From positions 21,762,001 through 21,826,000 of the forward strand of contig OX597827.1 in assembly GCA_951406725.2 (NCBI GenBank): a DNA stretch of 64,000 nt, in the 5' to 3' direction. Source of the stretch: Octopus vulgaris. Lineage: Eukaryota. Numbering within the stretch: position 1 is the first letter of the stretch; each line of letters starts with the position of its first letter. Shown here one piece after another: positions 1 through 64,000 of this stretch. The position numbers and the translations under genes were made by a program. Under the pieces are notes generated by a model, which saw nothing but the letters and a program-made list of their open reading frames with translations, was not told the DNA's origin and searched no databases.

Positions 1-884
1 AACCAGGCTTTATAAAAAGAAAATAAGTACTGGATTGATTAGTTTGACTAAAATTCTCCAAGGTGGTGCTCCAGCATGGCCACAGTCTAATGACTGAAAC
101 AAGTAAAAAGATAAAAGATATCGTTGCTATTATGCAAAAGTGTTGTAAGTACAAAATGTTGCTTTTTCAGAAAACAAAAATATAATTTCACCATTCCATA
201 GCAAGACCATTGTCCAACACTTTGACAATTTTTGACATCTGAAGCAGTTGGAGATACGACAGTTTGACCAAAATAACTGGCTATTGCAAGCAAAAATAAA
301 TATTGGGAAAAATGCATTTGTTAAAAATTTTGGACATACGACAGTTTAATATAATAGCAACAAATATATTCATTTGTAAAAAATTTTTATTGAATTAATT
401 TTTGTTGCATTTTTGAAAAAGTAATTCAAATAAAATTATTTATGTCAAACAAACAGAAACACACGTCTGAAAGCAGACGGGGACCATCAGTGGTTTACTC
501 AACTTGTGTTGGGTTGTTAAATACAAGGATTCCAAAATATATCATCATCATTTTACATCTACTTTCATGCGGGCATGGGTTAGATGAGTCACCAACAGTC
601 CAAGTCAGTTCTTATTGAGAGCCGTTTGCTTCTCCCAATAAGACCAGGTGCTTCTATGCATCCTTTAGGTTGGTTTCTATGGCTGAATGCCCTTCCTATC
701 ACCAACCATTCTAAAGAGTGTACTGGACGCATATTCCCATGGCACCGACCCTAGCGCTGTAAATGAGGAGAGAAGTAGGAGTGGGAGCAAAAGGCCAAAA
801 GTTGGGGGCAGATGGTGGGAGTAGAAGTGCTGTGAACAGTATGACCCGTAGGTCTTATTTATTTCAAGAAATAAGTTGACTTAC

Positions 885-993
885 CGAAGTTGTTGTGCTT
901 TCCAATAGTAATACAGACTATAATAATGCATCTTCATGATCTCATAGGTCTGGCCAAGTCCATACCAAGCTCTGAAGTCTCGACTGTTTACTT
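885..993 (-). CDS. CDC23: CDC23 exon 10 ([37 protein letters not shown])
   Basis: 109 nt, CAG/GTAAGT. Confidence 0.95.
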
Positions 994-2415
994 CTGGACG
1001 ACACAGAATAGAAGAAATAATTACCATTTATAAATAGTCTCAAACAAAATTATTTAGAAATTCAATTCTTCTTCTAAACTTCAGGACTAAAATATTTGAT
1101 GATAGAATCAAACATGAAATGGAATGAAGTCCACAACCAAACAATAAACACTGTTTATTAGACAGGCTTCTCTACAGTTTCTGTCTAAAGAATTTCAGTG
1201 ACAAGGAATGGGACAAGCAGAAGACATGTATTGTAGAACCCTGTAATTGCGAAGTAAACCAAGTCACATTGTGTACCAATTCTTATTAAGACTGACGGAA
1301 AAATTTCTTGGAGTTTTGTAAATGTGTTTGATTATGAGATTCTATGGTATTGTTTAGCGTGAGATCAGGCCTGACTGAGCAGAGCTACGATAGAAGGCAT
1401 TCCAGCCATGACCATATCACTAGTTCTTCTGACATCTGTGACTGCATTATTCAATGTCTGCTTCAGTTTCTCAGACAGCAAAGGAGTAAAGACGGAGATG
1501 CCCTGCATGGGTGCATATACAGGTTACCTCTGTTATACACGTGTTCTGAATGCATTGTGTATATGTTATTGATACATTGGTGCAGGAGTGGCTTTGTGGT
1601 AAGTAGCTTGCTTACCAACCACATGGTTCCGGGTTCAATCCCACTGCGTGGCATCTTGGGCAAGTGTCTTCTACAATAGCCTCGGGCCGACCAAAGCCTT
1701 GTGAGTAGATTTGGTAGACGGAAACTGAAAGAAGCCCATCGTGTATATGTATATGTATGTATATATGTGTGTCTATGTTTGTCCCCCCCAACATTGCTTG
1801 ACAACCGATGCTGGTGTGTTTACATCACCATAACTTCGCAGTTCGGCAAAAGAGACCAATAGAATAAGTACTAGGCTTACAAAGAATTTGCTCGACTAAA
1901 GGCGATGCTCCAGCATGGCCACAGTCAAATGACTGAAACAAGTAAAACAGTTGTATGTTGCATATATGTCATGTGATACGTATAGCTTCATTTCATGCAA
2001 GTTTCCAATGGCTTCTGAGTTCAATCTCAGCCTGAGCACGAGAAATGAGAAATGGTGAAAATGGCGAATGTAGAGATGGTCAATGTATATCTATTGTCTC
2101 AGTTTTTTTTTTCAATTCATTGATGGTTGGTGGTGGTCAGTAGTTCAGCAAAAAGAGTGGACCTAATGCAGTTAATGAATGATACTGTAGTTGCTGTGAT
2201 TTGTGTGTAATTCTGTTTAAGTACAGCTGATAGTGTGTGTGCGTGTGTGTGGTGTGTGTGATGCATGTGGTGTGTGTGTGTGTGAGGGGGTGTGGTGTTG
2301 TGTGTGTAGTGGTGTGTGTGTGTAGTGGTGTGTGTGTGTGTGTGTGTGGTGTGTGTATGTAGTGTAGTGTGTATGTGATGTGTGTGTGGCGTGTGTGGGT
2401 GAGTGTGTGTGGTGT

Positions 2416-2465
<50 letters not shown>

Positions 2466-5400
2466 GTGTGCGTGTCGTGTGTATGTGTATGTGCGTTACG
2501 TAGCATTAACTCACCAATGGCTTGTCGATATGCTTCAATGGCCGCAGTAATGTTCTTCATCTCCATGTACTCGTGTCCGATAAGAGTCCAAGCTGAGAGG
2601 TAGTGAGGATTGAGCTTGAGAGCTCTTTGGAAATATAACAGAGCTTTTTCATGCTGAGACCTGAGTGAATAATAGTTGGCTGAAAACAATAATATAAAAA
2701 AAGAATAAATTTAAATAATGTATTCCATGCTAAATTCCTTTGGCAAGGGGTTTCCTACATTAAAAAAAAAAAAACTTTCTTAAATTCCTGCTTGTCAAAG
2801 ATGGTTCATTTATTTTTAACTGTTATTGATAGCAAACACAATGTTTTTAAATAAGTCAGACAGAGGAAGGGCAATGACCATAACCTTTGTAGGAATTCCC
2901 TAATATTGAGATAGATAGGGTGCAAGACTTGTTAACGTTTGACCGTTACAGGAAAATGAGGCAGGGGAGAGAACTAAGTATAAATGTTAAACGACCCTCC
3001 ACTAAAACCCCTTCGAAGACTTCAGGTGGTGGCATTAAAGTGGGCACTGTGATAGGGACATTTCATCCTGCTTGTCACACTGAAGTCAGGTTTGTTGTGA
3101 CCCCATGAAACAGAGAACAGATCTAACCCTACAAAGCGACCTTTTGACACTTCTAACGTTAGCTTCTCAAACCCTTAACTTCAAGCGTACTACATTATTA
3201 AACTGATCATCATCATCATCATCATCATCATTTAGTGTCTGTTGTCCATGCTGGCATGGGTTGGGTGGTTTTACCAAGCTGGAAGGCTGCACCAGACTCC
3301 AGTCTGATTTGACATGGTCTCTATGGCTGGATACCCTTCCTAACGCCAACCACTCTGTGAGTGTAATGGGTGCTTTTATGTGCCACCAGTATCTGCCAGC
3401 TATGATGAAGAATGATATATTCTCATTAGATGTATTGTCATTATTAGGGAAGAGCTTCATGTTCTGAGTTGTGTCAAGAAATTAAACAACCCTTGAAGGG
3501 TTCAAATCTAATTACAAACAAACCTAGTTATAACCAACTATTACACACACAATCATACATAAAAAAGGAGAGACAGTGTCTAGGCCATCAGGGACAGCTG
3601 CTGAAATGCAGAAAACATTCAATGAAGAAGGGTAATAGGGAGTCACTTGCACATTGGATCAAGTGTGCGTGTGTGTGTGGGGGGGTCATAATAAATGGCA
3701 AAGCAATATCATCATTTCGAAGGGCAACAGAGATAGTCTCAAGGGTTCTAAACTGGGATCCATATGACCCTTAGAGGGCTCATTTAAGATTTTGTTGTTA
3801 AAAATTACCTGCAATAACTTGGTTATACTTCTAGAATAGACAAAATATTTTAACAATTTTTTAAATACAATTCCTAAAAATATTTAATTATGAAAATATA
3901 ATATCATGTCTGTGCTAGTAGGGTGCCAAGAACACCATCTGAGCGTGATTGTTGTAATCATTGCCAGAGCAGCCAACTGGCTTCCGTACCCGTGGCACGT
4001 AAAAGGGCACCATGGGCACCATTCGAGCGTGATTGTTACCAACGTCACTTCACTGGCACCTGTGTCGGTGGCACGTGTAAAAAGATGCGAGCGAGGTCAT
4101 TGCCAGTACTGCCTGACTGGCCCCCGTGCAGGTGGCACGTAAAAAGCACCCACTACACTCTCGAAGTGGTTGGCGTTAGGAAGGGCATCCAGCTGTAGAA
4201 ACTCTGCCAGATCAAGACTGGAGCTTGGTGCAGCCATCTGGTTGCCAGCCTTCAGTCAAAACCGTCCAGCCCATGCTAGCATGGAAAACGGACGTTAAAT
4301 AGTGATGATGAATAGGAGTTTTTTAAACATTAAATGGCTGTGAGGGTCCACCCAAGTAAAATAGGAAACAAAGGGGTCCATGGGCAAAATAAAAAAAATG
4401 TTTGAGAACCACAGAAAGAAGACATATATAAGATTATCATGGTATGGGAGGAATGTGTATAAGTGGCAGAGCAAAGAAAATAAAGGACCATTGACAACCA
4501 TGACAACTGGTATGACATTACGGAGGAGAAGATCTGTCCAACCCACAGAAACACAAAGAGACAAATGGAGATTTTATATCAACTCACCAATAACACAACA
4601 AGTTTCCACACGATATTTATCAATCTCACAAACGCTATGGGCCAAGTAGGCCAATTCCACACGGTTCTCCTGAAAAATAAAAAAACACATTTAATATTAG
4701 GGATCTGAAACCCACAGAATTCCTAGATGGATATATATTTGTTATACATACATGGGGTAACAATCACAACCGCGTTGCCTTACTAGCACTTGTGCTGGTG
4801 GCATGTGAAACATTCGAGCGAGGACGTCGCCAGTGCCGCTGGGCTGGCTCCTGTGCAGGTGGCATGTAAAAAGCACCATTTGGACGTGGCCGTTGCTAGT
4901 ACCACCAAACTGGCCCTTGTGCTGGTGGCACATAAAAGCACCCACTACACTCTTGGAGTGGTTGGCGTTAGGAAGGGCATCCAACTGTAGAAACTCTGCC
5001 AGATCAGATTGGAGTCTGGTTCGCCAGACCTCAGTCAATTCATCCAACCCATGCTAGCATGGAAAGCGGACGTTAAATGATGATGATGATGATACACCTG
5101 ATTCACTTTTATGTCAGCCCTCTTTATACTAACCTGGTGAAGACACTCCTTGGTCCTTTGAGACAAACTTCCTATTTCAAAGGAACTAAATGAAAATGTG
5201 CTGCAGCATGAAGTTTTGTCAGTGAACAGGTCGCAGTCTCAAAGCGACGAAAATATTTTGACAAATTAAATTTAAATGTTGAAGTGAATCTAACGGTTTT
5301 TGTGTGTTTCTTAAATGGCTTATAAACACCTTCCACGCTGCAATTGTTTTCGTTCCAGCACACGATCTCAGATCAGGTCACTTGCTATGAAAGTACATCT

Positions 5401-8400
5401 CCGTAATAAATTGAAATCTTCTATCAAAATTTCATGTTAATTTACGTCCTAAACACGACATTCATAGTGACAAAGTTACTTCACTGAGTTTTTCCTTTTC
5501 AAAATAGAGTGAAAGCAGAAGCAGAGCATTTTAAAAAAAGTATCTTAATGAAAGGCCTAAACGTGAATGTAACATTTTCCCAGGTTACAAAGGTTTGTAA
5601 CATGGAAAGCCAAGCACAGGTTTCAATAGATATTATCAGTTACAGGAAAGTGGAGTGACACTGTTAAATGCCAACATCTTACGATTCTTTCAAATGAATT
5701 GCAGTCAGTTTTATCTCTTTTATCCTTTACTTGTTCCAGTCATTAGACTGTGGCCATGCTGGGGCAGTGCTTTGAAGAATTTTTAGTTGAATAAATCAAC
5801 CCCTGGCACTTATTCTATTGGGCTCTTTTGCTGAACTACTAAGTTATGGGGACAAACCAACACCGCTGGTGGTGACAATCATAAGCGCATGTCACTAACA
5901 TATGTCCTACTTCCTTGTTGGTATGGGTTGGATGGTTTGATCTGGCAAGCCAGGGGACTGAGCTTAAACTCCAATGTCCACTTTGATGTGGCATCTATGA
6001 CTGGATGCCCTTCCTGATGCCAGCCACTTTACTGAATGGGTGCTTTTCACATGGCACCAGTATCTATCAAACTTAACTGGTCAACTGAATGGAGGTTATT
6101 TGCCCAAAGTGCCACAAGAGAGGACTGAAGTTGAAATAATGTGGCTGTGAAGTAAACTTCTTTCTCACAAAGTCATGCTTGTACCCATGAAAGTCTCAAT
6201 AATGTCACCATTGATATTATTGGCAGAAACGTTAGCATGCCAGGAAAAATGCTTAGCAGTATTTCATCTGCCATAATGTTCTGAGTTCAAATTCTACCGA
6301 AGCCGACTTTGCCTTTCATCCTTTTGGGGGTGGTTAAATAAGTACCAGTTATTCACTGGGGTCGATGTAATTGATTTAATCCATTTGTCTGTCCTTGTTT
6401 GTCCCCTCTATGTTTAGCCCCCTTGTGGCCAATAAAGAAATAAATAAACCACCATTGTGACCAAAGAGTTTTTACCCTCAAAGTTTCTCATTAACTCTTC
6501 CTGGCCCCAAATATAACAAAAATTGGTGAAAATTATTTTTAAAAATCCCAATTTTTTGAAGATTTCCACATATTTGAAACGGCACATACTAAAATAGAGA
6601 ATCTTTGTCAAGCAAAGGAAGAATAGAGGAACTTTTTTAAATTTAGAAAATACTGATACAAGCATTAATAGAACACTTACTTTAACAAAAAGTATGTTTG
6701 AGAAAATATCCATGTTTTCTAGACGATAGGGATCTTTTTCTCGCAGTTTCATAAAAACATCAACAGCCTGATCAAAGCCTGTGAAAAAATAAAATTTAGG
6801 CCTAGATACTCGTTAATACTCCTCTAAAGATCATTTTACTTACCTCCACGTTTATACAAGTCTTTACAGTTTTACAGAAGCAAAAATTGAGCATTATAAA
6901 ACATTTTCTACTTCTAAGAATGTATCATAACAAGAATCTCTAAACATGTTTGTGAATGTATGTCTATATGGGTCAGACAAAATTCATTGCAGTGGGTTTT
7001 CTTGTGCCAACCCTAACCTGTTTCCAAGTAAGGTGATATTTCCCCAAGAATAGACATGTTTTTCACATAAGACTGAAGACAAGGGACTGCTTCTTTGATA
7101 GGAATACTTGTTTATAACAATCACATGATGTCAAGGCAAGAAGACAGTCACTATTTCTCTGTCTCACACACACACACAGATTGGCAGGATAGCTGTAAAT
7201 GAGCGTCACTGTCCTACAAGCAGAGTCACTCCTTTCCAGTATTCTGCAAAATATTCCATTGCTTGGGAACAGGTGAGGGTTGGGGACAGGCATCCAACTG
7301 TAGACAAACTGCTAGAATGCCCCGCCTGACCCACCTCCCAAGCATGGAAGGTGGATGTTAAATGATGATATGACAAGATACATAAGCAACATTCATGGTC
7401 ACTTAAACATGGTTGTTCCATAGAAACTGATGTTACTGCTATTTTTAACCCTGGGAGGACACCTCCTCCGGCCAGTTATTTAATGCAATCTACACCCAAC
7501 ATATATTGCAAGCAGAGGAGTGAACAACTACTATTCTCCAGCCACAAGATCACCAGACCATGTGGTTTCGACTGCTTCATGGTCATCCTTGGTGGTGGAT
7601 ACTCGTCTGCTAGAGATAGCAGTAGTTCACTCCAGCTTGCAATACATATACATATATATAATTTAAAAATAGGATAAAATCTTCATAAGAATTTATCAAG
7701 TAGTTAGCATGAAAAACCTCATAAGAGAAAAAAAACCCATCATTTTTTTCCTTTAAATTTATTTATTTATATTATATAGAGGGCACTATTACACATAGAT
7801 GCCTCACATTAGGAGGGACTCTTAAAGTCAAAACTATTATTTTAGTAGTTTTGACTTTAAGAGTCCCTCCTAGCATGAGGCATCTATGTGTAATAGTGCC
7901 CTCTATATTATATATATATATATATAATAAACATATTGAGAATAACAAGGTAGTCAGAATGTTGGATGATTGTGTATATTTCTATCGCTTTCTTCCGTTA
8001 TCGAATTTATCAAAAGAGTGGTTTACAATAAGTTTGCTTCAGCTTTTTATATAAAATTGAAAATGATGATGTTCTAGAAAACGAGAGAGGGGGAGATGGG
8101 AACAAATCAGAAAGGAATGTGCGGGGGTGAGAGAGGAGGATACAGCAGGAGACAGTAAGGTAAAGGAGACGAGGCTTTCGCATCAGGTCTGACCACAGAT
8201 ACAAAAACCATGCCTCTTTTACCTCATCCTCCTTCACAAACTCTTTTCTTCTTTCTTTTCCCTTCCTTCACAACCCCCTCCCCTCCAAATCGAGAATACA
8301 ATCCCAAAACACACTTCTACGTTCTTTTCTCTTCTCCATCCTCACCATCTCTTCTCTCCTCCTCTCTCACCTTTTCACTTTCCTTTCTAATTTGCTCCTC

Positions 8401-10721
8401 CCTCTCCTTTTCTAAAACATCATCAGTTTCAATTTTATATAAAAAGGTGAAGCAAAATTACTTTAAACCACTTTTTTGATAAATTCAATAAGGAAAGAGA
8501 GCGTTAAAAATGTAAATAAAAATATACGTAATCATGCAACATCCTTATTACCTTGTTATTCTCAATATACAAATTCTATACATCACTTCAGAAACTCTCT
8601 ACATTGACATCTCAGCACAGTCCACATGGCATTATGAACTAAAAACTGAAATCTTAGTTTGTTATGCCATGTGGGCTGTGCCTGCTGACTGTGCCAAGAT
8701 GTCAGATGTATTATAAAACATTGCTTGGCACGTTCTCAACACATGAAGACATGTATTGCATCTATTAAACTATATATTATTCAAAGAAATTCCAACTCTG
8801 TCTGTATTTTATGTTTTATTTATATTCTTTATAATATTAATATAAAATATAGTATAAATAATATATATAGTAAAATGAAATGAAGTATTGATTGTCTTAT
8901 TGAATAGATGAAATATTGAATATTAAATATTAAGGGACTAGTATACTTTCATGCGTTATAGCATTTTATATTCAACATTTCATCTATTCAATAAGACAAT
9001 CAATACTTCATTTCATTTTACTATATATATTATTTATACTATATATTCTATATTAATATTATAAAAAATATAAATAAAACATATAAAACAGAGAGTTGGA
9101 ATTCCTTTGAATATATATCCCTCTATACACAATCATACAAACCCCTTTTTATTTATTTACTTACATATATATATATATATATATATATGATCTCCTTTTA
9201 ATTTTTTTTTACTGGTTTCCTGTCATTTCAATGGTTTATGTTTGTTTTATGATTAAAATTCTATTTTTTTTATGACATCAGAAAGATGACAGGTAGATCT
9301 GAAATGACCTGAGACATTTTTTTGCAGGTAAGCTTGCAAGTGTCTATGTACGTTTAGATAGCATAGTTATTAGGAATTTGACTAGACTCTTGTGATTTTA
9401 CTGGTTGTTATTAAACTACTCCTGACTTAATTAATCTTTATAATCTTACAACAGAGTTAAAACATTAAAATTGATAATTGTTATTTGAGCAAAAATAAAG
9501 TTTTTACTGCTTGACCTACTTCGACTGTTGTCGTGAGCAATAGCCATTTGGGCTTGAATGTAAGTGCAGTCGGCGAATCCGTTATCAATGAAAGACTGGT
9601 AAATTTGTAGAGCTTCATCTGTGTGTTGTAGTTCTGAGTACATGTGTGCAAGAAATAAGTGTTTTATCCAATGGTTTGGTAATGTCAATGATTGAAGCTG
9701 GGATATAGAAAGGAAATTTAAATACAAGGGTAAGAAAAAAAAAAAAGCAATGGGATAAACAGTATTTTTGTAATAGAATATTTAACTAAATTAGTTTTGG
9801 AAATTATTTCATAAGAAAAAAGTTTAATATGAGAAATAGCAGATATAACTCCAGCTACAACTGGTCCAAATAAAATATTTACCAGTCTAATTTGTTAGTT
9901 CAATTTAAGAGATCTTATTTATGAAAGTAACATCTATAATTACTGACAAATATTATTATCTATAAAGAAATATTATGGATTGGTTTAAAATATATCAAAA
10001 AGTTTTGATTTTCTTATATTTGTTGTTATATTCTAAAATTGTTAGTTTCAAATCTCTAAAAGCCACATTCTAACAACAGACACAAATGTTCTTTACTTCA
10101 AGTCAAAGAAGATGATGTTCTTCACAAGTCACAGACCATAAACTCAGTTCCACCTGAAAGATTTCAGACTGAAAGCAAAGCAAATCCATTTTAACAGAGT
10201 TTCACTGAATACCTGACTAGTTTAGGAGATTTGTTAATTTGGAGTATTTTAGAAATCCAACAAAAACATGTGATAGTGAAAGCAGCAGTATTATAATAAT
10301 AATAAGAAGAAGAAGAATGAGAAGAAGAAGAAGAATGAGAGAAGAAGAAGAAGAAGAAACAGTAGCAACATAATTTGACTTACAGTCTCTTTGTCTGGAA
10401 TTAAAGTGTTAAGTTCTTGCCATGCACCCCAGTGGAGTGGTTCTTTGTGGACAGATTCCAATAAAACATTGGTAGCTTCTTTAAGTAAATCTAACTTCTT
10501 CAGAACAACACCATACCTACAAAGTAAACCAAATATCAAGCTAGGTTTGCTTGCAAGGGCCTTAAAAGGTCTGTTTTTTTTAATACATTTGTACCATGGA
10601 AAACCAGCAACAAGTTATTTCAGACAAGGATCTTTGGATTTTTTCGTTGTTTTGTTCAGTTTAAAATATTGGTTACTCAGTAAAAATCATCATCATCATC
10701 ATCGATCAATGTCCATTATCC

Positions 10722-10757
<36 letters not shown>

Positions 10758-13700
10758 ATAGTAGTAGTATGGCCTGGGCAGTTCAACATGAACCGACAAG
10801 TTGGAGAATAGCATTAAAGCTCCGGTGTTTGCTTTTGTCTGATTCTAATGGTTACAGGCCATTCCTAATGCCAACCATTCTACTTTTAGTTATTCTCAAA
10901 ATATGCTCACCCAGTTATCCAAGCTATGGTTGTTTTTTTCTCTAATGAAATATAAAATGCTTGTTAAGCATATTTTAGAAGCTCCGTAAAATAACTTTTA
11001 TTTTATACAACAAGTACAATATACCTTCCTTACAAACGTGTGTGTGTGTGTATTTAAAGCAATCGAACAAAATGTATTAGAAATACAAAAAAAAATCCAA
11101 AAAACTTACAAATATAAACAGAATCCATCAAGTTCTTTCTTTTGATGCTTTTCTGATAATTCTGTTTTTAAAATCTTCACTCTCGCTAAATCATCGTTTA
11201 TAACTGAGGTCATACTTGCTGAAAGAACAATACAGCATTCCTAAATAAGACTTCCATTTGTCGAATTAGGGATTAATTTACAAACTCAGCACACACACAC
11301 AGGGAATCATCATCATCTGTTGTCCATGCTAGCATGGGTTGGATGGTTTGACCAGGGCTGGCAAGGCCAGAGAGCTGCCCCAGGTTCCATTGTCTGCTTT
11401 GGCATGGTTATTATAGCTGGATGCCCTTCCTAGTGTCAACTTTATAGAATAAAGTGGGTGCCTTTTTATGTGGCACCATCACCAGTGAGGTCACCAGGTA
11501 ACTTTCAAGACAAAGATCGTTTGAGAGGGGGTTGGTATGGGAGGAGGTGGTTTTGTGCCAGGTGACGAGAGGATAGAGTATGAAAGAGGGAGCAGAAATA
11601 GGAGCCTTACAATAGAGGAGATACATGGTTACCTGAGTGGGAAGGAGAGAGCCTGAGAGAGGGGGGGCAAATTTTCTATGGCCAGATGCTGTTCCTGTGG
11701 CTAGCACTCACCTGCTACAAGTGTGGTAATATTGACCCATGGCCAGTTACATTTTCATGAAAGATTGAAAACAGACAACACTGCTTATATGACAGTTACA
11801 CTCATTAACAACATTTTAATTCATTTCAAGTAAATGACTCAGATAAACTTTAACCCAAACGCAACATTGACTGGTTTTTAGTACGGAAATAGGTTTTAGT
11901 AAATACGGGAAAAGTAACAAATTTTGTTTACTTACTGAAAGAATCAGTCATATTATAAGATCTTCTTTTCTCTTCTGCTAGATATCGAGAGTACATGTAG
12001 AGAAAGTAGGTTACATTGCTCTGAAGTTCAGACTGCTCCAAGAAATGCACAGCACGAAGATATTCTTTAAGGTCAAAGTAACTCTTGGCTAATGAATAAA
12101 CACAGTATTCCTTTTGTAAATTCTCAAACTATAAACAGAAGAAAGATGAAAGTATATAAAACAGAATTCAATTGAGAAAGTATACAAACACACAAAGGAA
12201 ATCATCTCTATAGATATAAACAGCAAAATGTCTGTCTGTGTGCGTGTCCTTTATACAAATCCACAATTTTTCAGTTAGAGGGCTTGCACTTTCTATGGTC
12301 ATTCAAAACCGTCCAAGGGTGGTCGTGCACATCTTTACATTTTCCCCATTAAAAAATCAATAGAAGTGACTTTTTTGTGAATTTTCTATCCAAAACCCAA
12401 TCAAAATGCCTGAAACTTGATATGCCAATTGAATGCTAGCTAGCTGTATGTGATTGGTTGGAGATTTGGACAGTACTCGTGTCTATGTGCACACGCACGC
12501 AGCTGTATATGCATGCACTAGCAGTATGACCCGGTGTTGCTGGGTCATAATGCTAATACAAATATAAAAATTCAGGCAAAATCTAAGGACAGAGGCATAT
12601 AAAAATCATCATGATTTAAAATCCACTCTACATGCTGCATGGTTCAAGAGGGTCCAACAAGTAGGGAGGGTCAGGTCTTGCAATAGTGTCCAAGTCTTGG
12701 CATGGGCTCAACAGCTGCACTGGAAGCTGCTGTTTCATGCCATGGGCACCAGGGTGTTTGTCACGTAACTCAAAAGACAAGAGGACACTTTAGACTGAGT
12801 GGGAATATGGTGGGACAGAGTAGAGAAGGAGATGGCTTAATGATAGATGATGAGAAGCACAACAGAGGGGAGAGAAACAAGTCTGTGTGTTGGAGAAGAA
12901 ATACATGGCTACCCTGCATTATATAAGGGTAGGTGGGAGCGATTGGGTTGGAGCTGTAAAAAGAAACAAAGAAGATATTAACGAGGTGTTAGAGTGCACT
13001 GTCAAGGTTGAATTAGGCGAATAAAAGAGACTGTACAGGGACAAAAGATCAGCAAAGGCAGGCAGGTAAATGTTGCAAGAGTGTGAGGGAGTGAGAAACA
13101 GTTAGAGATGAGGTTAGAAGGATTGTAGGTGTGCTTGTGTAGTAAGAAGGTTGCTTCTCAACCACATCGTTCAGGGTTCGGTCCCACTGCATAGCACCTT
13201 GAGCAAGTGTCTTCTACTATAGCCTTGGCCTGATCAAAGCCTTGTGAGTGGATTTGGTAGACGGAAACTGTAAGAAGCCCGTTGCATGTGTCTGTGCTTG
13301 TCCCCCCCAAACCAACCGATTGACAACAGGTGTAGCTGTGGTTACATCCCTCACAAAAGCGGTTTGGCAAAAAGAGACTGATAGAATAAGTACTAGGCTT
13401 AAGAAAGAAAAAGTCCTGGGGGTTGATTCCTTTGATTAAAAAGTCTTCAAGGTGGTGCCCCAGCTTGGTCACAGTCTAATGAGTGAAACAAAAGATAAAA
13501 ATGGTGGAGGGGGTGGTTGATGGTAAATGAGTTGAGAGTAGAAGGTGACAAGAATGAGGGATGGATGCTGCAATAGTAAGATGTGAACTTATGACCCTGT
13601 GATCAGCATTCATCATCATCATCGTTTAACGTCCGCTTTCCATGCTAGCATGGGTTGGACGGTTTGACCGGGGTCTGGGAAGCCAGGAGGCTGCACCAGG

Positions 13701-16700
13701 CTCCAGTCTGATCTGGCAGTGTTTCTACAGCTGGATGCCCTTCCTAACACCAACCACTCCCTGAGTGTAGTGGGTGCTTTTTATGTGTCACCGATATGGG
13801 GGCGAGGCGAGGCTGGGAAACGGCAACAATCGGTTGGTGCTTTTACGTGTCACCGACATGGACGCCAGTCAGGCGGGCTGGCAACTGCCACATTCGGATG
13901 GTGCTTTTAACGTGTCACCGGCACGGGTATCTTAACTACAATTTCCATTTGATTTTCATTTTGTTGTTAACGTACTTGACTTAATAGGTCTCCAATAGCT
14001 TAATCTCACAGCTATAGAAGGGAGGGAAATATTTAATTATATAAAAACTCTTTAATAGGATAATGTTGTCAATTGGAGGAAGAACACATGACCACACTGC
14101 AAAGGTGGTCATGTTAGTGTATATCACATGACCATCAGACTGGGTCACATGACACTCATGCAAAATGCATGCAACACTATTGTTATAGACATTACAAACA
14201 TATTTTATTTAGATTCAGTTTTATGACATGTGGAGGCGCGTGGCTTAGTGGTTAGGGTGTTGGACTCATGATCATAAGATTGCGATTTCGATTCCTGGAC
14301 CGGGCAACACATTGTGTTCTTGAGCAAGACACATCATTTCACGTTGCTCCAGTCCACTCAGCTGGCAAAAATGAGGAAACCTGTGGACTGGCATCCTGTC
14401 CAACTGGGGAATATATACACCACTGAAACCAGGAAACTGGCCCTCATCAGCCTGGATGGCTCAAGAAGGAAACATTTTTATTTCTTTTACTATGACACAC
14501 AAACAAACTGAACTTATCAATTCATCTTTTGATTGTGATGTTATTGAACTTCAGACATTATTACTTACAGGTTGGGAAAAAGATGGAATATGTCCGCCTG
14601 CATCTTGACTTGTCTTTAAGCAGTAAGCTAATTCAGCAAGTCTGGAAATAAATTTCATTTAAAATATGCAAAAATAAGTAACAATAACAAAAAAGAAGAA
14701 ATAACGTTAGTAAACAACAAAATAAAAATAATCCCCATGACCATCACCACTATTCTAACGACCAACAAATGTTCAAACCGAACATAAACCACATCAAGTC
14801 CCACCTATATAAGAGATCCCTATAAACAGGGTTTATTGCCTCTTCTTCTTCGACTATTTTATTTTTAAAAAAACCTAAGGAACAAACAATTCAGTACTGT
14901 GTGGCCCTAAATATGTAAATGTTACAATTGTCAGTGCCATGTAAAAGGCCCTCATGTGTAAAGCACCCATACTGGTGCCACATGGAAAGCAACCAGCAGA
15001 CACTCTGTAAAGTGGCTGGTGTTAGGAAGGGCTTCCAGTCACAGAAACCATGCCAAAGCAGACAATTGGAGCCTCTTGGTGCAGCTCTGTGGTCCTGCTG
15101 GTTCCTGTTGGACCATCCAAACCATGCCAGCATGGAAAACAGACATTTAAGTGATGATGGAAATCTTCTATGAAAACTTCCTGCTTATCAGTTCCTCTCA
15201 TCTCTTGGATTGGTAGCATCTTATCATAGCATGTACGCCTCTAAACATGAATGTCACTCAGAACTCACAGGGTCCCTCTAGAAATGCTGAGCTGCCATCA
15301 GTATTGCCAAGGACCTTTCCAGGCAAAAGCACATTACTGACATTGGTCAGAAAATATTCCAGTTTTCAATAATTGCTTTCACTCTACAAAGCTCAAGTGA
15401 GGTTCACACTATTGCTCTCTCACCTGCAGACATCCTGGGCAGCATGCAAGGGCCACTTCCTATAGGAATTCAATCACTGTCAGACAAACTCCATCCTCTG
15501 ACCCACAAGCATGCCGTGTCTCTTCTCCCTGTCTTTTCAAATGCAACTACAATGACCTCTGCTTTTCAGAGTTGGTCAGTTTTTTTTACTTCCGCCACTC
15601 AGCCCCACCACCTGTCTCACATCGCTCTTGTTGCAACAAACTGCTCTGGACTACCATCACCCAGTCCTTCCTCCCCTGGACATCTTCCCACTGAAATCTC
15701 TCTGTTCCTGTCTCTACTGTAAGTGTTGACCTGCAACAATCTTAACAACATTAACATCAAACTCAGCCGTTTTGGAGGGACTGCAAAGTTCATAAGCACT
15801 GCCCTTTCCTCCAAACCCAGCAACGAAAATAATAAAAGTAATGTTTCACATTTTGGCACAAAGCCGGTAATTTTAGGGAGAGGGGCGGGGTTTAGTCAAT
15901 TACATTGCTTCAATACATGACTGGTACTTAACAAGCCCAAATTCTTTCTAATTTTACAAGGCCAGCAATTTTGAGGGAAGGGGCAAGTCGATCACATCTA
16001 CCCCAATACTTGACTGGTACTTTATTTTATTGACTGCGAAAGGATGAAAGCAAAGTCAACCATGGTAGTATTTGAGTTCAATACAATAATTTCTTTCTTT
16101 ATTTATTTAATAATAATAATAATTACAGCACAAAGAAACACCGGCAATAATAATGAGGAATCAGAAAGTTCTGTTAATGTTTCAAATGTTTATGTAACAG
16201 TTGGAATATTGGAACAGGTGAGTCTCATTAAAGGTAAATAAAAATAGCATCAAGGTGTACTTTATTCTGTAAATTATCAACGAGATAAGTTAATTAGAAA
16301 AGCTAAAGTAGAATTTAAAAAGGTTTGAGATATTATTCTATTGAAAGAATTCTGATTTTGGTTTGAAAAGAATAAATGATGGTTAGATAAAAGAAACTTA
16401 AACGACTTTTAAATAAACAGATTTTTAAAAAAAGGACCTGCGATATTGGATGTTTCAGGAGAGACCTACAAGTTTTCTAAAATCTTATAATCAAAGTAGA
16501 AGTTTATAAGAGCAGAGGGACATATTTCAATACGATAAAATTCAAACCGATCTCTGGCACGTTCCATTTTCTTTTAATACTAATTTAAAATAGACGAACC
16601 GACAATGTTGATGATGTACCCACAGAATTTGCCCCCCTTCACGAAAATAACTCTTTCTGCGGTCGCCAAAATTGAATATTTGATACCAATTTAAATTGTC

Positions 16701-17198
16701 AGATGACTTACAGTACTTATATTTCGACAGCGAAAAACACGACTTTTAAAGTTCTGCGATTCTAACCCATTCGAGCAGGATTCAAAACCTTGTCAATGCC
16801 TTGTCTAGGTCCTGCGAAAGAAGCTTGTTTCTTACTAAGACACCTGTCTTTATTGGGGTATGAAAGACAGAGCATAATACAGGTGAAAAAAATAAATAAA
16901 TAAAAGATCCAAAATAATTAATTAATCCGATATAATTAACAATAATTAAGGTTTTGGTGTTCGCACCCTCTTTTCTGCGGTTAACACGGTTTTCGTGATT
17001 CCCACCAATGTATTTCAAAAATTTCAATTAACCAAAACTGAAATCCTTCTAGTGTTAATGATGTTTACATTTGTGTAAAAGCGATGCTGAGTCTTACCTG
17101 GTGGCTCCATGAGTTAAACCGCGAATGTTGCATTGCCAGTTGGCCTGAATCAATTCTTCTTTCACTTGACAAAGATCTAAACTTGAAATATCCGCCAT
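885..17198 (-). CDS. CDC23: CDC23/APC8 (anaphase-promoting complex TPR subunit), exons 1-10; gene continues beyond the left edge of the window
   Basis: Ten GT-AG exons splice in frame to [18 protein letters not shown]...[13 protein letters not shown]...FLYMYSRYL...[17 protein letters not shown]...[10 protein letters not shown]...[13 protein letters not shown]...[24 protein letters not shown]...[14 protein letters not shown]...[11 protein letters not shown], all hallmark CDC23 motifs. Confidence 0.97.
1579..1950 (+). mobile_element. tRNA-derived SINE family A (other copies ~1-120, 5720-5880-, 13128-13500, 25844-26242-, 27627-27778, 28277-28500-, 44774-45180, 48960-49333-)
   Basis: Pol III A/B-box head (gtggct.tgtggtaag...gggttca.tccc), internal microsatellite, conserved 3' end ctccagcatggcc.cagtcaaatgactgaaacaag. 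Confidence 0.85.
2233..2495. repeat. Degenerate (TG)n microsatellite
   Basis: Directly visible, immediately downstream of CDC23 exon 9. Confidence 0.9.
2515..2679 (-). CDS. CDC23: CDC23 exon 9 ([25 protein letters not shown]...AIEAYRQAI)
   Basis: 165 nt, CAG/GTGAG, TPR motifs. Confidence 0.96.
4588..4669 (-). CDS. CDC23: CDC23 exon 8 ([27 protein letters not shown])
   Basis: 82 nt, CAG/GTGAG. Confidence 0.95.
5215..5265 (+). ncRNA. Minimal type-I hammerhead ribozyme motif with G3:C8 core swap
   Basis: TTTGTCA-GTGAACA-G-GTCGC(agtctcaaa)GCGAC-GAAA-ATAT-TT-TGACAAA: 7-bp stem I, 5-bp stem II, palindromic stem III AATATT. Confidence 0.6.
6681..6778 (-). CDS. CDC23: CDC23 exon 7 ([32 protein letters not shown])
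   Basis: 98 nt, CAG/GTAAGT. Confidence 0.95.
7551..7597 (-). ncRNA. Decayed minimal hammerhead motif (Penelope-like)
   Basis: CACCA-CCAAGGA-T-GAC(catgaagca)GTC-GAAA-CCACATGG-TC-TGGTG. Confidence 0.5.
7774..7908. repeat. Fold-back inverted repeat, ~65-bp arms, essentially no spacer
   Basis: agagggcactattacacatagatgcctca...aaaacta / tagtttt...tgaggcatctatgtgtaatagtgccctct. Confidence 0.92.
7933..8568. repeat. Diverged fold-back inverted repeat (~200-bp arms)
   Basis: tattgagaataacaagg...tttttatataaaattgaaa / tttcaattttatataaaaagg...ccttgttattctcaata. Confidence 0.85.
8778..9113. repeat. Fold-back inverted repeat, ~150-bp arms, ~35-nt spacer
   Basis: ttcaaagaaattccaactct...aagtattgattgtcttattgaatagatgaaa / tttcatctattcaataagacaatcaatactt...agagttggaattcctttgaa. 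Confidence 0.93.
9520..9697 (-). CDS. CDC23: CDC23 exon 6 ([24 protein letters not shown]...AIAHDNSR)
   Basis: 178 nt, CAG/GTAGGT. Confidence 0.93.
10384..10516 (-). CDS. CDC23: CDC23 exon 5 ([11 protein letters not shown]...[19 protein letters not shown])
   Basis: 133 nt, AG/GTAAGT. Confidence 0.95.
11110..11218 (-). CDS. CDC23: CDC23 exon 4 (...[21 protein letters not shown])
   Basis: 109 nt, phase-consistent, LDGF motif. Confidence 0.93.
11936..12128 (-). CDS. CDC23: CDC23 exon 3 ([23 protein letters not shown]...[15 protein letters not shown])
   Basis: 193 nt, AG/GTAAGT, conserved ANAPC8 N-terminal motifs. Confidence 0.95.
12204..12556 (+). mobile_element. Non-autonomous Helitron-like element
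   Basis: 5' TCTCTATAGATATAAA...gtctgtctg; 3' hairpin gacccgg/ctgggtc followed by CTAA (CTRR). Confidence 0.6.
14231..14470 (+). mobile_element. tRNA-derived SINE, different family
   Basis: ggcgcgtggcttagtggttaggg...ttcgattcc head; tggactggcatcctgtcc central motif. Confidence 0.65.
14569..14641 (-). CDS. CDC23: CDC23 exon 2 ([25 protein letters not shown])
   Basis: ttcCAG acceptor, GTAAGT donor, 73 nt, AELA motif. Confidence 0.88.
17098..17198 (-). CDS. CDC23: CDC23 exon 1 ([33 protein letters not shown])
   Basis: ATG at 17198, GTAAG donor, 101 nt, phase 2. Confidence 0.88.
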
Positions 17199-18288
17199 CT
17201 CTCTCTCGAAGGGGAGATAATTCTGAGCGGAAAGCCGCACAATTTATTAGAGTTGGTCACTCTCTTGCGAAGGCATGGATGGGTTGGCGAAGCCCTTCTG
17301 CTAAAAAACACACGCTCTTATCTATATATACATAGATATACATACTAGCTTAAGAGCCACCTGCTCCTACGAAGGGTTCTTGATTGGGTCCTGGGCCCAA
17401 CGATGACACTTCATGCATTGAATACATAAAATTGAACAATATTTTCCAAATAATTAAAAGTATTCATAAACACACCGATTCGCTTTCACATTTATTATAA
17501 AAGCAAAGAATAGAAGACACGGATAATTTTGGGGAAACTATATCAATTAGAGTGTATTTTATATATATATATAGGTGTATGTGGGGGGTGTTAGAAGTGG
17601 TGTACAGATATTGAATATTGATTGAAGAGGAAGTCGCCAGAATTATGGAAAAAGAAATTTTTTTTTAATTCAGTCATTATTATTAGTGCTTTGGCGCGCT
17701 GGCAGGAACGTTAGCACGCCGGGCGAAATACTTAGCGGTATTTCATCTGTCAAATTCCGCCGAGGTCGACTTTGCCTTTCATCCTTTCGGGTCGATAAAT
17801 TAAGTACCAGTTACGCACTAGGGTCGATGTAATCGACTTAATACCTATGTCTGTCCTCTGTGTTTAGCCCCTTGTGGGTAATAAAGAAATAGGTATTTCG
17901 TCTGTCGCTACGTTCTGAGTTCAAATTCCGCCGAGGTCGACTTTGCCTTTCATCCTTTCGGGGTCGATTAAATAAGTACCAGTTACGCACTGGGATCGAT
18001 ATAATCGACTTAGTCCGTTTGTCTGTCCTTGTTTGACCCCTCTGTGTGTAGCCCTTTATGGGCAGTTAAGACATAATTATTAGTGCTTTCGTTCGTCTTC
18101 GAACTTGTCAAATAAAATTGTGAATGTGAAAAACAGTTTGTTCACTTATATAAATCAGTTTTGTTTTGTTTAGTTTTTAGAAGCAGAGAACATTAGGTTC
18201 AAGAGTGGTGACCTCTTTTAGGATGGGGAAAATAATGAAAAAAAGGATGGGGTGCGATCATCATTAAAAGCATTTTTGTCTGCGCGCG

Positions 18289-18354
<66 letters not shown>

Positions 18355-18523
18355 TGTGTGTGTGTGCCTGTGAGTTCATGTATTTGGAAATATGTAATTT
18401 CGATGTTTTGCATTGAAAAATAAAGCCAGATTTCTTTTAATTCAATGTTTTGTATGAACAAACAATATTTGTAAATTAGAAAAATATGTAAAGTTAGAAT
18501 ATGCCAATGTTACATATATATAT

Positions 18524-18733
18524 ATACAAAATTTAGAGGACTGACCACTAAAAGTGGACAGCCTGTATGCTAGATATAGACGTCAAAATCGCCATTTTCC
18601 ACGAAGAATGTGTTCTCAAGAAAAAATTCAGCAAAAATTGAGAACACATTCTTCGTGGAAAATGGCGATTTTGACGTCTATATCTAGCATACAGGCTGTC
18701 CACTTTTAGTGGTCAGTCCTCTAAATTTTGTAT
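18524..18733. repeat. Perfect 96-bp inverted repeat with 18-nt spacer, next to (TA)n
   Basis: 18524-18619 is the exact reverse complement of 18638-18733. Confidence 0.96.
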
Positions 18734-19059
18734 GTAAAAAAAAAAAATTTAATCTTCGGATTTTTAAAAATATGCTAGGCCACTGGTTTTAATTGATTAA
18801 TATCAATTTCTACACTTATTTAATTTTATATACGTGTGTGTGTGCCTTTCATACACACACACACACAAGACCAAGCACATACACTCACATAAGAACAAAC
18901 ACGCACACACTCACACACACACACACTGAAGGACAGGTGTACAACCCATTAGCTTTCTCTTTCCACGCAGCTGACAGTTGACAAGACAACACGTGCTCAT
19001 GGAAATTACCGAGTAGTATGTTTATAAAATTCGAGTCAAAACGAAACTACACCTATGTA

Positions 19060-19121
<62 letters not shown>

Positions 19122-19357
19122 CGTGCATGCGTATTAAAGAAAGCAAAAAATAAAACAAAAATGATAGTGTTCAGTATGCTGGTTCAGAATGTTGGCCACA
19201 GGAATTTCTGTCAAAGAGACATGGTTAAACAAAGTTGGTCATCATCTCCCTCCTTCTCTCACATACCCACTCTTTTTCTCCCTCTCTTATTATTACTCCC
19301 ACTGCCACTATCAACACCACTACTTTTAATAAAACATCAACTCTCCTTAAACTTCTT

Positions 19358-19396
<39 letters not shown>

Positions 19397-21679
19397 TCCT
19401 CTCTGTCTTCGCCACCGTCTCTATTACCCTCACCTCAACACGAGGAATAGTAGAAGTGTCATTGAATAGTGATAGAAGGGGTCAAAGTGTGACACACTGA
19501 CACACAGAAATTAGTTTTCACATTTATTATATTAGATATGTATGTGTGTGAATGCACACACACATGCTTGGCATACATCATGTATTTTCCCAGGGCATGT
19601 GTCCCCTAATTAAGGTCTGGTAATCTTTATCCAGAAGTAATTTTGAGAATTCTTCGGATTTGTGAGATTTCACCTTCCACTCTTTTGTCTACGAAAAACC
19701 GGGGGATGAGGTGAGGAGGAGAAAGATAAGCGAGGGGAAGAGAGAGATAGACGGAACGTAGATAGAAGGTGGGGAGAGATAGAGGGTGGGAAGGGAGAGT
19801 AGGGGAAAGATAAAGGGAAGGGAGAGATAGAGGGGAAGAGAGTGATGGTAAAAGCGTATGTGATAAAGAGAAAGAGATTAAAGCAGAAACCAAGAAGATC
19901 TGGTTTAATTATCGTTAGAAAACCACTCGTTACATCTGGACAACTCTAGATGGACGAGATGCTGCTGGGCTGTGCGCTTGTGCGCGCGCACACGTCTTGT
20001 CGTTGGCGCGCACAAAGTTCTCGCGATGAAATTGAATATTTTTTCTCAATATGGCTACTTGCCTGAATTCGCTTTATACTTTATAGAGAAAAACAAAATT
20101 TGCACTGAAGCAAATTTCTGCACTCAGCAAAAATTCAGAAGAAACACTGTATGCAAGAGGGGTTCTTTTGTTCGCCTATAATGCCAATGGCATTCTTTAT
20201 TCTTTAAATTGCACGAATTGCTATAATTTTTCTTGTATTTTATCACTATTACAGCCATTTTGAGAGTTATGAAAATAAACCATTTTTCCCCTTGTGGCTT
20301 TTTTTTTTTCTACTCTCTAACATTTTTTGCTCTGGTACTTAAGGTATCTTTTCACTCGCACCCGTAATATAGCTACTTTCGAAATATTCTTTTGATAACT
20401 TAGGGTGAACAGTGGTTGTCAGCAGTTACAGTAATTAATTTTAGTTTCTGCTACGGGTTTGTCACCTGTTGCCATAAATTGTAAGCATTAAATTTACGAT
20501 CTGAGGTACTTTTCAGAGGTAAAATAATCCAGTATACGCCATGGATAAAATGCTCAAACACGAGTATAAAATCACTGTAGAGGGCAAGGATGAAAGTGAA
20601 GTACAACTTTTAACGTGCAAACGTTCGCCATTGTGGTATTAATGATGCACGTGAACTCAATAAAAACGAAATTATTTCAAGGAGAGCGTTAATCGAAGGA
20701 ACTAACATATTTTTGCCAAAGTAAGATGTGGAACTGAAGATGATGTCATTACTACCGAAGGTTCTTAATCATTTCACACAATTTAATCTCACAATAGCTT
20801 CATGCCTATGAACTGCTCCTCTGCTTTTGATAAAAATACTTTCTCTCATTCAATGATGAAAGTTTTCTTGTACATGAACAAAAAAAAAAACAGCAGCAAT
20901 TGTTAATTCTGTACATGTCGCACATTCTACTCATGATGCGACGAGAAATTGGGAAAAGGCTACAGATAAAATTATTTCTAATTCAATAAAACTATTTCCT
21001 ACGATTGTTTATTACTTTGAATGAAATAGCGATAGTTTACAGTAAAAACTGCTTGAATTGAAGAACATATCCAATTAGACTGCAAACGCAGTCACTAATT
21101 GTATACAGGAAACATTGAAGAAAGTTATTGAAATAAATGGTGTGCATGTGAGAACTGCAATCCAATGTTGAAGGAACTCAGATGCAATGAAAAAAGATAA
21201 CAATACCCTGCTTTCGCTTACGCCCGCAGGAAATGTTCCATAAGAGACAGTTTGAAATGGATTGGCAGCACATATTTTAAACAGATATGTCTATTATGTA
21301 GGAGATAAAAAGAAAGACATTGTTATTTAAAATATCTATAAAATTAATCAATATTTTTGTATCTGAACAGTTCAAGCCGAGTTCGTTAACGACTATCAAA
21401 ATTATTGAAGTTGAGAGGATGATCCTCTTCCGAGTAAGACTTATCGATTTGTACCTGTTGCCAGGCATTTCTAGGCTAATATCTTCTGCTTTTAAATCTT
21501 TTCTGTTATAAAATAAACCGACCGAAGAAATTAGAAAGATTCTTTGAGAGCGAAATTAATGAGAGTCACCTCTGGTCCATTAATGAATTTACGAGAGTGG
21601 ACTGAAAGGGACATAGGCTGACATCTCACTATTTAAAGAAGACTTCAAAAGTAATTAGTAGTAACATCGCTTGGAAATT

Positions 21680-22030
21680 GACAAAGTTTGACATCGTGAT
21701 GTTATCAAGTACCCGTAGAAAAAGGGTTTAGTCCGAAGGACACTCATTCTGACATGGTTGCTAGATTAGGGGATGTCGCTCCAGCCCCATCAACAGTGAA
21801 AGAGTGAGAAAATGAATTTACGAGGGGAAGAGAGAGCCTTGAAGATGACCCAAGGTCTTGACGTCCTATAACTGCCACCACTGAGAAAAATATTGATCGT
21901 GTTCACCACATAGTGATGAATGACAGGCGATTGACTACAAATCAAGTAACCAATGCCCTTAGCATGTCCGCGAGAGAGTTGAGAATATTCTGCACACGTT
22001 TTCTGACAACTGATCAAAAGTGCACCAGAG
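21680..22030 (+). mobile_element. Decayed mariner transposase fragment
   Basis: EFTRGRESLEDDPRS.RP.TATTEKNIDRVHHIVMNDRRLT, typical mariner HTH region. Confidence 0.75.
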
Positions 22031-22195
22031 GCAGATCGAGCAGGTTTCTAAATGTTAAAACAATGAAAGAATTTTTGTCTCTGCAACAGTCCCAAAAAAC
22101 AACTTGCAGTATATCTTATCTAATTTCTCTCTCCATGTATAATTCTTTTGTATTTGTTTGAATATTAAGCCTATTGCTATTGCACCATTACAAAA

Positions 22196-22428
22196 GGCGG
22201 CGAGCTGGCAGAAACGTTAGCACGCCGGGCGAAATGCTTTGCGGTATTTCGTCTGCCGTTACGTTCTGAGTTCAAGTTCCGCCGAGGTCGACTTTGCCCT
22301 TCATCCTTTCGGGGTCGATTAAATAAGTACCAGTTACGCACTGGGGTCGATATAATTGCCTTAGTTCATTTGTCTATTCTTGTTTGTCCTCTCTGTGTTT
22401 AACCCCTTGTGGGTAATCAAGAAATAGG
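22196..22428 (+). mobile_element. tRNA-derived SINE family B (other copies ~6221-6445, 17692-18075 tandem, 25395-25624-, 36616-36823, 40320-40540, 52739-52920, 55985-56165)
   Basis: ggcggcgagctggcagaaacgttagc...gagttcaa.ttcc...gcctttcatcctttcggggtcgat. Confidence 0.85.
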
Positions 22429-22932
22429 TACTGTACCATTTCAAATGCCGGACATTTTGTCTCACATTTCAAAATATGTTTGCTTTACATCTTGAGGGCA
22501 TCACTTTTATTTGTATATAAGACCCAAATAAGTTTTCTTGATGGTACAGTTTATTTATTTATAGGTGATAGTAATTATATATTTTCGTTGATCTGGTGGT
22601 ACAATTTATTTATAGGTGATAGTAATTATATATTTTCGTTGATAATATACCCCGAAAAAGCAGTTACTAACAAGTTAGGGACCAACAGAAAAGTTTGAAA
22701 TCAAGTAACACATGACCGGCAACATAAATTGCGTAACATATAAATGTGATTCATTTAACCATTGCCACTTATAGGTATGATTAAAGAAAACCCACATCCT
22801 TCTTTGATAATCGCAAAAATATATATTTTCCCACTGATTATTGCAGCTTAATAAAAGCTGACCCACATTTGTGGCCTTAAAAATAATATGATCTAATTCG
22901 AGTCATCTGACTCAAGTCATGTGGAGATTAAG

Positions 22933-22942
22933 TAAAATGGCG
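22933..22942 (+). promoter_or_regulatory. YY1-like motif AAAATGGCG near the presumed 5' end of the plus-strand gene
   Basis: Matches the YY1 consensus; the CDC23 start context AGATGGCGG is a similar motif. Confidence 0.35.
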
Positions 22943-23010
22943 ACCTCAATCACAACTTTCACCTTATCTTCTCTGACAGTTTTGTTTGGTGCTTTTGTCT
23001 GCAACTCATT

Positions 23011-23138
23011 ATGCACGGACAAACAAGAAACACAACTTATTCATGTATCAGACAAATATTTATCGTAATAGAAAATACGCCGGGAGCCCATGTTCAGCAA
23101 TGGAAGAAGTTGAAGAAGTTTCTTTCTCCTATTATTTG
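23011..23138 (+). CDS. Plus-strand gene, tentative first coding exon (MHGQTRNTTYSCIRQIFIVIENTPGAHVQQWKKLKKFLSPIIW)
   Basis: Strong GTAAGT donor at 23139; phase 2 matches the next exon; start codon uncertain. Confidence 0.5.
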
Positions 23139-23241
23139 GTAAGTTACGGTTTTTAAAAACAAAAACATCGTCTGCTGGACGATCACTTCGGTCCTTTATC
23201 CCCACCCCATACTTTTTAATCCGTGTCTGTATAGATATATG

Positions 23242-23272
<31 letters not shown>

Positions 23273-26200
23273 CACACACATACAATGCAGTAGTTTTAAT
23301 TAGTATCGCTTAGTATTCTTTTATAACAAGTACTTGCGTCTTCGTCTCACCATTCTCTTTGGCCCTGAAAGGGTCACCAAATGCAAGTTGGGGCCCTTCT
23401 TACTTTGATCGTCATAAGACAAAATAAAACACAACTATTTTAGTCGTATAAAAAGTTTAACGTTTATTTTATTTCAGTTTGTGTTTGGGTTTTATTTACA
23501 TAACACATTTAGCAATCTAATATCTTATTAAATTCCTCATTAAATTATTCTTCCTTTTAAGTCGGGTGGAAAACGGGGATATTCTTTTAAATATTATCTC
23601 TTAATCTGTTTCTTCTAAACAATCCAAAAGATTCTAATTTCCTCAGGTATTTGGTTTTATTTCATGTGAATTCGATGTTTGAAAAACCTTTGTTTGTGTT
23701 TTCTCTCTCTCTTTTTAAAAAAAAATTTAATTTCTGTGATTCACCCTGGTTGTTTCTCTCTTTCAGTCTGTGTTGCCGATTGTTATAAAATAATGGTTAA
23801 TGTTTACTTAACCATAATAATTTTTAATCACTCACAAATATGCAAACATTTCATATAAACACAGTCTGTTATTGTTACCGTTTAAAACTCTTCTCTTTCC
23901 GATCTAAGAAATAACTGTTTCAGTTTTTGGGTACCTCCGTGAAAACTGAAAGCTCCTGCGTGAAAGTTGCATTATTATTATTATACGTAGTTATTCTGCG
24001 TAAAAGGAAAAAAAGTTACAATCCATACATCTGATAAATCCAATACAAACCAAAGTTTGCGACTGTTAATTGACTTAGTGTTGATCGGTCAGAAAACAAT
24101 CGCGGTTCGTAAACACCAGCCTGTAATAAAGTTTATAAACTGAATTAATTTAAACATTTTTGCTAAACAAGGAACAAGCATATACTAATGAATTCTTCGA
24201 AATCGTTTTGTGCTTCTTCCTGGTTATTAAAGACCTTTTGGAAAAAGATGGCCAGAATCTTTGAGAAAATGGTAATCGATCGGAGAAAAGTCTGGACGAG
24301 GAAGAGCTTTGTAGCCCAGGTTGGTGGATTTCTGGAAAATCATTAGCGAGGGATATGGTCGGATGTTATGGAGAAGAACTGGTTAACACTGGACTATATT
24401 GGGGAAGTTCTCGATGCATTTTTGTCGCTTTTCTGAAAAAACTTATTTGTCATGATTTAAGAAAAAGTGGACGATTGCACTTTCCGATCCTAATTTCATT
24501 TGATGTGACTTCAGTTTTGGAAAACTCTTTGGGTGTGTCACCTTGGTCCAGCCAAAAGGAAAGAAAGCGGTCGGTTGTCATACAGGATCAATATTTCATC
24601 AAAATGTCACAACGTGATCAACAAATGAATCGTTTTGGTTGCACAAGAGAAGCACAGAACAGACTTTATCCTGGCCACTGTTTTATTTTTGTCCTGCTCG
24701 TATGGCAGCAATTTGCCGAAGGTTTCGTAACTTTCTAGCGTGATGCAAATGTTGAATAACGATTGAATGACCAACACTTAGTGCTTCGGCAGTCTCTCAA
24801 ATTGCTTTACTAGGGCCAACTTAAAAAGGGCACACAGAATCTTTGATAATCGCAGAAGGGCCGTCTTGTGTCCACTGTGAAATTTTTGGAAATAATTTTT
24901 AGCGGACTGTTCATTGACGGTCTCCTTAGCCAAATACTTGCTTGAAACTGTAAGCAATTTTTGCTGGTTTATGTTCCATTTTGAACTTGTAGAATTAAAT
25001 AATTTGCTCTCCTTTCACATTTTATTTGACATCGTAAAATAAAAATGAAATAAGCAGTGAAGTGTAAGGAAATGAAGAATTCAATGAACTTTTTCATCCC
25101 ACAATGGTACATCCTTGCAGCAGCAGTAGTGGTCATTTAGCCCTCTGGTCAAATCTGATGAAAGAAACCCATGTTGTAAAATATTTTAGCCATGGCCACT
25201 CTTCCGTTTTATTGAGTCTAAAATAACCAATAAATCAATATATCCATCTGAAACAGCATTAGATTAAAATAACAGAATGAATAACAACCCTAATGTATAT
25301 AATACAAAGGTAGGACTGGGGCCTTAAAAAGAATAAAAGGAAAAAAGAAACAAACAACTCCCTGTGAGAAGTTTCACTGCAACAATTATATATATTTCTT
25401 TATTACCCACAAGGGGCTAAACACAGAGGGGACAAACAAGGACAGACAAAGGGATTAAGTCGATTACATCGACCCCAGTGCGTAACTGGTACTTAATTTA
25501 TCGACCCCAAAAGGATGAAAGGCAAAGTCGGCCTCGGCGGAATTTGAACTCGGAACGTAACGACAGATGAAATACGGCTACGAATTTCACCCGGCATGCT
25601 AACGTTTCTACCAGCTCGCCGCCTCGCAACAATTATATATTTGTGCGTGTGTATGTGCATGTGTGTTTGTGTGTGTGCATGCATGTGTGTGTTTGTGTAT
25701 GTGCATGTGCACACACATGTGAGTGTGTGTGTGCGTGCATGTTTGTGTGTGTGTGTGCCACAATTCCTAAGCATATACAGGGTGGCACTGAACCCCAGTA
25801 CACCAGCAGGAAGCTCACCAGCAGAGCTGATGTTCGCAAATACCTGTTTCAGTCATTCGACAGCAGCCATCCTGCCAACATCTTGAAGAATTTTCAGTCA
25901 AATGCATCAACCCCAAGACTTTTTCTTTAAAGCTTCGTACTTATTCTGTTGGTCTCTTTTTGATGAACTGCTAGGTTACAGGGACATAAACACACCAACA
26001 CTGGTTGTCAACCAGTGATGTTGGATGATCGCCGACTAAAAACACACACACACACACACACACACGCACATACACACACACACACATATATCAGTATATG
26101 ATGGGCTTCTTTCAGTTTCTGCCTACCAAATCCACTCACAAGGCTTTGGTCTGCTCAGAGTTATAGTAGAAGATACTTGCTCACAGTGGGACTGAACCCA

Positions 26201-26405
26201 GAACCATGTGGCTGGAAAGCAAATTTCTTATCAAACAGCCACATTATATATATATATGAAAATTATGTATTAATGGAAAACCTCTATTAATGGCTGATGA
26301 TTGCTCAACATTTTAAAACTGTTGTAATACTTACAACATTTAATAAAATGATGTAGCATGAAACGATCGTACCAAATTACCGAAGTTATTCTTGTTGCTT
26401 ATTTT

Positions 26406-26450
<45 letters not shown>

Positions 26451-27776
26451 TTATGAATTGAAGAAATGGAGTTGAACGAAGATTGAACAGAAATATTGCA
26501 TTCTACACGTGTTTGAAAGGCACAATATTCGATTGAATAATGAGACCATATTGTGTCTTTCTCTTCAGGAAGAAATAGGAAATCCGTTGGAAAAAACAAA
26601 AACAGAACAGAGGCGGAGCAAAACAAATCGAACGAGGCTCCTAAGAGCCCATGGCCAAACGCCTCTGTTCTGTTTTTGTTTTTTCCAACGGATTTCCTAT
26701 TTCTTCCTGAAGAGAAAGACACAATATGGTCTCATTATTCAATCGGAATTTGGTAAATTGTGCCTTTTGAAACACGTGTAGAATGCAATAAAACGATTTC
26801 TGTTCAATCTTCATTCAACTCCATTTCTTCAATTCACTAATAATATTAAAATTCAATTATCCGCACCAACGCACGGTTGCAACACCATATGGTTGTACCT
26901 CCAACCGTGCTGTCTTCTGCTGTGATTTTTGCTACCAAGGTATCGGTTAAACTTTTGATTAATCTGCAGCAAGATTATTCATCTTTCTATTTCACAAAAT
27001 ATATATATATATATATATATGTAAAATAAATGTTACAGATGTAACTATTTCAACCAGTATGTATTTTTTTTTAAAGAGAGTAAGTTGCAATTTGTAGTGG
27101 AATTTGCTATTAATTGTTGCAGGTTTGGTAATTACTTCGAGTTTTTTTAATTGGCATATAATTATATATTTCAATTATAAAAGTTTGCAATTATATATTT
27201 AATAAATGACATGCAGGCTTGCCAATATACATTTGGAGATATTATGAAATGATATTCTAGTATTTTCCAGCTATATTTTAATAACATTTGCAATAATTTA
27301 TTATAAATGACTAAGCTTCAATTAAAATGCACTAATTACGGTAATTTTATACAAAGATTACACCCTGACTGCCTGTGAACACTGCCCTTCCTTATCCATG
27401 AAATGTTTTCCTGTTTTGATAATTTTAGCTTGCACAGACATGCACACAAACAGTCACACACACACACACACACACATGATAATTAATCATTCAGTTATGG
27501 TTCAATTTTTATCATTACATTCATTACCTGTTACCTGGTTGACAATACAATGGAAAAACTTTAAATTTCAAATGTTTGTCCATTTAAAATGCTATCTTTT
27601 ATATACATACACACATACATACATTGGTAGAGGCATAGCTGTGTGGTAAGAAGTTTGCTTCTCAACCACATGAATCTGCGTTCAGTCCCACCTTGGGCAG
27701 GTAGCTGTTTTCTGCTATAGCCTTGGGTTGACCAAAGCCTTATAAGTGGATTTGGTTGACAGAAACTGAAAGAAGC

Positions 27777-27840
<64 letters not shown>

Positions 27841-30800
27841 CTACTTCAACATGGCTGTCCGTTCAAACGGATGCTACTGCTATTTTTTAACATGGCTGTT
27901 ATATAGATTTGATAAAAAGTAGAATTAGTGAATAAGAACATTCAGTTTATTAGTACTGAAGGAATTTATTATGATTGTGGAGTGCCTGAAAAGCCTCAAG
28001 TTTTTGAACCAATCAAATTATTGTCAGCAGTGGCCACAGAATTTGCCTGGAACCAATAAAAGAATAAACAAATGAAACAGCAGTCTGCATGGTTACAATA
28101 TAAACTGTTTTCTTCTGTTTGTTAACAAAATAATCATTGGTAATTAGTAGTATGCAATGTGTGAAATATAATTAAAATAATATTTCTCATGAAAGCTGTC
28201 TCGTTAGCTTGTTTAATTACTCTATTTATCATTCTAATGTATAATTTGATATTTTAGCAATGGGTTTTATTTTATTCTTTTACTTGTTTCAGTCATTTGA
28301 CTGCAGCCATGCTGGAGCACCGTCTTAAAGGGTGTTAGTCGAAGAAATCGACCCCAGGACTTATTCTTTGTAAGCCTAGTACTTATTCTATCAGTCTCTT
28401 TTGCCGAACTGCTATGTTACCAGCATCAATTGTCAAGTGATGGCTAGGGTACAAACATAGACACACAAATACATACAAACACACATACACACACACATAT
28501 ATATAGATGTATATGTGTGTATGTTTGATTGATTGATTGATTGATTCTAGTTTCAGCTCACGAGCTGTGGCTATGCTGGGGCACCGCCATTTGGTGTTGC
28601 TACATGGTTTTATTTCACGAATGCTTTTTAGCAACTGCCATTTGGTGCATGAGAGAGTTCGATGCAGCTGCCCTCATCTGCACCTCCTGCCGTGAAGTTG
28701 GTTCATCTGGGATACCTGACAAGAAGAGATCCAGTTTCATTTTAAAGACATCTGCATCCACCCCATGCAGGTCTCTTAGGTTCTTCAGGAGGATATTGAA
28801 GAGCTGTGGGCCTCAGAAGCCCAGGCTATCACAGTATCTTGTCCTACATCTTGATGGCAAATGTGGAGTCCTTGGCACCACGCAGTGGCGCCCAGTTCTG
28901 GCATTTGTGTAACTCTCGATGCCAAAGTTTGGGACAAGTCCTTCCAGGATCTTCCAGATGTATATTATGGCATATCTTTCTCACCTACGCTCCAAGGAAT
29001 AGAGTTTTAATCTCTTGAGTCTTTCCCAGTAGCTTATATTCTGCACAGAGGCTATCTTCTTCGTGTAGCTACATTGGATCGCCTCAAGTTCTGTGATCAA
29101 CTTGACACTGGATGGTGACCATAGCTGAGAGCAATAGTCAAAGTGGCTTAGGACAAGTGTCCTCCAGAGGACCATCATGGTTTCTTGTTCTCTTGTTCTA
29201 AAGGTTCTGAGAATCCATCCGGCCAGTCGTCTACATTTCATTGCCAATTTAGCAACATGTACACGAAAGGTTGCGTCATCACTCATGTAAATACCCAGGT
29301 CACGCACTGATTGTGCCTCTGGGATTGCGATTCCTCCGGGTCCAGTGTATTTATTGGGTATTGCATTTAGTTTTGCATGCTGATAGCATAAAGCTTGAAA
29401 CTTTTCAGCATTGAACTGCATGCTATTCTTTTCAGCCCACTTGTATATTTTGTCCAGCTCACATTGCAGGCGTTTAGTGTCCTCAGGGTTCTGTATTGCC
29501 TGTGAAACTTTTGTATCATCTGCATAACTTATGATCGTGGCTCTCTGCGTGGCTGAGGGCATGTCTGAGAGGGCCATTATGAACAGTAATGGTCCCAAAA
29601 CAGTGCCCAGCGGAACACCGCTCACTATTTGCGTGTTAATGGAAGTGGCCCCATTGGCTACTACCACCTGACTTCTATCTTTCAGAAAGTCATGAAGCCA
29701 TTCTCCCAGTTTTCCAACTATGCTAAGATCACGCAGTTTGTGACATATCATTCCATGATCGACTTTATCAAAGGCCTTTGCAAAGTCGAGATATATCACT
29801 TCCACATTTGAGTGGTTGAGCAGTCGTTTCAGCACCCAGTCATAGTGTTGTAGGAGCTGAGTTAAGCAGCTTCTTCCTGGTCGGAAACCATGTTGGGTGT
29901 CAGGCAGCAAGTCATTTTCTTCAAGGAAGGTGATCAGTTTCCTTCTGACTATTCGTTCCATGACCTTGCTGATGTGTGAGGTCGGAGAGATAGGTCTGTA
30001 GTTCTTGGCCTCCGCTCTGCTACCTCCTTTATGAATAGGGCATATTTTACCTTCCTTCAGTTTTCTTGGAAGTTTGCCAGCTGCAAGGAAGCTCTGAAAG
30101 AGGAACTGCAGTGGTCTTGCTAGGACTCTCTTACATACTTTTAGGAGGATTGCCGGGAATCCATCGGGGCCAGTAGCTGAGTCTGTTTTCATTTCATCTA
30201 TAGCTTTTATTACATCGTCTTCCTTTATATCGATGTAATCTATCGTCGCTGCCTCTGATTTTATATCTGCAGTGGTAAAGAAGTCAGTTGGATTGGTGAT
30301 TTGGAAATGCCCAAGGGGTGGAGTGAAAACACTCTTGAATTGCTCATTCAGTATTTCACTCATTGGTTTTCCTGTGAGTGTGCCATCCTTTTCAAGGAGT
30401 GGCCCTATCCTACAGTGCACCGTAGCTGTTTCTTTGGCATACCTGTAGAAAGCTCTGGGGTTAGATTTTATGTTGTCTATAGCCCAGGCTTCTTTGTCTG
30501 CTCTTTCCTTTTCATGGGAGAGTTGCAGACATTTTTCAATTTCCAACAGTTTTATTTTCAGGCGGGACTTTTCACTGCTTTCAATTTGTTTGTTTAGGCG
30601 ATTTGAAATTTTTGTACGCCGTCTCATTAAAATTTTCCTCTCTCTGGGGATTTTGTTCTTGTGTACAGTGGCCTTTCTCTCTGGGACACATTTGTAGCAT
30701 ATGGCTTGCATTACAGACATGAATTGTTGAAGTTTCACGTCGATGTCTGGCGAGGAGAAACATTCAGGCCAGTTTTGTTTGAGGATCTCTTTCTCAATTT

Positions 30801-33665
30801 GTTTCCAGTTTGCCTTATGGAAGTTCAAGCTGGAAAGATTCTGAGGGTTTCTTGTAGGCTGCATGTCCATGCTTTCCTTTGGCCCATACATGGTCAGCTC
30901 TACCATGTTGTGATCCGAGAGTAGTGTCGGTGTCACTTTCACATTATGGATGAGATCCATATTATTTGTGAAGCAGAGATCCAGTGTGTTACCTGCCCTG
31001 GTTGGTTGGAGTATTACTTGCTCCATGTACAGGGTGTTGATGAGGTTCAGGAGGGACCTCGCCTGTCCTCGTTCACATCTTGTCATTCCTGGGAGAGAAA
31101 GGCCCTCGGGCCATCTGACATTGGGTAGATTGAAGTCTCCCATAAGAAGTACACTTATGTGTTGTTCTAATGTGATTAGAACTTCTATTTTTATAAGGCA
31201 GTCTTCAAACTTGCCTACATGGCTTGGGGCATCTGGAGGGCGATATGTAGCACACACAACTACATCAAGTTGCCTTATATGTACAATTAGTGTGTCACAC
31301 ACCGAGTTTGAGTATGACAAAAGGACCTGGGGTGTGAGGTCCTCACGGATGTACATAGCAACTCCTCCATGACTCCTTTCTTTTCTGTCGGTCCGTAGTA
31401 CAACATACTGTGGTATGTGTAATTCCGCATCTGCTATGTCCGGTTTCAGGTGCGTTTCCATAAGTGCTATGCATAAGGCTTGATTGCATGCAACGAAGTC
31501 TCTCAAGAACGGGATTTTTGTCCTGTTACTGAGTGTTTGCAGTCCTCTGATGTTCAGTAGGAGCATCGAGGTGAGGTGTATGCTGTTGCCGGTGGTGTCC
31601 ACCTTGGGTCTATTTGCTGTGGTGGTCTTGTATATTGTGGGTAGTTCCATCTGCGAGCTTGGGTTTGATGAAGCCGGGTTAGCTGCTGTACAATCTTTTG
31701 TGCCATGCACAAAAAAGATTCTTGTTCAGCAGCTGCCCTTTCAACAACATCATGTTGGCAGTTTGTGGCACGCACCACATCTGCGTACCTCTGTTTTGGA
31801 GCAGGTGGTGCGTGGTCCATCCCTTTTCCTTTTGTTAGTTTGTTTCTGATCTGTTTCGTGTCTCTGCGGCAGGGTCCCCGATGTGCAAAACAGCAGCCTG
31901 CACCTTCCTCTCCATGCCAGCAGGTACCTCTCAGGTAGAACCTACACACCCGTGTATATATATATATATATACAATTGAAAAATAGGATAAATAGGAGTT
32001 TATCAAGTTTTTAGCGTGAAAAAACCTTATAGGGAAAAATCCATCAATTTTTCCTCTTAAAATATATTTATATTAAGGGCATTACTATACTTAAATGCCT
32101 CACGCTAGGAGAGACTCTTTAAGTCAAAACTACCAAAAATGAATAAACACATTGTATTGAATACGAAGGAATGCAGCTCCCAATATATATATATATATAT
32201 ATGTATATATATGTATATATAACAATTTAACTAGGTGTAAAATACACCTAAGGGATATTAAGTTTATGAAATGTGACATTTGTATAAAATATTTAAACTG
32301 AATTGAATTTATAATTGTTTGGTTGGCCTGTCCAGTTATCATTTTTATCTACTTAACTTTTGAATGGTCAGTTTCCTCATATTGCAATATTATTCCAATT
32401 CACTCCATATTTTCTCCTTGGTCATATCTAGCCAGCCGGCTGTACTGGAATTAGATACACAGAAACTGGAGGCAAATTAGACCCGTTGTGTTTAGTTGAC
32501 TTGGTGTGTGCGGCTGATGAGAATGAATATTGTAAAGAAAGGAAATCCCTTCAAGACAGATCATGTCTTCAACCGAGTCAGTTGAGACCATTTGGGTATG
32601 GACTCTTGAGGTAAGATGTTCTAGAATGATTTATTATTGTTGTTGTTGTTGTTCAATATCATCTTTGCTTTTCATCATTTTGGGGTTAATAAAGTAAATA
32701 CCAGGATTGATGTAATGACTTGCTCTTCTCCTCAAATTGTTGGCGCTTTGCCGAAATTGGAAAGCCCTTTAATACTAGGGTTTTACTCATGATTTTGACA
32801 TATAACTGTGGAAGTATCTTTTTGCCATCATGGGTAATATCAAGAAATATGGCAGACATACAATAATTGTCATGTAACATTTATAACACTTTTTGGTGCT
32901 TATACAAAATTATGAAATGAATATCAATTATCAAAATAAAAATATTTATTCCTTTAAGTTAAAATTATATAAAACAAAATTCCCATTTATATAATTCCTC
33001 TCATAACTTTTCTGTAATTTACTCCCCCTCCTCTTCTTTCTCCTTCTCTGTTCTATGATTCTTTTCTCTCTCTCACACACTGCATGGATCATTCCTTTTC
33101 TCATTGCCTGCCATCAAGCCTAGTATGTGTACCACTCTAAGTATCTCTCTTTTTCACTCTCTCTCCACCCCTCTCTATATGATGTAAAGTGTGACTGGAG
33201 AAATCAATCAAGCAACCAACCAACACACATTTACACCATTTATTATGACTTTACCTTTCATCCTCTTGGGGTCGATAAAGTAAGTTTCAGTCGAGTACTG
33301 GGGTTGATGTAATTGACTAGCTTCCAGCCCCCAAATTTCAGGCCTTGTGCCTATAGTAGAAAAGATAATTATTTCTATTATTAATTTATATGATCTGAAT
33401 AATTGCTTTTGTATATTCTATTCCAAATTTATATTTTTCACCTTGACTAGGTAACTCTCAGCTTCCTCTACGACACTCTGATGGTTAAAGACAAGCATCA
33501 CCAACATACAAGCAATGTTTTTTGTTTTCAGTCTTTCATGGAAAACCTGGTCAGTGGGAAGGTTCAGTCCCATTGCTTGGCACCTTGAATCAGTGTCTTC
33601 TACCATAGCCCTGGGCCAACCAGAGCTTTGTGAGTGAATTTGATAGACAGAAACTGAAAGATGTC

Positions 33666-33751
<86 letters not shown>

Positions 33752-36700
33752 TTGTGGAGTGGTTGATGTTAGGAAGGGCATCCGACTGTAGAAACTATGC
33801 CAAGTCAGACTGCAGCCTGGTGCAGTTCCCCAGCTTACCAGTTTTCAGTCAGGCAGTCCAACCCATGCCAGCATGGAAAACGGATGTTAAATGATCATGA
33901 TATATCATCATCATCATTATCATCATCGTCATCATTTAACATCCTCCTTCCATGCTGGTATGGGTTGGACGTTTTGACTGGAGCTTGTAAGACGGGTTTC
34001 ACCAGGCTCCTTTGTCTGTTCTGGCATGGTTTCTACAGCTGGATGCCCTCCCTAATACTAACCACTGCATAGAGTGTGCTGGGTGCTTTCAATGTAGCAC
34101 CAGCACCAGTATCAATTCTTATGTGGTGGACGGGGTCTTCTAGGATAGAGCAAGGTGCCAGATATCTCAGTCCTTAGTTGTCTCCTTCATAAGGGTCAGT
34201 GTCTTGTGATTGGCCTTTAATACTTCATCTCATCTCTTCCTGGGTCTCCATCTCCCACGTGTTCCATCCACTTTCTGTATGCAACTGTCTACATGCATAT
34301 GCATCAACAGGAGATTGGAAAATTTCTTTTGGCATTAACCATTCACCATTGCACATGTTTCATTTGTTAATAGGAGCTACAAAATTGTACATGTAGGAGG
34401 AACATGTAGGATATCTCCTATTAGAAATTCTTCTGACTGGGATTCTGAATAATACAATATGATACATATATGTGTGTGTGTGTGTGTGTGTGCATACATA
34501 CACATCTGTTGAAACAAACCTAAGTCACTCTGTAATTCTACCAATTACTAATTGTGAGTGAGTGTGGTGTGATTGTGTGTGTATGAGTGTGTGTGTGTGT
34601 GTATGTATACATACACACACGTATGTTGAACTAAACATAAGTCACTCTGTAACTTCTACCAATTACTAATTGTGTGTGTGTGATTGTGTGTGTGTGTATG
34701 AGTGTGTGTGTGTGTGTGTATACATACACGTCTGTTGGAACAAACATAAGTCACTCTGTAACGTCTACCAATTACTAATTGTGTGTGTTTGCGTGTGATT
34801 GTGTGTGTGTGACTGTGTGTGTGTACTGACAAATAGGTGATGTACATTTCCTGGTAAGATGAAGAAAAAGTATGACAATTGCTGAAGACGCTGCTAATTT
34901 GGAAGTCTTCAAAGTATTTCCCTTGGAAATCCGTCCAAATGACAAATGTTGTTTGTTTTATTTTGTAGGCATGGAAATATGTTTGAAGATATTCATTCCT
35001 ACTTCAAGATGTATCTGTAAGTCTTTGTCATTCTCCTTCAATTAATTCATGTCACATAAATTCCTTCCTTCTAATATGTATTTAAATAAAAAAAACAATG
35101 AAATTAAAGTTATCCTGTTAATTAATTATCAAACATTTAATAGAAAGATTTTGAATCTTTTCAGTTTGAACAGCAGTTTTTAACATAATTTCTAGGTAAC
35201 TAAAAAATTTTAAACTTTGTACACTGGTAGAATGTGTTTATAAAACATCTTTTTCTCTTGGCTTTATTGAGAAAATTCTATAGTTTGTAAGATATTTGTT
35301 GTTTTTTTCTTCAATTTTTGCAATTTCAACCAATCACTGACGTCTATTGAGGTAAAATGCATTCTGTGCCATAAGAATATGTCCCTCGTTTAAGAAACAG
35401 ATTGGGTTTATTTACATTTGTGAAGAAAAAAAGATACCCTTGCCCCCACCCCTAACCCTAACTAACCCTAACCGTAAAAGAGATTGAAATGCAATAGATC
35501 GATTCTAGGGTCATAATTATGGGTGACAATTTCATATGACATTGCTAGAAAAAACTGCCATTCAAACCGAAAAGATCCAAGATTTCTAAATAAGTTTGGG
35601 CATCTTTTTATAATAATTCAAAAAAGTAAGAGTTCTACCTGTAGGACTGCCCAAGACCAGTAACTCTTCATAGCAACTAAAAACTGTTGTTATGGTCAAA
35701 AGGAAGTACAAGACCTGAACAGGGTCAGTAGTCTCAGTTGGTTCACGCAAAGCCATTGAATGGTATTTCTCTTCCCTTTGGAGTATTGTGTGAAGTTGTT
35801 CTGTTATGTTGAGGGTTAATTCTTGCTGCCAATCAGTTATGGTTCCCTTGAAAGAGGCAGCTGTTTGTACTTATCAAGGTTTGAACATCCTGCAACTTTA
35901 ATCATGCATTCTTTTACAATTTCCACATCACTGAATGGTTACCGTTTTCCCCCCGAGTATATAAGCTACTGATGTCACAAGTTGGTAATCATGGTGTACT
36001 GGATGGCAATGGGTTCTTGCTAACCAGCCTTGGGTTGTAGTGGTACCAGTCATACAAGGAAATTAAATGAACATTCTAGGGTCACAGTAGCAGGTGTCAC
36101 TATAACCCTTATGACTAACTAACTTTTTAATTGTGGCAGTCGGTCGGGGAGGAGTGTTTTCTTGAATTTTCTTTTGCTCTTTGGTATTTTAGATATGTTC
36201 ATTTTAAAGGTTACAATAAAAAATAATAAAAGACTAACAAAAACATATTAATAAAAATACAAGATTTGTTCTGCAAAATTTGGATTCATTAAAAGGCCTC
36301 ACAGAATGGCCTAAAAGGCTGCTGGTTCTCTCCACCCAGGCTCTAGTTAGATGACATTTTGTTAGAAATCTTGTTGGCACTTCTATACACTCCTTTTATT
36401 GCAGACTATTTCACTATGAAACAGGAAAAAAATATAGACTTATATTTTGTTTTTATAATTTTAGATTTAAACCAACCCCCAAATTGATCCAGCCTGCAAA
36501 CAGAGTAAGTATTATTTTCAGTTTATGTAAAAATTATATTGAGGCAATCATAATCATTTAACGTCCGCTTTCTGTGCTGGCATGGGTTAGACGGTTTGAC
36601 TGAAAGCTAGAAGGAAGGCAGTGAGCTGGCAGAAACGTTAGCATGCCGGGCAAAATGCTTTGCGGTATTTCGTCTGCTGTTACGTTCTGAGTTCAAATTC

Positions 36701-38477
36701 CGCCGAGGTCGACTTTGCCTTTCATCCTTTCGGGGTCGATAAATAAAGGACCAGTTATGCACTGGGGTTGATATAATCGACTTAATCCGTTTGTCCCCTC
36801 TGTGTTTAGCCTCTTGTGGGTATTGACTGAAAGCTAGTAAGCTGGGGAACTGCACCAGGTTCTGATCTGATTTGGCAAGGTTTCTATGGCTAGATGCCCT
36901 TCCTAATGTCAACCACTTTACTGAGTGTAGTGGGCGTTTTTTATGCAATATGTTTTATATTTTCATTTTGATTCCCAGGAAGTGTTGAGGTTTTCTGATG
37001 CATTAACACAAGATCAACTTACCCTTGTTTCTAGGGAAAGTGTAATGTACTCTGTACATGCAAGCATTCATAAAATACTGAGTTCAATCTTCCTGGTGGC
37101 ATCTTAGGCAAATGGTTTTTCCATAGACTTGGATCAGTCAACTCAAGTTTTGTGATTAGCAGTGGATAGATGGAAACTGTATAGAAGCCTCTAATTCAAA
37201 GGTCCTACCTTGTCACACTGTGTGTCAATACTGATTCTCCTAAAGGATTACATGTCTTTGGAATACTCAGCCACTTACACAATAATTTATAAAGTTGGTC
37301 ATAATTACTTACCAAAGTTCCTGTCATTCCATTTCACAATGGCAGGAAAACATTAGTGGCAAATATGTGGATCAACTGATATTTCCTTGCTTTTCTAAAG
37401 TTCATATTCTACTAATGGTTCTGATTGACCAGCAACATTGTGGAGAGCAGATTAGTTGATACTATCACCGCCAAGTTCTTGACTGGTACTTCATCAACCC
37501 CTGAAAGGATGGCAGGCGAAGTTGACAAAGGTAGAATTGGAAACTAGAATTTTAAATAGTGGAAGAAATACCAGATGGCATTTTATCCCACAACAGATCT
37601 GCCAATCCAACACCCTCTCATATTCCAACAATGAGACAGAGATTCCATTAAAGTCTTTCATAAATTCCTTTGGTGATTAAAAGAGGGAATTGCTACTTTA
37701 CAAAAAAAATATATAGATATGAACTGTTAGAAGCTGATTTCTTGGAATTATTTCAGACTCCTCAGTGGTTCTGGTGTCCATCATTTTTAAGTTTTCACTC
37801 TCTAGAATAGTTGATGTTACAATTTTCAGCAGCATCACAAAAATTGAGGACAAGATGTCTGGTTAAAGATAATTCTGATGAATTTTACTTAGATTTATAA
37901 CAGAAAAATCTGTCATCAATAACTGGTTTCTATTGTTAAATGATTTTGTGAATTAACTGGTAAAGAAACAGATTCATGAGTTTCTATTTTCTTGTAATTG
38001 AAGAATACAATTTTTTATTTCAGCCACAGCCAGAACAAAATAGAAGTAAGTAACAACAAATGTCTTTATTTATTCATCTTATTTATTTATTTATATTGCA
38101 ATTTGAAAGACATCATTGTTGGCTCCATCGAGCAGAAGTAGGTGGGGAGCATTATAGCCATGATGTTGAGAGGAATTCTTTGGTGTTGGAATAATTCACC
38201 TCTGGAAACATAGTTGTTTCATTCAGCATCTTTAAACAACCCTTATTCAGGGACTTTTTGAGCAGGATGGGCTACTCAACCCGAAGAAAATTCTAACTGG
38301 GCCCTACTGCAAGGTCATGTGCTATTTATCTTGATATGAGACCACTATGTTGTGCACATATGGTTGTGATGCATGAGCTTGGTGTACTTTTATCAGACGG
38401 GTAGTCATGATGGGTATACTGGGCTTTGTGTATTTTACCCCAGTGTCACTTTGATGGCATGCATTGCTCTCTCACTC

Positions 38478-38515
<38 letters not shown>

Positions 38516-39284
38516 TGATGATAATAGTAGAACTGTTACAAAAGGTTTGCCTCCTCGGCATGACCAGAATAATCAGGAAAGTATTAGATAACTGAAAAGA
38601 ATGGATAGCATGGTACCGTAGGCTGCAGGTAGCAAGCCCTCTATGCATGCAGGAGCTCCAACAAAACCTGTGATAAATAGAAAAAAAAATAATAATCATA
38701 ATAATAATAATCGTCATCATCGTCATCATCTTGAAATAGAAATTGGCAAAATGTGGAACCTCAAGACTTAAACAATACCTGTTGTCATAGGTGCCCTAGG
38801 AATGATAGCAAAAGGGACTGATTGCTACCTAGCTCAGAAACCAGGAAACCCCAAAATGGTAGAAATTCAAAAGATAGTGCTCATGGGAACTGCCCATATC
38901 CTATGTAAAATACTGTCTATGTAATCTCAAATTTTAAAACAAACTTATAATTTTATTATGGTTTTTAAAACATTCTCTAGAACAATACTATGTGCAAAAC
39001 CAAATATATGACACCCTAGGCATAACACTAACATGAACTACTAACTTGTTGTCTCTTGAGGTCTCTGTGTGAGACTTAGAGTCAACTTGTACAAATACAA
39101 AGCAAAAGTCAAACATAATAATAATAATAATAATAATCGTCATCATCTTGAAATAGAAATTGGTAAAATGTGGAACCTCAAAACTTAAACAATACCTGTT
39201 GTCATAGGTGCCTTAGGAATGATAGCAAAAGGGACTGATTGAGACTTAGAGTCAACTTGTACAAATACAAAGCAAAAGTCAAAC

Positions 39285-39336
<52 letters not shown>

Positions 39337-42300
39337 TGATGATGATGATGATAATAATAATATTTGTACAGGAATCAAATCAGATGAATCCAATAATGAA
39401 AAATTAATGTTTCAAATCCGTCCAAAAATGTTTTTACATTCATTTTATTTTGACAATGAAGCTTTTCATTACTTCACAGAAATTTTAAGGGTTGCATTTG
39501 TGACCCCTGTTCATGACCCTATGGTTCACTGACTTGTATGTTGCATGGGTTTTGAAACAAATACCCTATGTAAGTATGATAAAGAAGTAAACCAAGAATA
39601 TAATTTATTTTAATTTTTATCATTTCTAGATTCAAATTTCAGCACTCCATTAATAAACGATACACAAAATGCTGTGACACCCAGAACAGAGCAGGTATGC
39701 ATTTGATATTTCCCTTCATTGCAAAATCAGGAATACTTGTTGCCAATAGACATATATGTATGTGGTTTGTTTTGTTTTCATAAAAGGATATGTATTTAAC
39801 ATGCATTCCTTTACATTCTATGATGAACACCAAAATAAATGCTATTCTTATGTACAAAACACCAATTGATAAACTATGTTTATCACATTTGCTTTAGATC
39901 CAAGTAAGGAGTAGCCCTTTGCTGTAAAAGTTTTCACCTAAGCCCTGGAGTTTAGGGCATCACTTCATACTCAATAACCTGTTTACTGCCAAACCCAACA
40001 ACACCCATTTTTATACAAATGACATGACCCTTCATTTTTGTCTAATTCTCCCTAATCATGCAGATCTACATACGTTGTAAACACCACATACCGAACCTGC
40101 ATTGAATCCATAAATGGAAATCTTGAGAGCAAGCCACCCCATCATTTACAGGGGCCCTACAAAATGTCGTCCTTGTTCTTCTCTAATTTACAAAGAAAAA
40201 GACTGTTTGGTGTCAGTAAGAGCTTAGGTTTTGAACTCCTCAACCCTAGTTTATAACTGGTATCTGTTTAGAGATGCAGACATAACTGAAACCTGTGGCA
40301 TTATTTCTATTCAGATGAAAGCTGTAAGCTGGCAGAAGCATTTGCATGTTGGACAAAATGCTGCTAAGCATTTTGTCCAACATTCTGAGTTCAAATTCTA
40401 CTGAGGTCAACTTAGCCTTTCATCCTTTTTGGGGTTGATAAAATAAGCACCAGCTGAGCACTGGGAGAGTGGGTGGGGGGCTCAATGGTATCAACTGACC
40501 CTTTCCCCGAAAAAGTTGCTGGCCTTATGCCAAAATTTGAAATCATTATTTTCATTTAATTTAATTCAAATAAAAAAATACAAAAACACTGCCATCTTGT
40601 TTTTATTGAATATTTTAATTATATTTCAGGAGATTTTAAATTATACATATGCTGTTCTGTGTGCAAACTATCCCTTTTTGGTTCTTTCAATATGTGGCAT
40701 TGTAAAGAATTCTCTAGACAATGGTCAGAGCAGTTTTAGATATTCTATGATCTTCCAACCTGTTTTTGCTGAAGAAACCAACTTGAAAACTGTCTCACTG
40801 CAACTGATATTCTACTTACGAAGTGCCTTTGGCTTTCAAATGTCTGAACATACTGCTTCACTGAATTCCAAACAGCCAGAATTGGTAAGTTGTTTTCACC
40901 CTTTTGTTACCATATTTCTTGTTGACCTATACTGCCTTTCATTATCATTATCATCATCATTGTTTAATGTCTGCCTTCCATGCTAGCATGGGTGGGACGG
41001 TTTCACGAGCCAGCCAGGCAGAAGCCTGCACCACTCTGTTATCGTTTTGGCAGGATTTTTACAACTGGATGCCCTTCCTCAGCAGAGTGGACTTAGTTCT
41101 TTTTACGTGGCACAGACGAGGTCAGTTTTGGCAAGGTTTTTACAGCTGGATGACCTTCCAAATACCAATCATTTTATAGTCTGGACTGGGTGCTTTTAAG
41201 TGGCACCTGCACTGACAGGGTCACCAAGTACTTGCAAGACACACAAAAAAAGAAACTTTCGAGAGATGAGGGGGAACTGGAGAAGGTGAGGAAAATAATT
41301 TTGTCTCTATTAAGTTAGTGTTTGGAACTAAATTAATATGATATTTAGATGGCAAATTTTAATTTAAATCACTTTAGAAGAGGAAATTTGTATCAAAGAA
41401 CCAGGTTGGTGTCAAAGACATTTACCAGTTCTGTGACAATGTAACTCATCCTGTAGGCTATACAGGGTTGTTAAGAGTATTTAACATTTTTATACCAATC
41501 TAGTTGTGACCACCTCTCCAGCAATACAGAGCTTCTGTTTTAAAGTTTCTACATTACAGCCTTTCACCAAAATTGCATGTTAATTCATGTTCCAAATAAC
41601 AGCTAAATAATGGCTAAGTTATTATATGGAATTCTTCATTATTTTCAAAATTGCCACAAAGGTATGTTAACCGAAATATAGTGAAAAAGGCATTGAATAT
41701 ATAAATAAAACAGAAAGGAGTTAAATATATCAATAAGACAGAGTAGGTCTTCCCAACTTGACCAGAATAGATAATTATATAAAGTGCAGCATCGCCTTAC
41801 GGGCACCTGTGCCGGTGGCATGTGTAAAAAGATTTGAGCAAGGTCATTGCCAGAACTGCCTGACTGGCCCCGTGCCAGTGGCATGTAAAAAGCACCCACT
41901 ACAGTCTTGGAGTGGTTGGCGTTAGGAAGGGCATCCAGCTGTAGAAACTCTGCCAGATCAAGATTGGAGCCTGGTGCAGCCATCTGATTCGCCAGCCCTC
42001 AAAATCATCCAACCCATGCTAGCATGGAAAGCGGACGTTAAACGTTGATGATGATGTTAAATTATAAAATTCTTGATAAATCTAGTTTGAAATTTGGTCT
42101 AAGTTCCTGTTGGAATCATGCTGTATTTGTTGAGAAATTTTGCAAGTTCCCATTCTCTTCGCTTAAAATTTCCCAGCTCTTTCCTTTCTAAAATATATAT
42201 ATACCTCTTATTTCTAACAAAGTTGGTGCTACTCTGCACTGTCAGTCACAATTAGTGATAGCTGAATTCTTCCTTTTTGGTTTTACATTGCTTATAGCCA

Positions 42301-43127
42301 CCTTTATTATATATATATGGTCTGATCAATATGTATCCAGACCGTTGCCATATTAACAAAACTAAAGCAAGCAGAGTGAAACCTCTTGGTATGGATTGAC
42401 CTTGACCTCTGCTATGCATGTGCATTAAGTTTTAACATTGTAACTCATTTCCCCCGTTTACAGCAGTGCTTGGAAGGAAGGTGTGTAGCATGTGGTCATC
42501 GCATTGGCTATGACAGAGAAAGCTGAGCAGAGAATCTGCATCAAATTTTGCCAAAAGCTTCACAATACCTGCTCAGAGGCCTACACAAAGTTTTCAAAGT
42601 TCTTGACACAATCAAGGAGATCTTGTGCAACTGAAACCCGAGTGTCTTCCTGCTCAGTTGAAAGCAGTTTTGGCACTAAATTGGCAGACACGTGTCTCAT
42701 ACCCAAATCTTCAGTGATAACAGGCACATCTGCGATATTTTTCTCAGTTCTCCTGGTTGCTGGTCTTCCAGAATGTTTGTCACTATTGATATTTTTTCAG
42801 CCATCTTGAAAACCTCTGAACCACTCGTATGCTTGTGTGCAGCTCATACACTTCTCTCCATACACTTTCTACAACGTTGTGTAGGCCTCTAAGCAGGTAT
42901 TGCCATGACAACTTTCTCTGTCATGGTCAATGCAACAATCACATGCTACACACCTACCTTCCAAGCACTGCTGTAAACAGTGGAAGTGAGCTACAATGTT
43001 AAAACTTAATGTGCATGCACAGCAGAATTCAAGTGCAATCTGTCCCAAGCGGCTTCACTCTGCATGCTTTAGCTTCATTACTATGGCAACAGTCCAGATA
43101 CTTATTGATCATACCTCGTTATATATA

Positions 43128-43211
<84 letters not shown>

Positions 43212-43374
43212 GATGCCGTTTTTTTCTCTCCTTGTTCTTTTCTGTGTATCATTCTGTCGAAGAGCATAGGCTCGATACGTAAAAGATTTTTTCTATTCCT
43301 GAGCACTATACTAATACATATGTTTGTTTGTACTCCACCTGCCTTCGTCTTTTGTTTATTTTCGTAAACTTTCC

Positions 43375-43418
<44 letters not shown>

Positions 43419-46400
43419 TCATGTATGTACGTATAGTGTTTGAAGTGGTGTACAGATATTGTATATTGAAAAAAAGGAGACAGTCAGAATTTTTGATAAT
43501 TCTTTATTAATATTTCATTTGTTTAACTGAATACTTCAAGACAAAAGTTAAAACCAATATATATATATATATCAATTATCTTTTATTAGTAATTATAATT
43601 ATATATTTAGTTTAATTTGGAGATAACTTCTGAGATTTTTTTTAAATGCATCCCTGTTATCAGCATCATAATTTTGCATCTGTTTTCCATGCTAGATTGG
43701 TTGTCATGATCTGAGTTACTTCTCATTTACAGACACTGTTCTTATAGACTGGTGCTCATACATACCATTTGGCTGGGTTTCTACCCCTGGATGCCCTTCC
43801 TGCCACCAACAATTTACAGAGTGCATTAGGTGCAATTTCTCATGCCCCCCCTCTCTACACAGGTTGAATTGCCCTTGATGAGATAAGACTAGAGGCACCT
43901 CATAACCCTACACTTCCTCTGATCATTTAACCAATCACTTCACTGAATGAACAGTTGGTGTATGGTGGTGGGGTGGGTTGGACTGGTGCCTGGTAACTTT
44001 AGATAGGGAGCGCATTCAGCATTCCGTACCCTAAAGTGTGTCGACTGAACTAGGAAAGGAGATGGAACCCTGGCAACAGGAAAGCCAGAAATGGGGAGTT
44101 GAGAGGAGGAGGGGCTGGGGGGTGTAGATGTAGAGAGTACTCTCAATAATCGAGGGGTGTATACTTTTGTGTTTTAATTTTGTTTCACTTTTCTTTTTTT
44201 CTTTCCTTCCCTCAGTTGCTTGCTGATGATTTAGGGACAAGACTGAGTTTGCTTGAGCGCAACGTCAATACATTTTATCAACCAGAGCAATTCACTGTGA
44301 GTATATCATCATCATCATCATCATCATCATCCTCATAGACTATAATTTTGTATCTAATATGATTATTATTTACAATCTTAGTACACACACACACACACAT
44401 ACGTACATACAGTGTGTTGTTTGACAACTAGTGTTGGTTTGTTTATGTTCCCATGATTTAGCAAGTCAACAAAAGCGATTGATGGAAATTAGTACCAGAC
44501 TTAAAAAAAAAAACCTGGTGTCAATTTATTCAACTAAACTCTTCAAAGCAGTGCCCCAGCTTGGCCACATTTCGATGACTGAAACAAGGAAAAGATAAAA
44601 AGTATCGACTTCTGGCTTTCGTACAGATTTTTTAAGGAAATCCTAATTTAGTTAAATCTTTGCAGAATTATTATTTCTCATTTGTATTAGTATTAATTGC
44701 AAGGTGAGACCACATTTCTTTGGCAGAAGAAAATAGTTCAAGCGAGATGATAACTTTCAAAATAATATATTACAGGCGCAGGAGTGGCTGTGTGGTAAGT
44801 AGCTTGTTTACCAACCACATGGTTCCAGGTTCAGTCCCACTGCGTGGCACCTTGGGCAAGTGTCTTCTACTATAGCCTCGAGCTGACCAAAGCCTTGTGA
44901 GTGGATTTGGTAGACGGAAACTGAAAGAAGCCTGTCGTATATATATATATGTGTGTGTGTGCGTGTATGTTTGTGTGTCTGTGTTTGTTCCCCTAGCATT
45001 GCTTGACAACCGATGCTAGTGTGTTTATGTCCCCGTCAATTAGCAGTTCGGCAAAAGAGACCGATAGAATAAGTACTGGGCTTACAAAGAATAAGTCCCA
45101 GGGTCGAGTTGCTCGATTAAAGGCAGTGCTCCAGCATGGCCGCAGTCAAATGACTGAAACAAGTAAAAAGAGAAAAAGAGAGAAAGAGATTTTATTATGA
45201 CTTCATAAAGTCAATCTAAAAACCTTCACATACCATTCTATTGTGAAACAGATTCACATACCATTCTATTGCAAAACAGATTCACATACCATTCTATTGC
45301 AAAACAGATTCACATACCATTCTATTGCAAAACAGATTCACATGCCATTCTATTGTGAAATAGATTCACATACCGTTCTTTTGTGAAATGGTTTCACACA
45401 CCATTCTACAGTTAAACGGTTTCACATATCTTTTTTTCTTCAGAATAATAATTATGAGAATTGGAAAAAAGAAGAAAGGTCACTCCTTGGTTTTTTACTT
45501 CAAATGATTGGTCGAAACAATATTCCAAAAGTCAAGGACGACTCTACTTTAAGATTGAGTGAAATACACAGCCATTATCAATGTTTGTCTGAAAGGCTAT
45601 TTCTGTAAGTTTGTTGAAAAATATTTGCTTGTTTTTTCTTTCTTTTTTTTTTGATATCATAATTCTTGCAAAAGATATTGGTTCAAGGTAAACACCTGAA
45701 ATATTAAAAGTGTCTTTGTTTGTCATTAATAATGAATTAATGATAAAAAATTCCAGATGGAATCTGTTTTATTTAATTTTTTGATTTACAAACTGCTGAG
45801 GATGAAACCTCATCTCCTGAATATTGGTTTCAAATTTTGGCACAAGGCCTGCAGGTGGTGGGGAGGATAAGTTGATTACGTTGACCCCAGTGCTCTGCTG
45901 GTACTTACTTTATCAACCCCAAAAAGATGAAAGGCAGAGTCCAAGTCAGCACAGTCATTCCCTCAATAGTAATTACATCATCCTCATCAATTTGGCAGAA
46001 CTTGAAAAGATTGTAGTGACGTCATGTTCCAGTGTGCGCACACGCAACGTCATTCTTCAGTGTGCGTGTGCAGAACGTCACCTTTGTAGTGACGTCATAT
46101 TCCAGTGTGCACACACGCAACGTCATTCTTTAGTGTGCGTGTGCGGAACGTCTTTCTTCAGTGTGCGTGTGCGGGGTTGGAACCTTCTGGAACCTTCTGG
46201 AAAGGCATAAGGAAGTTTCCCCATGCACATGCGCTAGAGACTGAAGAATAAATTCTAGAGCGTTCCTTAATAGCGTTGGGGATTTGAGACACGGCGATAG
46301 AAGAGAAAGGACGTATATTTTGAATCCTGTGATCAGCCTATTCTCCTGTCCCAGACACTTAGGATTTAACCTGTTCTTCTGCTGCTGAATTGTTGTAAAG

Positions 46401-47558
46401 CTTACAAACGTTTGAATTCAGTCTTGCTGCGTTGAACTAGGTGGATACCAGCATACTATCGTGTTTCATTGTTGAAACCAGAAAATAAAGAATTATATAT
46501 ATTTTTTAACTTGCTTTTCGTTCCTGACTGGTAGTTTCTAGAAACAAAAAGAAAGGAAATTGTGTTGCACCCAAGTTGCACCCCAAAAGTGTAAAGAAGC
46601 AACCAGTTCCCATTACAAGATCATCACTTCTACACCCTGCCTCCGCCTATTAACTTAAATATGAATCCTAATTAAACTCAAGCTGTGTTTGCTTGCCTCC
46701 CCTACTCTTTCACCCCTCTCTCTTTATCTATGTTTGTCCCCCTCTTTCTCTTACGCTATACCTGTTTCTTCCTTTATATCTCTCACTGATGTCTGGTCAG
46801 CTGATCGCACTGAATCATTGCATCCCACATGATTTTGCAATCTTCATTCTCGGTGATTCCTTCTGGGGTTTTCTCACACTGTGTCTTTGCTCTTTGCAGG
46901 CCATGATTTCCACAGAGGTCCCAATGGATCATTCTTGCCACATTGTCATAGTCTCTTTTGTACTTGTATTGTGTCATTTTGATCCACTCACTAATGATGT
47001 GCCATACCGTTTCACCCCTCTCACCACACATTCTGCATTTGTCACTGTCAGTAGTATTGTACTGCACTTTATATAGCTGGTCCTTAATGCTTGATCTTGG
47101 GCTGCTCATGAGTGCTTCTGTCTCTATCTTCAGGTTACTCCATAGTCTTCCATAGTCACTGGTCCTCTATCTGTCTTGGCATTCACATCTCTTCTAAACT
47201 GACCATGCATTTCTTTTTCCTTCCATGCTTTTTCGTTTTTCTTGTTTAAATTTTTCTTTCATTACACAATTTTCAATTTTGATGATGCCGGCCTTCTTTG
47301 CATGTTTCAACAGTGGCTCCACAGCATTTTTTATATACCACCCTAAGCTGTTTCCCTTTGCTTTGATACAGTCCTAGCAACTGATCAAACCTCTCCCACC
47401 CTTTCTTCTTGACAAGTACAGCCAATTGGTGTCACACATAGGGTGAAAGGCTCTGTGTGCTGTCAACATTTTTCTGGTCTGGGTATCCATTTTATAATTC
47501 CATAAAATGGTAAAAGAAAGGAGTGAATAAAAACGAAAAAAACAAAACAAAATACAAC

Positions 47559-47592
<34 letters not shown>

Positions 47593-48164
47593 CAGTACCA
47601 GGCAGTGGCAATGCCCTGATGCAGTACCAGGCAGTGGCTCTCGTGGCTGCTGATCTTAACTGATTGGAAGTGTTATCATGTACATTGTTTTGTCTTGGTA
47701 TAAAAGATGGACTACAGCAAATGTTCTGCTCAATACCACAGATTTGCTTCTCAGTTGTTTGGCCATAACCAGTTGACCATGTCCCTTAGTGGCTGATGAT
47801 ATGTGCATCTCTGATCACGAGCAGAAGTAGTGGGGGAGCATCATAGCCATGTGTTGAGAGGAATTCTTTGGGGTTTGAATAATTCACCTCTGGAAACAAG
47901 GGTATTTCATTCAACATCCTTAAACAACCCTTATGCAGGGACCTTTTGAGCGGGACAGGTTACTCGACCAGAAGAAAATTCTTAGTGGGCCCCACCTGCA
48001 AGATTATGTGCTGTTTATCTTGATATGAGATCACCATGTTGCGCACATATGGTTGTGATGCATGTGCCTGGTGTACCCTTATCAAACGGGTAGTCATGAT
48101 GAGTATACAGGGCTTCATATATTTTACCCCAGTGTCACTTTGATGGCATGCACTGCTTTCTCAC

Positions 48165-48196
<32 letters not shown>

Positions 48197-51100
48197 TATA
48201 ATAATAATTATAATAATAATTATTATTATTATATGAACACTCACAGCTTATTTTGCTGGGTATGATGGAAAGTGCCATCTGTGTACAGCCAGCAGACTAA
48301 GGTGACACTTGTTTACTGGTCATGCTTCAAGAACCCTGCAAAGAATTCTTGCAGTTCCAAGCAATGTTGATTTTTGTAGGTGTTCTACCTTCACACTTGC
48401 ACCGATCTTTTCCAGCCATGTTGGTAGCTGAGTGCTGATACTTCCAAGTACACCAATTACTATTCGTATCACGTCCACTCTCTTCATTGACCACAACCTT
48501 TGTATTTCCCACTTTAAATTGTCTTAGTATTCTTAGTTTATTATTGTTGTTGTTGTTGTTGATGTCGTTATTTCTTTTTCTTCCAATCCTAAGTTATGAT
48601 AAAAAATGCCTGGAATCGATTGGGAATCAGCTGTATGTATATTCCAACTATTCTGCTTACATCTTGGAAGAGTTTGGTCTTCGTTACGGTGTGGTGAGTG
48701 GATTTCTTTGCTCTTTATTCTCTGTAGCTTTCTTCTTGAATTCTAAACTATATTGAAATAACGGACATATTAAGAATTAGAATGATGAAGCTAATTAGCA
48801 ATTCCTCAGACAAACCAAAACTTTAATACCTCAAACTGTTGTCTTTGTCACTTGGGGAAGAGAAATGGAACCAACCATGACATGGATTAACTGTTAAACT
48901 CTCTTGGTCATTGCTGAACCATTTCCATACCAGTTTCTCTTCAACTACCTTTGCTTTACTCTTTTGTCTTTTACTGGTTTCACTTATTAGACTGTGGCCA
49001 TGCTGGGGCACCACCTTGAAGAATTTTAGTTGAACAAATCGATCTCAGTACTTTTTGGGGACATAAACACACCACCACCAGTTGTCAAGCAGTGGTGGGG
49101 GACAAACAGACAGAAGACACAGACACACACACACGCGCGCACATGTACACATACATATGTACATACATACATAAATACATACATACATGTCTATATACAA
49201 CAGGCCTCTTTTAGTTTCCATCTACCAAATCCACTCTCAAGGCTTTGGTTGTCCTGGGTGCCACACAGTGGTACTGAACACAGAACCATGTGGTTGGGAA
49301 GCAAACTTCTTACCACACACCCACACCTGCACCTATATACAAACAATGTCTATTTAAAAATTTTAATATTTCAATTAAAATCCTCCAACATGATTTTATG
49401 TAGATGATGACGACGACGACAAAATTCTTCAAATTCTTGGTTGTTTTTTAATTTAATTGGAACTTGTAAACAGTGAATCTTATTAGAAAGATTAGTTTCA
49501 AGTTTTGGCGTAATGTCAGTCTCCGGAATATTGTTAGGAAATAGTTAATGGCACCTTCTTCTTTGGGGAGCTGTGAATGGCAGCTTGGACTGTAATACAT
49601 GAGTTTTCTTTGCAGTTTTCTCTTTCAGTCTATAAGGATGCACACAGAGTTCTAAATATTGGCTACATGTCATGGAATTGAAATCATATACAATTGCATA
49701 CATATATGCATATGTGAGTGCATGTGTGTGTGTATGCGTGTATGTGTGTGTGTATGTATGTATGGTGGGGGGGTGTATGTGTATTCGCCATTTTCGAACA
49801 CACAAAAAGTGTTACATTTACTTAGTTATTTTTTGCACAAACTGTTTATTATGAATTGTGGAAACAGTTTTGCCACAATTCTTCCATTTGGTCACAATTC
49901 CATAGCTTCTCTTATTTCAAGAACTGAATTGCAGAAGTAAGACAAAACCTGTTGACACTTCTTCATAACAAATTCTACTTTTAATGAAATAAGCTAAAAG
50001 TGAATATAATTAGGTTTTGTCTTCTTAAATGATCAAACTCTTTTACAAAGTGTTTGTTTTATATAGTCACATTTCTATCCACATACTAAACAAATGCAAC
50101 TATGATATGTTTTTTTTAAATATATTTCCTAAAATCCATATTCTATCAAATTATGTTAATCTATAAAATATTGGCAAAATTTTTAAAGGATTTGTTTTTG
50201 TTTTTATACAGGGTTTCCTTTACAGGCTCATTGTTTACCTTGATTTACTTGTGAAATATTTTGATCAAAAATTCTCCAAGATTAAACACATATATCACAC
50301 CCTTCAGACTATCTGGTCAACATTTCCTGAGGACAAACAAAATTTGACTGCCACTCAAAAAGAAGTAAGATTTTCTTCCAGTTGTTTTCTGTTTTTTTTT
50401 TCTGTTGATAAATCTGAAGTCTACCATCATCATCATTATCATCATCATCATCGTTTAACATCCGCTTTCCATGCTAGCATGGGTTGGATGGTTTGACTGA
50501 GGGCTGGCGAACCAGATGGCTGCACCAGGCTCCAGTCGTGATCTGGCAGAGTTTCTACAGTTGGATGCCCTTCCTAACGCCAACCACTCCGAGAGTGTAG
50601 TGGGAGCTTTTACGTGCCACCAGCATGAGGGCCAGTCAGGCGGTACTGGCAACGGCCACACTCAAATGGTGTTTTTTACATGCCACCTGCACAGGAGCCA
50701 GTCCAGCGGCACTGATAATGACCTCACTCGAATGTTTTTTCATGTGCCACCGGCACAAGTGCCAGTAAGGTGACGCTGGTAATGATCATGCTCGAATGGT
50801 CGCTGGTAATGATCACGCTCGAATGGTGCTTTTTACGTGCCACCAGCACGGAAGCCAGTTAGCCGCTCTGGCAACGATCACGCTCGGATGGTGCTCTTAG
50901 CGCTCCACTAGCACGGATGCCATTGTTTAAAACTTTCAAAACTGGTATTACTTAGAAATACTCAAATGTTTATAATGTTATGTTACAAGTCTGTAGATTC
51001 CACGTGTATGACAGATCTTACCAGCATGCATTATCAAAGAATGTTTCTCTAAATACTTTGTACAGTATTTTGGTAATATACACATGGTTGGTTCCCTGCA

Positions 51101-54100
51101 AGACATTCACTTAAAACATGCCCTTCTTCAATGATGCCATGAATAATATTCAGTCAAAGTCTATCCTGTTTCAATACTTTGACAATGCCTGAATTTTTCC
51201 AAATGCATGAAACAGTTTGGGCAAGTGTTTTCTTGTAAAGCCCTGGGCCAACCAAAACCTTGTGAATGAATTCGGTTGATGGAGATTGAAAGAAGCCCTC
51301 TGTGAATGTATATGCGTGAGTATGCATGTTTGTGTATTCTTGTTTTGACATCACTTGATAGCTACAAATGCCATTCTGTCATACAAACTTTGTTTTTCGT
51401 TTCTGATCTTCAGTGGAAAACATGTCTGGGCAAAGGGAAAACATTACTTTGTTTGGAAGCAGTTGAGGGTTGGTGACAGGAAGGGCACCAAGCTGTAGAA
51501 AATCTGCCTCAAATAATTCCATCATGTGACCCATGCAAGTATGGGAAAATTTGATGTTTAAATGATGATAATGATGATGAGAAAACATTTTGTGTAAATG
51601 ATGATAATGATGATGATGATGTTGTAAGAAAGGAAATTAGTATTTATTTCAAATGAGCCTGGCGCAGCCATCTGGTTCGCCAGTCCTCAGTCAAATCGTC
51701 CAACCCATGCTAGTATGGAAAGCGGACCTTAAATGATGATGATGATAATGATTAGACCCACCACCACCACCACCACCACTCCCCATTTTAAGATTAAAAG
51801 CAATTCAGCTACTTCGTCCCATTCTTTTATTCAGAAATAATTTATATTTAAGACTGCATTATTGAATGTATTCTGTAGTTTTTTGTCTATTTCTAAGATG
51901 GCAGGGAATGGTTTGAGTGATATTTGGCTGATATTTCTAGCAGGTCCTGTGGCTATGCAGAGGGGCTCATGTAAAGGGACCTATATGCAGATGGTAGAAA
52001 GATTCCCTTACATATACTTTTGAGCATTTAATTTCAATTCTTCAAAAAATATTTCTTTGTTACAAGTTTCTATAATCTTGTACCCATTCTTATTATTTAT
52101 ATGAACAGAATCAGTAGAGCATTTGGACAGAATGTCTTGTGGTTGTATCCATTTATGTTCTGAGTTCAAATCCTATCAAAACTAACTTTGTCTTTCATCC
52201 TCCTGGAGTTGATAAAAAATAGTTTCAACCATATCTTGGAGTTAATTTAATTTTTTTCCCTCCTTTCTATGAAATGTTTGACTTCATTCTTTACTTAGAA
52301 AGCATCATTTGTTAATGTGTGTCTTTCATGCTGGCAACAGGCTGCATGGTTTGACATGGCCTAACAGATCGGAGGACTTTTATTGTGCTTCAAAGGTCTT
52401 CTTTGATGACATCCAGCAGCTGAATGCCCCTCCTCATACCAACAACATTACAGAGTTCACTGGGTGCTTTTTTTCATGACTCCAGCACTAATGGGGTTAC
52501 CATGTAGTCTACAAGACTAACATCCCTTTCTACAGTAGAGTGAGAGGGGCAGCTTTATATATAAAACAAAAATTGGTTTGCTAATAAGGTTCCTTCTTAT
52601 TTTCAGATTGAAATGCTACAAGAGATCCTGTCAAAATTCTTTTTGAATGCTGCAACATTTTTGCATGTGATTATCAAATCGGAACAAACAGATGCGGAAG
52701 CAATTGGTACAAGTTTTTGATATTTTTCTACACTTTAAGGCACAGAGCTGGCAGAATTGTTGGCACGCTAGGTTCAGCAGCATTTTGTCTGTCTTTATGT
52801 TCTGAGTTCAAATTCTGCTGAGGTCGATTTTGCCTTTTATCCTTTCAGGGTAGATAAAATAAGTACCAGTTGAGCATGCGGGGGGGGGGGGTCAATGAAA
52901 TCAACTCTGCCCCTTGCCCTAAATCTGTCCAAGAAGGGGATCCCAACAAGTTGTTGCAGTTTGAGATTCTAAGAAGAAATGTGGGAGCATTGAGTAATCT
53001 CTTATTGAGATAATTCAGAGAGATGGTGATATTAACAAAATATTCTAAAACTTGAAATTTCTCTCTTAGCTAGAGAAAGAAAACAACAACCTAATAGTAA
53101 TTGTTAGCAGCTCTGAAAGAAAAGAGGAGACGATATCGGGAAATTAAGAATTTAATTTCAGAGGGGAAAATATCTTGTGTCTGTGATTAGGCCAGGTGAC
53201 AGCTAGGAACATGTTTTACTGTTGTTGGAGCTCATCAGTGAAGTATAGCTTTCTCAAATACAGTTTGTTTGTTCAAAGTAGCAGAAAATATTAGAATAAA
53301 ATAGACAAAGTGAGGAAATAGTGTCTTTAGTTTGTGGTTATAGGGTGTTGGAAAATGAATCTTTGGCAATTAGTTGAAGGAATATGTTTTTTTAATGTGC
53401 TTTGGATACATTCGATGACTGGCATCCGTACTAGCAGGGTGCAAAGAGCACAATACGAGCGTGATCGTTGACAGAGTGGCTAACCGGCTTTCATGCCAGT
53501 GGCACATAAAAGGCACCATTTGAGTGTGATCGTTACCAGCATCACCTTACTGGCACTTGTGCGTGTGCTAGTAGGGTGCCAAGAGTACCATCCGAGCGTG
53601 ATTGTTGCCAGAGCAGCCAACCGGCTTCCGTGCCGGTGGCATGTATAAGGGCACCATTTGAGCATGATCGTTACCAACATCGCCTTACTGGTACCTGTGT
53701 CGGTGGAATGTGTAAAAGATTCGAGCAAGGTCGTTGCCAGTACCGCCTGACTGACCCCGTGCCGGTGGCACGTAAAAAGCACCCCAAACACTCTCGAAGT
53801 GGTTGGCATTAGGAAGGGCATCAAGCTGTAGAAACTCTGCCAAATCAAGATTGGAGCCTGGTGCAGCCATCTGGTTCGCCAGCCCTCAGTCAAAATCGTC
53901 CAACTCATGCTAGCATGGAAAGCGGACGTTAAATGATGATGATGATGATGATGTGAAGATCTTAATGATAATTAATGATCTGTAAAAGTCTGTAAGTTTT
54001 ACAGCCCCACTGAATAAAAATCTGTTAAGAATTAACTTAAAACTCCTATAGTAAAGCATCTGATATGTGAATTTACTAAAGTTTATTCATTATCATAATG

Positions 54101-57100
54101 TAACTCTAAAGTGAAAACAAAATAGAGAAATACACACGCCTATTCAAATATGTATAACAATTTCAAAGGATTTAAATAAAACTATTTTGTATACTCCTTC
54201 AATATTACACCACCCTCAGTTGAGGGGTCTCTGTCTTGCAAGCTACTTGGTGGCCTCACTGGTGCAGGTGCCATGTAAAAAGCACCCGGTACACTCTGGG
54301 GAATGGTTGTTGTTAAGAAGGGCATCCAGCTGTAGAAACCATGCCCCCAACAAGAAAATAGAATATGATGCAGTTCTCTGGTTTGCCAGCTCTTGCTGAA
54401 TTGTCCTGCTCAGGGCAGCATGGAATGCAAATGTTAAACGGTGATGATAATGACAATGTTAATGATGATGATGGTGGTGGTGGTGGTGGTGGTGGAGGCG
54501 GAGGCAGCGGTGGTGGCCGCGGCAGCGATGGCGGTGGCAGCAGTGATGACAACGATGACTCGTTTGCTCTCACTGAATTCATGATGGGACAGTCTGCAGC
54601 TTCAGAAAACTCTAAACCCTACAAACTCAGCTGTGTCTCTTTGTTACAAAACGTCTCTTAGAATATTTAATAGTCTTTCCAGAAGGCTATGAATGCCAGT
54701 CATCCAAACTCTTATAAGATTCTTTTTTAAATGCATCTGAACAGGTAATCCATTTAAGGTAAACATTTTGTTTCACCTGAAGTAAACTTTTTTCTCATTC
54801 TGCTCACAAACTTCAGAATGTTTCATTATTATCGTTATAACTGAAGACATGCATGAGTGAACAATGATAAATGTAACTGGAAAAAAAAAGTCTTAAATTT
54901 GTAAAATATTTTAAGCTCTTGCAGAATTTTATTTTGCTCTATTCCACAAAGTCTCTTTGAAAATATTCTTCTAATGTAATTCTGTATTCTTTTCTATTTT
55001 CAATGACCTTTGACCATTCTTCATATAAAATTCTCAATGCCAAAGCTTTTTATTATAAGAAATAATTTTATCTTGCTAATCAGATTTGTCATAGTCCATT
55101 TGATAATAATGAGTTTATTGTATAGAGTGTTAGGGATGCTGTAACTGCTTGGATGCACCACACTTGCCCCAGTATATTGCAGTGTTCAATATATTTTCCC
55201 ATGAATCAATCTATTCCACAATTTGATATTTTGTTAAATTTCTATTTTCTACAGATCAAAAACTATAGATTACTGAACATTCTTCAGCATCTCTTTTAGT
55301 TCCTATCATATTCTTTATTTCCTGTATTATATTTCCCCAGTTAAAAGAATCCTTTTGTTTCCAATTACCATCACAATTCAAGTTGTCCCTAATTCGATAT
55401 TTCAGATTCGATGATAAAATCTTTTAATATCCTCCACCAGCTGAGTAAATACTTGAACGACATTCCAAACATGTTGGAAATGAAGACCGAGATATATTGT
55501 ATGACTCAGGTAAGCAATTTGTTAAACCATTCCACTACCTTTGTTACTGATTAAATCGTTTCATAATAAGCTGCCTGAGACTGTCCATGATTCTATAATA
55601 CAGTGGAATCTTGGTTTATGCCTTTCATTCTAAACAATTTTTCAAAAACAAGATGTCTTAGGTGGTGAATGGTTTCTTGAGTAACAAACTTACAAATCAG
55701 TAACAATGGTTTTGGTGGTAAGCTGGGAGTATCAGTGGGAGGAGAGTGTCAGTCTTTGTCTAGCTTTCACTCAGTGCAGATCCTTCTCTTGAACTTACTT
55801 TCTCTTGAATTTCTTGGGAGAAAATCAGTTTTGGCTTGCAAACATTTTGTGTGATGAACAAGCTTCAGGAATGAATTCAATTTGTAAACCAAATTTCCAC
55901 TGTACAAGCTTTCCATTTTAAAGGGATCTAAAAACCTTCCATTGCAACTTCACGTTATTTTAAGTTCCAAATACAAAAGCAAAACTGGCAGAATCATTAG
56001 CAATGTGGAACAAAATGCTCAGAGACACACACTTCGGATTCTTTACATTCTGAATTCAAATCTCACTGAGGTCAACTTTGCCTTTCATACTTCCATGGGT
56101 GGGGGTCAATAAAATAGAAGACCAGCCAATTGCTGCAGTCAATATAATCAACTTGCCTCTCCCCTCAATATTTTTTCCCCATAAATACATTTATATGCTA
56201 TAAAAAGGAAAATGTGAGAAATTATGAATTTTTGGCAACCCCACTCCCTGACCCTGATTGTTTCTGTTTAGAAATTAAGATATCGAAGAGCCTGAGAAGG
56301 TCATTGCTGGCATTTATCCACATTGGCTTAAAACAATTATGGAGATGTACTTGCATAGCAAGTGACTTGATCTGAGATCATGTGCTAAAACGAAAACAAT
56401 TGCAGCATGGAAGGTGTTTGTAAGCCATTCAAGAACACACAAAAAATTAGTTTCACTTCATTTAAATTTCATTTGTGCCAAAATATTTTCTTCGCTTTGA
56501 AACTGTGACCTGTTCACTGACAAAACTTCACAAAAGTGATGCAGCACGAAGTTTCGTCAGTGAACAGGTCACGGTTTCAAAGCGAAGAAATTATTTTAAC
56601 ACAAATGAAATTTAGATGCTGGAGTGAAACTAACGGTTTTTGTGTGTTCTTGAATGGCCTACAAATGCCTTCCATGCTGCGATTATTGTTGATTTTAAAA
56701 AAGAGTTTTGCAAACGATAATTCATTTTAGTAGCATACTTTTCGGTTAGAAAATGCTTTTTCTTACACACACACACGGCTCCACTTGATTCAGGTGGGGG
56801 TAAAAATTTAGATTACAATTTATTTTGTTGTTTTTCTTCCACCAATGGACCACGTATGTGTTACTTCAGCATCATCATTCCAGAAACTGTGTTTAACGAG
56901 AGAAAAATATTTAAAAAAACATCAATACATGTGTAAGTGAAAAAGGGAGGGTGGTTTCGATTGTGCTAGAAACAACAGCGAAACCTTCCTTGAATTGTTC
57001 ACCTTTTCCTCTGAAAATATTTACAATTTGTTTTGTTCTTTGTTTTTACTGAAAAGGTTCTTCCATGGCTTTTAAGTTAAAAAAGAAAATGGCCAAAATT

Positions 57101-57553
57101 GGTTTGGATAGTTATTTTTGTAAGGCTTATAGCGTTCCAAACAGTCATAACAACAAAATCACTTAAAAATTTTTTTACAAAAATTATACGGGTATTTTAA
57201 AAAATTTTCATTCAATAATTAATATTTTTACATAATGTATACATTAATAGAACAAACTGTCAGTTTTCCAAATAGCAAATGAAAACATTAAAAGAGAAAG
57301 TAAGAGACAAATGAAAATGGAATACTCTGCAGTTAATGAAATGAATATTTAAATTTGTGAGAAATTGCAGTTAAAAAATTCAAATAAACTTGAGAAATTG
57401 AAGTTATAGGAAATTTCTTAAAACATGAATTTATAAAGATATTTCCAGACAGTCAAACCTTTAATAATTGCTTTCTTTTAGTACTTTTAGTAATTGTTAC
57501 ACACCTAATTAATAATCAGCCCTCTCCATTATAGTATAGAAGATCTCTTTATG

Positions 57554-57621
<68 letters not shown>

Positions 57622-60600
57622 CATGGTTATCTTTCTTTTTAGAGAATGTTTCTTAAGCTTTACGAAGATGCCTTAACCAAATTCTCTAAGTCATCTTCCT
57701 GTGAGAACTCCAAAGCTCAACTCACTCTGACGAAGGTAAGACTGTTTTTTTTCTTTTATTTTGTTGAAGATTCTGAGTAAATTCTTGTCTTGGTTTCGGT
57801 CATTGGACTGTGGCCATGCTGTAGCATTGCATTATAAAGTTTTCTACCTTGTTATATAGATCGCAGTATTTTATTTCAATCTTCTGGTTATTTTATTGAT
57901 ATCTATTTGCCCTGTTGCTAAGTTACATTTTCATGTAAAAGATTACAACTCTATGTAGCATTACACACACACACACACACAGAGTCTCATGAATGTGTGT
58001 GTGTGTGTGCATGTGTGTGTGTGTTTGCAAATAATAAATATTCAGGCCAGTTTCCCAGTTTGACAATAACTTGTACTCTTCCTCCTCCCAGAGACCCCTA
58101 GAAAAATGTCAGTGGAGCTGCCCCTCTTCCCCACATTAAACCATTAAAGCAAAACCAAAAATCAATAAATAAATGATGGGATTCTGGCCTCATATTGTTT
58201 CATAGTTGGGATTGAAAAGTTTATATTTCTAATCGCTATAGAATTCCTAATAAATTCTGTCTTTTTTTTTTTTGCAGATTTCCGATGTTATTAATTGTCT
58301 GGAACAAGAGATTTGTTTAATTGAAAAGTTTAAGCCTTCGTTTGAGTAAGCTGGATTCTGATGGTCTTTTATTAAGAAATAGCAGAACTGTTAAAGGAAT
58401 ATGATCAAATAGAAAACCTGAATGACTGATGGTTGACTTTTTCTCAATCAGTTGTTGAATTGTTGCAAAGGGATGGTGAAAAGTTGTTAGTAAAAAGAAA
58501 GTTAGTGATAGTTAAAGAAATGGTTGCAAAACATTGATTTACCCAATACAATAGCGAAGTCTGCCATTAAGATTGAAACCAGAGTAGATTCCACAAAAAA
58601 AAACATGATCATATTTTGTCTCAGGCATCCTTGCTAACCAACAAAGGGGTTTTAATTTACAGTAAATTGAACCACTTACACTAAGGGTAGCAGTAGATAA
58701 AAGGCAATGGATAAATATTTTGTGGTGATGTTGACCAAATCTTTAAACGGGTGTTAAATGTAAATATTGGAAAACCTTTTGTTTTTAAAGATGAGGCTAA
58801 TAGCCTGAAAATTATAATTTTTTGCATAAGATAACTTTTAAAGTTAAAACAAACATCATGTTTATATTTCTGAATTCAATTGTTATGGTTTCAATCCTGC
58901 AGCTTTACTTTTCTTTTACATAGGTTTGACATAGTAGATGAAGCCAAGAAATGTTTATTTAAATATTTAATGAATGACATCCAGAATATATTTAGAAACG
59001 AAAACATTACGGTAAATATTAAATTTGTTTTGAAATAGCATGGAAAAAATATTTTCCTCAAAATTTAAAATATTCTAAAACAGAAAATCCTGTGAAATTT
59101 ATGCCTTTCTGCTTTTAATCTGAATATGTTGCTCTTAAAGATCCTTTTAGCGGGTTATGTAAATATATGCAAATCAGTACCATCTGGATTAATTATAACA
59201 TAACAATATATCGGAGTTTAATGACCTGTTTATTAACTCGGTGCTTAATTACCATAAATTTAGTTTTTGATGTTCGTACATCAATTCTTTATATGGACTC
59301 CATCCCCCCCTCCAAACAAAAAAGAAAGAAAATAATTTAAAATATATTCAGATTTTTATAATTGAATCAATAATTATTATTTAGAAGAGTCTTCCGTAAT
59401 AGTTATTGTGTGTTTCTTTAATATTAAGCATTGAATAATGAGAATTAAATCACCTTCAATGTTCTTTTAAAATAAAATTTTCATTTAATGAATTCCGTAA
59501 AAAGCAATACCATAAATCCTCGAGTATAATCTGCATTTTTTCCCAAAATTTAAAGGACAAAATCATTAGTGCGTACTATATACGAGGTTAAAAATGAACA
59601 TTATTTTCTAAGCAATGTCCGAGTCTCTATTTGCTGTCCAGCAATGTTTATTCAGATGCATTTTGTGATGTCGGGCACGAAAATACCGTAAACTAAGCCT
59701 GGAAGCAATGAAGTCATAAAAGAATCATCAATAATTTGCAGTAAGCAACATTTATTAAACGTTATTACTGTTATTTCTTTATTTTTTGCAAACAAAATGC
59801 ACAAAAAAAGCTACACGTTTACATTATGTTATATATACAATAATAATAAAGGATGTTACCGTATACATTTTCACAAACCAAGGACGTTACCGTATACATT
59901 TTCACAAACCAAGGACGTTATATAGACCTCCTTGACTCAGGTTAGAGAAGGGGTGCGTATTATACACAAGGTTTAGGTTTTACAGAGGTACAGCCCCACC
60001 CCCCTAAAAATCATCCCCTGTGTATTATACTCAAGGGCAGACTACACTCGAGGATTTACGGTATATATAATATTGTACATCCATGGATATTGTATTTCAT
60101 TTCAAACTTATGATGTTTTGTTTTCTAGGCAGAAAAAGTGGATTTATATCATCTGGTCGAACATATCTACCATTTGGATTCCTGCTGGGGTACAAGTTTG
60201 TCAGAAAAGTAATCCTTTAACCTTTTCATTACCAGATTCCTATTGAAATGCTCTACCTTTCATCATCATCATCATCATCATCATTTAACGTCTGCTTTCC
60301 ATGCTAGCATGGGTTGGACGATTTGACTCAGGTCTGGTGAACCAGATGGCTGCACCAGACTCCAATCTTGATCTGGCAGAGTTTCTACAGCTGGATGCCC
60401 TTCCTAATGCCAGCGACTCCAAGAGTGTAGTGGGTGCTTTTTATGTGCCACCTGCACAAGAGCCAGTCCAGCGGCACTGGCAATGATCTCACTTGAATGT
60501 TTTTGTCACGTGCCACCAGCACAAGTGCCAGTGTTTCAGTTAATTTCAAAAACAACAAAGAATTTAGTTGCGTTGATGCAAGATGGGTTGTGGAAAACAA

Positions 60601-63140
60601 TGAAGGTCGAAGCAAGAAGAGGAGATGCAAAATGGGAAGAGGTGGAGGGGGGGAGGGGTGATGCAGGAAGAGGGGGTGGGTTGAGATGAAAAGTGAGACA
60701 AGTTGATACAGACAAAGGAAGTGCATTACCTGATTTGTTAGGTGCTTTCAGCTGCAGCCCTTATCAAAACAGACTAATGATGAGAATATTCCAGCTGTGA
60801 CCATCACATCATTATTTAGCATGTCCTTTAGTAAAGTGTGCTTTTAAGGATAGCTTGGCTGCTATTCCTAATCATTAAGCAACCATTTAAGGGTTTCTTC
60901 AGAGTAATCACTGTAAAGGAAGAAGTGAAATAATTACAATATCAAATCTAAAATTGTTTTCAAAAAACCAGATCAATGAGGTGTTTATGATTGGCATGCT
61001 GACCCTCCCTCCTGAGATGCCGAAGAATGTTTCAACACACACAAGTTTACTTTACATCAAGAATCTTGAAATCATCATCATCATCATCCTCATCATCAAC
61101 ACCACCACCACCACCACCACCACCACCATCATCATCATCACCATCATCATCGATTTAATGGCCACAATCCATGTTGGCATGGGTGGAAGGGTCCAAAGGC
61201 AAAAATGAAATCTTATAAATAGCTTCTTCAAAAATTTTATTCCTGAGTAATTAAAACTTCATTGTTTCTGTTGTTTTTTGTTTTGTTTTTGTAATTATTC
61301 TTGTTTTTTTCTATTTTATAGTTTAAATATTTGGAAGGTAATGTTGATGCCATCTGTGATAGAAAAAGTGAAAGAAACCTACCAGACTCTTTGTAAAATT
61401 ACTGAAAAATCTTTAACACTTGATCAGGTACAAAACATTTCTCTCCTTTTGTGAAGACTATCAAATGTCTATTTTATGCTTATTTTTTATAATCATAAAA
61501 CGTTGACTCTGTCTTGTGAGGTTTTATATCAGATGGGGGCAGGAAATGATTTGAAGACAATGTTACTTAATTTAAACAAATTAAACATTAAATCACTTTT
61601 CTCATTAAATTTTATGGCACTCTTTCGATATAACTCGACAAAATCAAAACATTTCACTTCGGATATTTCCGTGGGTTGTGGAGTAATAGTTATAACGAAA
61701 TTATGCCAGCAATGTCGTCTCATTTTAAACTTGAAGAAAAAAAGCCTTGCATATTTGTTCTAACCTGTTTCATGTGTGTATGTAAAATCCGCAAATTTCC
61801 AAGCAGAAAACAGAATCGAACTGTCATTTGCTTCCGCGGAAATACCCGAAGTGAAGTATTTTGGTTCTGTCGAGTTATATTGGAAGAATGCCGATTTTAC
61901 ATACATACATACATACATACATATGTACGTACGTACGTACATACATGCATGCATACATATATACGTACGTACATATATATATGTAGCCAGGCAAACTGAC
62001 AAACAGACAAACAAACAAACAAAGTCAGATGTAATTGCAAGAGAGGAGACTTTGCTGGTCTGGACATGTTGCATGTGAAGTATGATAAATGGGTAAGGAA
62101 GAACCGAGAAATCCAAATGGAAGAGACTGGCAGATGAAGAATATGAGCAGGGGGAAATGTGGTGAAGGAGGGTCTCAGGAAAGTGAATCTTGTGAAGGAG
62201 GTGAAAGAAGGATGGCAACAAGTGGTGAAATACTGCGATGGAGCAGACTTGACTGACCTGTGGAAAAGTGGACGCGGTGGAGGTGGCGACGATGACAATG
62301 ACGTTCATAAACCTTTCTTGAAAATAAATTGTTAAACATTTGTTTACTTTCAGTTTAAACCTGAATTATTTTCTGTTGTTGAGAAAAGCAATGAAATGTG
62401 TGGCAAAAGCTGTGTTCCTCAGTTGATGGGTTGGAAGCATGTCCTCAGCTCAGTGGTCAGCAATGCTGAAGTAATCTCTTTGGCAAACTCCAAAACTCAC
62501 CCTTTACTTTCAATGATGCCAACAAACTCTTTGCTTATGTCGCAGGTGAGTGATGCCATCTGTTGCTTAGTTTTACTTATTTCTTCCAAGTTCCTTCAAA
62601 AATTGCAATTAATTCTAAGTTACTATGTAAATGGCTGTGTGGTGATGAAGTTTGCTTTACCATCAGATAGTTCTGGGTTCAATCCCACAGCACTGCACAT
62701 TGGCTAATTTTTCAATAAAATTTCAATAAAATATTTATATTGTAGACATTTGTGTTGCCATGTTTAATTTTCCTTCTTAAATATTTCCGTTGTTTAGAAA
62801 GAGATGGAACTGATTCTAAAATCCAAGCAGAAACAAGAAGACAAAGATGAAACATTCCAGAGATTATGTAAAGAAGCTGTTATCAGAAATTGTTGTAGAT
62901 CTAATTCTTCTTATAACCAAATATCTGCAAGTTCTTTACATCTAGCTTTTAAGATGGAATCTAGTCTGCCCAGGTTAGTTTTGGATAAGATTTCAATATC
63001 AGACTCAACCGATGAACATTCGACCACAAATAGTGTGATATCTGTTTCTTCTTCATCTAGTGAAGATGAATTAGTCAAAGAGAGTAACCAAGTCTGGAAA
63101 CAGTTCCTGCAGAGTAAAGCAACTCCTTCAGATGAAGAAG
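23011..63140 (+). CDS. Uncharacterised multi-exon gene, probable divergent MUN-domain (Munc13/CAPS/CATCHR-like) helical protein; 3' end beyond the window
   Basis: 19 exons with AG/GT boundaries chain without a frameshift (2227 nt). Motifs YILEEFGLRYGVGFLYRLIVYL and KVKETYQTLCKITEKSLTLDQFKP resemble Munc13/CAPS/UNC13D segments. Gene structure is well supported; the product is an inference. Confidence 0.8.
24190..25100 (-). mobile_element. Decayed mariner transposase remnant
   Basis: VTFDE.LILYD (TGDEKW-like) and PDFSPIDYHF (YSPDL-like) motifs. Confidence 0.65.
26291..26374 (+). ncRNA. Type-I hammerhead ribozyme motif with extended stem II
   Basis: TGG-CTGATGA-TTGCT...AGCAT-GAAAC-GATC-GTA-CCA; palindromic stem III ACGATCGT; GUA cleavage triplet. 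Confidence 0.65.
26443..26848. repeat. Fold-back inverted repeat, ~175-bp arms, 44-nt spacer, next to (TA)n
   Basis: Reciprocal ORFs 26399-26722(-) and 26553-26756(+) share the same peptide; arms end at gaggcg / cgcctc. Confidence 0.95.
28525..31953 (-). mobile_element. 5'-truncated non-LTR retrotransposon (CR1/L2-group LINE): ORF1 C-terminus + APE-RT ORF2 + 3' tail
   Basis: ORF 28981-31710 has APE motifs (LNIRGL, ET, GGVA, YRPP, GDFN, LDLCF, SDH) and RT motifs (GPDG, YRPIS, QHGFR, YLDFAKAFDKV, GVPLG, YADD); (CAAT)n tail at 28525-28546. Confidence 0.93.
28615..31710 (-). pseudogene. LINE ORF2 (endonuclease-reverse transcriptase) with two in-frame TGA stops at 28981 and 28813
   Basis: Reading frame continues past both TGAs (ERR*ERYAIIYIWKILEG...LGF*GPQLFNIL...LDLFLSGIPDEP) to a stop at 28615. 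Confidence 0.85.
34494..34810. repeat. Three-copy tandem repeat: ~55-bp constant core + variable (TG)n
   Basis: core ...gttg(a/g)aa.aaac.taagtcactctgtaa..tctaccaattactaattgtg. Confidence 0.85.
34969..35016 (+). CDS. Plus-strand gene exon (HGNMFEDIHSYFKMY)
   Basis: ttttgtAG / GTAAGT, 48 nt. Confidence 0.75.
35153..35578. mobile_element. Non-autonomous TIR element (Merlin-like) with internal CCCTAA repeats
   Basis: ~28-bp TIRs GRATCTTTTCRGTTTGAA..GCAGTTTT; 8-bp flanks AAGATTTT / AAGATTTC. Confidence 0.7.
36465..36504 (+). CDS. Plus-strand gene exon (FKPTPKLIQPANR)
   Basis: ttttAG / GTAAGT, 40 nt, only the phase-consistent frame is open. Confidence 0.75.
38024..38045 (+). CDS. Plus-strand gene 22-nt micro-exon (PQPEQNR)
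   Basis: tttCAG / GTAAGT; required to bridge phase 0 to phase 1. Confidence 0.7.
38730..39300 (+). mobile_element. Two tandem 5'-truncated R4/Dong-like 3' ends separated by (TAA)n
   Basis: LEIEIGKMWNLK...IPVVIGALGMI...EIQKIVLMGTAHIL; shared 3' end caaagcaaaagtcaaaca(taa)n. Confidence 0.75.
39630..39694 (+). CDS. Plus-strand gene exon (NSNFSTPLINDTQNAVTPRTEQ)
   Basis: ttctAG / GTATGC, 65 nt. Confidence 0.75.
40630..40884 (+). CDS. Plus-strand gene exon (EILNYTYAVLCANYPFL...SKQPEL)
   Basis: ttCAG / GTAAGT, 255 nt open. Confidence 0.85.
42317..43118. mobile_element. Non-autonomous mariner derivative made of two inverted left ends
   Basis: ~220-bp inverted arms including the start MTEKAEQRICIKFCQKL; flanked by (TA)n. 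Confidence 0.8.
43248..43287 (+). ncRNA. Decayed minimal hammerhead motif in a (TA)n-flanked module
   Basis: atcatt-CTGTCGAA-GAGC(atag)GCTC-GATAC-GTA-aaagat; two core substitutions. Confidence 0.45.
44216..44296 (+). CDS. Plus-strand gene exon (LLADDLGTRLSLLERNVNTFYQPEQFT)
   Basis: long polypyrimidine tract + CAG / GTGAGT, 81 nt. Confidence 0.85.
44774..45180 (+). mobile_element. tRNA-derived SINE family A, full-length copy
   Basis: Near-identical to 1579-1950. Confidence 0.85.
45225..45428. repeat. 28-bp minisatellite, ~7 copies
   Basis: unit ttcacataccattctattg(t/c)(g/a)aaacaga. Confidence 0.92.
45444..45604 (+). CDS. Plus-strand gene exon (NNNYENWKKEERSLLGFLLQM...HYQCLSERLF)
   Basis: ttcttCAG / GTAAGT, 161 nt. 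Confidence 0.83.
46012..46617. mobile_element. Solo LTR (Gypsy-like by TSD length)
   Basis: TGTAGTG...CATTACA termini, AGAT 4-bp duplication on both sides, internal AATAAA and a 73-bp duplication. Confidence 0.75.
46783..47490 (-). mobile_element. R4/Dong-like (RLE-type) non-LTR retrotransposon fragment
   Basis: LYLSRRKGGRGL, CRMCGERGETVWHIISE, DNVARMIHWDLC, KIMWDAMIQCD motifs. Confidence 0.8.
47592..48167. mobile_element. Non-coding element inserted in (TAA)n; partial second copy at ~38130-38478
   Basis: Shared gagcagaagtag...gggtagtcatgatg...ctctcactc then (AAT)n. Confidence 0.7.
48290..48520 (-). mobile_element. 3' end of an R4/Dong-like element
   Basis: IVIGVLGSI...WLEKIG...HLQKSTLLGTARILCRVL* next to (TAA)n. 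Confidence 0.7.
48594..48693 (+). CDS. Plus-strand gene exon (YDKKCLESIGNQLYVYSNYSAYILEEFGLRYGV)
   Basis: AAG acceptor / GTGAGT, 100 nt. Confidence 0.83.
50212..50364 (+). CDS. Plus-strand gene exon (GFLYRLIVYLDLLVKYFD...TATQKE)
   Basis: taCAG / GTAAGA, 153 nt. Confidence 0.85.
52607..52706 (+). CDS. Plus-strand gene exon (IEMLQEILSKFFLNAATFLHVIIKSEQTDAEAI)
   Basis: tttCAG / GTACAA, 100 nt. Confidence 0.8.
53201..53250 (-). ncRNA. Decayed hammerhead motif
   Basis: agcta...CTGATGA-GCT(ccaacaac)AGT-AAAAC-AT-GTT-cctagct. Confidence 0.4.
53418..53953 (+). mobile_element. Repeat family C with RTE-like 3' tail and (GAT)n end (other copies ~3205-3390-, 3906-4310, 4770-5093, 13610-13930-, 41790-42056, 50424-50920-, 60262-60530-)
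   Basis: gttggc.ttaggaagggcatc.agctgtagaaactctgcc...atgctagcatggaaagcggacgttaaa(tga)n preceded by variable ~65-bp subrepeats. Confidence 0.8.
55406..55509 (+). CDS. Plus-strand gene exon (DSMIKSFNILHQLSKYLNDIPNMLEMKTEIYCMTQ)
   Basis: tttCAG / GTAAGC, 104 nt. Confidence 0.8.
56337..56690. mobile_element. Palindromic (fold-back) element; single arm also at ~5200-5406
   Basis: ...gacctgttcactgacaaaacttc / gaagtttcgtcagtgaacaggtc...; the arm matches 5200-5406. Confidence 0.85.
57643..57735 (+). CDS. Plus-strand gene exon (RMFLKLYEDALTKFSKSSSCENSKAQLTLTK)
   Basis: tttttAG / GTAAGA, 93 nt. Confidence 0.83.
58278..58345 (+). CDS. Plus-strand gene exon (ISDVINCLEQEICLIEKFKPSF)
   Basis: tttgCAG / GTAAGC, 68 nt. 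Confidence 0.8.
58924..59011 (+). CDS. Plus-strand gene exon (FDIVDEAKKCLFKYLMNDIQNIFRNENIT)
   Basis: caTAG / GTAAAT, 88 nt. Confidence 0.8.
59510..60061. mobile_element. Tc1/pogo-superfamily MITE
   Basis: TIRs CCATAAATCCTCGAG / CTCGAGGATTTACGG with TA on both sides; internal 31-bp tandem duplication. Confidence 0.8.
60129..60208 (+). CDS. Plus-strand gene exon (AEKVDLYHLVEHIYHLDSCWGTSLSE)
   Basis: ttcTAG / GTAATC, 80 nt. Confidence 0.78.
61322..61427 (+). CDS. Plus-strand gene exon (LNIWKVMLMPSVIEKVKETYQTLCKITEKSLTLDQ)
   Basis: ttaTAG / GTACAA, 106 nt. Confidence 0.82.
61560..62022 (-). mobile_element. Helitron/HINE-like relic with internal inverted repeat and (TACA)/(AAAC) microsatellites
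   Basis: 61615-61675 inverted versus 61833-61893; gacaaacagacaaac tract. Confidence 0.45.
62354..62545 (+). CDS. Plus-strand gene exon (FKPELFSVVEKSNEMCGK...NSLLMSQ)
   Basis: tttCAG / GTGAGT, 192 nt. Confidence 0.83.
62798..63140 (+). CDS. Plus-strand gene exon (KEMELILKSKQ...SSSSSEDEL...PSDEE), Ser/acid-rich
   Basis: gttTAG / GTGATT, 343 nt open. Confidence 0.78.
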
Positions 63141-63209
63141 GTGATTCACTTTTTAAATATTTCCTTTTTTTTTAATATATTTTTATTGTTCAGTGCATGC
63201 AGAGCAAAG

Positions 63210-63460
63210 AGATGTATATACAGATATATATATATATATACATATACAGAAAGATGTATATACAGAAATGTATATACAAAGATATATATATACAGAGAGA
63301 TGTGTATACAGAGAGATGTATATATAGAGATGTATATACAGAGAGAGAGATATATATATACAGAGAGATGTATACACAGAGAGATGTATATACAGAGAGA
63401 TGTATATACAGATATATATATATACATACAGAGAGATGTATATACAGATATGTATATACA
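63210..63460. repeat. Degenerate minisatellite (tatatacagagagatg)n
   Basis: Directly visible; source of the spurious low-complexity ORFs here. Confidence 0.85.
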
Positions 63461-64000
63461 AAGACAGGAACCTTGAACAAAATTTTTATTACAGGTCTTT
63501 ATGTTCTATATTCTCTGAGAAAAATTGGATTAAACTGTACAATTTTCTTGTTTCTGTTTTTACGTTGGGGAGCTAAATGTGTGTGTGTGTGTGTGTATAA
63601 AGCGATGAAACTATATATCAGTGATGGTACCCCAAAAATATACCCAGGACACCCTGTAAAGTAGTTGGCAAATGAGAATGCATAGAGTTCTGAAGCCCCT
63701 TTATTCATAACACTAGTATTAGTGTCATGAAAAATTACTCTGTAAAGTGGTTGGCTATAGGAAGGGCTTCCAGTTGTAGGGACCAAAACCAAATGACACA
63801 TACAAACACCATTCTATGGAAGCAGCAGTTCCCAACAAGGAATTACTTGCACCACAATGACTCTTTTAATCCATGCCAACACAGAAGTCATATGGTAAAT
63901 GGCTGCTGCTGCTGCTGCTAACTGTGGTGGTGGTGGTGGTGGTGGTGGTGGTGGCAGCAGCATACAGTGTATGCAATAACATTTCATCATTAATATATTA

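Follow-up and report, generated by a model that had tools for sequence, protein, structure and literature searches.

Stacked hairpins in intron 6 of the Octopus vulgaris CDC23 gene as probable old insertions of Penelope-like elements

The endonuclease-bearing Penelope-like elements (PLEs) of the Penelope/Poseidon, Neptune and Nematis groups are described, in the relevant passages of Craig et al. 2021 (PMC8557442), as leaving an inverted 5'-truncated copy and a one-sided tail of 30-40 bp, with a bias for (TA)n. According to the text passages of Cervera and De la Pena 2014 (PMC4209133), the minimal hammerhead ribozymes of metazoan PLEs lie 100-700 bp apart on opposite strands. The Poseidon element PAc of Anolis was reported to extend both strands in vitro, using two internal start sites (Frangieh et al. 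2024, PMC11167929), and the octopus Naiad PLEs, Naiad_Obim and Naiad_Ovul, share the preference for (TA)n (PMC8557442 supplement). In the non-LTR retrozymes, monomers of 150-450 bp, every one bearing a hammerhead, follow one another head to tail (Cervera and de la Pena 2020, PMC7229834; Li et al. 2026, 10.64898/2026.07.22.740005). Our literature searches returned no paper on the octopus stubs described here, which most likely represent the known PLE insertion pattern and not a new ribozyme system.

The whole analysis is based on a single window, a 64-kb stretch of Octopus vulgaris DNA. The original prediction placed a stack of fold-back modules at 7480-9190, within intron 6 of CDC23, and the exon positions bear this out: tblastn located coding exons 1-6 between 17198 and ~9520 of the minus strand, and exon 7 lies at ~6778-6681. 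The gene was identified with a 57-aa exon query, 96% of which aligns to an Octopus bimaculoides CDC23 cluster with 100% identity. The three inverted repeats that had been predicted (7774-7908, 7933-8568 and 8778-9113) were all recovered by arm alignment, the third as 8772-9118. The stack is real, but it holds five fold-backs instead of four modules, as the hammerhead listed at 7551-7597 sits as a loop within a further inverted repeat, and an extra hairpin lies at ~8600-8712. The (TA)n separators are present at 7652-7660, 7909-7926 and 9165-9188, but no run of at least 4 units occurs in 8568-8778. The modules, said to be unrelated, show no kinship with one another, though modules 1 and 2 have relatives elsewhere in the window. 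The features of the stack are:

7501-7650: module 0, inverted repeat with arms at ~7501-7555 and ~7593-7650 and a hammerhead as its loop, from shuffles and folding
7551-7598, minus strand: decayed minimal hammerhead of type I, core at 7592-7586, cut site after 7556
7642-7660: decayed (TA)n run between modules 0 and 1
7661-7773, probably minus strand: one-sided extension of the long arm of module 1, 113 nt
7774-7908: module 1, near-perfect hairpin with a loop of 3-4 nt, arms 95% alike over 63 aligned nt
7909-7926: (TA)9, separating module 1 from module 2
7933-8568: module 2, inverted repeat with arms at 7933-8140 and 8357-8568, 87% alike over 200 nt
8569-8600, plus strand: one-sided tail of module 2, ~28-35 nt, common to single-arm copies near 43430 and 17590
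8600-8712: module 4, short hairpin, fold z -7.6
8772-9118: module 3, AT-rich inverted repeat with a 34-nt spacer, arms 96% alike (148/154 nt)
8929-8962, minus strand: module 3 spacer, containing the 3' half of a hammerhead: GAAA, an 8-nt perfect palindrome and a UA cut site
9119-9188, plus strand: 46-nt stretch, an unproven candidate for a module 3 tail, then (TA)12 at 9165-9188

The decayed hammerhead of module 0, as had been predicted, exceeds chance: with a descriptor set after the motif had been seen, matches were obtained in 0 of 20,000 local shuffles and in 1 of 300 whole-window shuffles. It has a helix I of 5 bp, two mismatches within its core, a single extra base ahead of helix II, the G10.1-C11.1 pair and a near-palindromic helix III. 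Helix II begins with an ATG, whose 36 open codons are not significant. The motif is predicted to be inactive. Rfam Hammerhead_1 gave it 11.9 bits (E 5.5; gathering score 34), and its minimum-energy folding alone was no better than that of shuffles (z -0.85). The score of the surrounding inverted repeat was reached in none of 2,000 shuffles. Its arms run directly into helix I, the loop being exactly the hammerhead; the short arm starts at the first base past the cut site and joins the long arm via helix I, the right arm runs into the decayed TA run, and the inner 15 nt of the alignment contain 3 gaps. No second copy of module 0 was found in the window.

The short arm of module 1 stops at an internal AT-rich tract. 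The 113-nt extension of its long arm belongs to the element, since both arm and extension recur in a single-arm copy elsewhere in the window (152 of 175 nt identical over 31956-32132). Descriptor searches found no hammerhead in this module; a decayed, inward-facing one in its arms was considered and rejected, as it has no helix I partner and was returned by neither search. The idea that module 1 forms the 5' end of the APE-type LINE at 28981-31725 was dropped as well: its relative lies beside that LINE, but a TA run (31955-31972) comes between them.

The apex of module 2 is probably near 8190-8200; the inner-arm score was reached by 110 of 3,000 shuffles. At this apex a minus-strand motif (~8175-8197) has neither helix II nor a palindromic helix III, and occurs in 21 of 10,000 shuffles and in 29 of 3,190 real tiles, which makes it a weak and doubtful hammerhead remnant. 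The copies of the module 2 tail near 43430 (score 77, 0 of 2,000 shuffles) and 17590 (score 48, 1 of 2,000) belong to single-arm copies that sit just beyond (TA)n runs. Since few arm differences lie in CpG context (3 of 26 in module 2 and 0 of 5 in module 0), the G-to-A changes of the hammerhead can be ascribed to CpG decay only conjecturally.

Module 3, of which no second copy was found in the window, is bordered on either side by short TA stretches. The 3' half in its spacer, which is not accompanied by a 5' half, was matched in 20 of 20,000 spacer shuffles and in 247 of 63,966 real 34-nt tiles, and is suggestive of a hammerhead remnant. Module 4 has no hammerhead and no second copy in the window. 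The expectation of 3' halves in two of the three spacers therefore stands for module 3 only, the motif of module 2 being weak and module 1 having none.

A second stack had been anticipated at 26245-26850 and was found there. Its parts, and a relative of module 1, are as follows:

26258-26407, plus strand: short fragment flanked by TA runs, whose hammerhead (26294-26371) has a complete core and a long helix II
26446-26848: inverted repeat with arms 99% identical and a hammerhead within the arms, facing outward
31956-32182: relative of module 1 with one arm only, flanked by TA runs and reaching ~45 nt further past the hairpin apex

The hammerhead at 26294-26371 has its cut site 37 nt from a TA run and a fold z of -3.1. 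The 26446-26848 repeat abuts (TA)n on the left, while 151 nt separate its right end from the following TA run; its complete hammerhead at 26707-26780 (plus strand) folded, by minimum energy, no better than shuffles (z +1.17). In both repeats that carry a hammerhead within their arms, this one and that at 56.4 kb, the motif faces outward. The latter (56387-56695) differs from a copy at 5204-5407 by a one-sided extension of ~50 nt; the two have a common apex palindrome and carry a G3:C8 hammerhead core (at 56517 and 5222). A U3:A8 variant was found at 18111. Rfam detected nothing at the 26707 and 5222 motifs, and no hammerhead was among its 88 matches in the whole window. A further element, at 42318-43119, is symmetric (TA, inverted repeat, TA), and its inner frame, which had no match in Pfam, is one that we take to resemble the N-terminus of a mariner transposase.

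Hammerheads with PLE features (extra base, G10.1-C11.1, palindromic helix III) number 3 in the real window, the average over 300 shuffled windows being 0.01, and a second descriptor gave 2 matches scoring at least 12 versus a mean of 0.05 in 1,054 shuffles. These descriptors were all written after the motifs were seen; the second missed the module 0 motif (three deviations, the limit being two), and the PLE-feature descriptor was then set to admit it. The proposed enrichment of 3' halves over shuffled controls was not obtained within the window (4 versus a mean of 2.8 in 300 shuffles), and we rejected such halves alone as evidence. The recognisable hammerheads span an intact cut site and the elements end 37 to ~170 nt downstream of it, which speaks against the ribozyme-terminated RNAs that had been postulated. 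That junctions fall near the hammerhead was supported: in module 0 they lie at helix I, and in the other hammerhead-bearing copies anywhere between ~90 nt upstream and 10 nt downstream of the motif.

The recurrent choice of (TA)n, also part of the original prediction, was upheld. Eight of the 10 fold-backs examined have an end at most 12 nt from a TA run of at least 4 units, versus 2.5% of the window, the other two being module 4 and the 56.4-kb repeat. Only one (42318-43119) has TA runs at both ends. No constant target duplication was found at the 8 repeats checked, save overlap with TA runs.

No PLE domain (RT and GIY-YIG) was detected in the 142 ORFs scanned, out of 162 window ORFs of at least 72 aa, and the sole RT in the window is that of the APE-type LINE. 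Stubs of this kind would not contain such a gene. Comparison of the modules by short words with a published set of Naiad, Chlamys and Hydra elements gave 0 of 6 and then 1 of 6, the latter lying within coding sequence and regarded as a chance match, and a search of the window for two Naiad 3' motifs gave nothing relevant. Kinship with Naiad was not seen by short words or by reading the consensus ends, by which diverged kin could escape. Exact 20-nt scans gave no match in viral contigs, 1 in metagenome contigs and 5 in prokaryote genomes; these six extend to at most 25 nt and were dismissed as chance.

When compared with the PLE insertion units in the passages of PMC8557442, the octopus stubs agree in having a truncated inverted copy joined to a longer one, a tail at one end, (TA)n and, in some of them, a hammerhead near the terminal repeat. 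They differ in being only 100-650 nt long, without an ORF or a tandem pseudo-LTR, and one extension is of 113 nt instead of 30-40 nt. The hammerheads agree with those in the passages of PMC4209133 in the short helix I, the extra base before helix II, G10.1-C11.1, the palindromic helix III, the opposite-strand pairs a few hundred bases apart and the U3:A8 variant, whereas the motifs of 7480-9190 are broken or partial. The G3:C8 core does not appear in the text passages of that paper; within the incomplete literature passages covered, figures aside, it occurs only as a laboratory double mutant. With PAc (PMC11167929) the octopus copies share the AT-rich target, a presumed extension on both strands, a tail explicable by two start sites, an uncut hammerhead that is spanned and the ATG at helix II, although there a lizard protein was tested in vitro and the octopus families are known here from sequence. 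Octopus Naiad elements come from the same genus and likewise favour (TA)n, but are described as lacking canonical hammerheads, and their short words do not match the modules. Like the non-LTR retrozymes, the modules are non-coding and probably PLE-related, some with a type I hammerhead; unlike them, the units are head-to-head and single. As no head-to-tail monomer array was found in either stack, we do not regard the modules as retrozymes, contrary to the retrozyme-type system that had been suggested.

We consider it likely that the intron 6 hairpins are old, short insertions from several PLE families, probably each made of two tail-end copies placed head-to-head. A Penelope-type origin, as was predicted, is supported by the single-arm copies with one-sided extensions, the hammerhead features and the TA bias. 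The arms and asymmetry of the repeats fit an inverted 5'-truncated copy joined to a longer one with the 3' ends outward, the polarity assigned to modules 1, 2 and 4 being deduced, and one-sided tails were observed in modules 2 and 1 and in the 56.4-kb repeat. Against this reading stand the lack of an RT and GIY-YIG gene in the ORFs scanned and of meaningful short-word matches to the published PLE set, the 3' halves that are not enriched over the window, the extension of module 1, far above the published length, the lack of a hammerhead in modules 1 and 4, the doubtful one in module 2, and the single-copy state of modules 0, 3 and 4, which leaves their tails unproven. The non-autonomous families initially invoked account for the data no better than would ordinary elements that left short 5'-truncated ends.

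In the process that we envisage, a GIY-YIG nuclease would nick both strands of AT-rich DNA and the RT would extend both 3' ends. Copying may begin at two internal sites of the RNA, giving a tail on one copy only; these steps have been demonstrated in vitro with the lizard Poseidon protein. Both cDNAs would stop early near the hammerhead region, and their truncated ends would then be joined, which in module 0 presumably happened through the 5 bases of helix I. TA runs that persist or regrow at the flanks may then attract the next insertion and so build a stack. The hammerheads would be passengers of the terminal repeat, and those of 7480-9190, being broken, are predicted to be inactive.

Some modules, likeliest 3 and 4, might instead be TA-inserting MITEs or fold-back DNA transposons with hammerhead-like words due to chance. 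The symmetric TA-flanked element in the same window, the TA stretches at both ends of the single-copy module 3 and the ~2.8 GAAA-palindrome halves expected per window by chance agree with this, and the separate 42.3-kb element has the form of a MITE, but modules 1 and 2 do not. The relatives of these two modules are single-armed with one-sided extensions, which argues against MITEs for them and matches the published PLE insertion unit. With no constant target duplication beyond TA-run overlap, a local chance of 0.1-0.4% for the module 3 half and a module 0 hammerhead far exceeding chance, we judge this origin unlikely. It is still less probable, in our view, that small non-autonomous ribozyme RNAs were reverse-transcribed once and that the cDNA folded back on a hammerhead helix and copied itself. 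The helix I junction of module 0, the position of the other junctions and the apex palindrome common to the 5204 and 56387 copies would suit such a course. However, tandem monomers are absent, the cut site is uncut in the copies and the helix I junction is one case, with gaps in its inner 15 nt. Two internal start sites directly yield one-sided tails, and hammerhead cleavage is dispensable for insertion in vitro (PMC11167929); the one-sided tails appear to fit two-start-site priming at least as well as self-primed folding back.

Formation of the hairpins after insertion, with an adjoining piece of repeat inverted when replication switched template or a break was repaired at an unstable TA run, seems very improbable. 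Inversions by template switching are a process described in the literature, and the short arm of module 1, with its end in the AT-rich tract and its tiny loop, could be so explained; the clustering of junctions at hammerheads and the absence of a PLE-sized tail from just one arm of module 2 could not.

If PLE insertion is indeed the origin, the stack is ordinary retroelement debris, and only the helix I junction of module 0 and the G3:C8 variant lead beyond the known pattern. The role of PLE hammerheads in vivo is stated as unclear in PMC8557442 and cleavage is dispensable in vitro (PMC11167929), for which reason the stack would gain in importance if helix I junctions proved common. We offer as a tentative and rather unlikely suggestion that the hammerhead fixes the head-to-head joint in vivo, one cDNA running off a ribozyme-cleaved RNA and annealing to a second cDNA made from uncut RNA, and that the recurring apex palindrome of the 5204 and 56387 copies, which carry a natural G3:C8 core, would mark a lineage of octopus PLEs whose turnaround is programmed. 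Repeat annotators may take such stubs for MITEs. The hairpins in the CDC23 pre-mRNA could be candidate double-stranded substrates for editing, and the stack would be a compact example of TA microsatellites that collect insertions from several PLE families within octopus introns.

The inverted-repeat stack at 7480-9190 lies in intron 6 of CDC23, since coding exons 1-6, mapped with the Octopus bimaculoides CDC23 protein, run on the minus strand from 17198 down to ~9520 and exon 7 was read at ~6778-6681. The 57-aa exon at 2510-2680 matches, at 100% identity across 96% of the query, a protein cluster labelled Octopus bimaculoides CDC23. Exon 7 is missing from the database CDC23 protein model (P0001), which, compared with 6681-6778 and 9449-9520, runs on into intron 6; the sequence suggests a gene-model error in this record around the hairpin-rich intron. 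All counts reported here are from the 64-kb window.

Arm alignments showed that the three inverted repeats originally named (modules 1-3) are real, and two additional ones (modules 0 and 4) were identified.

Features of the stack
~7501-7555/7593-7650, module 0: inverted repeat with the "decayed hammerhead" as its loop; score reached by 0/2,000 shuffles
7551-7597, minus strand, module 0 hammerhead: 5-bp helix I; two core mismatches; a single extra base before a helix II that starts with G-C; GAAA; UC cut site
7774-7908, module 1: arms 95% identical over 63 nt
7933-8568, module 2: outer arms 87% identical over 200 nt
~8600-8712, module 4: short hairpin, fold z -7.6
8772-9118, module 3: arms with 148/154 nt identical

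Modules 0, 1 and 2 have TA runs between them, and a further run at 9165-9188 closes the stack; no TA run of at least 4 units was found in 8568-8778. The inner arms of module 2 align weakly (score reached by 110/3,000 shuffles). Directly left of module 0 there is a short repeat (7401-7454) whose other copy, at 27843-27895 (80% over 54 nt), begins directly after a (TA)29 run, and for this reason the stack may extend to ~7395.

The association with TA runs was evaluated in ten fold-backs. These comprise modules 0-4 plus five taken from the window self-BLAST list after exclusion of inverted repeat pairs lying far apart and of three small palindromes of low complexity. Eight of the ten have an end at most 12 nt from a TA run, against a background of 2.5% of the window; the exceptions are module 4 and the repeat at 56.4k. 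In module 3 the TA run partly overlaps the arm, and the fold-back at 33.7k resembles a SINE pair (labelled by eye). Only 42318-43119 has TA runs at both ends. With these runs included it forms a long-armed inverted repeat (42309-43128), which is probably a true TIR element; its inner frame resembles what we take to be a mariner transposase N-terminus, and Pfam gave no match for this frame.

Second copies in the window were used to discriminate between stubs of Penelope-like elements (PLEs) and MITEs. Those found have one arm together with sequence outside it. The left arm of module 1 and its outer 113 nt match 31956-32132 (152/175 nt), a relative that is flanked by a TA run on either side, lacks a second arm and runs ~45 nt beyond the apex. 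Likewise, the right arm of module 2 and the adjoining 28-35 nt, a tail absent from the left arm, align with single-armed copies near 43430 (score 77, 0/2,000 shuffles) and near 17590 (score 48, 1/2,000 shuffles), each directly past a TA run. Another candidate copy of module 2, near 32260 (score 55, 0/2,000 shuffles), was not counted, its alignment being many-gapped. The repeat at 56387-56695 behaves in the same way towards its relative at 5204-5407. For modules 0, 3 and 4 the window contains no second copy, and they may therefore be MITEs, module 0 least probably. A further hairpin at 18521-18736 (99% identical arms, 18-nt loop) adjoins a TA run at its left end; it showed neither a clear hammerhead nor a second copy in the window.

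No RT/GIY-YIG gene was found among 142 of the 162 window ORFs of at least 72 aa, a list without frames over module 3; the 20 ORFs outside the domain scan are 9 LINE-internal frames and 11 frames from low-complexity repeats or CDC23 exons. The sole RT in the window belongs to an APE-type LINE. Its ORF2-like frame (28981-31725, minus strand, 914 aa, with endonuclease/exonuclease/phosphatase and RVT_1 domains) ends beside the TA run preceding the module 1 relative. A short-word comparison with a published consensus set matched 0/6 and 1/6 words, the single match lying inside a coding stretch, two motifs from Naiad ends gave no relevant match in the window, and collection scans for further copies returned only chance 20-mers.

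The hammerhead of module 0 exceeds chance as a motif but is not the separate module originally proposed. Its helix III (10 nt) is a palindrome except for one base, and PMC4209133 gives for PLE minimal hammerheads the same features as found here. A descriptor written after the motif was seen matched 0/20,000 local shuffles and 1/300 shuffled windows, while a looser one gave three real matches (5222, 7592, 18111), where shuffled windows averaged 0.01. A separate scoring scan (1,054 shuffles) missed module 0; it found 7 matches scoring at least 8 (shuffled mean 1.75) and 2 scoring at least 12 (mean 0.05). The Rfam score of module 0, 11.9 bits (E 5.5), falls well short of the threshold of 34, and the other hammerheads of the window went undetected by Rfam. 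Of the hammerhead 3' halves originally noted in two spacers, that of module 3 is present, standing alone (20/20,000 spacer shuffles; 247/63,966 real tiles), whereas the module 2 motif, located at a small apex hairpin, lacks helix II (21/10,000 shuffles; 29/3,190 real tiles). No hammerhead was found in modules 1 and 4, and 3' halves are not enriched across the window (4 real, 2.8 expected by shuffling). The three remnants of the stack (7551-8962) are on the CDC23 sense strand and broken, and the intron 7 hammerhead (5222-5258) is antisense and intact; these cases are too few for inferring selection.

Hammerheads are clearer in the second stack (26245-26850). One has a complete core (26294-26371), with the cut site 37 nt before a TA run; its helix II region (26301-26359) is unusually long at 59 nt (fold z -3.1). 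Another lies within the arms of a separate inverted repeat (26446-26848, 99% identity) and is oriented outward. The repeat family at 5204-5407 and 56335-56695, whose loci share a short apex palindrome, carries a well-formed minimal hammerhead with G3:C8 in place of C3:G8 (at 5222 and 56517; at 5222 helix I is 7 bp, helix II 5 bp and fold z -2.4). In the accessible text of the literature searched, figures excluded, this core was found only as a partly active engineered laboratory double mutant; PMC3088659 mentions a natural U3:A8. A compact minimal hammerhead with the U3:A8 variant occurs at 18081-18111 on the minus strand, outside any inverted repeat and ~900 nt upstream of the CDC23 start codon.

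The insertion pattern of the stack is already in print; the literature searches found no description of these octopus families. According to PMC8557442 and its supplement, PLE insertions contain an inverted 5'-truncated copy, bear a tail of 30-40 bp on one side and favour microsatellites, and Octopus Naiad families prefer (TA)n. The original prediction attributed the stacks to "ribozyme-terminated", "retrozyme-type" RNAs. The first term does not hold, because each recognisable copy of the ribozyme extends across the cut site, and the elements end 37 to ~170 nt downstream of it. Neither does the second: PMC7229834 and preprint 10.64898/2026.07.22.740005 describe retrozymes with tandem monomers, which are absent from both octopus stacks. 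The proposed fold-back near the ribozyme finds agreement in module 0, where the arms continue into helix I, the short arm beginning with the first base past the cut site, but this is one case and its inner alignment is gapped. The junction fits self-priming as well as annealing of two cDNAs, and it is unlikely that the ribozyme sets the head-to-head joint in vivo. PMC11167929 shows that a Poseidon protein from a lizard cuts AT-rich DNA on both strands and extends each of them, that copying begins at two internal RNA sites, which define the tail, and that hammerhead cleavage is dispensable for this protein. The simplest account of the stack, we infer, is that two cDNAs would be primed from two nicks within a TA run, stop near the hammerhead region and be joined head to head, with the flanking TA runs attracting further insertions.
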